Assembly: GCA_049999805.1 (NCBI GenBank)
Contig: JBNGIO010005973.1
Coordinates: 66,877 to 130,876 of the forward strand
Direction of reading: 5' to 3'
Length of the DNA: 64,000 nt
DNA from: Folioceros fuciformis
Lineage: Eukaryota
The first letter of the stretch is position 1. The number at the start of each line of letters is the position of its first letter. The position numbers were made by a program, and so were the translations under genes. A model generated the notes under the pieces. The model did not search any database. It was not told the origin of the DNA and was given only the letters and a program-made list of their open reading frames with translations. Positions 1 through 64,000 of the stretch are shown here, one piece after another.

Positions 1-1896
1 CCTGGTGTCCAGGCATGTCAGTGCACAACAGACTCGAATTGTGCCTCCCATTCCCGCACGCAAGAAAGCACAACCACAAGCCCACCAAATTCAACCAATC
101 CCGACTTTGCGTGACCAGTTTCCAGCACCAGACCACAATTCTGCGATCTCCGGCTCAATGCTGATTCGAGGCACCACCAATCAGCCCCAACCGCTTCTTT
201 CTTCCTTCCTTTCTTTCTATCTTGCTTGCTTGATGACACCAGCAGTGCCAAGTAGTCCAAGATACTCCTGCAGCCTCCCACCCGATATCCAATCGTGACG
301 ACACACACAAACAGCTGCTCGTCGCCAACCAAAGCCCGTTTCTTGACCAACGCGCTCGCAACATCACCCAACCTGGTCTGCTCCTACTCTTCGAAGATTC
401 TCGTCTAAATCCAATGCTAATCTGCCGCCAACATCAGTTAGAACTAACCACAGTCCGCCCTCCACGCAAGCTACCTACTCGTTTGAATCAATCATCAAAA
501 AAGTTGATGTTTTGATACATTGGCAGTTCCATTAAATATTTTTTGCTATAAAGATCTTGCTAGTGGTGACAGCTTTTGAAAAGTGCCCTGGGCTGTCCGT
601 CTTGTGTTTTGATACATCTAGGTGCATTACTCATATTCAAATATAGTCGGCACTCCCTAAACGAGATTTTTATAAAAGGCATTTTTCTCCTTCTAACCAC
701 ATTGTCTTTGTATTGTGTTGGAAAAAAGATTAAATTTAAATCCTCTAAATAATAATTAGGAATTTTTCAAAACATACTTTCAAGTTGTTAGTTTTTTTTC
801 ATAAATATAAATCTTTATCTTCATTTTTAATCTTTATCTTCATTTTTAATTATCTTCATTAACAATATATATATATATAATAATAAACTTGAGTTATGGC
901 ATAAGTGAGACTAGGTAAATATATGCATATAGAAAAGGTGAAAATGAAATTAGAGATCCCTTATTGAACATGCAAGTTGTTCATGCCTCACGCTGCCTTA
1001 AACACCTATTCCATGAAACTAGAGTTATAGCAACCACTAGTGTTTGTTGAGATGAGTTGTGTGCCTGATTTCCAAGCGTACATGCTTAGTGAGAAAGTAT
1101 AAAGAGCTAGAAAAAATAGCCTAAAGTGAAGAGTAGTAACTAGTGGGGTGTGTATAGCCATACTCTTGTTGTACATGCTCAAGTTGAATAAAGAGCTACA
1201 TATGGAGGAGATAGATCTCCAGAGATGGACTATGAGTCATCCATGGGGACGGCAAGCTCCTTGGAGCCAGGCATGGGATGTTTTTTGCAATGAATGACAT
1301 ATAATACTATGTGAGCAGTTATTCAGAGAAAAGACACTTGAAGTTTTTGTTGTTTCCTATGGGCACACCAAGTTTCTTGTTTCTTATGTTGATCTTTTGT
1401 TTAATTCCCTTGGAAGTTTTTACTAGAGATAGCTACGATGTCTTCCAAGCATCACACTTTGACAAAAGAGCAAAAGACCTATGTGAGTACCATGTTGCCA
1501 ATTTAGGAACCAATTGGTGAGAAGGCAAGTAGCTTGTGATGTTAGTTAAAGGCCCTCGCAATCGGGCTGAGCCATATAAGCATCTTGACAACGAGGCAAG
1601 GAGAGGATGTTATATCCAAGATCTTCAAGAAAGTTAAATCATTTTGGCCCTTCAAGAGCTAATATGCAAGCAATGGAACATCATAGAGTGGCTTGCCCAT
1701 TAGTCAATAAAGCATTGCTTGCTTAGGCTAATGCAATGCAAGAATTAAGCGATATACCATTTTTTGATGATTTTCTTTGTGAAAAAGCTCATTCATTTTG
1801 TAAAAATATTGCTCTAGATGGCAAACTAGAAATAAACTTTTAGTCATGGTTGGATTCTTGAGTGGAAGAAGAGGAATGACTTAGGGTCAAGCAAGA

Positions 1897-2350
1897 GTGT
1901 GTGTGGCTCAAGGAGGAGTGTGTGTGGCTCAAGGAGGAGTGNNNNNNNNNNGGAGTGTGTGTGGCTCAAGGAGGAGTGTGTGTGGCTCAAGGAGGAGTCT
2001 GTGTGGCTCAAGGAGGAGTCTGTGTGGCTCAAGGAGGAGTCTGTGTGGCTCAAGAAGGTTTGTGTGTGGCTCAAGAAGGAGTCTATGTGGCTCTAGAAAG
2101 ATTTTGTGTGGCTCAAGGAGGAGTCTATGTGGCTTAAGGAGGATTGTGTGTGGCTCAAGAAGGAGCCTGTGCGGCTCAAGGAGGATTTTGTGTGGCTCAA
2201 GGAGGATTTTGTGTGGCTCAAGGAGGAGTCTGTGTGGCTCAAGAAGGATTCTGTGTGGCTCAAGGAGGAGTNNNNNNNNNNGGAGTCTGTGTGGCTCAAG
2301 AAGGATTCTGTGTGGCTCAAGGAGGAGTGTGTGTGGCTCAAGGAGGAGGA
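1897..2350. repeat. 21-bp minisatellite, consensus GTGTGTGGCTCAAGGAGGAGT, ~20 copies, interrupted by two 10-N gaps
   Basis: The repeat unit is directly visible and gives the periodic ORF translations (ECVWLKE / GSRRSLC). Confidence 0.95.
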
Positions 2351-3521
2351 TTAAGTGGGGATTTGGTGTGTGAGAAGTGTGAGTATTTGAAATTGAGAAG
2401 TGCTAAGGAAGATTGCTGATAGATTGAGTGAAGAAATCAGTAAGAATCGAGTAAGAATCAATGGTGGAGTGTTGCGCCAGGGTGTGGTTGGCCTCAATTT
2501 GCACCTACCACTGCGGTCTGGTTGTAGAATAATAAGGGTGTGGCTTGGTGTGCATGAGAATTAGTCTGCACAGGCCATAGCACCTTCATGGGCGTGGCTA
2601 GAAATCCCACATCCTCTAGGCACCGCGAAGTGCGTGGAGGTGGCGGAATCCACTATTACCGCGGCTGAATCCAACTGCCGTGGTTGTGGAACTCCCTACA
2701 ATGGCAGAGTTAGGGACGGTGGTGGTAAACTTAGGTATGGTGGTGGAGTACGTCGGGACAAGATCTAACAATAGAAAGTCTACAAGTCATAAAATTAGAA
2801 TAACTTAACATGAACCATTCCCTTGGGATTGAATCCTAGGACTATAATGACATAGNNNNNNNNNNNNNNNNNNNNNNNNNNNNNNNNNNNNNNNNNNNNN
2901 NNNNNNNNNNNNNNNNNNNNNNNNNNNNNNNNNNNNNNNNNNNNNNNNNNNNNNNGCCTCATTGTATCCTTTTAACACAGAATTTCACTCCACACCTAAT
3001 GACTACCACGAGCACCTAAAACATCATGGTACGGGAAGAGAAAGGGTCTACTTGCCACTGGAGTTGCTGATGTCGCCTTTTCTACCAATGTTGTTGCTTT
3101 CCTACCAATATTGTTCCTACCAATATTGTTATTCTATATATAGCATTTGCCAACATTCACTGTAGAGCAATGGAAACCCCTTGCCAAAATAACTTGTTGA
3201 CATTATGTCAATGGAATGTCCATAAAAAGATAAGTAGATCTTCGGATCACTCAAGATAGCCACCACAACAACCTTAGTGTACTGTACTATTGTTACCATG
3301 CCTATACGATATTTAACAACTACTTCAGGGTCAACACTCTTCCAAGCTAACACAACACCATTAATTGTAACAACTTTCTCCAATTGAATTATAGTTCTTG
3401 AAGAATTAAGAATAAGAAAGGGTGTCATTGCTCAACCACAATCATGAAAGTTGTATAAGTGGATATTGATGCTTCCAAAGGTGATAGTATTTGCTATATT
3501 GGCAAGTGCAACCTCTTCCAA

Positions 3522-3647
3522 AGACCCTGCTGACCAGGTGCTTGCTATTGGTGCCTCCGCTCCTCATCCCACATTGAAGGTGATAGACCCTGCTGACCAG
3601 GTGCTTGCTATTGGTCCTCCGCTTCTCATCCCACGTTGAAGGTGATA
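3522..3647. repeat. 63-bp direct tandem duplication (2 copies)
   Basis: AGACCCTGCTGACCAGGTGCTTGCTATTGG... starts at 3522 and again at 3585. Confidence 0.85.
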
Positions 3648-6403
3648 GCGATTGCTATGCTTGCATGTACTACCTCTTCCAAAGACCTTGCCGACCAAGT
3701 GCTTTCCACCAAACCGTAGAAATACTTAGTCTTGTAGCTGCAACCTGCAACCATTACCAACACTATGAAAGAACACGAACACTATGAAAGAACACGCAGG
3801 CCGAGCAATGGCTGGACGTTGGCCGGGCTGGTTTTCAGCCGTTTCAAGCAACTTCTGATATTGTTTGTGTGTTAGCTCCAGTTTTATGGCGGCTGCACTG
3901 GGAGACGCGTCTCATGATTCTGTGTGAACCAGGTACCCAAGAATCACAAACCGTCCTTCCCATGTTAGGAATCCGATGAAACAGGTCCAAACGACTCAAA
4001 CCGAGCCGCTCGCTCGGACGGTTTATGCCTTCGCTCGATGGACCAGGTTGTTGGAAGCCGTGGGTCTCCCCATCTGTAACACTCGTCGTAGAGATAGAAC
4101 GGACAAAGGTGACTGAGCACACACATGCTACCACCATCTCTTCCCGGGCATCGATCTGGCGTGCTACAGAAATCTGGACTGATTCCCATCGCGTCTCAAA
4201 GCATTCGCTGTGTTCGGTGTGGATCGTATGACTGTTAGATCTAGACCACTTCAAGACGTACAGTCTGTGTTCCATTTCTCAACGTCCCGTGCATCGTCTT
4301 CCTCCTTGACAGAATCAGAACGAACATCACCATCGATCAACATGACCTCCACGATCATCACTCTCCTTGCTCCCTGACATAGCCTGGATAACCACGTTCA
4401 GACCCTTCGTCCTTGGAACAAATCCAATTGCAACAACACCAACACACGAAGTCTGAGCAAACAAAGCTGTCACGAACTGGCATCTCAACTCGACCTCCCT
4501 TGCGCCTGACTTCCTTGAGGAGCGCCGCTTCCACCATTCTCAGACCTGGCGCCAATCTCGGTTTCTGTGCAACAAGCCCCCGACCACATTCCCGCTAACC
4601 AGAAGGTGCTCTTGGGGACAGATTCTTAAGATTTCGATTAGTTAAAGTTCCTAATTTCTAACCTGGATCATTCATTAATGACTTATAATTCAGAGCTGGA
4701 GAGAGTATGGATATGGTCGAGCCGGTATGTCCTATCTCTGGCCTCATCACTGCGTGTACAGAGAGAAATCCAATACATAATCACAAAAGTGCGATCATGA
4801 ATTAGCGGTAGAACGGTCAGTCCATTCCGTTAACCGGTTGCCGGAAGACGGGAAGCTCGTTGCGGGGAGTGGCGACTGCACCAGAACGACCGACGCTCAT
4901 GACGGGAACCGGTGGACACGTGTGCGTGGACGCAAGTGCGGGAAGAAGGTATTGCAACAATGATTGCCAGCGCCAGGAGTCGTGGAGTCGTAGCGTCGTC
5001 ACGTCCTGGCCTGACGGGGCCGGAGTCCCCGCCGGACCATGGTTGGACGACACTATGCACTGCGGTTTGAAATGCCCAGGAGTCCCAGGACGGAGAGAAA
5101 TACTTATGAGAGTGCGGATCAAGTGCGGGTGGAGTCCGTCATTGGTCATTGGCTGTCGCGCCAGTGCAGAGTACGTATGCTAGTGCATACATGTACAGTA
5201 GTCGATAATCCCAGCTGGTAACGGGTTCGCATTGCTGCATCCGGGGGCTTTGGATTCCAGGAGATCCGGAGGGGCCAAGTCCGTGTCTTCGACTAGGAGG
5301 AGCAAAAGGCTGGAGAGCGCGGACGAGCAGGTTCATGAACTGATGTGGGAATGGGAGAATCCCGGTGGGTCTGGGTCTGGGTCTGGGTCTAGGTCGGCGT
5401 TTGGTTGGTGGATTGGGGTCTGGGTACGTTCGCCACTTCTTGTTTTCGCACTCGTCTGGGCACGGGTGGCCGCTTTTGATGCTGCTGCGTCCAGGCGGTC
5501 TCTCTCTAGAAAGTGGGGATGAATGAATGTCTTGGTACTGTTTTGTATGTATGTACGAGGAGCAGGTGTGGCTGGACCCCGAGCACCTCCCCTGGCTCTC
5601 TCTCTACTCTTAAAGCCCGGTCGTGACAACCTCGGGGTCTGGACTGGATGTGACACAAAGAGTGCGCGCGTCCCTGCTGATCCTTCCAACGTGCCGGGGA
5701 GTCGTTGGCGCCAGGAGATGGGAGGGTGCGTCGTCGCCGTCTGAGAGCTGGGTGGATTAGGTGCATCTGCGGCTTGCCTGCATTGGGCGTCGCCTTTCTT
5801 GGCGCCTTTCTTGTTCTGCAGCCTCCCATTGTTGTGCGTTTGCGGCCAGATGCAGTTCTGTTCTGTTCTGTCGGGAGGGAGTGGGGTGTGATCGATCCGT
5901 TTGTCTTGTAAGGCGTTGTGGGCGGTAGCTTCGTGGGCGATAGCGTTTGCGGGCGGTAGGATTTGGTGGGTGATAATGTTTTGGGCAATAGGATTTGGTG
6001 GGTGATAAATGTTGTGGGCGATGGTTCTAGTGCCTGCTCTTGTGTTTGTGCCGGGTCGTGAGATTCATCGCATTGCTGATGGGTGGTTTGGGGCGTGCTT
6101 TTCTCGGTAGGGGAATTACTGCTGCTGGAAAGGTTTATGTAGGTTGGGTCTTGTTTCCTGTCGTGTTGCGTTCTGTCGTTGAGCCTGCTGTCTGCATTGC
6201 AACCTTCTGCTTGCCACTTGCAGCTGGCAGCTGGGAAACCAGCTGCTAGGAGGGATTCTGCTGCCAGTCTTGGGAACTGAAAGCTGTGTTACCTGCGTCT
6301 GTGCTTTGCAGTTGCACTGACGCGTCTGGAAGTGGTTTGCTTGGGCAGGTTGGGGGAGAAGCTGGTTCCAGAGAAGCACCGAGAGCGAAGGACTGAACCA
6401 AAG

Positions 6404-8886
6404 ATGGCTCCAGCAGTGGCCTTCCTCTCCGTGTGCCTCCTGCTGGCAGGCCTGGCATCCGCATTTGGAGATGCCGATGGTGCCAAGACGTACATCATCC
6501 ACATGGCCAAGGACCACAAGCCGTCCTTGTTTCTCACCCACGATCACTGGTACCTCAACACTCTGGCGTCCATCAAGGGCAACGTGCTGCGACAGCGCGA
6601 GGAGGCAGAGGAGCTGGAATCTGACCCCTTGGTCCACGTCTACGACACCGTGTTCCATGGCTTCGCAGCCAAGCTCACGGATGCCCAAGTCCAGCGGCTT
6701 CAGGAAGTCCACGGCTTCCTGGCCATGTTCCCGGACACGGTGAAGCAGCTGCACACAACCCACACCCCGGAATTCCTGCAGCTGAACGCGTCTTGGGGGC
6801 TGTGGCCGGAGGCAGACTACGGCGAGGATGTGATCATCGGAGTGCTGGACACTGGGATCTGGCCTGAGAGCCAGTCCTTCTCGGACCACAAGATGGGTCC
6901 GATCCCTGCTCGCTGGAAGGGCACCTGTGTGTCGGGCACCGACTTCGATGCCAGCATCTGCAACAGGAAACTCATCGGTGCCACTTACTACGTGCGAGGC
7001 TACGAGGCATCGAGGGGCCCTGTGAATGAGACCCTGGAGTACCGATCTCCCAGGGACAGCGAGGGTCATGGCACTCACACATCCTCGACTGCAGGTGGAA
7101 GGTATGTGTACAAGGCAAGCCTGCTGGGCTATGCTCCGGGAACTGCCAGGGGCATGGCTCCCAAGGCCAGGGTGGCCATGTACAAGGTGTGCTGGGAGAC
7201 TGGATGCTACGACTCCGATATCCTGGCTGCATTCGACCAGGCTGTGGAGGATGGGGTGGACATCATCTCTCTGTCTGTCGGCGGGGCAGTGGTGCCATAC
7301 TACCTGGACTCCATCGCCATCGGATCCTTCGGAGCTATCAAGAAGGGAGTTGTGGTGTCGTGCTCTGCAGGGAACAGTGGGCCGGGACCTCTGACTGTGG
7401 CCAACATCGCCCCCTGGGTTATCACAGTCGGAGCTAGCACTGTGGATCGTGATTTCCCTGCCTTGGCCAAGCTCGGGAATGGGGTGTCCTACAAGGGAGA
7501 ATCTCTTTCGAGTGGAGTGGCTCTGTCCAATGACGCAGAGTACGATCTGGTGTACTCTGGGGATGTTGGGTTTGGTTCGGGAAACTCGTATTCTGCCAGT
7601 CTCTGCATGGCAGGGACGCTGGACCCGGCGAAGGTGAAGGGGAAGGTGGTGTTCTGTGATCGTGGAACCAATGCCAGAGTTGAGAAGGGTTGGACCGTGA
7701 GCAATGCTGGTGGTGTAGGCTTGATTCTGGCAAACCAGGAGGTTGACGGTGAAGGTATTATCGCTGATGCTCACATCCTGCCTGCTGTTGCTCTGGGCCA
7801 CAATGCTGGTGCCCTTATCAAGAGCTACATCTCTTCCACCAAGAACCCCAAGGCCACTATCACCTCCGGTGGGACTGTGTTGGGATACTCCCCAGCCCCC
7901 GTGGTTGCATCCTTCTCTTCCCGAGGACCCAATTCCCTGACCCCTCAGATCTTGAAGCCTGATGTGACTGGGCCTGGAGTGAACATCCTTGCTGCGTGGA
8001 CTGGTGCTACAGGACCTACCGGAATCACTTCCGATCCCCGTCAGGTATGGCTCGCCCTCTTCACGCAAGCCGCTTCTTGCTGCATTGCCGTGCCGGCTCT
8101 CGCTTTTATCATGCCATCTGTTGTCCCCTTCCTGCAGTGCTGTTTTCTGATCATCTGAGGCGGTGTCCTGTGTTGCAGGTGAAGTTCAACATCATCTCTG
8201 GGACATCGATGTCATGCCCGCACATCAGTGGCCTGGCTGCCCTGATCAAAGCTGCGCATCCTGACTGGACCCCATCTGCCATCAAGTCTGCCCTCATGAC
8301 CACAGCACATGTGACCGACAACCGCAACTCTCTCATCACCGACGAGGCAACCGGAGAAGCTTCAGACCCCTTCGGCTATGGTGCCGGCCACGTGGACCCT
8401 CAGAAGGCTCTGAACCCAGGTCTGGTGTATGATCTGGAAGAGGAAGACTACGTCCACTTCCTGTGCGCCCTGAACTACTCTGCCAGGTCCCTGCAGATCG
8501 TGACACAGGACCCCACTGTGTCTTGCCCAGACACAGTCCTCACCTTGGCAGACTTCAACTACCCTTCCTTCTCGGCAGTCTTCGATGAGAGCACCACCAA
8601 AGTCCTGGAAACCAAGTTTCACAGGACGGTCACCAATGTGGGCACGGCTTCATCCACCTACGTGGTCACCACCAAGGCACCGGGAGACATCAAGCTCACA
8701 GTCAACCCCGAGAAACTCGTCTTTACCGAACTCAACGAGAAGCAGAGCTTCACGGTCACAGTTGCAGCTGAATACGAGGACCTTTCCCCGGGTCAGTCGG
8801 ACACGGTGTTCGCACACATCTCCTGGACTGACGGCACCCATGTCGTCCGTAGCCCAGTTGGGATTACCAGGCAAGAACATTTCTGA
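6404..8886 (+). CDS. Subtilisin-like serine protease (SBT1-type subtilase), 2 exons: 6404-8044, 8179-8886
   Basis: Signal peptide, I9 prodomain (TYIIHM...LHTTHTPEFL), catalytic motifs VLDTG, HGTHTSST and SGTSMSCPH, PA domain and C-terminal Fn3-like domain. A GT-AG intron at 8045-8178 joins the two ORFs in frame. Confidence 0.95.
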
Positions 8887-10753
8887 CTCTCTCTCCGCTC
8901 TTCTGAGGTATCCTTGCTTGCTGCTGCAGCGATTTCCAGGCTTGCGTAGAAAGCAAGCCTGCTCATTACCTTTAGGGTCCAGAACAGTCCACCTCGCTGA
9001 CTGGCAGGAAGACCAAAGGCTGAGCTATGCTCAGCAGCCCTGCCTTGCTCTGCCCTGGCCTGTCTCATAATCCCGTGAACATTCTTGGAGGGAAGGACGG
9101 GAAGCATTTCTCGGTGATACATGAGGTGGAGAGTAGTTCCTCTCACCTACTTGATGCTAAACTGGGAATCAACCCAAAGAAGCTGGAAGCTGGTAGATCA
9201 TTAATTCCAGGACATGGGTGTCACCGGCCTGCAGAAGGACGACTGTCCTTCGTGGTTGATTGCTGTTAGCACAGTGAGGACTGCGAAAGGTAAGAAACCT
9301 GACTCCCGATAAGGGCAGCAAACTAGAGTGCCTCGAGTTGATCCTGGGTTCTGACTTTGCCTTGGACCTACCATCAGATGTGACAGATCGACAATGCACA
9401 GTCTGAAAACACAGCTAGCTTCAGTTCCTGTCTGTCATTGGCATTTCGTGTTCTTTGCTTTCCATTTTGTGATGGTTGGTAGGTAGGTAGGCAGGTAGGT
9501 AGGTTTTGTTCAGAAAGTACAGCTTGTGTGTCTTGCCTTCGCTGATCCATCCCTCCATGTGCCTTTCTGATCCTTCACATCTTGCTTCGTGTTTGCTCTT
9601 TCTTGTTCTCCTTTTTCCTCCGTTTTTCCCCTCCTGCTGGACAGTGCTAACGTTGTCAGTGTTGATTGCTGGGTGTAGATCATGGCCTCGTAAGAGACAT
9701 TTTTCTGCTTAAACTATCAATCGAGTCTGGTCGGGTGGGGGTTCCATTCTCTTCTGCTGTGCCAGACTGGCGGCCGTCTGTTCTGCAGCAGCAGAGACTC
9801 ATCGCTGACCTGATCAGCCAGAAGCAAGGCCCTCTGTATGTAAAGCTTCGGATGGGCGTTGCTTCCCTGCTTGTCTCAAGGCTTTTTCTCTTTCCTCCTT
9901 TTTGTTTCGTCCTTTCGTATTAAGTTATCACACCTCTGCCCATCTCACATTGGGCTGTTGTATCTATTCCCTCTGCTCTAGAAGAACGGAAGGGCACATA
10001 ATCCAGGATCGTTCTTCCTTGTCAGATTCGGCTCTTGCGCTTGTGTCTGTCTGTTTTCCTGTTTATGCTCTGTTCCAATGCTTCTTCCTCCTCTTCCTCG
10101 CTGGCGTCCCGCAATTGGGTTCCCTCAACAGCCGCCTGCTGAAACGAGACCAGGCTGCTGGTTCACACGAGGTTACTACCGGTGGGACCGCATTAAGTGG
10201 CTTCATTTGTGCAGTCTTCGGATATGGATATCACCAACCCCGGGTTCGAACCCAGGCCACGCGCCGGAGCCTTCGCAAGGTCCTTCCTGAAAAAATCCTC
10301 CACCTGGTTCTGCCAGCCGGCGAAACCTGCGCATACGGGCACCCTTCTTATAGCTTCAGTTCTCTCATTTGCGTTGCGCGCGTCCTGCTTCTTCTAAGCA
10401 GCTCGATCATTTGGTTCTTTCACTGACTGATCATTCGGTTTCACTGAGTCGCCGTGACGAGACGAGCTTCCCGGGTGGTGAGATTCTACTGGGATTGTTG
10501 ACGCTGGTGCTGTTTTTGTCAGTTTCAAGCAGGTTGTTGTTGACGTGTGAGATGTGTTGGTTGTTCATCCGTGGTTTGGATGGTTTGATGATGTCTTGTG
10601 GGAGATTCTGATGCTGCGGACACGGCGGATGTATGTAAGCTCTCTGTTTGGTCGCATTCATGTTGGAGCTGGAGGCGAGGGTTCGGCTAACTGTTTTGTG
10701 TTGGATGTGTTCAGTGGAGATTTTCTCTGGAAGCTCAGTAGAGGAGCGAAGCC

Positions 10754-12238
10754 ATGGCTGTGGACGCTGCGACCCTGTCCCGTATAGGGCTGGCTGGGCT
10801 GGCCGTGATGGGGCAGAATCTGGCCCTGAATATCGCGGAGAAAGGGTTCCCGATATCTGTGTACAACCGTAGCAGCAGCAAGGTGGATGAGACTGTGGAG
10901 CGGGCGAAGCAGGAGGGAAACCTGCCTCTCCGGGGTTACTACACTCCCAAGGATTTCGTGCTGTCCATTCAAAAGCCTCGGTCTGTGATCATTCTGGTGA
11001 AGGCTGGAGCTCCGGTGGACCAGACGATCGAGACTCTGTCCGAGTTCTTGGAGCCCGGGGACTGCATTGTGGATGGTGGGAATGAGTGGTACGAGAACAC
11101 GGAACGGCGGGCCAAGCAGGTGGCAGAGAAGGGGCTGCTGTACCTGGGGATGGGGGTGTCTGGAGGTGAGGAGGGAGCCCGGAATGGCCCGTCTCTGATG
11201 CCTGGAGGCACTCCTGAGGCTTATCATTACATCGAGGATATTGTGAAGAAGGTGGCTGCCCAGGTTGACGACGGCCCGTGTGTGACATACGTTGGGAAGG
11301 GAGGATCTGGGAATTTTGTGAAGATGGTGCACAATGGGATTGAGTATGGGGACATGCAGCTCATCTCGGAAGCTTATGATGTGCTGAAGTCTGTCGGAGG
11401 GTTGACCAACGCGGAGCTGCACTCGGCCTTCAGCGAGTGGAATAAGGGAGAGTTGGAGAGTTTTTTGGTGGAGATTACTGCGGATATCTTTTCCGTGAAG
11501 GATGATAAGGGAGATGGGGAGCTGGTGGATAAGATTCTTGACAAGACGGGTATGAAGGGGACCGGGAAGTGGACTGTGCAGCAGGCTGCCGAGTTGTCCA
11601 TCGCTGCCCCGACCATTGCTGCCTCCCTGGATTCTCGGTTTCTGAGCGGGTTGAAGGAGGAGAGGGAGGCTGCCGCTGCGATCTTCAAGGAGGTTGGTGT
11701 TGGTGATATTCTGGGTTCCAAGAATGTGGACAAGACGCAGCTGGTCGACGATGTGAGGAAGGCCCTGTACGCCTCCAAGATCTGCAGCTATGCCCAAGGC
11801 ATGAACCTGATTCGTGCCAAGAGCATTGAGCAAGGGTGGGACCTGAACTTGGGCGAGCTAGCTCGTATCTGGAAGGGTGGTTGCATCATCCGTGCCATCT
11901 TCCTCGACAGGATCAAGCAGGCCTACGACCGCAACGCCAAGCTGGCATCCCTTCTGGTGGACCCTGAGTTCGCGAAGGAGATGGTGGACAGACAGGCCGC
12001 ATGGAGACGAGTGGTGAGCTTGGCCATCAGCGTTGGTGTGAGCACTCCAGGTATGAGCGCCAGTCTTGCCTACTTCGACACGTACCGCAGGGCACGGCTC
12101 CCTGCCAACCTCGTGCAGGCCCAGCGAGATTACTTCGGTGCCCACACCTATGAGCGGGTTGATGCCGAAGGTGCGTTCCACACAGAGTGGTTCAAGATTG
12201 CCAAAGGAGCCAAAGTCCCCACCGGTGCCCGTGTATAA
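10754..12238 (+). CDS. PGD: 6-phosphogluconate dehydrogenase (decarboxylating), intronless CDS
   Basis: GLAVMGQNLALN Rossmann motif, VKMVHNGIEYGDMQLI, MKGTGKWT, QAQRDYFGAHTYER. Confidence 0.97.
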   Translation: MAVDAATLSRIGLAGLAVMGQNLALNIAEKGFPISVYNRSSSKVDETVERAKQEGNLPLRGYYTPKDFVLSIQKPRSVIILVKAGAPVDQTIETLSEFLEPGDCIVDGGNEWYENTERRAKQVAEKGLLYLGMGVSGGEEGARNGPSLMPGGTPEAYHYIEDIVKKVAAQVDDGPCVTYVGKGGSGNFVKMVHNGIEYGDMQLISEAYDVLKSVGGLTNAELHSAFSEWNKGELESFLVEITADIFSVKDDKGDGELVDKILDKTGMKGTGKWTVQQAAELSIAAPTIAASLDSRFLSGLKEEREAAAAIFKEVGVGDILGSKNVDKTQLVDDVRKALYASKICSYAQGMNLIRAKSIEQGWDLNLGELARIWKGGCIIRAIFLDRIKQAYDRNAKLASLLVDPEFAKEMVDRQAAWRRVVSLAISVGVSTPGMSASLAYFDTYRRARLPANLVQAQRDYFGAHTYERVDAEGAFHTEWFKIAKGAKVPTGARV

Positions 12239-12616
12239 AAACTTGCTCTCTGGCCAGAAAGACCGAGGACAATCGTCTTGAAAGGAAAATGTTTTTCCCG
12301 TACGAGATAGTCCCATTTTTTGGTGGACTGCCCTGTTGACGATGTAGTTTGCAGGACAAACCTGTAGCAGATGCGGATGGCCTTCAGTTCCGAGCTAGGT
12401 TTGCAGCAGCATCCTCTTGCGGCAGTACGAATAAAGGTATCGGCTAGCATGCACGCAAACATGTCTTCCGCAGTATTGCGTGTACCTTTCTCAAACACTG
12501 ATGTTGCCCACAGGCCAGATCACCAAATCCCCAGATAGTCTCCACGGGAAAACACGAAATTCCTCATCCTCGTTTAAGTGTACACAAAACTGAATCCGAA
12601 ACCAGACGCAGGACCG

Positions 12617-13825
12617 CTATTCCGGAATGCCTTGAAACAACTTTACTCTTTCCTTCACCACGTCCCTGCGAGCAAGTGCAATCTTGTTGGTAGGGTCGAA
12701 CTGCAATGCTTCTTGGTAAGCTTTCAAAGCCTTCTTGTAATCCTTCTTCTTCTCGTACGCGTCCCCAAGGTTATTCCAAGCCTTGACATATCCCGGTTGC
12801 AGCTTCACGGCCTTCTCATACTGAACAAGAGCAGCATCCACCTCGTCATCGCTGTATAGGGAGAAGCCAAGGGCATTGTAGACCTGCAGGCGATCACATC
12901 TGTAAGCACGCACTATCCAAAAGTGAAGCTCCATTCTCACACGAACTGCAGAAGAAGGGGAACTCGCCTGTGCCAGATCCTGATCGTCACCATCCCACTT
13001 CTTGATGGCCTGCTCCAGATACTTGTTAGCAGTCGAATACAGCTTCTTCCTCAAAAAGATTGCTCCCAGCTCATAGTATTCTTCCGAGCTCGCCTCACCA
13101 CTTCGCACTCGATCCTACACGAAGCACGGAACCTCAGAGGAATATCACCCTGAATCCAAGCAACACCATCACCATGTTCATCAAACTCTTCCATCCAGAA
13201 CTACCTGCAGCTCTTTGGCAGCTGTCTCCAGCTCTCTGCGCACAAGCACCTGCCGAACCACCAGGAAAGTTCCCACTCCAAGAAACAGCAACAGCAGGCC
13301 GAGGTAGATCAGCTGCACTCCGACCTCCAACAATGCACCCACTTCTCCGTATACCTCGTTCGGCTGCCCTAACGCGCCAGCAAGGGCAGGCCCTGCCCAT
13401 CCCACCAACGCCGGCGCACCAGCCAGCACTGGGAATGCCAGCTCCAGGCACCTGGAGGAGAGATGCTTACTGCCATCCCCCATAAATGCTGCCATCCACC
13501 CCACTCCCTCCCCATCATCAGACCATCCCATCCTCCCCATCCATTGCCCCAGCGCCCTCACCTCCTTCCGGGCCACCGCCAACTCATTCCCTGCCGCCAC
13601 GTGAAGCAGGGAAAATTCCCCGCTCCCTCGCCGGCAGCTCCATGCACGCAGGTGCAGCCGGTCCGTGAAGGAGGAAGAGGAAGACGAGCATCCGCAGTCG
13701 AATCCGCCATCACGGTCTGAGCGCAAGGCCACACCCAGGAGCCTGGGTGCAGAATGCTGCGACGAAGCTGCGGAGAATCCGAGCGAGGAGCAGGAGGCCC
13801 AAGCCGGGGATGCGGCGGCAGCCAT
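12617..13825 (-). CDS. PYG7: Chloroplast TPR protein PYG7/Ycf37-like (photosystem I biogenesis), exons 13825-13205, 13114-12968, 12883-12617
   Basis: Transit peptide, TM helix followed by [18 protein letters not shown], then TPR motifs ([32 protein letters not shown]). Intron 2 is GC-AG. Confidence 0.88.
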
Positions 13826-14267
13826 GGCTCATGGTGAGGCTTGAAGGAGAAATCCGGGCGAGATCAGGACAGGCTTTTAAAAAAAAAAAGGCCTTGCAAG
13901 TAGGAGGCAGAAAGGCAGAGGACAGCCTTGAAGTCAGGTTTGCAGGCAGGCCCCGTGCAGCGTTGGACGGATTTGCAAGGCGATGACGTCGTCCTTATTG
14001 CGTGTTGGGGAAAAAAAGGTGTTGCGGCCCTGCACGGGACGCTGCGTACAGGAGCTTGACCCCACATCATCTATAAACCGTCCCAAGGAACCTGAGGCTG
14101 TGGGCAGTAGCAGCAAGGCAGGTTGGTGTGGGCTTGGCCTCCCTGTGGGCTGGTCGAGAGGATATCTACTTCCCTCGACAGTCCTGGGTTTGGGGTGGAT
14201 TTCTGGTGTGGGGGCTTGGGATTTGTGTGGTGTGCCATAGAGTGGGCGCCTGCAGAAAGTGGAAGAC

Positions 14268-15930
14268 ATGGCTGACCGGTCGGAGGCGGGTGCGTGGGAT
14301 ACTTGGGTTGCCAAGATCAAGTCCAACGTGGAGGTGAAGAGCAAGACCATCCTGCAGGAAATCAGCGGGTCGTTGGGTGATTTGGGCACCTTTGTGCCCA
14401 TTGTTCTGGCGTTGGCTTTGGTGAACAATCTGGATCTGGGCACCACGCTCATCTTCACTGGGCTGTACAACGTCATCACAGGATGCCTGTTCGGGGTGCC
14501 CATGCCCGTGCAGCCCATGAAGTCCATAGCTGCGGTAGCCATCACGGAGGGGAACCCGCTCACAATTCCTCAGATCATGGCGGCCGGTGAGATTTTTTCT
14601 TTTTCCCCTGTTCGGGTGGTGCATGTCTGTTCTACACTGATGTGGTCTGGACGCTGATGGAGGACGATGTGGGTTCTAGGGTTGTCCACGGCGTTTGTGC
14701 TCCTGTTTCTGGGCATCACGGGGTTGATGAGCTGGGTGCAGTGGCTGGTGCCGGTTTCTGTGGTTCGAGGAATCCAGCTTTCGCAGGGCCTCAGCTTCGG
14801 GTCTACTGCTGTGAAGTATATGCTGAATGACCAGAACTTCGCCACCGGGAAGTCTCCTGGAGCTCGGCCGTGGTTGGGCTTGGATGGGATGGTGCTGGCC
14901 CTTGTGGGCTTCTCGTTTGTTGTGCTAGCTGTGGGAGCTGGAGGCAGCAGACAGAGCTGCAACCCTGGAAGTGCGAGTGAGCACCACCAGGTGAGGCATG
15001 TGCAGCAGCGCATTGGCAGGTTTCTTGGAGAAGAGGATGCTGAGCAGCAAGGGGAAGGAAGGAGGGATCCCTCTGTCGCCGCTCCTCTTCTGCCAACCAG
15101 TGCTCCTGCTGGACAGATTGAGCAACAGAGCTATGTGGTCCCAGCGGCTCTCATAGTCTTCCTGCTCGGGGTTGTTCTTGCTTTTGTCCGTGATCCCAGC
15201 ATCTTCAGTGCACTGACGTTTGGTCCCTCCAGCATGAAGGCAAGACACTGCCTTCTTCCACCGATCCATCTGCACCCATTGTCTGTCACATCTTGCTCCG
15301 CTCTTTGAAGTACTAACAAGCGTCTTGCTCTCTCTTCCTATCCCTTCTCAGGTGGTCAACATATCCTGGAGCGACTGGAAGACCGGGTTTCTGAGGGGAG
15401 CTATCCCACAGCTCCCTCTCAGTGTCCTCAACTCAGTGATTGCAGTGGTGAAGCTGTCAGAGGATCTCTTTCCCCTCAAAACCGATGTCACGGCCTTCGC
15501 CGTCTCAACGTCAGTGGGGCTGATGAACATTGTAGGGTGCTGGTTTGGAGCCATGCCAGTCTGCCATGGGGCTGGAGGACTGGCTGGGCAGTACAGATTT
15601 GGTGCTAACAGCGGCCTGTCAGTTGTGATTCTGGGAACAGCCAAGCTGTTGATCGGTCTGGTTCTGGGGAGCTCCCTGGTGCAGATTCTGGCAATGTTTC
15701 CAATCGGTCTGCTCGGGGTGCTTCTCCTGTTCGCTGGAGTAGAGCTGGCTATGGCGTGCAGGGACCAGAACACTAGGCTCGATGCCTTTATCATGCTTGT
15801 TACAGCAGTGGTCTCAAGCACCACGTCAGCAGCTCAGGGCTTTATAGCTGGCATTTACTTGGTTATCCTCCTCAACTTGCGATCAGGAGACTTGGACCTG
15901 AGGAAGCTCTATCGGAGGAGTCCAGGTTGA
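14268..15930 (+). CDS. Molybdate transporter (MOT1 family), exons 14268-14586, 14680-15239, 15352-15930
   Basis: EISGSLGDLGTFVP, FGVPMPVQPMKSIAAVA, GAIPQLPLSVLNSVIAV and FGAMPVCHGAGGLAGQYRFG are MOT1-family motifs. Confidence 0.92.
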
Positions 15931-17030
15931 TGTGGGTCGTTTCAGACCAGGTTCTCCTCTAATTCTCTTCTACACAACGGTGAGTAAGCATAGAGCAGTG
16001 GGTACACTCCCCTACTACTACTACATAGCTACCTTTGAGCAGCAGTGGCTACTGGAGACTTCCACACTCCGTCCCACGATCACTGCTTACCTATCTTCTA
16101 CTAGAAGCGATGCGTCCGGCAAAGATTCAAAATAGGTACATATCGTCTATGAATCGATGAGAATTCATCGGTTGGTCCACCTTTTGGGCAAGGATCTGCG
16201 TGTGGCATCTATGGAGTACTGCAACAGAAGCAAAATTAATGAAAATATAGAGGTGTTCGACAATGGCATCTGCGAGTTTGTAATACAATGTCGATTGTGA
16301 ACGACATATGTTATGAAGTAAACTTTGCTTTACACGACACCAGCCAGAGGAGTAGTGCAGTTTTAACATACGATTCTCAAGTCAAATGCACTAATATTGT
16401 ATAACACATGTCTATCAAAGCACAGTACTAAAATATCACAACACGTAACTCCCAAACCTATGTGCTAAAAATTGACAACGCTTGTTTCACAACTCAATGC
16501 GATGGAAGTTCAACACTTGATTGGCAGCTACCGCAGTAAAAGCTGACAACACTTGATTCTCAGCGACGCGCGTTCGCAAAACTTGATTTTCAACTCAAAG
16601 CAGTACAAGTTCACAACACTTGACTCTCCAATCAAATATAAATCGACAACCCTTTTTTCAAATCAATGCACGGTAAGCCAAAAGCTTGTACAAGAGATTT
16701 ACAAATGGCGAAGAAGGCAAAAGGACTTCGCCATACGAAGAGGACCCTCCTGACTGACACACTCGCCACAACGCGGAGAAGCGAAAAAGCTAAACCCTGC
16801 TCCCCAGATCCGTGAAATGAAAACCCTAGAGACAATAAGCGGCTCCAACCACAAGAGGCTCCATCACGCCAGATCCAACTCCACAGACGACGAAGCACGA
16901 TACAGCATCATGCCTGCACGTTCGCCCACTCTGCACATCCTACCCGACCGTGAGCCCCATGGATTCACTTCCCTCACCACCTCAAAACAACCGAATAACT
17001 CTCAGGTTCACTCACCAACTTTGACCTAAA

Positions 17031-17465
17031 TCACTTCAATCTCCCTCTGAGCTTCACGCCCAGCACACGCTCCATCTTCGAGAGCACCTGCTGATTCGGC
17101 ACTGCCTTGCCAGACTCGTACTCCTGCACCACCTTAGGCTGCTCGTTGATCTGCTGCGCCAGTTGCGCTTGCGTCAGCTTCTTATCGATCCTGGCCTTTT
17201 GGATGGCATGGCGTACCTCGGAGGGCACTTTCTCCAGGGACCCGGGCTCCGTCTCTTCATCGAGCTTGCGTGCGTTGACGGACACGGACGCCTCCTTCTT
17301 ATTTGTGCCGGCATCGAACTTCTTGATGGTCAGGACATCGGCACCGGCCCTGATGGCCGCATTCACAGCCTTTGGGTCACGCGAGTCCGAAGCCTTGGCT
17401 CCTCTCTTGTGCACCACCACAGGAGTCCAGTCTTGGTCGAAAGGGCCGCTTGACCTGTTTGGCAT
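17031..17465 (-). CDS. MBF1c: Multiprotein bridging factor 1c, intronless
   Basis: QDWTPVVVHK, KKFDAGTNKK, NARKLDEETE and the HTH region LTQAQLAQQINEQPKVVQEYESGKAVPN. ATG at 17465. Confidence 0.92.
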   Translation of the reverse strand: MPNRSSGPFDQDWTPVVVHKRGAKASDSRDPKAVNAAIRAGADVLTIKKFDAGTNKKEASVSVNARKLDEETEPGSLEKVPSEVRHAIQKARIDKKLTQAQLAQQINEQPKVVQEYESGKAVPNQQVLSKMERVLGVKLRGRLK

Positions 17466-18054
17466 CCCTGCTCGCCGAACTAACCCCTTCTTTCTCCGAA
17501 GGGATTCCTTGCCTTCCAAACCCCAAGTCTACTTCTCTTCTCTAGCACGTCACCCTGGCTCTCTTCACGATCCACCTTCCACAGCCTTTGCTTCTCTCAA
17601 ACCCACACGCCTCCCGGACCCTTGTGGCTCTCCTTTGCGCTACTCAGAAAGCGTGTCCGGCAAGTCCGCTTATATCACCGGAACTTGCTCCCCTCCGAAG
17701 TTGCGCGCAACCTTCCGATATTCCAACACATTCCAGGCTCTTCTTTTCCAAGGGGTACTGCAACTTATATGTACTTATACGCTGGACATTTAAAGATACA
17801 GTAATATTTTTCTAAAAAGGATTAGAAATATTATATTATTATTATTATCTCTAGTTCTAAAAAACAATAAATAATAATTTAACTCACATAGCGAAGTGTA
17901 CCTACTCGAAAGCACCGAATTCAGGACAGAAGTGGTGTATCCTGAGGACCCTAAGNNNNNNNNNNATGTGCATAGGGTGGGAAACTCGAATGTGAACACA
18001 TACCACCCTAGACGGCCTAAGCTTTGGTTACGAACAAAGCCCGGATCTACTTGT

Positions 18055-18754
18055 TCACAATTCACTCTTCTTGCTCAACAGCTTGGCCAGCTTCCCATTG
18101 TGGTGACCCTCCACAGTGTCTGCACACAACCATCGGTCTAGTGTGAAGTTGAACTCGGACGAGCGGTACCTGGAACAGCATCGGAAGCATTCGACGGCAT
18201 AATCTGAGTCCGGGAGGTACCGTCGGAGCCACCAATGTGCTTGCCGTGGACGAAGACTTGGGGAACAGTGCGGCGTCCCACCAGCTCACTCAGCGCTCTC
18301 TGGATGTCCCAACCATCCTCTATTGATATGCGGACAGGTTAGGCTGCGAAAAGATTGGAAAGACGAAACTGCGGGATGAAGAAACAAACCTCGCTCATCG
18401 AGCTCCACCACGAACGGCGTCTGGTGCAACTCGTGGAACACGGATTTAGCCCGCTTGCAATAGCTGCCAGCCAGAAGAGAAGCTTAGATTAGGGCACGGA
18501 AGCGGCCAGGGGAGCACCCGCTTGCCCCGTCGTTGCTATGGTTTGGATCTCATCTTTTGCTGGAGCTCACAGGTGCAAGAAGACCAGGTTGAAACTCACG
18601 GACAGTAAGACTTGGAGAAGATGACGACGGGGTGACCATGGACCACTCTCTTTACGAACGCGCTGGCTGTCTCCGCTGACGCCATGCTGCATTGGTGAAG
18701 CACCACCATGTGCACCGCGAGCAGGGGCACAAGCCACGGCTTCCGCCCCGCCAT
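18055..18754 (-). CDS. Class I (CPYC) glutaredoxin with signal peptide, GRXC3/C4-like; exons 18754-18600, 18463-18390, 18319-18221, 18119-18055
   Basis: Hand-spliced: [15 protein letters not shown]...[19 protein letters not shown]...ELDEREDG...[20 protein letters not shown]...KKSEL*. All three introns are GT-AG and in phase. Not captured by the ORF track. Confidence 0.92.
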
Positions 18755-19001
18755 CGGACCGGTGATTACCCTTCTGTGCAGAAAACGATCCTACAGTCGG
18801 AAGTTTGGTATTTATACAAAAAGGTACAGGTTTGACCTAGGTTGTATGTTTTGAACACTGTCACCGACACTCGAAAGGATTCGCTACCACTAGAGCATCA
18901 AAGACCACGATGGTGTTGGTCTCCAGACCTCTCCGGGGAAATGAATTGGTCAATCAGGGCCTCTCAATTGATGGATGAATGGACCTCTACAATTTGCAAA
19001 A

Positions 19002-20538
19002 CTACTTCCCGATCACATTAATCCTAACTTGGGCAATGACTTCAGGATGCAACTTGATCTCAGCCACGTACTGTCCTACTTCACGGATCTCTGGAACAGT
19101 GATGATCCTCTTGTCGATATCTCTGCACACGTACAAGGAACAAGTCTTGAGCAACCAGACATGGGCGTAGGGTTGCAAGACGACGCATCGCTTGTGAGAA
19201 TTGGATGAAAGAAACCTGGCAGTGTTTGCCTTGATGATGTCCGAAATATCCTGGGAAGTGACCCTGAAGGATCACGGTAGAGAGCGTCAGTACTTGAAGT
19301 CGATCATCAAATACCTATGACATGGACATGACTGTAGCACACTTACGATCCAAAGATCTGCTTCCCCACTCCAGCTTTACGTTGAACTTTGAAGCCCCCA
19401 ATGGTTTGGAATTGCCTGGCAATGGTTTCTGCTTCTTGCTTTATCTGCAGTAACCAAACGGCACTCGACTGTTTAGCATCACATCTTGCCCCAATCCTCC
19501 TGACAGCATGCCCGAAGTGCACAATGATAATACCGCACCCTTTGCCTTTCAGCCTCCTCCTTCTCTTTCTCCAATTTAATAGCCCTGCCAGCACAAAACG
19601 ATTCCCATGTTTGAGCCCTCTGTATCCTGGTATCTCTCCTTGTCCAGCGACCTGTTCTCCACAGAGTTTCGAGACACCCCTTACTTCAAAATGTCAGGAG
19701 TTGCCATCTTGGCTTTCCCGAGAGGATAAAGAAAGTTTCGAAAGTAGCCTGGTTTGACGGCCAATAGCTCACCGCTCTTTCCAAGATTTGCAACATCTTG
19801 AGTCAAGACAATCTGCACATGCACAGACCGAGAGACACTGTAAACTACCACCAAGCCCTCGTCATCGTCGTCATAGTTCAGTCACTATGGAAAAAACTTT
19901 ACCTGCCGTCTCTTTTGCACCTTCTTGTTGGCAGTAACCACTAGTCTCTGGTAGGGGATCGCGACACTGGTTGAAAAACCAGACTTCACCTGTGCAGTGC
20001 GATTCACAATGAGTTCTTGCGATGCATGTAGAAACGAAAGCACAGAATATGAATGAAATAGGTCTCCAGATTGTTCACAAATGCGCGTGCCACACTCACA
20101 AACATGCATCGATCCCAACCACACTGCCACGACTTCTGGAATGCCAGATAGCATCCCGCCCCAGAGAGCGGAAATAATGGGAAAAGACGTTATTCGTTCC
20201 ATTGTATGCTATCAGAAACAGGATGCTCCCAACCGCAATCCCAATGATGAGACTGTACACGAGCCTGCTCAAGTTAGCCACAAGTATAACTGCGCGTTTC
20301 CTTGTCCGACCATTCAAAACAGCACGCCCCCGAGACGGCACCGTCAAGTTGCCTGTAATGCGTGAGGCAGAGCGAGAGGCCATGCCACTTTCTGGCGAAG
20401 AGATCACAGAAAAGGAAAACGAAACACTTCAGGAGACCTCGACACACTTACGGAGACGGCATTTTGGACTCGCAAGCCCTCGTAAGACGGGAAAACCATG
20501 GCGGGGCAGGCTGAGGCAGCCAAAGTCGCGGCCTCCAT
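19002..20538 (-). CDS. RPL9: Plastid 50S ribosomal protein L9 (7 exons)
   Basis: Hand-spliced: transit peptide MEAATLAAS..., [68 protein letters not shown]. Confidence 0.92.
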
Positions 20539-20699
20539 GGCTCTTCAGCTTGTCCTGAGCTCGCAGAGGTGGCAACTCCGTCACACACAGTTGCATTCCT
20601 GTCCTCACCGCAGCCTTCCCCGAATCGTCTAAGGCTATAAGTATCGGATAGATAGCGGGATAGAATCGGGAATGAAACGGAAGAGTCTTTGATCCTGAT

Positions 20700-20707
20700 T
20701 AGGGTTT
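20700..20707 (-). promoter_or_regulatory. Telo-box (AAACCCTA) in the 258-bp divergent spacer between RPL9 and the NFD6-like/ferredoxin locus
   Basis: TAGGGTTT on the + strand. Telo-boxes are typical of plant translation-related promoters. Confidence 0.5.
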
Positions 20708-20796
20708 TAGGCCTACAGTGTAGCGCGAGCTTGAACTGCGGCATCGGCAGCAGCAGAATCTTAGACTGCGTCGGGATCTCTGGGACGGATCGAGCT

Positions 20797-21392
20797 ATGG
20801 CGGCTGTCGTGAGGCGAGCGGCGTCGAGGTCGGTTCTGGCCGCAGCCAGGTCTGCCGTGCGGGGTTGGCACTCTTCTGTTGGATTGGAGGCCCAGGCTAT
20901 CGATGCTGCCCCAAGGAGAGCGGCTGGAAGAGCTGCTTCTGAGTTTGCTGCACCGTCCGGCTCCCCCGGGTCTTTTGTCCAAGGAGCAAGAAGCAGCTTG
21001 CCACGGATTGCGTGTGCGCAGTCCCTGCTTCCTTTGCACAGCGCCATGGCTGCGGCTCGGCTTGTGTCCCGCCTCGGTGCCAGTTCCTTCTCCGAGCAGG
21101 CCGTATTAGACGGTATGTCCCTGCTCTGGTTCTTTCGTAATTAGGTTTTGTGTAGAGGGTCTTTTCTTGTGAATCGTTATCCTTCATCGGTAGACAGCCT
21201 GCATTGATTGAAAGCGTAATGTCTTAGCTTGTTAGTTGATGGACCTAGCAGGCAGCGTGTCGTCTGTGAGCGTGGCAATGTCACTGGTACTTGGATCGGA
21301 CCAGTGTTTGCCTTAGGGGTGGGGGCGAGTGGGTAATTGATTTACTTCATTATGATGCAAGTGCAGGGTCATGGATTTCTGAAGATGTATAG
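20797..21392 (+). CDS. NFD6-like small mitochondrial protein (exon 20797-21112 plus a short terminal exon, 21367-21392 or 21650-21663)
   Basis: Arg/Ala/Ser-rich presequence and the family motif CAQSLLPLHSAMAAARLVSRL. The phase-1 donor at 21112/21113 fits downstream acceptors giving GSWISEDV* or GVSL*. Confidence 0.65.
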
Positions 21393-21670
21393 AATGTGAA
21401 AGAGTTGACAGGGATGCCAAATCTCACCAGAGCCAGATGTAGATGATGTGGACTTTTTTGTAGCTGTAAGTCGCTGGCTCATCACATGGAACGCTGCATT
21501 TGAGTCGATCCATCTTCGACTTGTGTAAAGACTGGTTCGTGCCATTTTGTATAAAGGCAGTTGGGTTGCAGAAGCCTGTCCGGTACAATGGCCCAGTCTG
21601 AAATGGACGTGTGTAGTCATACGTATGAAGCTGTGGATCTCACTATCAGGTGTCTCTTTGTGATAACCAG

Positions 21671-22865
21671 CGAACCGTGGCGAGCAGAGGCGCAACATGT
21701 CATCGGGTGGGCAGCCTGGTCCTTGTAATGATGGAGCAAAGGAAACGTTGGTAGCCCCTGTAACCTGTTTGGGAATGACTGTTGAACATCTTTTCGTCTT
21801 CACATCATCAATAGGAGTCTTCATCATCGTTAAGCATTACACTTGTTTGTTGAGTTGTCAAAGTATCTCCATGCTGGGAAGGTGGTGTTGCGCAAGGCTC
21901 TTGCAGATTCACTGGATTCGCTTGCGATGGTGGTAACCATGATATGTCCCGTCCTTGTGTCCGATGGCTTCTCAGAATCTCTGTTACCTTTGTGAACAAA
22001 GACGGGGAGGAGCAAACCGTCAAAGTCCCTGTGGGTACAAGCATGCTGGAAGCTGCTCATGCGAACGACATCGAACTAGAAGGTATCTAATACTTGCAGC
22101 CCTTCGGAGGGCCTGGCCAGCATCACTATTGGGGTGGGATTCTCGCTTCTTTTTTCTCTTTTCCTTGGGGGTGGGATTCTCGCTTTTGCTCGTGGTAACA
22201 TTCGCTGTACAGGTGCCTGTGAGGGATCATTAGCTTGCTCAACTTGCCATGTGATTTTGATGGTATTTCCCATCTCTTTCCTGTTTGGCATGATGCTCTT
22301 TGTGCATATGTGCCGTATGCTCAGTACTCCCATGTGATTTTTGGTTGTTCCGCTGTCGCCGAGTTCGTAAACTATCCTCATTCCTCTCTTACCTGTGAGG
22401 TCTGGGCCTGAAAGAGCTCGAACAGCAAGGAGATGTTTATCAGCTTTGGTTTCATGGATGAAATCCGAGTTAAATCGTGTCCCAACAAGTGTTAAAGCCT
22501 TGCGTCCTTCTCTTCTGTTAAATCTTTCATCTCTGTGCTGATCCGTGCATGTGGATATGATCTCGAAGCAGGATGAAGAGTACTACAACAAATTACCGGA
22601 GCCCTCTGATGAAGAAAATGACATGCTCGACCTTGCCTTCGGCCTCACTGAAACGTAGGCGTCTCGGACGGCAAGCCTTGGTTCAGTCTACCTTGGTCGT
22701 GTCTGTGCAAGCTGTTTGTCTGTTTTAACTCTCCTTAGCTGTCTGTGCAGATCCCGGTTGGGATGCCAAGTCATAGCCAAACCAGAGTTGAATGGAATGC
22801 GGCTTGTCCTCCCTGCGGCTACCCGAAACTTCGCTGTGGACGGTCACGTCCCCAAGCCCCATTAG
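21671..22865 (+). CDS. MFDX: Mitochondrial adrenodoxin-like ferredoxin; exons 21671-21746, 21976-22082, 22213-22262, 22572-22654, 22751-22865 (5' exon probably 20797-21112)
   Basis: [10 protein letters not shown]...[28 protein letters not shown]...[22 protein letters not shown]...[12 protein letters not shown]. The 2Fe-2S cysteines are intact. Confidence 0.92.
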
Positions 22866-23019
22866 CGTCAAGTTTAGGTACTGATGAAAGAATAAAGTTC
22901 CTACGTGATAGCTCTCTAGGTTTCTTACTCTGCAATCCGCCTGGGCAAAACTGGAGTGTGACACAAGAAATGTGAGAACACAAAATTTCGACGTGTTAGG
23001 GACCTACGCCATAAGCGGT

Positions 23020-24381
23020 TCAGTCTCTGGTGGCTTTCCGACTTGTCGTCGCGGTTTCCCTGACCACTCCTGCGGACACCAGAAACTCATCCAGGGTGGA
23101 AAGCGTCCTCATGTCGGCCTCCGGAAACACGACTCGCACTCTCCTAAACAGGTTGAGGATTTGAAGCCAGAAAGGTTCCTCCTTCTCCGGCCGGTGGGTG
23201 ACAAGATCATCCAGAAATGCGAACGCCGCCAGCAAATCGTTCCCGTTGGCAGTAATAGGGGCTGCAAAATGCGCTGGGATAATGCGCTTGAATTTCCAGT
23301 CCTCCACAATGGCGTCCACCCAATCGCGCACCGCATCTGGCGCCTTGTCGAACACCAGCGTCTTGACGATCGGAGACACGATGAGGCGCTTCGAGATCTG
23401 CGAGAACGTGCCTCTGGGCTCCAGCAGATTCGCAGGCCCTAGGAACAATATCTGCAGCACCATCCTCTCCCACCCCCGCTGCCGAGTTCTCGCATTGTCC
23501 ACCAGCGGCTCGTCGGGGATCTCCCGCCCCTGGCTCAGCAGCCGCACGGCCAGGTTGTTCTTGGCCGCGTCCAGCAGCGACTTCCGGCTCACCACCTCGG
23601 GGGGCTCCTTGGGGACCAGGATCACCGCATCCGTCACCAGCAGCGTCTGGCTCCTCCGGTGAAAGAAGGCCACCTCCACGTACGGCCCGATGCCCACGGG
23701 CGAACTCAGAACCTTGAACTCCAGCTCCCCCGCCCACGGCATCTCCGGGTCCCCCTCCTGCAGCTCCCGCGCCCCGAAGATGCCCAGAAACTCCAGCGGG
23801 AGGTCGAGCGGCCAGCTCCACAGCCGCGGAGCCACCCACACCTCCGCCTGCGGGAACTTCCGGGAGAAGGGCCCCACGAAGATCTTGTGCTCGTACGCGA
23901 AGGTGGGCAGCACGATGAAGCCCACCGGCGCCCCGAGCTCCTTCACCAGCCGCACGCACTCCGCCGTGGGCGCGATGGGCGCGTGCACCCACAGCTCCCC
24001 GGATTGCAGCTTGATCACTGTCATCCGCGTGTTGGTGCTCACGCTGGTGAATCCCAGCGCCTGCTGCTGCTCGAACGTCCACACCCGCCCCCGCTCCACC
24101 TCCTTCCGGATCGTCCTCCGCGTCAGGAACGGCCCCAGCGGAAACGGGAACCCCGTGATGTTCACATACCACCTGCCGCCTCCTCCCGCCTCCTCCTCTG
24201 GCTGCGACGCCGCCCTCCACACCTGCCTCCCCCTGCTGCGCCATGTCCGTCCAGGGCCATCCGCTGCAACGTAGCAGGAGGAGCAGCTGCATTCCCCATT
24301 CCCCGCCCCGCGCAAGCTGGCCCGACGCAGAGACGTGGACAAGGCGTGGTGAGGCGCCCACGCCGTTGCCATCGCAGCCAT
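23020..24381 (-). CDS. DUF4336-family chloroplast-targeted protein, intronless
   Basis: Transit peptide; FPFPLGPF..RRTIR, RMTVIKL..GELWVHAPIAPT, EHKIFVGPFSRKFP, IIPAHFAAP. Confidence 0.85.
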   Translation of the reverse strand: MAAMATAWAPHHALSTSLRRASLRGAGNGECSCSSCYVAADGPGRTWRSRGRQVWRAASQPEEEAGGGGRWYVNITGFPFPLGPFLTRRTIRKEVERGRVWTFEQQQALGFTSVSTNTRMTVIKLQSGELWVHAPIAPTAECVRLVKELGAPVGFIVLPTFAYEHKIFVGPFSRKFPQAEVWVAPRLWSWPLDLPLEFLGIFGARELQEGDPEMPWAGELEFKVLSSPVGIGPYVEVAFFHRRSQTLLVTDAVILVPKEPPEVVSRKSLLDAAKNNLAVRLLSQGREIPDEPLVDNARTRQRGWERMVLQILFLGPANLLEPRGTFSQISKRLIVSPIVKTLVFDKAPDAVRDWVDAIVEDWKFKRIIPAHFAAPITANGNDLLAAFAFLDDLVTHRPEKEEPFWLQILNLFRRVRVVFPEADMRTLSTLDEFLVSAGVVRETATTSRKATRD

Positions 24382-24694
24382 CCCCGCTTGCGACAGGAGC
24401 CAACAAAGCCTCGTCGACTGGCTCCTCGTGTCGTGAGGTCTTTCTTCCTCACAAACTCGACCCACAATTCGTCCATAGCTGACCCACCCCATGATTGATC
24501 CAACCGATCACCTTCCCTTACCGCGCTTGCTCAGTTGGCTGAGCACCGGGTTAATACTTCCGAGGTCTAAGGGTCGAACCTCCCTACGGCACCTCCAATT
24601 CCCGTCCACCCTGCTCTGTACAGCAGATTATGATCCCGTGAGGGGTTTGGGTGGCCGACGAGGTCCCTCTCCCTCTCTCAGCATACTCTTCTCT

Positions 24695-25456
24695 TTACTC
24701 GTCTTCGTCCATGACTTGCTTCACCACCTTCACCTCCGGAATGTAGTGCATCAGCATATTCTCAATGCCCGACTTGAGGGTGACGCCCGAGCTGGGGCAG
24801 CCGCTGCAGGCGCCCTGCATCCTGAGGGTGACAGTCCCAGTGGCCGGGTCGAAGCCGCGGTACTCGATGTCCCCGCCGTCGTCGCGAATTGCCGGGCGGA
24901 TCCTTGTCTCCAGCAGCTCCTTTATCATGGCCACGGTTTCGGAGTCGGTGTCGAGGACGGTCGTGTCCGAGAGCCTCAGAGGCTGGGCGTTTGTGAAGAG
25001 GGGAAGCCCGCCGGTGTAGAACTCCATGATGACCGCGAAGATTTCCGGCTTCAGGATCTCCCAGGACTGCTCCTCGGACTTGGTGACCGTGACGAAGTCG
25101 GAGCCGAAGAAGACCCGAGTGATGCCCTCCACCCCGAAGAGGGCCTTGGCAAGAGGGGAAGCCATGGCGGAGCGGGCGTTTGGGAAGTCCGCGCTGCCAG
25201 TTTCCATCACAGGCTTGCCCGGGTAGAACATGAGGGAGGAAGGGTTCGGCGTGCTCTGCGTCTGGATGAAGATGCTCCTTCGCTGTTGCACTCCATGCTG
25301 GAAGGGTGGAGAAGATGGCCGGATGACGGGTTCGGCGACTGGCGGCAGGCCTCGTCGTCCTGCTACCTGCCACAGATCCCTGATATGATGCACAGGCATT
25401 GGCCTCCTTGGGCTCTTGGCGAGCAAGTGTCTCAGGCACCTCGAGGATGTGGCCAT
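24695..25456 (-). CDS. NFU4: Mitochondrial NifU-like Fe-S carrier (NFU4/5-like), intronless; alternative ATG at 25465
   Basis: Presequence, [60 protein letters not shown]. Confidence 0.93.
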
Positions 25457-25531
25457 AGCTCGCATTTTAGGTCTTGTCCTTCTCCTTCGTCCAGGTGTGA
25501 AGCTGGGTACAACTTTTCCTAGAAATAACTA

Positions 25532-26175
25532 TAAGCGAAAGCAGGCAGATGGTTGCGCACACTGCTCCTTCACCCGGCAGGATGCTAGCTTGAAGTTGGG
25601 TATGATGGGAGCACACATCAGGGTCGCATTGCATTGCACTTCCTTGGTTGATGCGTGTTTATACACCAGCCCTGCCGCCTGTTGCATGAGCTTGAAGCAC
25701 CTCATCACAGCAAAGGGTTCCTTCTCTCTCTGATCTCAGGCTTGGGGTTACCGATGTAAGCGAAAGCAGGCAGATGGTTGCGCACACTGCTTATTTCACC
25801 CGGCAGGATGCTAGCTTGAAGTTGGGTATGATAGGAGCACACATCCGGATCGCATTGCATTGCACTTCCTTGGTTGATACGTGTTTATACACCAGCCCTG
25901 CCTGAGCTTGAAGCACCTCATCACAGCACAGGGTTCCTCCTCTCTGGTCTCAGGCTTGGCGTTACCGATGTAAGCGAAAGCAGTCAGACGGTTGCGTACA
26001 CTGCTTATTTCACCCGGCAGGATGCTAGCTTGAAGTTGGGTGTGATAGGAGCACACGTCCGGATCGCATTGCATTGCACTTCCTTGGTTGACACGTGTTT
26101 ATACACCAGCCCTGCCGCCTGTTGCATGAGCTTGAAGCACTGTTCCTCTTCTCTAGTCTCAGGCTTGGCGTTACC
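25532..26175. repeat. Three tandem ~215-225 bp direct repeats
   Basis: Units start TAAGCGAAAGCAG at 25532, 25757 and 25971 and are highly similar, with small indels. Confidence 0.9.
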
Positions 26176-26499
26176 AATATAATCCATACCAATATAATCC
26201 ATAAAGAGATACAGCTGCCCATTCTTTGCAAAGTTGCGAAGCAAAGTGCCTCACACGCTCTCCCGCCGCACAGAATGGCCTCAAGAATTCTACCACAAAT
26301 CATCCCACTACACGCTACATCGCACCATGAATGGCCTGCGCACTCTACTGTGCTACACTGATACTTCGCACCAACAGTGAAGTCTGGAAGATCGTAATGT
26401 ACACGAAGGTGGCAAAGGGAACGGATCAATCTGGGAGCTAAATCAGCGGGAGATTGCACCTGGACGAACGCTGGCATGGCAGAGCAGGTAGAGCGGCTC

Positions 26500-27513
26500 T
26501 CACAGCAACTGCTTCTCCTTCTTGGCCTTGAATCCCTCCACGCGCTGCCCTAACCACTCCTGAATGTCGTTCACAATGACAGCCACGTTCTCATCCGGCT
26601 CGCCTTGAAGCAGGCTATGGAGCATCCCTTCGTACACTTTCAGCGTCTTGTCCTTGCTCCCAGCGGCGGCGTACAGAGCCTTGCTCACAGCGGGATCCGT
26701 TACCACATCCGCGTCTCCATGGATCACCAGCATTGGCAAGCTCACATCCTGGAGCCTGGATCCCAGATAGTCCGTCACTCTGAGCAGCTCCGCCACCGTC
26801 CCGAGCCTCGGCTTCCCCGCGTACCTCCTGGGATTGCACTTGGCCAGCAGCTTCTTTCTGGGGTCCTTCACGGACTTGTCCACCAGATCTGCCGTGGGCA
26901 CCACGGCCCAGGTGGGCGCGAACTGCGCGATGGCCTTCAGCACTGCTGCGATAGGCCATGCCGGCTTCACGTTGTCCGAAATCTTGCACATGGCAGCCAC
27001 CAGAATCGCGCCATCCCAGCCATCAGGCTCCGCGAAGTGCACCAGCAAACAAATAGCTCCTCCTAGAGACTCCCCGTACAGGAAGGCTGGGAGGTGGCGG
27101 AACTCCTCCTTCTCACGCACGGTACGGAAGAATTCGGAGCAATCGGACGCTACGGCGTCCAGGTCCGGGGTGAATGCCCGCATTCCGTCGGATTTCCCGT
27201 GCCCCTCCAGATCCAGAGCTGCTGCCGCGTACCCCATTTTCGCAAACATCATCGCCGTGTTCTGGAACGTCCAGCTGGTGTCGTTCCCGTACCCGTGCAC
27301 CATGCACACCAGAGCTTCCGGCTCGGACTCTAGCGGAATCCATAGCTGCGTGAAGAGCCTGCTTCCGCGGGCATTCGTGAAGAGATTCCTGCTGTTGCGT
27401 ACTCCCTGCTGCCTGTAATGTTCCTCCTCCGGTGTGTCTCCCCACGGGAAGGGCGGGGGCTGGAAGACGTCGCCTGGCTGCTGTTGGCTTTTCTTTTCCC
27501 CTGCACCCGCCAT
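26500..27513 (-). CDS. Alpha/beta hydrolase, monoacylglycerol lipase (MAGL)/caffeoyl-shikimate-esterase family, intronless
   Basis: HGYGND, LEGHGKSDG, nucleophile GESLGG, HGDADVVTDP, YEGMLHSL. Probable ATG 27513; the ORF extends to 27645. Confidence 0.9.
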   Translation of the reverse strand: MAGAGEKKSQQQPGDVFQPPPFPWGDTPEEEHYRQQGVRNSRNLFTNARGSRLFTQLWIPLESEPEALVCMVHGYGNDTSWTFQNTAMMFAKMGYAAAALDLEGHGKSDGMRAFTPDLDAVASDCSEFFRTVREKEEFRHLPAFLYGESLGGAICLLVHFAEPDGWDGAILVAAMCKISDNVKPAWPIAAVLKAIAQFAPTWAVVPTADLVDKSVKDPRKKLLAKCNPRRYAGKPRLGTVAELLRVTDYLGSRLQDVSLPMLVIHGDADVVTDPAVSKALYAAAGSKDKTLKVYEGMLHSLLQGEPDENVAVIVNDIQEWLGQRVEGFKAKKEKQLL

Positions 27514-27724
27514 AGCCTGGGCTGCGTGCGCGCGCTTGCAGCTCACCAAGACATGGACTCCGCTAATCCTGGATGCCAGGACGCCTGCAAGCCCCAGCCC
27601 CGACCAATGCGATGCTGCGATAGCTTGCATCGCCCAGCTTACCATAAAGGCGTGGCACGAAACCTAACATGCATTCGGCCAAATTGGTAGCCGTGAGCTC
27701 AAATTTGGGCGAGAGGGAAGGCAG

Positions 27725-30163
27725 ATGGTGAAGCCGCAGCTGATGCCCACGCCCGGGCAGCCGCTGGGGCAGGGCGTGATGGAGCTACTGGAGCAGCTGG
27801 AGCGGTACTGCTTGGGGCCGGATTTGTCTATGAAGTCTACATACAACGACCTTCTGCTGGTGGGTTTCGTGGTGTGGGGGATTGTGGAGAAGTGGAGGAA
27901 GTGGATGATGGTGTAGTGGATGGTGGATGGTAGATGATGGATGATCCATGTGCAGGCGAGGGAGGAGATGGCGAAGGAGAGGTTGCGGTACTTGGAGGTC
28001 ATGGTGAGTGGTGGATGGGTGGCGTGGTAGCTTGGTTTCTACCGAGCTGGGTGGTGAGGAATTGTGGCGTTCTTGTGTCTGCAGTCTCTGTACAGTGAGG
28101 CTGTTGCGGTTGTTGAGGAGTACCAGCAGGCTCTGTCTCTGGCCAATGCTGGGGGAATGCGGGATCTGCAGGGGCTGTTTGCGCAGCTAGGTCTTCGTTG
28201 CTCGCCTCAGGTAAAATTTGTGGTATACTTGGGATGTATTTCGTGATGGGTGTTTGTTGATTGAGTGACTTGCCTCTGAACATGATTTCATGCGCTTCAG
28301 GTCTATGAGGCTTTGGAAGTGCGACTTGCAGTTGCTGAGTCTTCCCAGCGGTTGAGACTGCCACTAATTTCTAAGGATGGTGACATTCCAGATGAAGACA
28401 CAGAGAAGTGGGCTCATGTTTCGCGATGCTCTTTTGACAGCATCAACACGATGGTGAGCCTGAGCTCGAGCACTGGTACGAGCAATAGCGGACATCCAAG
28501 TTCGGGAGTCAGTGGGATGAATGCCAGTTCGGTGTATGCCGCGTCTGGTGCTACTGGAAGCGGCAGCTCTGATACTTGTGAGAATGGCATTGGAGGGGTG
28601 ATGAACTGTTTCCTTGGAGTGACCCCTGGCTGGTTGAAGAAGACTCATCTTTGCACGGCTCCACTTGCTGAGGTGTGTCTTGGTGTGGAGCCATCCTTGC
28701 TGCATTGACAGATCCACTCTATACATTGTTCGGGTCTTGTCACATGTTGGGATAATCTTGGCAGGATGCAGCAGGCTATCAGCTGGCCCTGATTCCTGAG
28801 ATCGAAGCCCGAATGGAAGCAAAGCATGACAAAATCGTGGCCGCATTCAACGCTGGAGAAATTGGTTAGTATGGTTCCTACCGGCTTTGAAGAAGTTGCG
28901 CATTAGAGTGTGGTTAGGTAACTTGCTTTTTCCATCATGATGCACCTCTGCAGACGAGGGAAGTCCTCTTCGCATAAAGACTGCCAGGCTTCCTGTAAGG
29001 TCTGTCTGGTTTTTCCTGCATCCTCTTCTCATGGTGTGCATTAATTGGTCTGCATATCGTGGATTTTGACTGATTCAAAAATGTGCGAACCTGGCCCACT
29101 CTCGTTTCAGGATAAAGAGTGCTGTGGAGAAGAATGAGCGGGAAGAAGCAGCTTGGCTTGAGGATCTATATGCAGCCGATCGCCAGTTCGTTGAATATCA
29201 TAATGTATGGATGGAGTTTTTCCTGGAGCACTACTGAAGGTCAGCAGCACTCCATGTTATCGTTGCAGATTCTCAGTTTTAAACGTGGCCTTCCTGTCCT
29301 AACAGGTACTTGAACAAATCTTCGGTGTTCTTCACAAGCTTGTGAAAGACTTCAAGCTGGGCAACCAGCATCAATATGTGAGTCTCACGCTTGTTTGCCT
29401 CCTGTTAGCTGTAATTTTCTCCATGAAACATACAGGTAAGCTCGGCAGTTGACTCCAGTTTTTTGTGGGTCCAGGATGGAATGAGGAAGGAGTGGCTCAT
29501 CAAGAGATGCCAAACCATGAGCACAAAGCTCAGGTGTCTGTCCTCTCCAGTTACAGACGTGGTCCTCATACTGAACGAAAGACATTTCTGACTTCTTCAT
29601 GATGCTATGCAGTGTGCTTGAGCATCTGCTACTACGGGATACTTACACGCAGGAGTCGGTGCCGGCGCTCTTCAAAATACAGTCAGGGTTTTTGTTTCAG
29701 CAAGCCATGTTTGTGATTCCAACCTAGCGCACCAGCTTGTCTGATATGCTTAACACATCCAGGGGCTACCTTGTGGAAGCTGTCGAGGAAGCAACTGCCG
29801 CCTACAACCGAGCTGTGAGTAATCCGTTGAGTGACCCGCATCCTCCTGCTGTGCTATGACTTCGTAAATCTCCCTGATCGACAAGATGTGCTTCATGAGC
29901 AGGTTACCAGGCTGCGAGAATACCAGGGAGTCGACCGCCACTTTGATGACATCGCTCAACGCTACCATGATATTGTGAAGGTCAGATTTCGCAGCTTCCA
30001 CAAACGCAGCTCACATTCTTGCAACTTTCTCTGTTCCCGCCGTTTTGTAGCCAGGCCGCCTTTTGTTGACGCGGTTTCCTCGGCACAACAGAAGCTGGAA
30101 GGCATCCAGTGGACAATTCGTCAAGTGGAGATGGATTTAAATCAATCGCAAGAGTCATCTTAG
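27725..30163 (+). CDS. AUG4: Augmin subunit 4 (HAUS4), multi-exon
   Basis: LEQLERYCL.PD, AREEMAKERLRYLE, VVEEYQQA, QRLRLPLISKDG, FLGVTP, LREYQGVDRHFDDIAQRYHDIVK, KLEGIQWTIRQVEMDL. Confidence 0.88.
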
Positions 30164-30731
30164 GCTGGCTATTAGGGGATCCAATTAGGTCGGAACGGAA
30201 AACCTAATGAGTTTCTTAGCTTTTGTGGAAGTCGTGCAACCTCGATTTGGGGTTTTAAGAGGCACAGTCCATGGCACATCTCGACTGCCGCTCAGCCCCG
30301 CGGACTCCTCGGCTGCGCTCCTCGCCTCCACGCCCCTCGCTGAAGATTTGTCGTGATGTGGTTTCCGTGATCTGCCGCTGTTTTACTAGCCGTCTTATGT
30401 TCCAGCTAATTCGTGGAATTCAACCATACCCGGTGTGATCTGCTCTGGGATTTTCACTAGCGCTATGCCGTTACAGTTCTGGGCGCGTCGTGTCTGATTC
30501 TACCTCCTCCTGCTCTTCCAACAGTACCAACTATTGTGAGTCTCGATTTGAGCCCGATGCTGCAGAGCGGTTTGCGACTTGTTTGAGGTGCGAGAGGCGG
30601 TTCGCTTTAATTTGTACACCTCACTTTTGATGGGATCCTGGAACCGAATTGAAGCAAAAGCAAAGTCTGTGTTGTGGAGGTGACGTAGCCTTTGCCTTCG
30701 CAGGATTAGGGGAAGCGAGCTTGGATTCGGA

Positions 30732-32033
30732 ATGTCGGGTGAAAAGGGAGGATTGTCGAGAAAGAGGTTGGCGACTCGGCAGCTCAGAAGAGAGGATTCA
30801 TCCGAAGATTCGGATGTGGAAGATGGACCAACGCAGGCTACTTTTCGCAGAGCAAGCGATGAAGTGTTAGCCACCCGAAGGATTATCAAACTGTGTCGTA
30901 AGGGGACAGCTTTTCCAGGGGCAAATCCCTTCCGCGCTGCACGCTTGGTGGCACCTGCCTCGTCCCAGGAGGCGGAAATTCTGCCTCTAAGCTCCGACAG
31001 CAGCAAGGATGGAGCGGAAGGATGGAGCAGTCAGGGGGCCCGGATTTTGGGTAGCAGCTCGTCTGAGATGTCAGATGCTAAGAGTCGGCCGCGGGTGGTT
31101 GCTGAAGCCGAGAGGAGTTCTGGGAGTGTGGGCCCTGTTAGAGCAGCACTCAAATCCGACAGTGTAGGGAACGGGCAGGACGCGTCCAAGCCAGAGAGTG
31201 CCATTTCCGAGGGATCAGTGGATGGGATTCAGGGTGAGACAAAACAGTCACCGGTTGCAGAGAAGAACGGGGAAGATGCAGACCCTCAGGCCCTACCTCC
31301 TCGCCGGGTTAATTCTGGCCACAGCGCATCTGGCGTCGGCGGGACCTGTGATTTCATTACGCCCAACACTCCACTTTGCGGGTTTGCGTCCTTCAGCTCC
31401 TCTGTTCGGCCAGCATTTTCTTCGACGAACAATATGTTTGGGATATCGGGTGCAGGAGCTCTGCCGGGCTTTGACACGCCGTCTTTTGAACCTGTGTTTG
31501 GAAGACTCCGGCAGTCCAGCTTCGAGTCTGCTACTGGATTGTCATCCTCTGCACCAACTGACACCAATGGCCCAAGCATTGTCTCTCTTCAGGTAATACA
31601 TGTAGAAACAGGAGAAGAGAAGGAGGCAACCGTCTTCACAGCCGATGCAACGTTGTTCGAATACATCAACAACGCGTGGAAGGAACGGGGCAGAGGTGAA
31701 GTCAAGTTGAATGTTTCCCAAGAAAAAGCCTGTAAGCCAAGACTTGTCATGCGCTCCAAGGGAAATCTGCGTCTCCTGCTCAATGCAAGCCTATTTCCGG
31801 ACATGAAGGTGTCCAAAATGGACAACCGAGGCGTCAGCTTTGCATGTGCCAACAGTGCAGCTGAAAGCAAAACAGGACTTGCTATGTATGGATTGAGGCT
31901 TAAAGATGCCTCGGTGGCTCTGGAGTTCTTGGCCCTAGTTGATTCTCATAAGGGAGACTGCCTGGTGGAAAACACGGATTCTGAGAGTCCTAGAGAAAGT
32001 AGAGACGAAACAACAGAAACACGGGCACAGTGA
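30732..32033 (+). CDS. NUP50: Nucleoporin NUP50-like with C-terminal RanBP1 domain, intronless
   Basis: N-terminal KRLATRQL...TFRRASDEVLATRRIIK; C-terminal VETGEEKE...WKERGRGEVKLN...RLVMRSKGNLRLLLNASLFPDM. Confidence 0.88.
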   Translation: MSGEKGGLSRKRLATRQLRREDSSEDSDVEDGPTQATFRRASDEVLATRRIIKLCRKGTAFPGANPFRAARLVAPASSQEAEILPLSSDSSKDGAEGWSSQGARILGSSSSEMSDAKSRPRVVAEAERSSGSVGPVRAALKSDSVGNGQDASKPESAISEGSVDGIQGETKQSPVAEKNGEDADPQALPPRRVNSGHSASGVGGTCDFITPNTPLCGFASFSSSVRPAFSSTNNMFGISGAGALPGFDTPSFEPVFGRLRQSSFESATGLSSSAPTDTNGPSIVSLQVIHVETGEEKEATVFTADATLFEYINNAWKERGRGEVKLNVSQEKACKPRLVMRSKGNLRLLLNASLFPDMKVSKMDNRGVSFACANSAAESKTGLAMYGLRLKDASVALEFLALVDSHKGDCLVENTDSESPRESRDETTETRAQ

Positions 32034-32158
32034 ACGCCAACGAGAAATTTTCCAAGTGTTGCACGGTCCCTTTTATTTTCCCCTCCTATGAACATCTTAG
32101 GAATCACTAATGTTTTTTTCTCGCTTTAGTCTTGAGAGGATACTGTAAACATGCTAGT

Positions 32159-32338
32159 TTGTGATGTAAAGTGTAAGATCAAAGGAGCATGTAAGATGAT
32201 GCTCTTTGTGATATAAAGTGTAAGATCAAAGGAGCATGTAAGATGCTCTTTGAGATGTAAAGTGTAAGATCAAAGGAGCATGTAAGATGTTCTTTGAGAT
32301 GTAAAGTGTAAGATCAAAGGAGCATGTAAGACGCTCTC
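32159..32338. repeat. Four tandem ~44-bp repeats, each with an internal inverted repeat
   Basis: Unit GATGTAAAGTGTAAGATCAAAGGAGCATGTAAGATGCTCTTTG occurs four times. Confidence 0.9.
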
Positions 32339-32530
32339 GTCCACACTGGAATGCAGGTTCATGAAGGAAAAGACGAAAACACAAACGAAAAGAGGAGTTC
32401 ACCTCTTCACGTCACCTACCAAATTGTGTTGGACTTGGATACCTGCTCACAGAAACCCGTGGCAGCCACCATCCGATATCCAGGCAAGAGACAAAACCTC
32501 ACTGAAAACATGTGTTTAACGGACGCTTCC

Positions 32531-33385
32531 TCACGGTGCTGACTGGGGCTTCTTGAAGTCTATCTTGTCTACCTTCACCTCCCCATCAACCAGCTCATAG
32601 ACGTATACTACAACTCGCATACCATCGATGTCCATCAACACAAAGCTAGGGTTGACGTCATACGTGATGCTGCTGTAGGCACCTGTGGCAGAGCCAGGGT
32701 TAATGATGACGCCTCCTTCATGTTTGTATGCTTTGAATTGGTGAGTATGTCCTGTGATCAGGATGTCCACGTCCAGCTGTCGCTGGAGCATCGCCAGGGA
32801 ATCTAGATCCCCCCAAGGAACAACCTAGCCAAATTCCCCCGTCACAAATCATGTAACCAAGTCAACGACTACAACTTGCATAGCTTTGTGAAACACCGAC
32901 CCAAGAATCGTCTCACCAATTAAAGGCTCAAAAACAGGAAACTACCTGATGGCCATGGCAGATTCCAAGCTTGAAAGCACCAATCGACAAGAGCTTAGTC
33001 TCAGGATAGCGAGTATCATCGTCATACTCTCCCCGAGTGACATGCACGTCTGCACACAGGCTTTTCAGGTAGTCATGTACCTCCTGCCAACGAAAATGGG
33101 ATCAACGACTTCAGAACCACGCAAGTTCAAGCCCTTAACGTGCAAGAAGTGAAATCATTTCCAGCTGAGCGACAGACACACATATCCAAGGAAAGCTCAC
33201 ATGCCGCTATGCCATGAAATTGCACGAGCCCCGCATCGAGAGGAGAGACAAACCTTGATACACAAATTTCCAGGGCTGAGTATGTGCTGAATTTTCCCAG
33301 GAACCAGCATAGACTTAAACTTTGCAGGTAGATCCGCTGCCCTATGCGGTATGTGCATATCGCCCATGGCTAAAACGAGCACCAT
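32531..33385 (-). CDS. VPS29: Retromer subunit VPS29, 3 coding exons
   Basis: [79 protein letters not shown]. Confidence 0.96.
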
Positions 33386-33875
33386 GGCCGATGGTAGACA
33401 ATGCGCTGCTGTTGTTTGGATGGCCTCCCGAAGCTCTCATACTCCAAAAGGTGTCAGAACTCGCACCACCATCAGCTGAACACAAGCTACAAGTAAAACA
33501 GCAAGTAACAACGGCCTCAGCTGAAGAAGCCTTCTCAAGACTCATCTCCATCACAACCAAGCCCACAGCCACCATATAGAGAAAAAAATAATAAAAACCG
33601 CGCTTTCCAGCAAGCGAGAGTTTGCACGGTCCGATTTCACCTGCATGAATTCAAAGACGACCGATCCAAGACAAAGCAGATCTTGCTGCTATCCCTCCTG
33701 CAAAAAAATTCTCGATCAGCGCTGCGGACATCGCCAAACCTCGGCTATGGCACATCTCTTTAAAAGAAACGAAGGCAACGAATACGAGTTTGGGCAAACT
33801 AAAGAATCCACTCGAAAGGGAAAACCTCTACAGTTTCTTATAAGGCGAAGGCCCTCCAAAGAACTTCCTTGATCC

Positions 33876-34732
33876 ATGGGTGACAAAGAGACGGACGCGG
33901 CCTTGATCGAATTCCTGTCTCAGCTGGGCGAGTACACTCCGACGGTGCTCACTTCTCTGTTCCTCCGTGGTGTTGTTTTCTTCAAGGTATCGCTGTTTTC
34001 GCCAGGGAGCTGTCTCGTCTCATCGGTTCTCTCTTCTGTCGGCTTGGGTTTCGCTTTCCAGATCCCTGACGAGCTGGCCGAGCACTACCTGGCCAGGAGC
34101 GGCTTCAACTGTCCCGACATCCGAGTGTATGTTGTGAATTTTCTGGCTCAAGTCTGTTGCGTTGTTGAACGGGGAGGAAGGGCTAGGGTTTTTGGAGCTG
34201 GTTGAGACTAACTGAGCTGCGGACTGGTGTTGCAGAACAAGATTGGTGTCTGTTGCTGCACAGAAATTCATCGGCGAGGTAGCGAGTGATGCCATGCAGT
34301 AAGGGGGTCTTGATGAGGTGGTGAGTTGTGGTTCTCCAGCTCTGGAAGTAGGTCTCATCTGCTGACACTTCATATGCAGGTACTGTAAAATCAGGCAATC
34401 TGGTCCAGGCAAAGACAAGAAAGCTCAACCTGGCAAGGTGTGCATGGCCCCCATGCGATTTCTGGTGACGTTGCATCGCTCTACGTTCCCGTCTACAACG
34501 TGTTTGTCTTTGGATTGTGAGCAGGAAAAACGGCTTGTCCTAACTTCCGAGGATCTTGCAGCAGCCTTGGCAGAGGTAGGCCCTGTACATAATTTCGCTT
34601 CTGTGGGCTGGACATCGGCTTATGTGTTTGGTTGTGGAACAGTATGGAGTCAACTTGAAAAGGAGAGACTCTTTCGCAGACGCACCAGTAACAGCACCAG
34701 GGACGTCCTCCAAGGAAAAGTTTGGAGAGTAG
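33876..34732 (+). CDS. TAF10: TBP-associated factor 10, 6 exons
   Basis: EFLSQLGEYTPT|IPDELAEHYLARSGFNCPDIRV|TRLVSVAAQKFIGEVASDAMQ|YCKIRQ...|EKRLVLTSEDLAAALAE|YGVNLK. Confidence 0.92.
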
Positions 34733-34754
34733 ATGGTTTAGATGGATGAGAAAA

Positions 34755-36307
34755 TTACAGCGAGAAAGGCGGCACCACAAGGTTCTCCTTGTTTTTGTAG
34801 TATTCCTCTCCGCCATGTATAGTGACAGGAGCAGGGTACTTTTGAAGCAAAAGCTCTCGCTGCTCTGGGTCTGTCACAGACAGTAAGTCCTTGCTAACAT
34901 CTCGGATCAGGTCAGCCATCTCCACACTATCCGTCCACCTCTTGGGAATAGCAGCTTCTCCATACAAAGCTCCCATGATATTTCCGACTATAGCCCCTGT
35001 GCTGTCAGAATCGCCACCGTGATTTACAGAGAAACACATTGCATTTTCAACATCTTCCCCGCAGATGAGGGCACAATAAAGAGCTATTCCTAGAGCTTCT
35101 TCACCCACGAAACCTCGTCCCAGCTGCTCGATGTGCCTCAAGGCAAGATCCTGCTTACTAGAGCAAGTGGCCATGTCTTTCCTGAAATGTGCTGCAAGCT
35201 TCTGAGCCTCCTGCACTTGGAACAAAGTCTCGTCATTGTCTGGCTCCTTCTCTAACAATGGCGTGGTTTTGTCTATGCCTTTTTGAAGGGAATCACCTGA
35301 ATGTGACACTCCTTACGTATCAGTAACTGAGACGGCTGGCATCTTGCTACCTTCCAAGTCCAGCAGAATGAACAGCTCTCAAGATTTACCTGACAAAATC
35401 CTGCTCAGCACAGCTGCTTGGTAGCCGGATGAAAGCCAACCAGATGGATGCGTGTGGGTGATCACAGCGGACACGCAGCCTAGCTTGAAAGCGAGCTCAG
35501 CTTGCTCATCAGGAGAAAGGAAGGGGAATGCACTGTGTAAAATAAGCGCGCATGGAGCAACTCGCATTATTCCACCACAGCCTGTGATCGCACGCTAAAC
35601 TTGTTTAGAACCAATTTCTTGGGGGGCCTGAAAAACGCCAGGTGCACGGGAAGTACCTACCTTTGCTGTCATTTATCTTGTTGTCGTAGTTCCCTACTGC
35701 TCCAGACCTAAGACTCATCCGGCATGTCATCCCCGGGCCTCTTCGTCTCCACAGTCCTTGTTGCTTAACTAGCATCCCTTGGTCCTTGATTTGAGCGAAG
35801 AGAGGACTTCGAGATGATTCCCCCTGAGTGGCCAGCCATCTGCACAAGCCAACGGAGTCAAAACTAGGATCAGATATCCAACACCAGAGCAGGAATCCGA
35901 AACGTGGGAGTGTTGTCAGCAGCCACCTTAGATAGGCTTGGTGCAGACCCGGCACAGCATGTTCGGCTTCCATGGTTCTCAGGTCCACATTCCTTGAAAG
36001 GAAAGATAGGACAGTCGACTGAAGCCCTTCGGCGGTAAACAAGGTCATCTGCGTGTCGTCTGTGATACCTTCTCTAACACCTATGTCCCTGACTCCTGCA
36101 GGAAGCCCAAATTCATTGACCGGACACCTGAAATTCAGGATCGCAGCACTGCACCGATGGGAGCGACACCAACTCACCCAACGGACCGTAGTCACGAAAA
36201 ATGACTGGAGCGGACAGGAACTCTACCGCAGCTCCCAGGGCATCACCACAAGCCCCCGCCAACAAGCAGCCCACAAATCGATCCCCCACGGTTAGACTGG
36301 CCGCCAT
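34755..36307 (-). CDS. ADP-ribosylglycohydrolase (DraG/ARH family), 5 exons
   Basis: [85 protein letters not shown]. Four in-phase GT-AG introns. Confidence 0.9.
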
Positions 36308-36648
36308 CGTTTGCGAGCAATTCGTCGGAGCTGCTCCTATAATGATGAATCTTGCTCTTGGAACAAGGTTCATGACCTGGTCCTAAAACTCAATAGTTCA
36401 TGCTGTCACGCGTTTGCTTTAGGAGTAAGGGTCTTAAACGCTACACTTTGACGCGTTCCCGCAGCAGCCCCAAGGCTAGCGGCATATTTTGACAGTTCGA
36501 CAGTAGATATAGCCACGAACAGCCGACCAATAGGCTCACCACCTTCATTAGTGAGAGGTGCTTTATTACCGTTTCTTATGGTGGACCCCAGACACACAAA
36601 TTTGCAGGGTACGAACACCACCGTCCACCAGTGATTGTGGAAAGCAAA

Positions 36649-38009
36649 TCAAGCTTGCTTGAGAGGAATTTCTGCCTTCAAAAGCTTACTCAACTCGTTT
36701 TCCAGAAGTGAAAGAAGCTCCGCCTTGGTGCGTCTGTAAACCCAAGCCTCGTCAGATTCATTCCAGTCAAACCGAGCCGGGCCACTGCGTCATAGAACGG
36801 CGATAGTAATGACCATGGGGACGTTATCTGATTCACACCCTGCACTGTGTACAATGAAGAACTGACATCTGGGCAGATATCATCGGTTTTCCGCAGCCTG
36901 GGAACAGAAGCACTATTCAACACAAGCCTTACCTTACAGGAGATGACAGCCAGATTTGCCTGTTTGGTGTTTGCTTGTTGATGACATATGTTCCCAAGCT
37001 TCCAAGCCGGAGAGTCAGTACTCCGTCCTGTTGCGCTCAGAGCAGCGAGTAGATCAGGATACCAGCGCAGAAAGCAAAGGGCACTGCCATGCCAGGCCAA
37101 CAGTCTGAATTAGAAGTTCAATCTGAGAAATCGGGGACTTACAGAGTAGTCTGTGTCAAAGCCATCAATTGCCAGCTTGTCACCTTGTTCCTGGGAGACA
37201 GCCAGTATCAGAACTCCATGAACGCATGCAAAATTCACTGACAAGCTTAACAGGTTACGCGAAAGGAGAGCTGCTTAACCCTTGCCAACTCGGATACGTC
37301 AGCTGAATTAAGTCAGTCAATCCATACCTCAAACTGTTCTTGAAGATGATTGAGAACTTCGTCAGCACGTTTGTGAAACTCCCTCTCCGATACCAGAGAG
37401 CTGCAACTACCAAAATGGCTGTATCAGCTGAAAAATGTACAGGCAGGGCAAATCCAGAGCATTCATCCTATCGAAGGGGAACTTGAACTCCGAGATCCTA
37501 CTCGTCCACCCAGTCCGAGCTATCTCCACGATGTCAGCACTATGTACACCAGGGGGCCATACGCAGCATAGGCAGCTGGCTGAAACAATGCAAGGACTTG
37601 CTGTAGGTCCAATTGCATTCAAAGCTAGGTCATGCCACTCTCCGCTTTGCCAAGAATGGACCACCACACAGCCCCCCGCAGAGGCAGCAGCAGAAGATGA
37701 TGGAAATAAGGCTTACCTGTAGTCCACAGTCACAGGACCGTCACCCTGATCCCCGACATCAAACGGCGGGCATGAACCGTACGCTCTGTACTCCTTCTCC
37801 CGAGCCCCGGCCACCACCAGCTCAAAGTGGACGAAGCAGCTTCCAACACAGTTCAGCCTCCCCGAGGCACCGGCGAGTGAGGCCAATTCGCGGACACAGG
37901 GAGGAGCCAGCCGAGCATGTCTCCAACAATGCTGTCTGGACGCCGAGCCACGGAAAATCCTTGCCGCAGCTATCCGCGCAAATGGAAGAGCCTTCGGGAG
38001 CCTCCTCAT
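36649..38009 (-). CDS. FH: Frataxin, 5 exons
   Basis: Hand-spliced: presequence, [66 protein letters not shown]...[10 protein letters not shown]. Confidence 0.93.
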
Positions 38010-38469
38010 CTTCAGCGATGTGCTGAGGATGCAGCCCTGATTCCGTCCATCAATTCAAACCGATGCCTCATGCCCCCCTGCCACCGCACTTCGAGGGGCA
38101 CTACAGTCCATGCTTCCCCTTCATGGCCCTAATAAGCAGCTTCCCGATAGAGAGCACACACAATTTAAACGCGTACCATGTTTTTCAATTCTATGTATGC
38201 CTGGAGAACTGGATTTGGGTCATGGCACTTGGTACTTAACAACTAGAGAATTGGATTTACATCATGGATTTCCGTCATAGGACTTTGGTACGTAACAACT
38301 AGAGAACTGGATTTCTGTCATGGGACAACTTGTACCATGGTTGGTACCTTTACGCCGTCGATTTCTGGTCGTGCGCAGATGGATGAGGTCTACGGGCATT
38401 GGATGTGGGTGTGAAGGATCGATTCCGAAATGACTGTCAGAGCTCGCAGCAGTAGGCGATGTGTGTACG

Positions 38470-38960
38470 ACGGGCAAGATGAACGGTGATGGATGTCCAG
38501 CCTGACAATGCTTTCGAACTCCCGCATTACCTTCTCTGTATCCTTGTGATCTTTACAGGCAATTCAGCCAAGCTGCCCACAGCATAACTTTGGCCCGGCC
38601 CTCACATTATATGAACATGACTGTTCTCGGCCACATTCATGATATCCAGCACGTCTAAGAAGACGAATTATGCAAATTCCAAAGACCTCCTCAGTAGTGG
38701 TACCATGCTGCCATCGAATGAAGGTGCTTGCGATCCTCATCCACCATGGATCCCCTATGCTTCTAGAGGGCAAAGGAAAATGAGCATCATTAGCGTCAGT
38801 ACTGGCAACTAAGATCTGCTCAAAACAGGCTGGTGGTGCCCTGTGGTCGTCATCACAAGTACCATAGCCAGGTATCATGACATTGCACGTAACCACATCG
38901 TTTGTGGCCATGCAAATCTTGCCACCTTGCACAGGCCGCAGAAGGCAAGAAAAAGTTGTT
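38470..38960 (-). pseudogene. Decayed PLS-PPR/E-domain fragment, paralogous to the adjacent PPR-DYW gene
   Basis: Frameshifted remnants TNDVVTCNVMIPGYGTCDDDHRA, VDEDRKHLHSMA and ACKDHKDTEKVMREFESIVRLD match P2/L2/E1 of 39055-41775. Confidence 0.75.
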
Positions 38961-39054
38961 AAACATGGTCGGCCAGAGGTAGCCCAATTTATCCTACACA
39001 ACAGCTACAGTTATGTCCAAGCCCTCGCTGAGCACTTCTATTTCTTGCTCCTTC

Positions 39055-41775
39055 TCATGGTCGACCCTTGCAAGTGCAAGAACCATCGGCAAACCGATGC
39101 ACACGGTAACCGTCCCTTACAACAATGTCTCTCTGTTCCAGCCTTGACATGATCTCCGTTGAACTGTGGCAATCACTGCACATTCGTAGATTCTTCGTTA
39201 CCACCAAAGGTGTCCCACTTGGAGTGTTCAAGAGACCATAGGCTAGGGCTAGTTTCTCAGCATGTCCACACAGCGCGTCTTCCTTTTCCTTCTCACTCAG
39301 TGGCTTCAACACCAAATTTGTGTGAGGTATGTGGCCTCCTTCATGCTTCACACGTGCATTTATGCTCTCTACCTTTAGCGCAATATCATGTTCTGTTCTT
39401 TCCCCCACCACAAACGTATGAACCTGCTGTTTCACCTCAATGGTCGCCACTGCAGGTTTCTTGTTAGCTCCTGCTACCAGCCTCTGTGTTTCAATCCTGT
39501 CTACATCCGTCCACCTACCTGCATCTGCATAAGTATTGGCCATAAGCACGTAAGCAGACGCCCGCTGGGGGTCCAGCCTAACGATGCTTTTGAAACACCA
39601 CAGCGCCCTATCTACATCCCCATGACTTTTGCAGGCATTCAACAAAGATGTCAAGCCCACAAGATTACTTTGACTCTCACATGATAACAGCATGGTCTCA
39701 GCCTCATCTAAATTGCCTACACGCCCAAGAAGATCAACCATACAATTGTAATGGTCAGTAGTAGGTTTTAGGCCATGCTGTTTCGCCATGGAATCGAAGT
39801 ACTTGCAACCCTCATCCACCAGTCCCTCATGACTGCATGCTACTAGAACGCAAGTAAAAGTCGCATCACTAGGCTGAACACCGGCAACTAACATCTCCTC
39901 AAAACAAGCTAGTGCCTTGTGACCTTCATCACAGGCACCGTACCCAGATATCAGGGCAGTCCACGTCACCACATCCTTTGTGGTCAAGCTGTCAAAAACC
40001 CCGCGTGCATCCTCCAGTTTGCCACATTTTGCATACATGTCCACCAGGCAAGAGCCCAACACCACGCAATCCAGCAGTCCACTTTTTACAATCTGTGAGT
40101 GCAGCTGCCTGCCTTTCTGTAAGGCACCAGTGCTTCCACAGTACTTCAGCAGGCAAGCAAACACAAACTCGTCAGCCAAAATGAGGCCCTCCTCCTCCAT
40201 TTGTCCATACAAAACAAGTGCCTCGTGTCCGAGCCCTTGCTGCGCATACCCAGCAATAAGCGCTGTCCATGTCACCACATTTTTTGTGGCCAGGCTGTGA
40301 AAAACCTGGCGCGCATCTTCCATTTCACCACATTTTGCGTACATGTCCACCAGGCAGGTGCCTACCAGTATGTCATTCAGCAGCCCTCTTTCAACAATGA
40401 GTGAGTGCAGCTGTCTGCCCCTCTGTAGGGCACCAGTGCCGGCACACGCCTTCAGAAGGCAAGCGAAAGTGACATGGTTAGCCAAAATGTGGCCCTCCTG
40501 CTCCATTCGCTCATACAGAACAAGTGCCTCCTGTCCAAGGCCCTGCTGGGCATATGCAGCTATGAGGGTAGTCCATGAGACCACATCCTTCGTGCTCATG
40601 CTATCAAAAAGATGGCGTGCCTCTTTCAGTTCACCACATTTTGCATAACCAGATATCAAGGCATTCCATGTCACAACATCCTTCGCAGGCATGTTGTCAA
40701 AAACGTGGCGTGCATCTTTCAGTTCGCCACATTTTGCATACATATCCACCAGGCAGTTGCCAACAAACAGGTTAGTAGGAATGCCACTGCGCAACACATC
40801 ACGGTGCACTTTTCTGCCAGATTCCAAGTCAGCGCCAAATGCACAAGCTTGAAGGGCAGCCACAAAGGCGTGACCATTCGCCTTCACTCCTGACCTACGC
40901 ATCTCATGGTACAATTGTATTGCCTCATCATGTTGCCCATGCTTGGCATACGCAGAGATGATGGAACCCCACGTGATAACATCTGGTTTGCCTACCCTGG
41001 TGAACACATCCATGGCCTCCTGTAGCCTACCTCCACCTGCATACATGCGCAGGAGATGGTTCCCCAAGTATGCATTCGATTCGTACCCAAATTTAACACA
41101 CAGATCATGGACGCGTCGTCCCACAACCAAATCCTTCCTAGCTGTACACAGTTTCAGCACAGAGCCAAACAGAGAGACCGAAATAGCAGAGTCTATGTGC
41201 GCCAGAGATTCAAGGGCTCCAACGGCCTCAGAAAGCTTCCCCTGCTGGCACAACGTGCTCACGGTCACAGCCGTAACCACGTCCACATCCGACGTTCCAC
41301 GCCTCCCAGGTTCAGGCTTACCCGGAGCGCTGGGCTGGGAAGGAGAGGCTCCATGTCCCATCTGCGTATCCAAGGAAACGATCTTCTCATCAACCCAAGC
41401 TGGCTTAAAAGTGTGGTTCAGCCACAGCACCTCCCCGGACCCCTTACGCCGGAAGTCAGGAGAACGGGAGCTCTTCTTATCTCGTCTGTTGTCCCACCAC
41501 AGGGTAGGATCCAGAAAAAACTGTTGCCACAAGTGCTCCTGGTCCTGGCAACGACCGGCGTCGCTGGACAATCCGTCCCCACTCACAAACGTTCTCGGAA
41601 GTGGAAGTGGAAGAGGAGGTGCTGGCCTCCTTACGCTGCAGCACCTGGAGGCTCTGTACGCCAGTGCTTGACTCCCTAAGATGAGGTGAGCGGGAGCTCC
41701 TGGTGGGATTCCTGTACCAACACCAACTGAAACTTGCTGGGTCATCAGCGGCTCCCCCAGCCATACTGTGGCCAT
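39055..41775 (-). CDS. PLS-class PPR protein with E1/E2 and a DYW:KP (GRP-ending) deaminase-like domain; candidate organellar U-to-C RNA editing factor with an N-terminal PDF motif; intronless
   Basis: About 16 P/L/S motifs; KKPAVATIEV in place of the PG box; HAEKLA and CSDCH zinc ligands; C-terminus CTCKGRP. Confidence 0.93.
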   Translation of the reverse strand: MATVWLGEPLMTQQVSVGVGTGIPPGAPAHLILGSQALAYRASRCCSVRRPAPPLPLPLPRTFVSGDGLSSDAGRCQDQEHLWQQFFLDPTLWWDNRRDKKSSRSPDFRRKGSGEVLWLNHTFKPAWVDEKIVSLDTQMGHGASPSQPSAPGKPEPGRRGTSDVDVVTAVTVSTLCQQGKLSEAVGALESLAHIDSAISVSLFGSVLKLCTARKDLVVGRRVHDLCVKFGYESNAYLGNHLLRMYAGGGRLQEAMDVFTRVGKPDVITWGSIISAYAKHGQHDEAIQLYHEMRRSGVKANGHAFVAALQACAFGADLESGRKVHRDVLRSGIPTNLFVGNCLVDMYAKCGELKDARHVFDNMPAKDVVTWNALISGYAKCGELKEARHLFDSMSTKDVVSWTTLIAAYAQQGLGQEALVLYERMEQEGHILANHVTFACLLKACAGTGALQRGRQLHSLIVERGLLNDILVGTCLVDMYAKCGEMEDARQVFHSLATKNVVTWTALIAGYAQQGLGHEALVLYGQMEEEGLILADEFVFACLLKYCGSTGALQKGRQLHSQIVKSGLLDCVVLGSCLVDMYAKCGKLEDARGVFDSLTTKDVVTWTALISGYGACDEGHKALACFEEMLVAGVQPSDATFTCVLVACSHEGLVDEGCKYFDSMAKQHGLKPTTDHYNCMVDLLGRVGNLDEAETMLLSCESQSNLVGLTSLLNACKSHGDVDRALWCFKSIVRLDPQRASAYVLMANTYADAGRWTDVDRIETQRLVAGANKKPAVATIEVKQQVHTFVVGERTEHDIALKVESINARVKHEGGHIPHTNLVLKPLSEKEKEDALCGHAEKLALAYGLLNTPSGTPLVVTKNLRMCSDCHSSTEIMSRLEQRDIVVRDGYRVHRFADGSCTCKGRP

Positions 41776-42170
41776 CGTTCAGCAACCGCTGCCGGAAGAT
41801 AGCTCCAGCAACACACTCTTTAGACGCCCAATTCAGGTACTTGAATAAGACTCTTTGCATACCAGAAAAGGACTCGACACAACTCGATAGCTTATTTGGT
41901 GGTTTAAAGTTGTCTCGATATGAACGTCACCAGGCAAGAGATCTGCGAGCGACGGCTAAATCAGAGACGCTTTTTGAAGTCGGCACGAGAGCGGGGAGAA
42001 GCGCACGGTGCGAGTAATTTGGCTGTGTTTTGGTTAACTGTGGTGTGATTTGTGTCAGTATCCAGCTTGCAACGACGTCGGGCTTCATGGCGGGGGATCC
42101 TCGAACTGACTGCCTTAGACCGTTCACGGGCGTTGGTCCGATTGAACCACCAACGAAGGTGTACGTATTC

Positions 42171-42280
42171 GGCCCTCGGGCCAATGGTATTACGACAAAC
42201 TCGTCATCCAAATGCTTTGGCCCTCGGGCCAATGGTATTACGACAAACTCGACATCCAAATGCTTTGTCCCTCGTGCCAA
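42171..42280. repeat. 48-bp tandem repeat, 2 full copies plus a partial copy
   Basis: GGCCCTCGGGCCAATGGTATTACGACAAACTCG... at 42171 and 42219, partial at 42267. Confidence 0.85.
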
Positions 42281-42477
42281 CGCTCCCAAGACGAACGCGT
42301 CATCCAAACGCAGGGCACGACGGAACGTTGAAGGCGCGGCACGAGTAAAGACCACGGTTCCTTCACAAGGTTCGCTGGCCCGGGTGGAGGCGGTGTTGCA
42401 ACCTCAGTCTTGATTCTGTGTTTCACTCAGCTCCTCCGGGGTTGCCCTGGATCAGTTCTCCACTCCTCCCGACTCCA

Positions 42478-43627
42478 GTTCTCAGCGAAGCCGGGCTTCT
42501 TTGTCGTGAGCAGGTGGTGAAGGCGCCAACAGGTCACAAGAACTTGCCGCGTCCTCTGGTTGAGAGCTTCGGCGTTTCGGCTATGTGCATACAGGTTGTC
42601 CGCGGAGGTCTCGTCTTTGTTGACTGCCTGGTGATATACAAAGTCTATCCCCTGTCACCGGGATAGTTAGACGTTCTCCTCTTGATTTTATGCTGTTGTA
42701 CATAGCCTATCCTGTGCGACAGTCGTCCTTCATTTCAAACCCGGCTTCTCTTCTGCCGGATCCAGGTTAAGGAAACAGTTCAATTCACTACGTAACCTTC
42801 TTGCATGAAGTCGAATTCCGACGTTCAACGCTGTTGCACATCCTACAGGAGGCACACAAGCGTCCCAGGATCAGATGCTTTAATTCGACTTGCATCACTC
42901 TCTGTAAACGTGAAGCTGCAGGGCCGCCTGTCCTAAGTATGTCCTGCTGTGACTGTCGACCTATCGTGGCATTCCACCTCAGTTCTCATGGAAGCAGGGC
43001 TTTATCCTTATGAGCAGATGGTGAAGACACCGACAGGTCACAAGACCTTGCCGCGTCTTCTGGTTGAGAGCTTCGGCGTTTCGGCTATGTGCATACACAC
43101 ACGTTGTCCGCGGAGATCTTGTCTTGTCTTGTTGATTCCATGGTAATGTACATGGTCTATTCCGTGCCACCGGGATATGTACATAGGTCTGTTCTCCTCT
43201 TGATTTTATACTGTTGTACATAGCCTATCCCGTGTGATTGTCGAACTTCATTTCAAACCTGGCTTCTGNNNNNNNNNNGGCCCAGATTAAGGAAACAGGT
43301 CAATTCACTACGTAACCTTCTTGCATGAAGTCGAATTCCGACGTTCAACGCTGTCGCGCTTGCACATCCTATGGGAGGCACACAAGTGTCCCAGAATCAG
43401 GTGCAACCATGCTTGAATTCGACTTGCATCATCACTCTCTGTGCATGTAAAGCTGCAGGGCCGCCTGTCCTATGCCCTGCTCTGAATGTCCTCCTAAGGC
43501 CCGCCTGTCCTATATCCTGCTGTGAATGTCGTCCTATCATGGCATTCCACCTCACAACATTCTTCAGAGCCAGGGCGTCAAACACACGTTCAGCGTCCTC
43601 GAGGCTGCCACGCTTAAGGCTTGGCAT
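42478..43627 (-). pseudogene. ~500-bp tandem duplication with a degenerate PPR remnant
   Basis: 42480-42980 is duplicated at ~42985-43550. The minus-strand remnant KRGSLEDAERVFDALALKNVVRWNAMIGRHSQQDIGQ is an S1-P1 PPR junction. Confidence 0.7.
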
Positions 43628-45561
43628 TTGTGTCTCCTGAGCTGTCTGCCATGAAACAAAGGCTCGAAGTCCTCAAAGCCAGGAAACTCATGATCGCTCT
43701 CTCCAAAACCCTTACGGATACCGACTACCGAGTGTGCGCAATCTATTTGCCGACCCGTGTTTGAACTGTGCTTTAATCCTTGAACTCATCGCCGGTAGTG
43801 CCCACTCGCTGCACACGTTGTGTGATTTGGCTCCTCATTATGTACTGATACTTGGAATTCTCACATAAACCTCACAAGATACGTCTTCTGTCTTGGCAAT
43901 CAGAGCAATCTGAGCCAGATGGGCGGTTAATGTCGTAGTCACGGCAGGCATCTGTTTTATCCCGGATATGGGAGCAACCTGGTGTCCCATCTCGGTCGTG
44001 AGTGGTGGCCCTTCAAGTCTGAGCTCAGTTTCCCTCGGACTTGCTGCGCCTGCGGTGACGGGTTTACCCTGTGCGGACTTGGAAACTCCTACAAGACGAC
44101 TTCACACACTGTCAATTCTGGAACCGCACCAAGCATGAGGATCCCTATCAACCTGACGATCAACAACAGTTTGGGTCGTGCAATCATCTCCTACCAATCC
44201 GCTTTGTTTGGACTTTCCACGAGGACTGTTTGCTAAATGTTCGGAACGCATCAGGAATTGCATGCGATTGACCAACAGGTTAGTCAAGGTAGCTCCATGG
44301 GAAGCCAGCCAGGATAAAGAGGAAGAGAAGCAAAAAAATTGCAACTTCGCAAATCCCCGATATCCAGACTTTTCGACGCGTCAATGCGCTCCCATCTCCA
44401 TGGAGCTGGCATAGTTGTCATTCCTTTGCAGCCGCATGTCGCGCATGCTTGAATTATTAACAATAATGATAATAGATGTTCGTTGAATACCTTCGTTCAA
44501 TTGTCGGCATGTTCCTCCACGACAGGCTCTAGAATGTTAACTGTGAAGGAGAGAGCCTAGAGGAGGAGCAGCAGAAGGATGAATTTATGTACCAAAACCA
44601 TAGGCGGTGTGAAAGAAGGAGTGAGTTCAGAGACCTCCTCAACTCGACAAGATTCGTGAGTTCCACACTTGCTGGATTTGCGAGCTTTCCAACAGGGGTG
44701 GGGGGCGCACGTATGACGCCGCCAACCCTCCCAGCAGGGCGAACTTTCCCTGTCACGTGCGAGGGCTGGGATCCAGGCTGACACCGCCATCGCACGAGAG
44801 GGAAAGAAAGTGTCGACAGAAGGAAGCAGCAAGTGGACAACGAAAACTTATGACCATACAAGCAAGAAAGATGCACCATCGACTGACCGTACAAAACAGC
44901 AGGATTTCAACTTATCAGCTGGTGATACCTCCTTTCCTTCGACATCCACTACACAAAATTTCCTCGCTCGAGGCTAGGGTCTATGAACCTGTGAGATCAT
45001 GAGCAAGTGACTCCGAGGATTGCATGAAAGCAGATAATAGGAACTGCCATTCCTCGTGAAGCCCTACCCTAGAAGAGCCTTCTCCCCAGCAAATGGAAGG
45101 TCGAGCATCTCATCCGTGACGTCGTGCACATACCCTTTCCTGGTCAAGGCGAAGTACAGCACTCTCAAAACCTGCTCGGCAGCACGAAGCGTGACACCCG
45201 GAGTGTCACAGTCATCCATTTGCTTCCAAGGAATGAAGACACATACTTCAACGTTGACAAGTTGTGTAAGGACATGCACACTGTTCACTTCCGTCACATC
45301 TTGTTGACAGATAAAATAGCAGAAAGAGCGGTATCTTCCGCCTGCATAATCCCACCTGTCGAACAAGGCCTCAATATGAGGCCGTTCTAATCGATAAGCC
45401 CTAACGGTAAGGGCAGGGAAACCAACCTTCAAAGATGGTTTCAACCGGCCTCTTAGACCTTATATGGTGGAAAGGCGCTTAAGCTTACGTCTTCTCATCT
45501 CCCCATCATCCAACGACGAGACACAGCAAGAATCAGCACGAGGGACAACAATTCAGGTCAG

Positions 45562-47009
45562 CTAGAAGATTTTCTGGAAAAATCTTTTAACAGCTCGCCA
45601 ATATGGTCGTATCCAATCACTGTAATCCTCATACTTGATCGTGGCCCACTCCAGGATTTCCCCAGACTTGGTTTCTACAAACACTTTGGAATCTGTAGCT
45701 GCCTGGCCACTACTGACATACAGTTGAAAGTCACCCTTCTTACCCTGGGCAAGATCCTTGAGCCCTTTGAGCTCTTCCACTCTAGACCGTGCATACACAG
45801 TGACTTTTGCGGGAAGTTCCCCACTCCTCGCATCTCGGTACAGCTGCACCCCAGTAACAATTACTGCGCCTGAGTACCGAGAGACTCTTGCGAAAGACCC
45901 ACTGACAAGTCCGACCAAATGGATAGATGCCCTGATGAGTAACCCCGTGCCAACAGGACCTAATATCCACAGAGGGAGAAGATCTCGTGAAACCACAACG
46001 CCAAAGACGAGGGTAATAAGCACATATAGAGGGAAGCTGCAGAACATAGTACAGGCACACGTTAGGAATGGCAACATTCACCGGCGGGGGGGACACGTCT
46101 ATCCGACACCATAAACATAAAGCAGGACAGCAATCAAAGACACTCGAAACAACAACAGCCAAACAACACTAAAGGTTGCGAACACCAGACGACTGAGCTG
46201 TACGACTGCACACGCATAAGCTTACGGCACTCATTCTCTGGCAAGAAGTGGGCATGATCTCCAACGGCAGCTTACAATATTGCAATGGGCCATTTCACCC
46301 ACGGTTCACTTGACTGCCACAACGCTGCTCCGCCAGATACCAGGGTAGATTGCTCAAGATGCAAGACCACCTTTTTGACATCCACACTTTCAACTCTCTC
46401 CTTCGTCTCGTGCAACAAATCCTTCGTGCTTTGCAAAAGCCCTCGCTCCTTCAGACTGCTGAGACCTTCGTGGAAAGAGTGTTTTGTAACCGACAAGAAC
46501 TGTCTCAACTCATCCCTTCCCCGCCACCTGGGTGCGAACTCTATCGACTGCATAGACGGCCCAGCTGCCTCGCTGTTCTCGGAATCATTATCTGCAGTCA
46601 CAGTCTGGAAACACAGGGCCTGGCAAGCCTCGAAGCTCCTACCACAACCAGATCCACATTTGACAGAACCATGCCTATGCCTGCAACCAACCAAGAGCAC
46701 GACTGGTCGGTCAAACCTTCCACAACAATACCCTCACAACCACTTCATCGTCCTCAGCGTCACCAACATACCTCAACCGTGCGAACCTCCAGTTCCCGAC
46801 CGGTTTTAACCTCAAGCAACTCGCATACGACTGCCCGACGCATGCAGAGCCTATCTCAGCGGGGCCCCGTATACAAGCTCCATGCCCGCACTGTGTCCAA
46901 CCGGCACAAACCACAACACTATCATCAAATTGCACACTCCAGCAGCAGCAGCCATAGGAAAACGAAACCCGCCCATCCTCACCACAGACTGAAGAGCTGA
47001 AGCATTCAT
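45562..47009 (-). CDS. Putative plastid membrane protein, EMB2759-like, 4 exons
   Basis: In-phase splicing gives MNASALQSV|CGHG...|RHRHGSVKC...KWPIAIF|FPLYVLITLVFGVVVSRDLLPLWILGP...KYEDYSDWIRPYW. Family recognised from memory of the KWP/PLWxLGP motifs. Confidence 0.6.
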
Positions 47010-48767
47010 CTTCACCAAGAGCAGTTGCGACCGCTTTACAGGTCATCCATCACCTGCAAAACCCGCACTTCCCATCTCAAATTCCACCACAAACCTCTCA
47101 AACCCGACACCCTGCAAAGCTCTACACAACGGCCACACAACGGACCTCAGACACCGTCCGAGCTCCGCTCCGCCTCAATCACCCTACACAGCCACCAATC
47201 TCCGGCATGCCTCCTCTCTCCCTCCCGCGATTCCCAAACCCCAAACCCTACCCGAGATCCTATTCCCTCTCTGGTATCGGATCCCGGCGCCCGCACTCAG
47301 GCCTCCGGTGATACGCCAGCTCCTCGATGCCGAGGCCGGTGCACAGGTGAGACGCGAGTCAGACACAGCTCTCCGGTGTCGGGGTCCCAGCGCACGACGC
47401 CTTCGAAGCCGGAGCAGGTCCAGGCCCTGCCGCGGGAACTGAGCTTCACACTAGAGGGAGAGATCGGCGACGGTATGGATCAGGCAACTTGCGTGAAGCC
47501 GAGCGGGCAGACAGGGGCTGGACACACGTCCAGCGTGGGCGGCAAGCAGACTGCTTCCACCGCTCCTCCACCTGCTGCCGAAGCTGCACGCGCGGGCGTG
47601 GATGCCCTCCATTGGGGCCTGCCCGAGAACAAGATAATAAGCCCCCGGCGATTCCCGGTTGCCGGTCACTCTGGCTAAGGCGTGCAGAATCAAAAGGTGA
47701 GGAATCGCGGTACGTACGCTCTCGAGCAATCTGGATTCCAGATCCTGGTTGAAAGGAAACGGAATACGCAGCTCTCAACTTTGGACTGTGCCTGTGTGCG
47801 GAATGGACACTCTGCGGATTCCTTGCAGGACACACTCAAGCAAAAACAGTGCCCCCAGGGTGTGCGAAGGGAGAAAGCCGTTCTCGTCCCTAAACCTATC
47901 AGGCCTCTCGCACTCACTTCTCCACATGCAGGAATGAACCTCACAGAAACCAGGAATACATTCGCGACGTACCGACTTGCATTTCTCCACAACAATCAGA
48001 ACAAGTATGACATAAAGTCTGGCCGACGCAAGAATCCATGTCGGGGCAAGCGATCGAAAATCTACATCTGGCGAGACAGATGCAAGATCTGACCAAACCG
48101 AGTTCCGATAATCAAGAACGTTATACATGCTCCCCACCATTCTTGTGCTCCTAATTCCACTCTTTGCAGAAGGAGCACTAACATCGAGATGCAGAAAACA
48201 TAGATGCAACTCTGCTAGAAAATATCTGTTGTCCAAATGCTGCTGATCACCACTGGCAACATCACCGACGATGGACGTAAGGTTGCCCACAGCAAGACCG
48301 TCATCTGCGTTACCAAGTGCCAGGAGACACTTGCTCAGACTTCGGCCGTCGAATCCTGGCGCAAGAAATGCATCAGTGTCTAGGATCGCACCATTGTACA
48401 GTCCATCGCTCCAGTACTGCCGCATTCGACCACACCAGACAGATGTGAGTAACTTGCTAAGGAGAACAAGTAGACCGAAAACATACCTGTGAGTTTGCTT
48501 GCACCTAGAGCTACTTGCTAGAAGGGAAGTCACCTAATGCTGTCACCCACGTCTGTACTGCGAGGAGGTAGGGAGAATTTTGATTCCGAGGCTAGCTCAC
48601 GGAAATGGATCTGCAAACCCGACTGCATGGTATGAGTCTTCAAGTCAAGAGAGAGACCACAGTTATATAACAGCAGTCCGGAAAATTAGTCGACCTGGTA
48701 AGTTGGTATGGAACGGGTCACTGCACTACAGTTCGACCTTCACTGTCTCGATCGATTTTCAGCTGAA

Positions 48768-55690
<6,923 letters not shown>

Positions 55691-56214
55691 TTGATTTCTG
55701 CTCCGCTTGCTTCCAGCTCGGGACGCTGCTCAGGAAGCGATTGCTTCCAGCTCGCGACGCTGCTTAGCACCAAGCACAAGGCTGATGGAGCTCCCTCTCC
55801 TTCATAATTACATCCCAAATCCCCCCCACAGAGCCCGAGGGGTGTTTCAACAGGAAGTGATAGCCGAGATCAGTTCTGTTTTAAACAATAATCTTGCATT
55901 CATTTATAACTTTTAATATTCGATGTGTTTCTAAACCATCAAACTTCAACATCAATACGCGTGGTCGTGAAGAGGTTCCAAGTGTCGAGGATCATACTCC
56001 GTGACGTGCATGCTTTCAACAATTCCTAGCTTTCCACACATTGGAAGACCTAATTGGAAGCGCTACATCGTCCAACAAGCCCAAGTATTCCAAGAGAGGT
56101 TGAGTTCTTGCGTGCACATTCACTAGAATGCAACCCTGGCCAATCCTGTTTCCTCGTCCTTCCTGCCTGTAATTGCTTCAGGCAGGGGGTTGGATCGTTA
56201 GATCAGCAGCAAGC

Positions 56215-56621
56215 AAGGCGACTTCGACTCTAGGTCCCTCAACTGCAGCAACAAGAGACCTAGGTCACTCATCCCAGCGGCCTTTGCTAAGCTTGTGGTC
56301 GGGATCAACTGCTAGGAGGCTTTGACTCTAGGTAGGTCACTCCACAATAGCTCCCTTGGCTGAGCTCGTGGCCTGGATCAACCGTTAGAGGCTTTGACTC
56401 TAGGTAGGTCACTTGACTACAGCTGCCTTGGCTGAGCTTGTCTAGATCAACAACTAGGAGACTTTGACTGTAGGTTACTCAACTATTGTTGCCTTGGTTT
56501 AGCTCATGGCCTGAATGACAGACTCATGCAGACACCTATGCATACAAGCTTATGACCTTTCCACCTATGCATACAAGCTTATGACCTTTCCACCTATGCA
56601 TACAAGCTTATGACCTTTCCA
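56215..56621. repeat. Degenerate ~70-bp tandem repeats (GACTCTAGGTAGGTCACT core) followed by a 29-bp x3 tandem at 56533-56621
   Basis: Directly visible; CACCTATGCATACAAGCTTATGACCTTTC at 56533, 56562 and 56591. Confidence 0.8.
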
Positions 56622-59106
56622 ATTACCAGAATCTTTCTCAATCTCAAGGCAAGCTCTACTCAAGGTCCAAAGTGTGATTGAGCTTATGGCTTGGCAAGCC
56701 TTCCTTCCTTGATTGAGCATGAGGCTTGTTTGACCCAAGGTCATCAATGCAGGCAAGCTCAACTTCATGTGTCTACACACTGATGTCCTTGACTTTTTGT
56801 CACTTGCATTCACCTAAGCTAGGTCTGTCACTTGCTTTCACCTAATTGATGTCCTTAACTTTTGTGTCTCTTGCAATTATCTAAGTTAGGTATGTATCAC
56901 TTGTATTCGCCTAAGCTACACATTGTTCAGGCATCCTTTCACGTGTGATGTGTACATAAAGATCCATGTCCTTGATTTGAGCAAGACAACAAGACTTGTG
57001 TGTAGGCATCTCATCTCAAGTGAGCAACTTCAATTGTTTATGGTTTTTGACCTCATCAGTGTAGGCATCTTGAAACATTAGGACACTCAACACATTTTTC
57101 AACCATTCTACTTGGTCTTACAGTATGGGCTAATTTGCTAGCTTGAACTCCTTTATTCATACATCTTGCAAGCTTTGTCTAGGGTTTCTTACACTCTCTT
57201 CTCCGTGCACACAAATGATTATAGTGTTTATGAGGTATAAATTAATTAGCAAAGCACATGAACTCATTTTTGGTGCTTGCAAGTAGATAATTGAATCTCG
57301 TATTCTTATGCAATAAAATATATATATTTTTAACTGAATTCTAATAATTATGCTCATTGCTTATTGAGTATAACCAACGGCTCAAATATTCATTATGTTT
57401 TTTTATCTCTTCTTGAAAGATAGAAAATTAGGTGGTTCGTTGTTTTTGAAAAGTGCTTCTGCAAAGGCATTTTGTGAGGAGTTGGTAGCATTTTTCGCTA
57501 GTATTGGTAAAAGGTGTGGGCTACATTTATGGATGGGGTTGGGAGCGATGGGAGGCAGCCTCGAACCGACTTAGAGGCCCGCAGTGGCCCGCTCTGTAGC
57601 GGCGTAAAGGGGCGCCAACAGTGAAACGTGGGTCCGGCGTGGCCAGGCATGGCCTCCGGTTGGGCGAAACACGGCGTAACTGCCATGAACGGCCGCGGGG
57701 CAGACGTGAACGTGGATTCGCTCCTGACCGTTGGGCGAAACTGGCGAAACTGGCTTCCCCTCCGTCCCTCCCCCTTCCCGCCCGACGCGTTCATTTTGGA
57801 TTCCGAACGAGCGAAGAAGTAGCACAGCGTCATGCACATGTCTGTCGGACGCTAAAATTGGAGATGGTGGCCGCGCTGGTGCGCAGACGCTCTTGATTTT
57901 GGCGCCATCGGATTCGTCGGCTCCGTGCGATTCCAGCGGTATGTTGATGCGCACGCATGGGGAAGGCATCCGGGATGTGGTGGGGATTGCAGTGCCGTCT
58001 GAGCTCTAGCTGGAGATGAGCTGCTGGAGCGGCGCTCGGCTGCGTGCTTTCCGCAATAGGACCTGGCAGGAGGTGCAGGCGCAGGTGCAGGGGGTTGCGG
58101 GAATAGCGTGGGTGCGGCGCGGGGGAGCGGAATGTCACCAGATCTGGGGTGTGGAACGCGGTGGGAGGAGAGGCTGAGCGGGGCTCACATGCGAGGTGCG
58201 GGGAGCAGGGATTTGCACGCGGATTGCTGCGCGGTGATTGGTTTCGGGAGGGGATCAGGAGGGAGTTGAGCTGGCCTCAAATGTTGCATGCCTGGTTGCG
58301 GCATTGGTGGCGAGAGAAGGAGAAGGCCGGGGCCGAGGCCGAGGCCAAGGCCTAGGCCAAGCCTCCTGGTTTGTGACCTAACCCCCGGGGTGGATTCGGG
58401 GGAAGGGCGATGTCGGCTGCCCCTGCTACAGTGCACCACTGTTGATTCAATCCCCGCTCTGTTCGCCGGCGGAAAACTGTGGTGATGCATACTCAGCAGC
58501 AGGTGAAGGTCTGGATCTCGTAACTGGCTGTGGCGTGCAGGAGCGGTTCAGTGAATCACTGCCGTGGAGTTTTGTCGTCAACTGTAGGGGAGAAGGCTGC
58601 AGCTTGGTGTGCTGGGAGGTTGCAATTCTGAGATCCGGCCAACGTGACTTTGTTATCCCACTGTTTGAGGCACTGGTTGCGTATTCCGTCCTCACCTAGT
58701 CTGCCGGTGTTTTGGAACGCTCATGTCGTGGAGCTGAATGACCAAATCCTTGACCGAGAAAGCATCTGCCGGAGGACGCTGATTGTCTGCGGGATTTTGT
58801 GTGCGCTCCAGTCGAAGGGATCCTGCTGGATCGCGCAGGTCCGCTTCTACTTTTCTCGCCATCCAGGTTGCCTACTGGTCGCTGTCGGATTGCGGTTCCA
58901 GCCAGTGGGACCTCGGAGGTTGATAGTACACGACTTGTGGTTTCGTTCATCGAATTCGGGCGGACCTCTGGAGGATGTAGTCAGCTGAGGATTTGCACTT
59001 CGAAACGCATTCGAATCTTCTCCGTCTCCTTCTCTTTCGGCAGGACGTTGGAGATGTTTATCTGAAGTATGGACCTGCCCCTTTCGGATTCCCAGACCCT
59101 TCCGCA

Positions 59107-62100
59107 ATGGATTATCTCTCCCATCTCGTGAAGATGGATCACAGGCGAACTCCTTTGAAGCATTTGCCCATGAATTCGGCGATTTCGGCATCCCCAATGA
59201 AGTCTGAAGAGAGGCTGTACATGGACGCCTCTCTTTGGATTGAGGACAAAACGGGGGTGGACATTCTTCCTGATTCACGTCATTTTGCAGAGGTGGGTTG
59301 TGAACGCATGGAACCAGTGTCATGGCCTTGCCGTGACACGCTCCCCGAGACTAGCGTTGTTCGTGTGGTGCTCATCATCATTCTGTACTACCCTGTTGTA
59401 AGAAACCTTAAGAAACACTCAATAACCTTCTTGCACTGCAGGTCCTCCAGGATGGAGAACTGTTGCTCAAGATTGCAGAAAGTGTGGTACCTGATGTAGC
59501 AGCAGAGATGAAGGCTGTCCACACTAAGGAAAGCTGGTATGAAGGCTGGAACGAGGGTGGAATGGCTAAAGCAGTGGAGAATATCCATATATTTCTGAGC
59601 ATTTGCCGAGCGGTGGGTGTCAGTGAGCAATACCATTTTAGTGCATCGGATTTGATCAAGGTAAAGTTTTGAGAGTCTGGCTCGATCTTGCTTATTTAAT
59701 GCACGCTGACCAGAAGGGAAGCTGGTCTCTTCGTTTTTTTTAATTGCTCATTCCCACTGTACGCGGTTAACACTGATTGGAACCGTTGGAAATGCAGGGC
59801 CGTGAAATTAAACGAGTGGTTGAATGTCTTATGCTTTTTCGAAAGATTGTCACTCCCCCACCCTCTTATGTGGAGACTCCACAGACTGTGCAGGAACTTG
59901 GTGCTGAACAAGTCCAAAGACCTGGATACAGTAGCCCCAAGACAGTTATCCCTACCAGCAAGGCTGGCAACGATGCTGGCTCTCAAGGGAACGCGCATGA
60001 AACCTATGACTCCGTTTCTGAAAAGAGCATTTGGTACAGTGCTCTTGCAGATGCATACAATAATGTGGTGGAAATGTCCCCATCCCCGGGCAAGCGGGAA
60101 ATATTTTCAAAAAAGGAATTGCCCACAAGGAAATTGCAGTTCCCGTTCACTTTGGGTTCATCTGCAGACACAAGTGACGGGCCCTATCAAGCTGAGATTG
60201 CAGAGATGATGGAAAAGGTGGCGAACAATGGGGACCACAGTCCAGAAAGTGCGAAGTCACTTCTCCTTGCGCAGTCACCTAGTGTTCTCCAGAAGCGAAT
60301 CTGCACGACAGACGATGTATTCATTGTTAAGAAATTTGCCATGAGGCTTGCTGCCAAGGAGCGGGTAGTCAAGGTGTGTTTTCATCTGTCTCTTCTGGTG
60401 ATAGGGGTCATGGCAAGAGATCTGTGTCAAAGATTAGTCTCATCGGTCTATGTCTTGAACCTGTCAGGAGCTAGTCGCAGAGCTGTCTACTGCTCTTCGA
60501 AGGGAGGAAGCATTGCAGACCAAGGTATTGATGCCTTCACTTCATGCTCGCTGCCCTCTTGTCATGAGGTCCCATTGCCTGTTTCATTATGTTCATGGCT
60601 TCTCATTTCAGGTCACACTTTTGGAGAGAGGCGCAGCTGGGTCAGCTAGGGATCATGGGCCAAATAAAGGTGATTTAGGCCCTGGTGAAAGTGCGGCTTT
60701 GGATTCTAGGGATGCGGACTCCCTCAGAATAGATCAGGTATGTAGGTTCCGCAACCGGAGTGTCGATGCCTTTTGACCCCTTGCAACTAGTTCTGAAGCT
60801 GAAATGTCGGTTCAGGGTTTAAAGCAGGAATCAAAGGAAATGTTAGACAATTTGAGAAAGGATTGGGAGACTTCTCAGGCTGAAACTTCATCACTCAAGG
60901 AACGACTCTCCACAGCTCAAGCTATGACAGAAAACTTGAAACAGCATTATGACAGTGCACTTAGAGTAAGTGTGTGTAAATCGAAGCCCCTAATAGGCTG
61001 AGAATCTCGTCTCTCTCCTCCCGTGTTCCTGGCTGGATCCATGGCTGAAATATTATAAGGTCTGGGGTTGCAGGGACTGAAGCAGGACCTGAATAAGTTG
61101 AAAGAAGAGTTTCTACACACTCAGGCTGCGAATGTCGAATTGCTCCTGCATACAGGTAGGAAAAAAGATTATGCCTACAGTTGTTGTGAAGCTTTTCCAT
61201 GATGAATTTCTTTTTTATGCTTTTCCTTCTGGCAACTCAGGGTCTGATTTTAATCGGATAACCAAGGATTATGTGAAACTGAAGTCAGAAAATAAACATC
61301 TTCGGAATGAGCTTCAGGAGCTCAAAGGTTATTCTTGCATACACCCTATCATCATTGCTTCGTTCATGCTTTTCTTCATTGCCCATTCTGCTGCATCTTG
61401 TATTGCGGATCCCGATTCCCTCTCTTTCTATCCGTGAATCAGGAAACATAAGAGTATTTTGCAGAGTACGGCCTATGCCTTCAGGAACTGAAAGCTCAGG
61501 TCAAGGCGTTTTCTGTCCTGGGGAGGAGGTTGTAATTGTAGAGAATCAGAAGAACTCATCCACTAACTTCGTGTATGATAAGGTGTACGGCCCTCCAGCT
61601 ACGCAGGGTATAAATCTCTGGCAGTCGTTTTTCTCCTTGGGTTGGAGAGAACATTTGTTGGTTTGCATCTGTTGCAAGTTTCTTAGACGCGGATAGTAGG
61701 GCTAGCAACGTAGTTTCTGCTCTAAGCTAGTCCATGTATTGTTCCTGATGGTTGTTTTGAAGAAATGGCAGAGCACGTGTTCATGGATGTGCTACCCCTC
61801 GTAAGGTCAGTCATGGAAGGTTACAATGTCTGCATATTTGCGTACGGGCAGACTGGAAGTGGTAAAACTTATACGATGGTAAGCATGCAAGCTCCATTTC
61901 TCAGCTCAACTCTATTTATGATCTGGTATGCTCTTTTTTTTTGAGACTCTTGTGTCATAAATGAAAGGTCGTAATCAGACTTCCTTGTGACGGCTGGAAA
62001 CAGATGGGACCGAGCGCAACAGAGCATGGGGCCGGTGTTATTCATCGGTCTATTGACCTGTTGTTCAATTTGAAGAAGGATACTCTTCACGATTGGGAGT

Positions 62101-64000
62101 TCAAGATATCAGCAGAGATAATCGAGGTGCCTTTTGTCATTCATGTAATTTACCTGGGCATTGGACTTCAGCCTCGATAGTCAGAGCAATGCACTCATTT
62201 ACGTGGTGTCTTCCAGATTTACAATGAGACCGTTCGTGATCTTTTGGCTGGACTGAATAAGAGCTTCTCAAGATATCCTTTTGCCGGTCTCGTCGTGTAG
62301 AATGTGCATTGTTTCAGCTTCGCTATTGCTTCTACAATTTATGGTTGCGAAAACTTCTTGACAATTTTGCACAGTCGAGCAGAGGCGGTTGGATAACTCA
62401 ATACGAGGATCAGATTCTGTGCAAGTGAAAGTTGACTCGACCCAGGAGGTCATTCAGCTCATGGAGATAGGTGCACGAAATCGTGCAGTAGGAGCGACCA
62501 GTATGAATGAGCATAGCAGCAGATCCCATTGGTGGGTAGAGTAATTCTTGTCCCTTCTGTTGAAGACTCCAAACGTCCATTCAGAGTTGTGTGTTCTGAC
62601 TCTCTACGCATTTTATGGCAGCATTGTTATTCTGAGAGTGGAGGGTGTGCAAAGACATAGTGGTGAGAAGATCTTCAGCTCTCTCAATCTGATAGATCTC
62701 GCAGGGTCGGAGCGCGTGTCTCGCTCTGAAGCCACTGGTGATCGTCTGAAGTGAGTGGTTAACTGAGCCAACACCAGTGTTTTTTCTTTCTGTCGCGCTG
62801 TGGGATGCCGCATCTGACGCTCAGGGCCCTCTGAATTGGTTAGAGAAACGCAGCATATCAACAAGTCTCTGGCGGCCTTAGGGGATGTGATGCAGGCCTT
62901 GCTCGAGAAGCGATCCCACATCCCCTTCCGCAATTCCAAGCTCACACAACTGCTTCAAGATTCTTTAGGTGAGCTCCTTTCAACCCACTGCACTCAGGAT
63001 GGGAGCTTCTATGTTCAGAATGGCCAGTTAACCAGAAAATCGTTGACACAGGTGGCAATTCGAAAGTGGTCATGCTGGCACATGTCGCCCCTGAAAGAGA
63101 ATCTTTGAGTGAATCGATCAGTACGCTAAAGTTTGCTTCAAGGTTGCTCAACGTGGAGCTGGGCATGGCTGGGAAGAACAAAGGCGGTTTCCGACAGTTG
63201 CAGGCTATGGTAATATCGTCCGATCAGCCTGTTTCGCCATTTTCTCGCATGAGACTGGCTGTAAAAATCATGGAGCTTCAAATGGCATGGTAGGAGTTGC
63301 CGACTCTTGTTTTGTTTTTGACAATTTCGATTTGGCGCTAAGCAGGTCTCGGACAAAGATAAGGAGGTGGAGGACGTAAAGCGGCAGTTAGAGGAAAGTC
63401 AGAAACTGGCAGCTTACAAAATTGAAGGTTGTAAAAAGGAATTGTTGTCAAAGAAGGCTGAGGTACGTGCGCTAGAAATGAGCTTGATTCATCTAGTAGG
63501 ACACACTATGGAGTCATCGCCATATGATATTGTTTAATCATCTTTGCAGGCAAAGGCTCTTGCTGCGCGAGTGGCTATTCTTGAACAGAAAAATAGAGAT
63601 TTGGAACGTCGTCTGGAACAGGGTGCTGCGTTTGAGAGCACTGTGTCCAACTTGCAGCGCCAGTCTGCTTCTTTGAACTCATCTTTAAGCTCTGAGATCA
63701 TTCGAAGCGGTAAAGTCCAACACCCGGCAGCGAATGATCAGTATCATCGAAAGTTTTGAGACTCTCGTGGCTGAAAATCTTGAACTGTGGTTCTGTGCAG
63801 ACGCCGTTACGACAGGACGGTTGCCGCGATATCCAGAGAGTAGATCCTTGTCAAGAGCCCCCAGCACGTGTAGTACATTGGGAGACGCTAGTGAAGTTTC
63901 TAGCCCGGAGCTCCAACCGTCGAGAGAACCGGATCTTGGTCTAGCGGACAACTCGCTTGAGCCGCTTCCCCACTCCGAAACTGAATTGTAAGTGTCTCAG
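59107..64000 (+). CDS. Kinesin-14 with N-terminal calponin-homology domain (KCH-like), multi-exon, runs off the window end
   Basis: CH domain (LWIE...|[12 protein letters not shown]...ENIHIFL...FSASDL); motor [74 protein letters not shown]. Confidence 0.9.

What the first reader, a model, noticed from the sequence alone, without database searches (positions are those of the whole stretch)
34755..36307. Bacterial-looking ADP-ribosylglycohydrolase with four spliceosomal introns: HGT candidate
Seen: an intact ARH/DraG-fold gene with metal-binding motifs (GDALG, TDDT, DSDS) and four GT-AG introns, embedded between TAF10 and frataxin, so it is not contamination. Recalled knowledge: this family is generally considered absent from Arabidopsis-like angiosperms. 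The motif set [42 protein letters not shown] and [12 protein letters not shown] resembles bacterial members more than animal ARH1/ARH3. Inference: a horizontally acquired, domesticated eraser of ADP-ribosylation that might counter microbial ADP-ribosylating effectors or act in symbiont interaction.
Basis: partly seen in the sequence, partly recalled or inferred. Interest (0 to 1): 0.75.

Follow-up and report, generated by a model that had tools for sequence, protein, structure and literature searches.

The report
Old plant ADP-ribose hydrolase gene
This is an intact, spliced plant gene for an enzyme that removes ADP-ribose tags; it is bacterial in type, but it has been inherited since the algal relatives of land plants and was not picked up recently.

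Summary
On the minus strand at 34755-36307 lies an intact 403-aa ADP-ribosylglycohydrolase (Pfam PF03747) gene with five exons and four GT-AG introns of 82, 87, 79 and 93 nt. It sits between TAF10 and frataxin. A public-run contig with no mismatches joins across all four introns exactly as modelled. The di-metal motifs are present, and the protein keeps 19 of 19 invariant and 65 of 66 near-invariant columns of the subfamily alignment.

The protein is of bacterial type: 44-45% identical to bacterial ARHs, against about 20% for solved ARH3, ARH1 and DraG. It is not a lineage-specific acquisition. Orthologues in Klebsormidium, Chara, Mesotaenium, liverworts (two paralogues) and the lycophyte Diphasiastrum form one group with it (support 100/100), in an order compatible with the species tree. 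What remains open is a much older bacterium-to-streptophyte transfer; I put it at about 0.55-0.6. The donor is unresolved and the tree has no outgroup. No seed-plant, fern, moss or chlorophyte orthologue was listed.

The function is inferred: metal-dependent release of ADP-ribose from a substrate not yet identified. Interest is modest.

The parts
36178..36307 (-). Exon 1 (130 nt). ATG at 36307; holds the GDALG motif (D22) and VEF (E29).
   Evidence: PF03747 profile positions 1-32 match, 30.2 bits. The X1 contig covers it.
36096..36177 (-). Intron 1, 82 nt, GTGAGT..CAG, phase 1.
   Evidence: Only this acceptor keeps the frame. The X1 contig skips 82 nt here, CT..AC on the + strand.
35927..36095 (-). 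Exon 2 (169 nt). Holds ITDDTQM (T55, D56, D57, T58).
   Evidence: X1 contig piece 35927-36094.
35840..35926 (-). Intron 2, 87 nt, GT..AG, phase 2. It splits AYLR|WLATQ.
   Evidence: The joint 35839>35927 is seen in X1, X2 and X3.
35661..35839 (-). Exon 3 (179 nt). Holds RRGPGMTC and NDSKG.
35582..35660 (-). Intron 3, 79 nt, GTAGGT..CAG, phase 1. It splits SKG|CGG.
   Evidence: A 79-nt skip is seen in X1, X2 and X3.
35390..35581 (-). Exon 4 (192 nt). Holds CGGIMRVAP and THTHPSGW.
   Evidence: PF03747 profile positions 121-179 match, 41.9 bits.
35297..35389 (-). Intron 4, 93 nt, GTAAAT..CAG, phase 1.
   Evidence: X1 skips 93 nt here. X2 and X3 skip 110 nt with 17 unlike letters in between, which is net 93.
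34755..35296 (-). Exon 5 (542 nt including the stop at 34757-34755). Holds [29 protein letters not shown] (D319, D321, S322, T323) and a land-plant C-terminal extension.
   Evidence: PF03747 profile positions 177-287 match, 85.2 bits, E 8.4e-24.
36371..36373 (-). Upstream in-frame ATG, 22 codons before the ATG supported by homology. It is a possible alternative start and is unresolved.
   Evidence: The ORF 36113-36382 reads ..[28 protein letters not shown]; sequence. The N-termini of the homologues fit 36307.
33873..34732 (+). Neighbour TAF10 (exon pieces). It is convergent with the ARH gene, and its stop at 34730-34732 lies 22 nt from the ARH stop.
   Evidence: PF03540 matches three pieces. 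The X1 contig runs on into a spliced TAF10 exon (table 7).
36646..37109 (-). Neighbour frataxin (3' part), upstream of the ARH gene on the same strand.
   Evidence: PF01491 matches 36649-36789, E 2.4e-8.

Best explanation
This is the window organism's copy of an old streptophyte nuclear gene for an ADP-ribosylglycohydrolase-fold (ARH/DraG, PF03747) enzyme.

Shown: the gene is intact, spliced at four GT-AG introns and under purifying selection. It keeps the family's di-metal site residues: D22, E29, T55-D56-D57, and D319-x-D321-S322-T323. It is orthologous to genes of Klebsormidium, Chara, Mesotaenium, liverworts and a lycophyte. The subfamily's other members in these searches are bacterial.

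Inferred: the enzyme binds two Mg2+ or Mn2+ ions and hydrolyses the C1'' glycosidic bond that links ADP-ribose to an acceptor, releasing free ADP-ribose. The acceptor could be a protein side chain or an ADP-ribose-derived nucleotide. There is no N-terminal extension before the domain, so a cytosolic or nuclear location is the simplest guess.

Origin, also inferred: most likely a single bacterium-to-streptophyte transfer before Klebsormidiophyceae diverged (about 0.55-0.6). Vertical descent, intron gain, a duplication within land plants and loss in several lineages including seed plants would have followed. It is not a recent or bryophyte-specific acquisition.

The confidence given (0.75) is for the core reading: an intact ARH-family gene inherited vertically since at least the Klebsormidium split.
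For: Gene model and splicing.

Family: PF03747 matches all 4 exon pieces. The spliced product scores 669.8 bits over positions 4-407 of a profile built from 9 other plant proteins.

Fold: an AlphaFold model of the closest relative P0001 (72% identical) has pLDDT 94.3. It matches MJ1187, ARH3, DraG and Tri1 structures with probability 1.00.

Active site: 19 of 19 invariant and 65 of 66 near-invariant columns of a 40-sequence plant, algal and bacterial alignment are kept. The DraG alignment puts the VEF glutamate on DraG residue 28, and aligns TDDT and GGDxDxTG.

Selection: 23 of the 30 listed X2 differences inside the exon-5 CDS fall on codon position 3. This is my hand count, table 3, where 40 of 105 rows are shown.

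Orthology: with the land-plant profile, Mesotaenium (E 2.4e-144) and Klebsormidium (1.8e-130) rank above every bacterial hit. With the algal profile the first 18 rows are streptophyte, eukprot or unnamed rows that fall in the streptophyte group. Scores then step from 425 to 388 bits at the first bacterial fusion protein.

Trees: the 17 streptophyte rows lie on one side of a branch in FastTree (0.988; 393 domains, which lacked P0373, so 16 of the 17 rows, counting Chara). The same holds in the quick LG+C20 tree (SH-aLRT 99) and the careful LG+G4 tree (100/100). Rooted on bacteria, the Klebsormidium group splits first; the order of Chara, the Mesotaenium pair and the land plants is weakly supported (46-83). 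Land plants as one clade: p-AU 0.527, and the constrained tree is 3.28 lnL units better.

Bacterial affinity: 570 of 620 pattern matches in GTDB species genomes encode relatives, spread over many phyla. The nearest named ESM-Atlas clusters are 93-100% bacterial. The streptophyte stem (0.29-0.32) is shorter than the median terminal branch (0.57-0.61).
Against: No activity, substrate or location was measured.

No solved or characterised enzyme is close. The best PDB profile hit is DraG at E 1.7e-20. The NCBIfam DraG and Tri1 equivalog scores (79 and 58 bits) are far below their cut-offs of 337 and 490.

For the ancient-transfer part: the tree has no outgroup and no ARH from any non-streptophyte eukaryote. 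The sister of the streptophyte group is unresolved (open forks), and the ARH-phosphatase clade seen as next sister in FastTree is not recovered with support. Each search lists only its 120 best rows and pre-selects by shared words. The window's own protein is absent from that database, so taxon absences are weak evidence.

The ultrafast bootstrap had not converged (correlation 0.983), and the LG+C20 careful search never finished.

Pairwise identity of the window protein to Klebsormidium (44.8%) is no higher than to bacterial sequences (44-45%). The clade therefore rests on the tree and on shared insertions.

Bacterial gene neighbourhoods show no conserved partner in 28 loci.
Confidence: 0.75

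Rival explanations
1. Vertical inheritance with no transfer at all. The subfamily was already present in an early eukaryote or in the plastid-bearing ancestor. It has been lost from almost all eukaryotes except streptophytes, and it looks bacterial only because it evolves slowly.
For: The ARH family as a whole occurs in all three domains, and most eukaryotic ARHs are described as ARH3-like (Perina et al. 2014, PMC4245714, passages read). My trees are unrooted and include no other eukaryotic ARH. The donor clade is unresolved.
Against: Across three searches of 120 rows each, the only rows carrying a eukaryote name or a eukprot source are those of the streptophyte group. The streptophyte stem is short compared with the bacterial branches. 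The nearest Atlas clusters are bacterial. Many independent losses would be required.
Confidence: 0.3
2. One reading: a recent horizontal acquisition by this bryophyte lineage from bacteria, later given introns.
For: Bacterial-type motifs and 44-45% identity to bacterial proteins. No seed-plant homologue is listed.
Against: Orthologues in three classes of streptophyte algae, in liverworts and in a lycophyte group with it at 100/100, with the algae outside the land plants. CDS GC (0.514) equals window GC (0.509). Two related organisms carry the same gene with the same four introns.
Confidence: 0.03
3. A bacterial contaminant or an assembly artefact.
For: None beyond the bacterial-type sequence.
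Against: Four spliceosomal introns confirmed by contigs that join across them. TAF10 lies 22 nt beyond the stop, and frataxin lies 339 nt upstream. Plant genes fill the whole window.
Confidence: 0.01
4. A decaying or non-catalytic relic: a pseudogene or pseudoenzyme kept for binding only.
For: No assay was done. The family does include inactive members such as animal ARH2 (recalled, not tested here).
Against: The frame is open and the spliced form is present. The protein keeps 84 of 85 conserved columns, including all presumed metal ligands. Substitutions between congeners are biased to third codon positions.
Confidence: 0.05

Closest known systems
Streptophyte orthologues, unstudied: Marchantia polymorpha Mp3g13360 and Mp6g06810, Riccia fluitans R1flu_007020 and R1flu_002437, Calypogeia fissa, Diphasiastrum complanatum O6H91_14G026000, Mesotaenium endlicherianum ME000457S07516, Klebsormidium nitens KFL_001590180, Chara braunii CBR_g46217
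   Same: They share one clade with the window protein (100/100), with 41-63% identity to the named members compared. Length, motifs and shared insertions agree. The land-plant members share a C-terminal KYPP..GEEYYKN extension.
   Different: The window copy is a further species' orthologue. Its nearest relative is an unnamed eukprot transcript, P0001 (72%). Liverworts carry a second paralogue; whether this genome does could not be checked because no genome is held. UniRef's automatic name for these proteins, 'ADP-ribosylhydrolase ARH3', is not borne out by the comparisons below.
Bacterial 'ADP-ribosylglycohydrolase family protein' subfamily of about 350 aa (Acidobacteriota, Actinomycetota including Streptomyces, Bacteroidota, Myxococcota, Bacillota and others). 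It includes fusions to PTP-like phosphatase domains (PF22784/PF22785) and tandem ARH proteins.
   Same: 35-45% identity over the whole domain for the GTDB loci and 38-45% for the four bacterial proteins aligned. The same conserved motifs are present: RRxPGxTC, SKGCGGxMRxAP, THxHPxG, GWVGEEAL and NHxGDSDSTG.
   Different: The plant and algal proteins are single-domain. They carry insertions near residues 75-88 and 262-272 and a C-terminal tail that the four bacterial sequences aligned lack. By my count, 29 of the 120 rows are phosphatase fusions. None of the bacterial members found is characterised.
DraG (dinitrogenase reductase-activating glycohydrolase; PDB 3g9d, 2woc)
   Same: It has the same fold and metal motifs, and it is the best PDB sequence hit (E 1.7e-20). 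Target-normalised TM-score is 0.76-0.77.
   Different: About 21% identity. The TIGR02662 score is 79 bits against a cut-off of 337. DraG is about 100 residues shorter. DraG acts on Arg-ADP-ribose on nitrogenase Fe protein (established knowledge), a target that plants lack.
Animal ARH3 (ADPRS/ADPRHL2; PDB 2foz, 6d36, 7akr)
   Same: It has the same fold (probability 1.00, TM-score 0.56-0.73). By recalled ARH3 numbering, E41, T76-D77-D78 and D314-x-D316-T317 correspond to E29, T55-D56-D57 and D319-x-D321-S322 here.
   Different: 20-22% identity and profile E 5e-14, far weaker than the bacterial hits at about E-110. It is not an ARH3 orthologue. ARH3's serine-ADP-ribose and poly(ADP-ribose) specificity cannot be carried over.
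Tri1 (Serratia ADP-ribosylarginine hydrolase immunity protein; PDB 6dre)
   Same: The ARH fold and the C-terminal metal motif.
   Different: The NF041672 score is 58 bits against a cut-off of 490, with about 20% identity.

Membership tests
ADP-ribosylglycohydrolase superfamily (Pfam PF03747, ARH/DraG fold) | A match to the family profile above the curated cut-off. | tested here: met
   3 of the 4 exon pieces exceed 26.2 bits on their own (85.2, 41.9, 30.2). The fourth scores 20.3 bits. Together they cover profile positions 1-287.
ADP-ribosylglycohydrolase superfamily (Pfam PF03747, ARH/DraG fold) | The all-helical ARH fold. | tested here: met
   Tested by proxy. The model of P0001 (72% identical to the window protein) has pLDDT 94.3. 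It matches MJ1187, ARH3, DraG and Tri1 with probability 1.00. The window's spliced protein itself was not folded.
ADP-ribosylglycohydrolase superfamily (Pfam PF03747, ARH/DraG fold) | Acidic and hydroxyl ligands of the binuclear Mg/Mn site: the glutamate after GDxxG, TDD, and DxD(S/T). | tested here: met
   E29, T55-D56-D57, D319, D321 and S322/T323 are present. They align to the DraG motifs. The ligand roles are recalled from ARH3 and DraG structures.
ADP-ribosylglycohydrolase superfamily (Pfam PF03747, ARH/DraG fold) | Hydrolysis of an ADP-ribosyl bond. | not testable with these tools
   It needs an enzyme assay.
ARH3 (ADPRS) orthologue group | Closest relatives are ARH3 proteins, or the protein groups with them. 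| tested here: not met
   ARH3 chains match at E 5e-14 and 20-22% identity. Bacterial subfamily members match at about E-110 and 44-45% identity. No ARH3 sequence could be placed in the tree.
DraG equivalog (NCBIfam TIGR02662) | A score above the curated cut-off of 337 bits. | tested here: not met
   68-82 bits for the five full-length streptophyte orthologues and 47.9 bits for the window's exon 5.
Tri1 equivalog (NCBIfam NF041672) | A score above the curated cut-off of 490 bits. | tested here: not met
   49-68 bits for the five full-length streptophyte orthologues and 36.6 bits for the window's exon 5.
Horizontally acquired gene (bacteria to plant) | The recipient clade is nested with support inside a donor clade in a rooted tree. 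| tested here: inconclusive
   The streptophytes form one group among bacterial sequences of many phyla and have a short stem. However, the forks around it are open and there is no outgroup.
Horizontally acquired gene (bacteria to plant) | Absence from the recipient's wider relatives (other eukaryotes, chlorophytes). | tested here: inconclusive
   No non-streptophyte eukaryote appears among the 120 rows of each of three searches. The lists are capped and pre-filtered by shared words.
Horizontally acquired gene (bacteria to plant) | Genuine integration in the host genome, not contamination. | tested here: met
   Introns, spliced contigs and flanking TAF10 and frataxin genes.
   Orthologues are present in Klebsormidium, Chara, Mesotaenium, liverworts and a lycophyte.

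The most novel reading that the evidence does not exclude
Non-seed streptophytes keep a bacterial-type ARH that works as a dedicated eraser in NAD-derived immune chemistry. It would hydrolyse ribose-ribose-linked or otherwise C1''-linked ADP-ribose nucleotides made by TIR-domain enzymes, or arginine-ADP-ribose placed by microbial ADP-ribosyltransferases. Its loss in seed plants would have coincided with a rewiring of that signalling. The bacterial relatives' fusions to 'Swiss-army-knife' phosphatase, macro and NADAR domains and one locus flanked by TNT NAD-glycohydrolase toxin genes hint at such conflict chemistry. Nothing here tests it in plants.
Probability: 0.1. Interest if true: 0.7.

Novelty: new member of a known kind. 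Interest (0 to 1): 0.3.

Why it matters
Work on plant ADP-ribosylation rests on Arabidopsis, which has PARG and macrodomain erasers but no ARH-type hydrolase (Perina et al. 2014, Table 2). This gene shows that streptophyte algae, liverworts, a lycophyte and the window's plant retain a third, bacterial-type eraser class. In this plant it is spliced and under constraint.

It offers a tractable candidate, for example through the two Marchantia orthologues, for asking what ADP-ribose marks or nucleotides non-seed plants remove. It is also one more case for the debate on ancient bacterial gene input at the base of the streptophytes.

It is not evidence of recent gene transfer. Automatic databases already list the orthologues, under a name ('ARH3') that appears to be wrong. 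My paper searches of the held library found nothing on this plant ARH.

Tried and rejected
- The first splice model, with the intron-1 acceptor at 36128, was out of frame and was replaced.
- The window's own genome is not held, so paralogues in this genome could not be sought.
- Intron-position conservation was tried through two metagenome scans. The scan with P0131 found no relative. The scan with the Klebsormidium-group alignment returned 80 loci, all at 47% identity or less and of bacterial type. The test could not be made. The only hint is that three Klebsormidium-like gene calls lose the conserved N-terminus exactly where intron 1 lies here.
- The look-up of sequencing runs listed no RNA holder; the kind of X1-X8 is a guess.
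- The careful LG+C20 tree did not finish after 1161 s. Two script calls gave no answer. The LG+G4 careful tree was used instead.
- Bacterial neighbourhoods: 107 flanking ORFs of 28 loci gave no recurrent partner. Single cases were a second ARH (L002), a PTP-like phosphatase (L013), a Nudix-NrtR regulator (L007), TNT-domain genes with an Imm35-ARH fusion (L018), and WYL regulators (L004, L020).
- Literature: six searches for ARH terms with plant terms either found nothing or listed nothing relevant. One search was poorly framed. Ma et al. 2022 (Mol Plant), the main catalogue of plant HGT families, is not held, so I cannot say whether it lists this family.
- Supplements: those held for PMC12513842 (1 file), PMC11906373 (3 files searched, file 2 unreadable) and PMC7027989 (2 files, one cut when stored) have no ARH entry. 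The large HGT tables of PMC12513842 were not among the held files.
- Earlier-findings look-ups returned nothing.
- The Atlas search by structure was not available for this protein.
Full report
**1. What is there**

The finding's coordinates are exactly the coding span of a minus-strand gene, from the ATG at 36307 to the last stop base at 34755.
- My first splice model used the nearest AG for intron 1 and went out of frame.
- With the acceptor at 36096 the five exons (130, 169, 179, 192 and 542 nt) give an open 1212-nt CDS of 403 codons.
- The introns are 82, 87, 79 and 93 nt, all GT..AG, in phases 1, 2, 1 and 1.
- CDS GC (0.514) equals window GC (0.509).
- An in-frame ATG lies 22 codons upstream at 36373. 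The N-termini of homologues favour 36307, but the true start is not settled.

**2. Independent support for the model**

Of eight public runs listed for this stretch, X1 holds 0.72 of its sampled words. No listed run is on record as RNA; their kind is a guess.
- Laid on the stretch, X1 gives one 4751-nt contig with 0 mismatches. It skips exactly 35297-35389, 35582-35660, 35840-35926 and 36096-36177.
- X2 and X3 come from two other organisms and are about 92-93% identical, by my arithmetic on table 8. They show the same four skips.
- A sequence lacking all four introns is what an assembled transcript gives. The same contig also runs into a spliced TAF10 exon and about 2 kb past 36450, so it merges neighbouring transcripts and says nothing about transcript ends.
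- Table 3 shows 40 of 105 differences. Of these, 30 lie in the exon-5 CDS for X2, and 23 of the 30 fall on third codon positions (hand count). This is the signature of purifying selection.

**3. Family and active site**

- Pfam PF03747 matches all four exon-frame pieces.
- The spliced protein scores 669.8 bits across a profile of nine other plant proteins.
- It keeps 19 of 19 invariant and 65 of 66 near-invariant columns of a 40-sequence plant, algal and bacterial alignment. These include D22, E29, T55-D56-D57-T58 and D319-S-D321-S322-T323.
- The profile alignment to Azospirillum DraG lays these motifs on the DraG motifs. Their role as ligands of two Mg/Mn ions is recalled from ARH3 and DraG structures.
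- I could not submit the spliced protein to the folding tool. I therefore folded P0001, its closest relative at 72% identity, with that alignment: pLDDT 94.3.
- Foldseek finds the ARH fold with probability 1.00 in MJ1187, ARH3, DraG, Tri1 and a Chlamydomonas ARH-like chain. All are at only 20-22% identity, and none stands out.
- NCBIfam gives only sub-threshold DraG and Tri1 hits.
- The protein is therefore a clear member of the superfamily, in a subfamily with no solved or characterised member.

**4. Context**

- TAF10 (PF03540) lies convergent to the ARH gene, and the two stop codons are 22 nt apart.
- Frataxin (PF01491) lies 339 nt upstream on the same strand.
- The window also holds a subtilase, 6PGD, MOT1, MBF1, NFU, a NUP50/RanBP1 protein and an intronless 907-aa DYW-type PPR.
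- This is compact land-plant nuclear DNA. Contamination is excluded.

**5. Relatives**

- With exon 5 as query, the top ten rows were an unnamed eukprot transcript (68%), Riccia, Marchantia (Mp3g13360 and Mp6g06810), Calypogeia, an unnamed row and the lycophyte Diphasiastrum. Bacterial and metagenomic proteins followed.
- With a profile of nine land-plant proteins, Mesotaenium endlicherianum (E 2.4e-144) and Klebsormidium nitens (1.8e-130) ranked directly after the land plants and above all bacterial rows.
- With a profile of the algal members, Chara braunii CBR_g46217 and further Klebsormidium-like and Mesotaenium-like rows appeared. The first 18 rows all belong to the streptophyte group, and scores then step from 425 to 388 bits at the first bacterial protein.
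- No moss, fern, seed plant, chlorophyte or other eukaryote is named in any of the three lists of 120. These lists are capped and pre-filtered by shared words, and they lack the window's own protein. Absence is therefore suggestive for well-represented taxa such as Arabidopsis, rice, Physcomitrium and Selaginella, and weak for the rest.
- The exhaustive representative search found 14,455 proteins at E <= 0.001. It adds no further single-domain hit between the streptophyte scores and the bacterial bulk.
- In GTDB species genomes, 570 of 620 pattern matches encode relatives at 35-45% identity across many phyla.
- The nearest named ESM-Atlas clusters are 93-100% bacterial.

**6. Trees**

From 394 full-length domains I dropped P0010, a mis-spliced isoform of P0009. 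FastTree on the remaining 393 put the 12 named streptophyte rows in a 15-tip group with P0131, P0139 and P0232. Chara was its sister behind a branch of 0.71 with support 0.988.

For likelihood trees I thinned the bacterial rows to below 52% mutual identity, kept six forced members of the FastTree sister clade, and added P0373. This gave 82 rows and 367 columns.
- The 17 streptophyte rows are one side of a branch in the quick LG+C20+F+G4 tree (SH-aLRT 99), the quick LG+G4 tree (99) and the careful LG+G4 tree (UFBoot/SH-aLRT 100/100; 100% of 200 bootstrap trees). The bootstrap had not fully converged (correlation 0.983).
- Rooted on bacteria, the Klebsormidium group splits first, then Chara (46/69). 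Next comes a weakly resolved trio: liverwort paralogue B, Mesotaenium with P0232, and a 100/99 group. In that group Diphasiastrum is sister to (window + P0001, 99/96) plus liverwort paralogue A (96/83).
- Forcing all ten land-plant rows into one clade gave a tree 3.28 lnL units better than the free search, with p-AU 0.527.
- The gene tree is thus compatible with the species tree plus one duplication within land plants.
- The careful LG+C20 search did not finish.

**7. What this does to the HGT idea**

It is met for streptophyte algae, so a recent or bryophyte-specific transfer is out.

The bacterial character is nevertheless real:
- the window protein is as similar to bacterial proteins (44-45%) as to Klebsormidium (44.8%);
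- the streptophyte stem (0.29-0.32) is shorter than the median terminal branch (0.57-0.61);
- no other eukaryote surfaced.

That pattern favours a single old transfer into an early streptophyte, before Klebsormidiophyceae diverged, over retention from a much older ancestor with many losses. But the trees are unrooted and contain no other eukaryotic ARH, and the forks around the streptophyte branch are open. The ARH-phosphatase clade (Smithellaceae, Syntrophales and Deltaproteobacteria MAGs) that FastTree placed next is not supported by IQ-TREE. I put the ancient transfer at about 0.55-0.6 and pure vertical descent at about 0.3.

**8. Mechanism**

The intact metal site, the fold and the selective constraint are shown. 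The chemistry is inferred from the family: metal-assisted hydrolysis of the C1'' glycosidic bond of an ADP-ribosyl conjugate, releasing ADP-ribose.

The substrate is unknown.
- The bacterial relatives give only loose hints. By my count, 29 of the 120 rows are fused to PTP-like phosphatase domains named after polymorphic-toxin 'Swiss army knife' proteins.
- Others are tandem ARHs or carry NADAR and macro domains.
- One Amycolatopsis locus sits among TNT-domain genes and an Imm35-ARH fusion.
- Across 28 loci there is no recurrent neighbour.

A role in reversing ADP-ribosylation or degrading NAD-derived nucleotides is therefore the best guess. Any link to effectors or symbionts is speculation.

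**9. Literature and novelty**

- Perina et al. 2014 (PMC4245714; passages and Table 2 read) list no ARH3 for Arabidopsis. They state that ARHs occur in all three domains.
- Six searches pairing ARH terms with plant terms either found no paper or listed none that was relevant.
- Ma et al. 2022 is not held, and the held supplements of three genome papers have no entry. I cannot exclude that an HGT catalogue already lists this family.
- The orthologues are in public databases as hypothetical proteins or under the automatic name 'ARH3', which the comparisons here do not support.

**10. Verdict**

It is an ordinary though little-noticed gene: a new member of a known kind. The recent-HGT reading is refuted, and an ancient transfer is plausible but unproven. 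Interest is 0.3.

Noticed in passing
window 34730-34757: The TAF10 (+) and ARH (-) stop codons are only 22 nt apart and convergent, so their 3' UTRs must overlap antisense. One assembled contig of run X1 merges both genes and continues towards frataxin.
   Followed up: partly
window 36371-36373: An in-frame ATG lies 22 codons upstream of the start supported by homology, with no stop between them. If it is used, it would add a 22-residue N-terminal extension.
   Followed up: partly
window 39058-41778 (-): An intronless 907-aa open frame encodes a PPR protein with E motif and DYW deaminase domain, i.e. an organellar RNA-editing factor type.
   Followed up: no
window 10742-12235 (+): A 498-aa 6-phosphogluconate dehydrogenase lies in a single uninterrupted frame. 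This is unlike most neighbours, which are split by short introns.
   Followed up: no
window 1942-1951, 2272-2281, 2856-2955, 17956-17965, 43269-43278: Runs of N (assembly gaps) in the window. None is near the gene.
   Followed up: no
proteins P0131, P0139, P0373 (metagenome gene calls) and P0246 (Chara braunii CBR_g46217): Three Klebsormidium-like gene calls replace the conserved GDALG..VEF N-terminus with unrelated residues, exactly where intron 1 lies in the window gene. The Chara model starts only at about residue 65. These are probably mis-called first exons, and they hint at a conserved intron position.
   Followed up: partly
L018:132-5993 (Amycolatopsis rhabdoformis): The bacterial ARH relative is flanked by two genes with TNT (NAD-glycohydrolase toxin) domains and preceded by an Imm35-ARH fusion. 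This is a polymorphic toxin/immunity setting.
   Followed up: no
one search list; for example P0125-P0130 and P0133: A large bacterial clade fuses this ARH subfamily to an N-terminal PTP-like phosphatase (PF22784/PF22785/PF00782). Others are tandem ARH proteins of 715-751 aa or multi-ARH proteins of 1000-1900 aa.
   Followed up: partly
UniRef names: The streptophyte orthologues carry the automatic name 'ADP-ribosylhydrolase ARH3'. Sequence and fold comparisons place them far from ARH3 and close to an uncharacterised bacterial subfamily.
   Followed up: yes
PDB 8xks chain Q: A Chlamydomonas ARH-like subunit of the chloroplast Orf2971-FtsHi import motor shares the fold, but it is only a distant relative (E 0.0023 to exon 5). 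It is not an orthologue of this gene.
   Followed up: no

Follow-up and report, generated by a model that had tools for sequence, protein, structure and literature searches.

An intact gene for a PLS-class PPR protein with a GRP-type DYW:KP domain and an N-terminal OSB-type PDF motif: a candidate U-to-C editing factor

To our knowledge, U-to-C editing is the only pyrimidine transition that lacks a biochemically characterised natural enzyme, and its chemistry is debated, both as to the source of the amine and as to the lysine crosslink. Among the closest described systems are the DYW:KP domains. GRP and DRH are two hornwort subgroups of DYW:KP, distinct from the tracheophyte KP clades (PMC9478123), the GRP-type subgroup having been described by Gerke et al. 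2020 (as cited in PMC9478123), and DYW:KP as a whole is found also in lycophytes and ferns (PMC9478123, PMC13386178); this agrees with the link between such variants and lineages with U-to-C editing on which a preliminary description of the present DNA had drawn. In the literature searched, natural DYW:KP proteins were not found to have been assayed, the reported activity coming from consensus designers. Two of these, KP2 and KP3, built on the GRP consensus, gave about 26% and 22% U-to-C editing respectively in E. coli, with C-to-U editing not detected (PMC9478123), so that the statement in the preliminary description that engineered versions perform the reverse reaction holds good. A third designer, KP6, also carried out C-to-U editing in human cells, where single substitutions flipped its direction, a handful of substitutions, or removal of the lysine, made it wholly C-to-U, and the conserved lysine was indispensable for U-to-C (PMC11845758); because of this behaviour, the direction of the reaction cannot be read off from membership of the DYW:KP sequence class. 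In vitro, KP6 gave only C-to-U and U-to-C was not obtained, the U-to-C signal in bacteria was accompanied by RNA-protein crosslinks, and a model involving a lysine Schiff base was proposed (PMC11332814). The genomic setting of these genes is one of very large PPR families, with 1,583-2,308 PPR genes in each hornwort genome and turnover by dispersed duplication (PMC13386178).

The window, by which is meant the whole 64,000-nucleotide stretch of DNA analysed, contains at 39055-41775 of its minus strand one uninterrupted ORF of 906 codons running from ATG to TGA. Its product begins with a presequence-like stretch and one OSB-type PDF motif, continues through 16 PPR motifs of the PLS class, and ends in E1, E2 and a DYW:KP domain:

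39055..41775, minus strand: complete intronless CDS (P0001) for a PLS-class PPR-E1-E2-DYW:KP protein, 906 aa plus TGA; single ORF, with Pfam PPR, E_motif and DYW_deaminase matches
41548..41775, minus strand: presequence-like N-terminal 76 residues; composition read from the translation, the alignment with relative P0002 starting only at aa 79
41368..41547, minus strand: one OSB-type PDF motif, aa 77-136, with WWDNR at aa 93-97 and PDF at aa 106-108; profile search with hmmsearch
39664..41280, minus strand: PPR tract, aa 166-704, 16 motifs; segmentation by residue number, Pfam PPR families and a 306-nt internal periodicity
39463..39663, minus strand: E1 (aa 705-738) and E2 (aa 739-771); segmentation, and Pfam PF20431 on aa 718-780
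39058..39462, minus strand: DYW:KP domain, GRP subtype, aa 772-906; Pfam, column table, model, structure matches and trees

Positions 39055-39462 correspond exactly to the last 135 residues of the protein and its stop codon. With the reading frame open throughout and the catalytic and zinc residues kept, the gene is intact, as the preliminary description had it, and a pseudogene reading was dropped for these reasons; an additional 5' coding exon in the same frame was likewise discarded, since an in-frame stop lies two codons 5' of the ATG. Degenerate PPR fragments flank the gene on both sides. The domain matches are far above chance level: Pfam PPR gives E 2.1e-81 (with PPR_2, PPR_1 and PPR_3 also matching), E_motif E 1.8e-13 (50.9 bits against a cut-off of 27.3) and DYW_deaminase PF14432 E 2.4e-32 (111.1 bits against a cut-off of 24). 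The PPR motifs, whose boundaries were read manually and are not PPRfinder output, follow the order P?-L1-S1-P1-L1-S1-SS-P1-L1-S1-P1-L1-S1-P2-L2-S2, that is, alternating P, L and S motifs closing with P2-L2-S2, and they are followed by E1 and E2 as in PLS-class PPR-DYW editing factors. In the N-terminal 76 residues, which do not align with the closest relative, acidic residues are scarce and Arg, Ser, Ala and Pro abundant, a composition suggestive of organelle targeting.

Within the DYW:KP domain the following features are relevant to its classification and possible chemistry:

39445..39459, minus strand: K-P-A-x-A box, aa 773-777, replacing the PG box; column table
39256..39264, minus strand: H838-A839-E840, a zinc ligand (His) and the catalytic Glu, the Ala between them replacing the Ser of DYW:PG; motif reading and column table, by reference to H892 and E894 of OTP86
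39193..39195, minus strand: K861 in K-N-L-R-M-C, active-site lysine; column table, and passages on the lysine in PMC7611903, PMC11845758 and PMC11332814
39166..39180, minus strand: C866-x-x-C869-H870 zinc-binding motif; invariant in 131/131 rows
39070..39099, minus strand: H893 ... C900-x-C902, putative C-terminal second zinc site; column table
39058..39066, minus strand: G904-R905-P906 terminus replacing D-Y-W; translation and column table

Each of the four motif readings in the preliminary description proved accurate: KKPAVATIEV stands in place of the PG box (aa 772-781, 39433-39462), HAEKLA in place of HSEKLA (aa 838-843, 39247-39264), the CxDCH motif is intact as CSDCH (aa 866-870), and the protein ends in GRP instead of DYW (39055-39066 including the stop codon). 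Across the 131 rows of the column table H838, E840, K861, C866, C869, H870 and H893 are all invariant, while C900 and C902 are present in 5/5 GRP and 16/16 DRH rows and in nearly all others; H893, C900 and C902 we take to be the ligands of the second zinc. The DYW motif is described as taking part in coordinating Zn2. In OTP86, H892 is the zinc-binding His and E894 the catalytic Glu (PMC7611903), and K861 lies 23 residues past the zinc His of the window protein, the same spacing as from H892 to K915 in OTP86; by motif spacing it would be equivalent to Lys88 of designer KP6. The HxE...CxxCH arrangement and C-terminal CxC of a DYW deaminase are accordingly present, and with DYW:PG C-to-U factors such as OTP86, DYW1 and PpPPR56 the protein shares the PLS-E1-E2-DYW layout, the zinc and Glu residues and the active-site lysine.

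Where it departs from DYW:PG is in the PG box, the HSE, the H-P stretch, the terminal DYW and the Val preceding the first zinc Cys, all of which are replaced. At the box, PG rows read P-G-x-S (G in 30/30, S in 28/30), in contrast to P-A-x-A in 5/5 GRP rows; DRH rows have P in 13/16, the first A in 13/16 and the second in 15/16. The H-P stretch (H in 27/30 and P in 23/30 PG rows) is a gap in every one of the five GRP and 16 DRH rows, and the position of M865 is Met in both of these groups without exception (5/5 and 16/16) and Val in 21/30 PG rows. E874, four residues past CxxCH, stands in a column that is Lys in 16/16 DRH and 26/30 PG rows, and G904 where other groups have Asp; together with the missing H-P stretch and the Met, these agree with the account of KP and GRP domains in PMC9478123. 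The protein therefore carries both the features of DYW:KP (the K-P-A-x-A box, no xHP residues, Met for Val before the first zinc Cys, and the active-site lysine) and those of the GRP subgroup (the Gly-Arg-Pro end, Glu for Lys after CxxCH, and loss of the DYW aspartate). The DRH subgroup resembles it in the KP box, HAE, the deletion and the Met, but has Asp in the terminal triplet in 15/16 rows where the window protein has Gly. From the GRP subgroup itself it differs in ending K-G-R-P (4/5 GRP rows have G-G-R-P), in its N-terminal PDF motif and in a few private substitutions, the departures from its four GRP relatives, none of them catalytic, being T778, an extra T794, S853, G889, Y890 and K903.

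An AlphaFold2 model of aa 742-906 (pLDDT 93.0, pTM 0.85) folds confidently onto solved DYW structures, the deaminase fold with its gating-domain insertion being present in the model. Its best Foldseek match is 9kfx_A, a synthetic PPR-DYW protein with RNA (E 4.7e-19, TMq 0.87), followed by the OTP86 DYW domain in 7o4e/7o4f (7o4e_B, E 1.0e-10) and DYW1 in 7w86 (E 1.5e-9); judged from the model, the fold would be held in common with all these DYW:PG structures at TMq 0.62-0.87.

Among 71 protein matches, HAEKLA is found in 32; GRP is the terminus of the top four and DRH that of most of those ranked next, the nearest 31 being all of GRP, DRH or related HAEKLA types, and named angiosperm and lycophyte DYW/HSEKLA proteins appear only at 43% identity or less. 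No database relative exceeds 72-74% identity in the domain or 55% over the full length, the latter value being reached by P0002, a collinear protein that also has the N-terminal PDF motif and the GRP end. A quick tree of 131 DYW domains (SH-aLRT support) gave a GRP clade of 5 (98) within a GRP+DRH set of 23 (96), and separated a KP side of 62 rows from a PG side of 69 with support of 99. In a more careful tree of 60 domains, from which 13 diagnostic columns including the terminal ones had been taken out, the GRP clade (99/94) was nested in GRP+DRH (97/90) and this in a 40-row KP clade (99/99), apart from DYW:PG, and the GRP clade, which comprises only five rows, was recovered in 98% of 200 bootstrap trees. 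Comparison with PG and KP references was the phylogenetic check proposed in the preliminary description, and it puts the domain in the GRP subclade; a DYW:PG identity was dropped on this evidence. By its sequence, then, the gene is a DYW:KP member of the hornwort GRP subgroup, a known gene family with a rare variant of the editing domain and presumed to change U to C in organelle transcripts; the 99/99 branch lies between its domain and DYW:PG, and the reaction is presumed to be the reverse one.

The most likely explanation, to which we would give a probability of roughly 75%, is that this intronless nuclear gene encodes a site-specific organellar editing factor converting one or a few U to C. 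The reading as a candidate U-to-C factor is supported at the sequence level; the direction of the reaction and its chemistry, as well as a hornwort source, we infer, the last of these from the published distribution of GRP-type domains. The protein would be imported into plastid or mitochondrion, where its 16 PPR motifs would bind RNA immediately 5' of the target, one nucleotide per motif, and positions -3 to -1 would fall under E1, E2 and the beginning of the DYW:KP domain. Read from residue five and the final residue of each P and S motif, the bound RNA is predicted to be 5'-U n n U U A n A G n G R n Y, spanning -17 to -4, its last base (Y, at -4) lying under S2. The target base would then enter the zinc deaminase-like active site formed by H838, E840, C866 and C869, and, on the published model for the designers, K861 would attack C4 of the uridine to give a Schiff-base intermediate and finally cytidine. 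Unlike KP2 and KP3, the protein is a natural one. Its gene, intact, of the GRP type and with a PPR code that can be read, lends itself to tests and to comparison with the designers, its target being predictable given the organelle editome of the species.

The least expected feature of the protein is its N-terminal PDF motif. In OSB proteins this motif is some 50 residues long and is marked by a conserved W-W-D-N-R ... P-D-F signature, and that of AtOSB1 is reported to bind single-stranded DNA (PMC6963530). Pfam gave no family for aa 1-180 at E up to 10, there being no Pfam model for the motif, and a Protein Atlas search with aa 72-140 gave no usable match; a single-sequence word search of the N-terminal motif against shorter proteins gave two matches only, and a profile search was far more productive. 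The profile, built from five such stretches, scores 104.6 bits on aa 77-136 and finds 367 proteins at E<=1e-3, the named ones being the single-stranded-DNA-binding proteins OSB1/2/3 (E 1e-20 to 1e-77) and lycophyte PPR proteins, the latter with 1-3 copies of the motif. Over its 60 residues the motif, which has the full signature, is 38-60% identical to OSB PDF motifs in the profile search; unlike the OSB proteins, however, the window protein is a PPR protein without an OB-fold part, and has a single copy at its N-terminus where OSB has the motif C-terminally. Among 218 DYW proteins gathered for comparison, only three had an N-terminal PDF motif. The motif would probably add a second contact with single-stranded nucleic acid. 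It is possible, albeit rather doubtful, that it is a working module by which a lineage of GRP-type reverse editors is kept close to single-stranded nucleic acid, such as nascent RNA or the organelle nucleoid, coupling U-to-C editing to transcription or DNA metabolism, or one which extends RNA recognition beyond the PPR tract. If so, its retention in P0002 and the separate lycophyte fusions would mean that PPR proteins have repeatedly, and under selection, taken up an ssDNA-binding motif of organellar proteins, something of which no description was found in the literature searched; the fusion is in any case a small addition to the known accessory domains of editing factors.

Among other explanations, an active factor that is a C-to-U deaminase, or a bidirectional one, despite its KP and GRP features seems improbable, though it fares best of the alternatives. 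The protein retains every zinc ligand and the catalytic Glu that hydrolytic deamination requires, KP6 works in both directions in human cells and is turned to C-to-U by substitutions or loss of the lysine (PMC11845758), and in vitro it performs C-to-U only (PMC11332814). However, the two GRP-based designers edited U to C in E. coli, C-to-U not being detected (PMC9478123), K861 is kept, and the careful tree groups the domain with GRP and DRH, far from PG.

Slightly less probable again is that the gene arose by recent duplication and lacks a target, either decaying or acting as a non-catalytic RNA binder. The size of hornwort PPR families and their turnover by dispersed duplication (PMC13386178), the degenerate PPR fragments on either side, the several private substitutions relative to GRP relatives and the absence of any RNA record of the gene among the 20 sequencing runs listed with part of its sequence all speak for this reading. 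Against this, all 906 codons are open with every catalytic and zinc position kept, and the end branch of 0.20-0.25 is not longer than the 0.15-0.27 of its relatives (quick and careful trees); moreover, P0002, being collinear and having the same PDF motif and GRP end at 55% identity, speaks for the architecture as a whole having been conserved over a long time.

That the gene is a GRP-like DYW:KP gene of a lycophyte or fern is very unlikely, since, for all that DYW:KP overall occurs in both (PMC9478123, PMC13386178) and other PDF-PPR fusions were found in lycophytes, GRP and DRH are hornwort subgroups apart from the tracheophyte KP clades (PMC9478123), the sole named KP-type match, the fern protein P0036, falls in a separate KP subclade of the quick tree, and the 31 nearest matches are all of GRP, DRH or related HAEKLA types.

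The gene is a sound, fairly ordinary addition to a known hornwort family: one further hornwort DYW:KP gene is to be expected, as hundreds exist per genome. The 20 runs mentioned above each contain fewer than half of the gene's words, and the four that were mapped at 88% likeness gave from 2,914 to 38,165 records per run, mostly PPR paralogues. Pieces with zero differences came, among these four, only from runs X1 and X3, which are of the same organism: 38300-39149 and 40451-40646 from X3 (whose status as RNA is a guess), and 38300-39156, 40451-40647, 41512-41798 and 41771-42200 from X1.

The domain proposed in the preliminary description as a candidate U-to-C editing enzyme, at 39055-39462, corresponds exactly to the final 135 residues and the stop codon of P0001, a 906-residue PPR-E1-E2-DYW:KP protein encoded by a single ORF of 906 codons (ATG to TGA) at window 39055-41775 on the reverse strand, with an in-frame stop two codons 5' of the ATG. 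The gene is intact, and its product, segmented by residue number with motif boundaries read manually, is laid out as follows.

Parts of P0001 and motifs of its DYW:KP domain (window coordinates on the reverse strand)
aa 1-76: presequence-like stretch, with one acidic residue within the first 60
aa 77-136, window 41368-41547: PDF motif
aa 166-704: 16 PPR motifs, P?-L1-S1-P1-L1-S1-SS-P1-L1-S1-P1-L1-S1-P2-L2-S2
aa 705-738: E1
aa 739-771: E2
aa 772-906: DYW:KP domain
aa 772-781, window 39433-39462: KKPAVATIEV
aa 838-843, window 39247-39264: HAEKLA
aa 866-870, window 39166-39180: CSDCH
aa 904-906 and stop, window 39055-39066: GRP end

The domain motifs originally noticed are real and do not reflect a chance pattern: Pfam recognises the DYW deaminase family (aa 814-904, E 2.4e-32, 111.1 bits vs a cut-off of 24), the E motif (aa 718-780, E 1.8e-13) and PPR repeats (E 2.1e-81). 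The DNA of the PPR tract has a 306-nt periodicity with copies 73-78% identical, seen also as direct repeats of 300 nt and 152 nt at window 39899-40755 (306-nt spacing, 73-78% identity), which indicates that PLS triplets have been duplicated; the direct repeats mark the duplication as recent.

To place the domain, 220 DYW domains were cut from 218 gathered proteins; 10 were left out (second domains, those shorter than 125 residues, or those without CxxCH or HxE[KR]xA), and each of the 210 kept was given a label according to its box, active site and end. In a quick IQ-TREE tree of 131 rows, comprising all 101 non-PG domains and 30 taken at random from the 109 of the canonical C-to-U type (DYW:PG), the window domain falls in a GRP clade of 5 rows (SH-aLRT 98), within a set of 23 rows uniting the hornwort subgroups GRP and DRH (SH-aLRT 96), on the KP side of a split of 62 vs 69 PG-side rows (SH-aLRT 99). 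Since the row labels derive from columns inside the alignment, the tree was repeated, more carefully, without 13 diagnostic columns (the box, the middle residue of HxE, the Met, the Glu and the last four residues) on 60 rows: 5 GRP, 16 DRH, 12 of 23 other HAE, 6 of 10 HCE, 8 of 41 other HSE and 13 of 30 PG. With a bootstrap not fully settled (correlation 0.986), the GRP clade containing the window domain was recovered at 99/94 (ultrafast bootstrap/SH-aLRT) and in 98% of 200 bootstrap trees, the GRP+DRH clade (19 rows) at 97/90 and the KP clade (40 rows) at 99/99. Both trees place the domain in the KP/GRP clade; the grouping with canonical DYW:PG that the preliminary description named as a refuting outcome of this test did not occur.

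The residues themselves were compared in the 131-row alignment.

Residues distinguishing the GRP, DRH and PG rows
Box: GRP P-A-x-A 5/5; DRH P 13/16, first A 13/16, second A 15/16; PG P-G-x-S (G 30/30, S 28/30)
H-P stretch: GRP absent 5/5; DRH absent 16/16; PG H 27/30, P 23/30
Residue preceding the first zinc Cys: GRP Met 5/5; DRH Met 16/16; PG Val 21/30
Position of E874: GRP Glu 3/5; DRH Lys 16/16; PG Lys 26/30
Position of G904: GRP Gly 5/5; DRH Asp 15/16; PG Asp 24/30

The same KP and GRP differences (box, H-P, Met, Glu, Gly) are listed for these domains in PMC9478123, and P0001 has all the testable defining features of the GRP subgroup. H838, E840, K861, C866, C869, H870 and H893 are invariant in 131/131 rows, and C900 and C902 are shared by every GRP and DRH row and by nearly all the rest. 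K861 is probably the active-site lysine, equivalent to Lys88 of the designer protein KP6, because its distance from the zinc His (+23, with C866 at +28) matches that of K915 and C920 from H892 in OTP86, as described in PMC7611903. The differences private to P0001 among its GRP relatives (T778, an inserted T794, S853, G889, Y890, T901 and K903) leave the catalytic and zinc positions untouched. An AlphaFold2 model of aa 742-906 from a 55-row alignment reached pLDDT 93.0 and pTM 0.85; in Foldseek its closest PDB structure is 9kfx_A, a synthetic PPR-DYW protein with target RNA (E 4.7e-19, TMq 0.87), followed by the OTP86 DYW domain (7o4e/7o4f, E about 1e-10) and DYW1 (7w86, E 1.5e-9). These three are the only solved structures among the sequence relatives, and are PG-type by sequence or name.

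A search with aa 740-906 matched 71 proteins among 768 candidates, the best at 72% identity, in a collection from which P0001 itself is absent; P0001 is a further member of the known GRP subgroup of hornwort DYW:KP proteins, no protein in the collections searched being more than 74% identical in the domain. HAEKLA is present in 32 of the 71, a GRP end in the relatives P0002-P0005 and a DRH end in most of P0006-P0022. Named matches appear only at ≤43% identity, as angiosperm, gymnosperm and Selaginella HSEKLA/DYW proteins, with the fern protein P0036 the single KP-type among them. A HMMER scan of aa 742-906 against 1.84 billion representatives gave 2,668 matches at E≤1e-3 (175 at E≤1e-30), of which the best 150 were kept. 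According to PMC13386178 there are 1,583-2,308 PPR genes per hornwort genome, so that a gene of this kind is to be expected in a hornwort window, and as a GRP-type gene P0001 will not surprise specialists; the hornwort origin proposed for the window is supported only by the taxa in which the GRP type has been published.

PLS-DYW editing factors contact one nucleotide per PPR motif, and SD, TS and NN also have readings in the PPR code. The S2 motif is placed at position -4 and the E1 motif at -3 (PMC9478123), and the code pairs TN/SN with A, TD with G, ND with U and NS with C (PMC12733224). With all these readings, the P and S motifs of P0001 predict that positions -17 to -4 of the target are U n n U U A n A G n G R n Y. 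We infer that the protein is expressed, imported into an organelle and directed to such a target, where its DYW:KP domain would take the position 0 base as its substrate. The conserved lysine would attack C4 of the uridine, giving a Schiff-base RNA-protein intermediate and then cytidine, a route published as a model in PMC11332814; designers without that lysine lose U-to-C activity and become C-to-U editors (PMC11845758). That engineered GRP-type domains edit U-to-C, as previously claimed, is borne out by the designer proteins KP2 and KP3, which in E. coli gave about 26% and 22% U-to-C with C-to-U undetected (PMC9478123). The U-to-C role of P0001 is nevertheless less certain, because KP6 edits in both directions in human cells (PMC11845758), U-to-C was not obtained with it in vitro in the account of PMC11332814, and our literature search found no assay of any natural DYW:KP protein. 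The 'intact natural U-to-C factor' of the preliminary description stands as a candidate, by its ORF, architecture, clade and residues, but not as a demonstrated enzyme. The assays of this family found in the literature concern consensus designs only, and P0001 offers a sound natural example that can be put to use.

The sole unexpected element of the gene is its PDF-PPR-DYW:KP architecture. The motif at aa 77-136 (W-W-D-N-R ... P-D-F) is of the PDF type known from OSB proteins, but here stands N-terminal on a PPR-DYW:KP protein; in AtOSB1 this motif, of approximately 50 residues, is described as sufficient for ssDNA binding (PMC6963530). The pattern occurs in only 3 of the 218 gathered DYW proteins, namely P0001, P0206 and P0002, the closest relative, which is collinear with P0001 from the PDF motif to the GRP end (497/904 identities) with about 70 additional residues in its PPR tract. 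Of 1,409 candidates, 367 matched at E≤1e-3 a profile (A1) built from five PDF-motif stretches, including PPR proteins of the lycophyte Diphasiastrum (eight) and of Selaginella (one); fusions of PPR proteins with 1-3 PDF copies also occur in lycophytes. The profile was matched by 126 of 336 gathered proteins, 12 of them PPR-like with 1-3 N-terminal copies, and among these 12 only P0001 and P0002 are KP-type. No description of PDF-PPR fusions was found in the literature search, and a 2026 survey of the OSB family nowhere mentions PPR.

A tblastn search with P0001 found no second PPR gene elsewhere in the window, only two degenerate fragments. One, at 38477-38965 on the reverse strand, 90 nt downstream of the P0001 stop codon, aligns to aa 570-741 (S1-P2-L2-S2-E1) at 30% identity. 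A stop codon (38564-38566) breaks it, E2 and DYW are both missing, and it was probably left behind by a partial duplication. The other, at 43280-43615 on the same strand, some 1.5 kb 5' of the P0001 start, is S-P-L like over about 110 residues (30% identity) and is carried by a 76-aa ORF at 43397-43627. About 400 nt before the ATG of P0001 a 48-nt unit occurs three times in tandem (42168-42311), the later copies 96% and 75% identical to the first. Long ORFs of ordinary nuclear genes lie at 6332-8886 (+), 10754-12238 (+), 23020-24492 (-), 24695-25465 (-), 26500-27645 (-) and 30732-32033 (+), and by eye look to include a subtilase, a 6-phosphogluconate dehydrogenase, a NifU-like protein and an alpha/beta hydrolase. 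Along the window, which contains 140 N bases, GC content varies between 40% and 59%.
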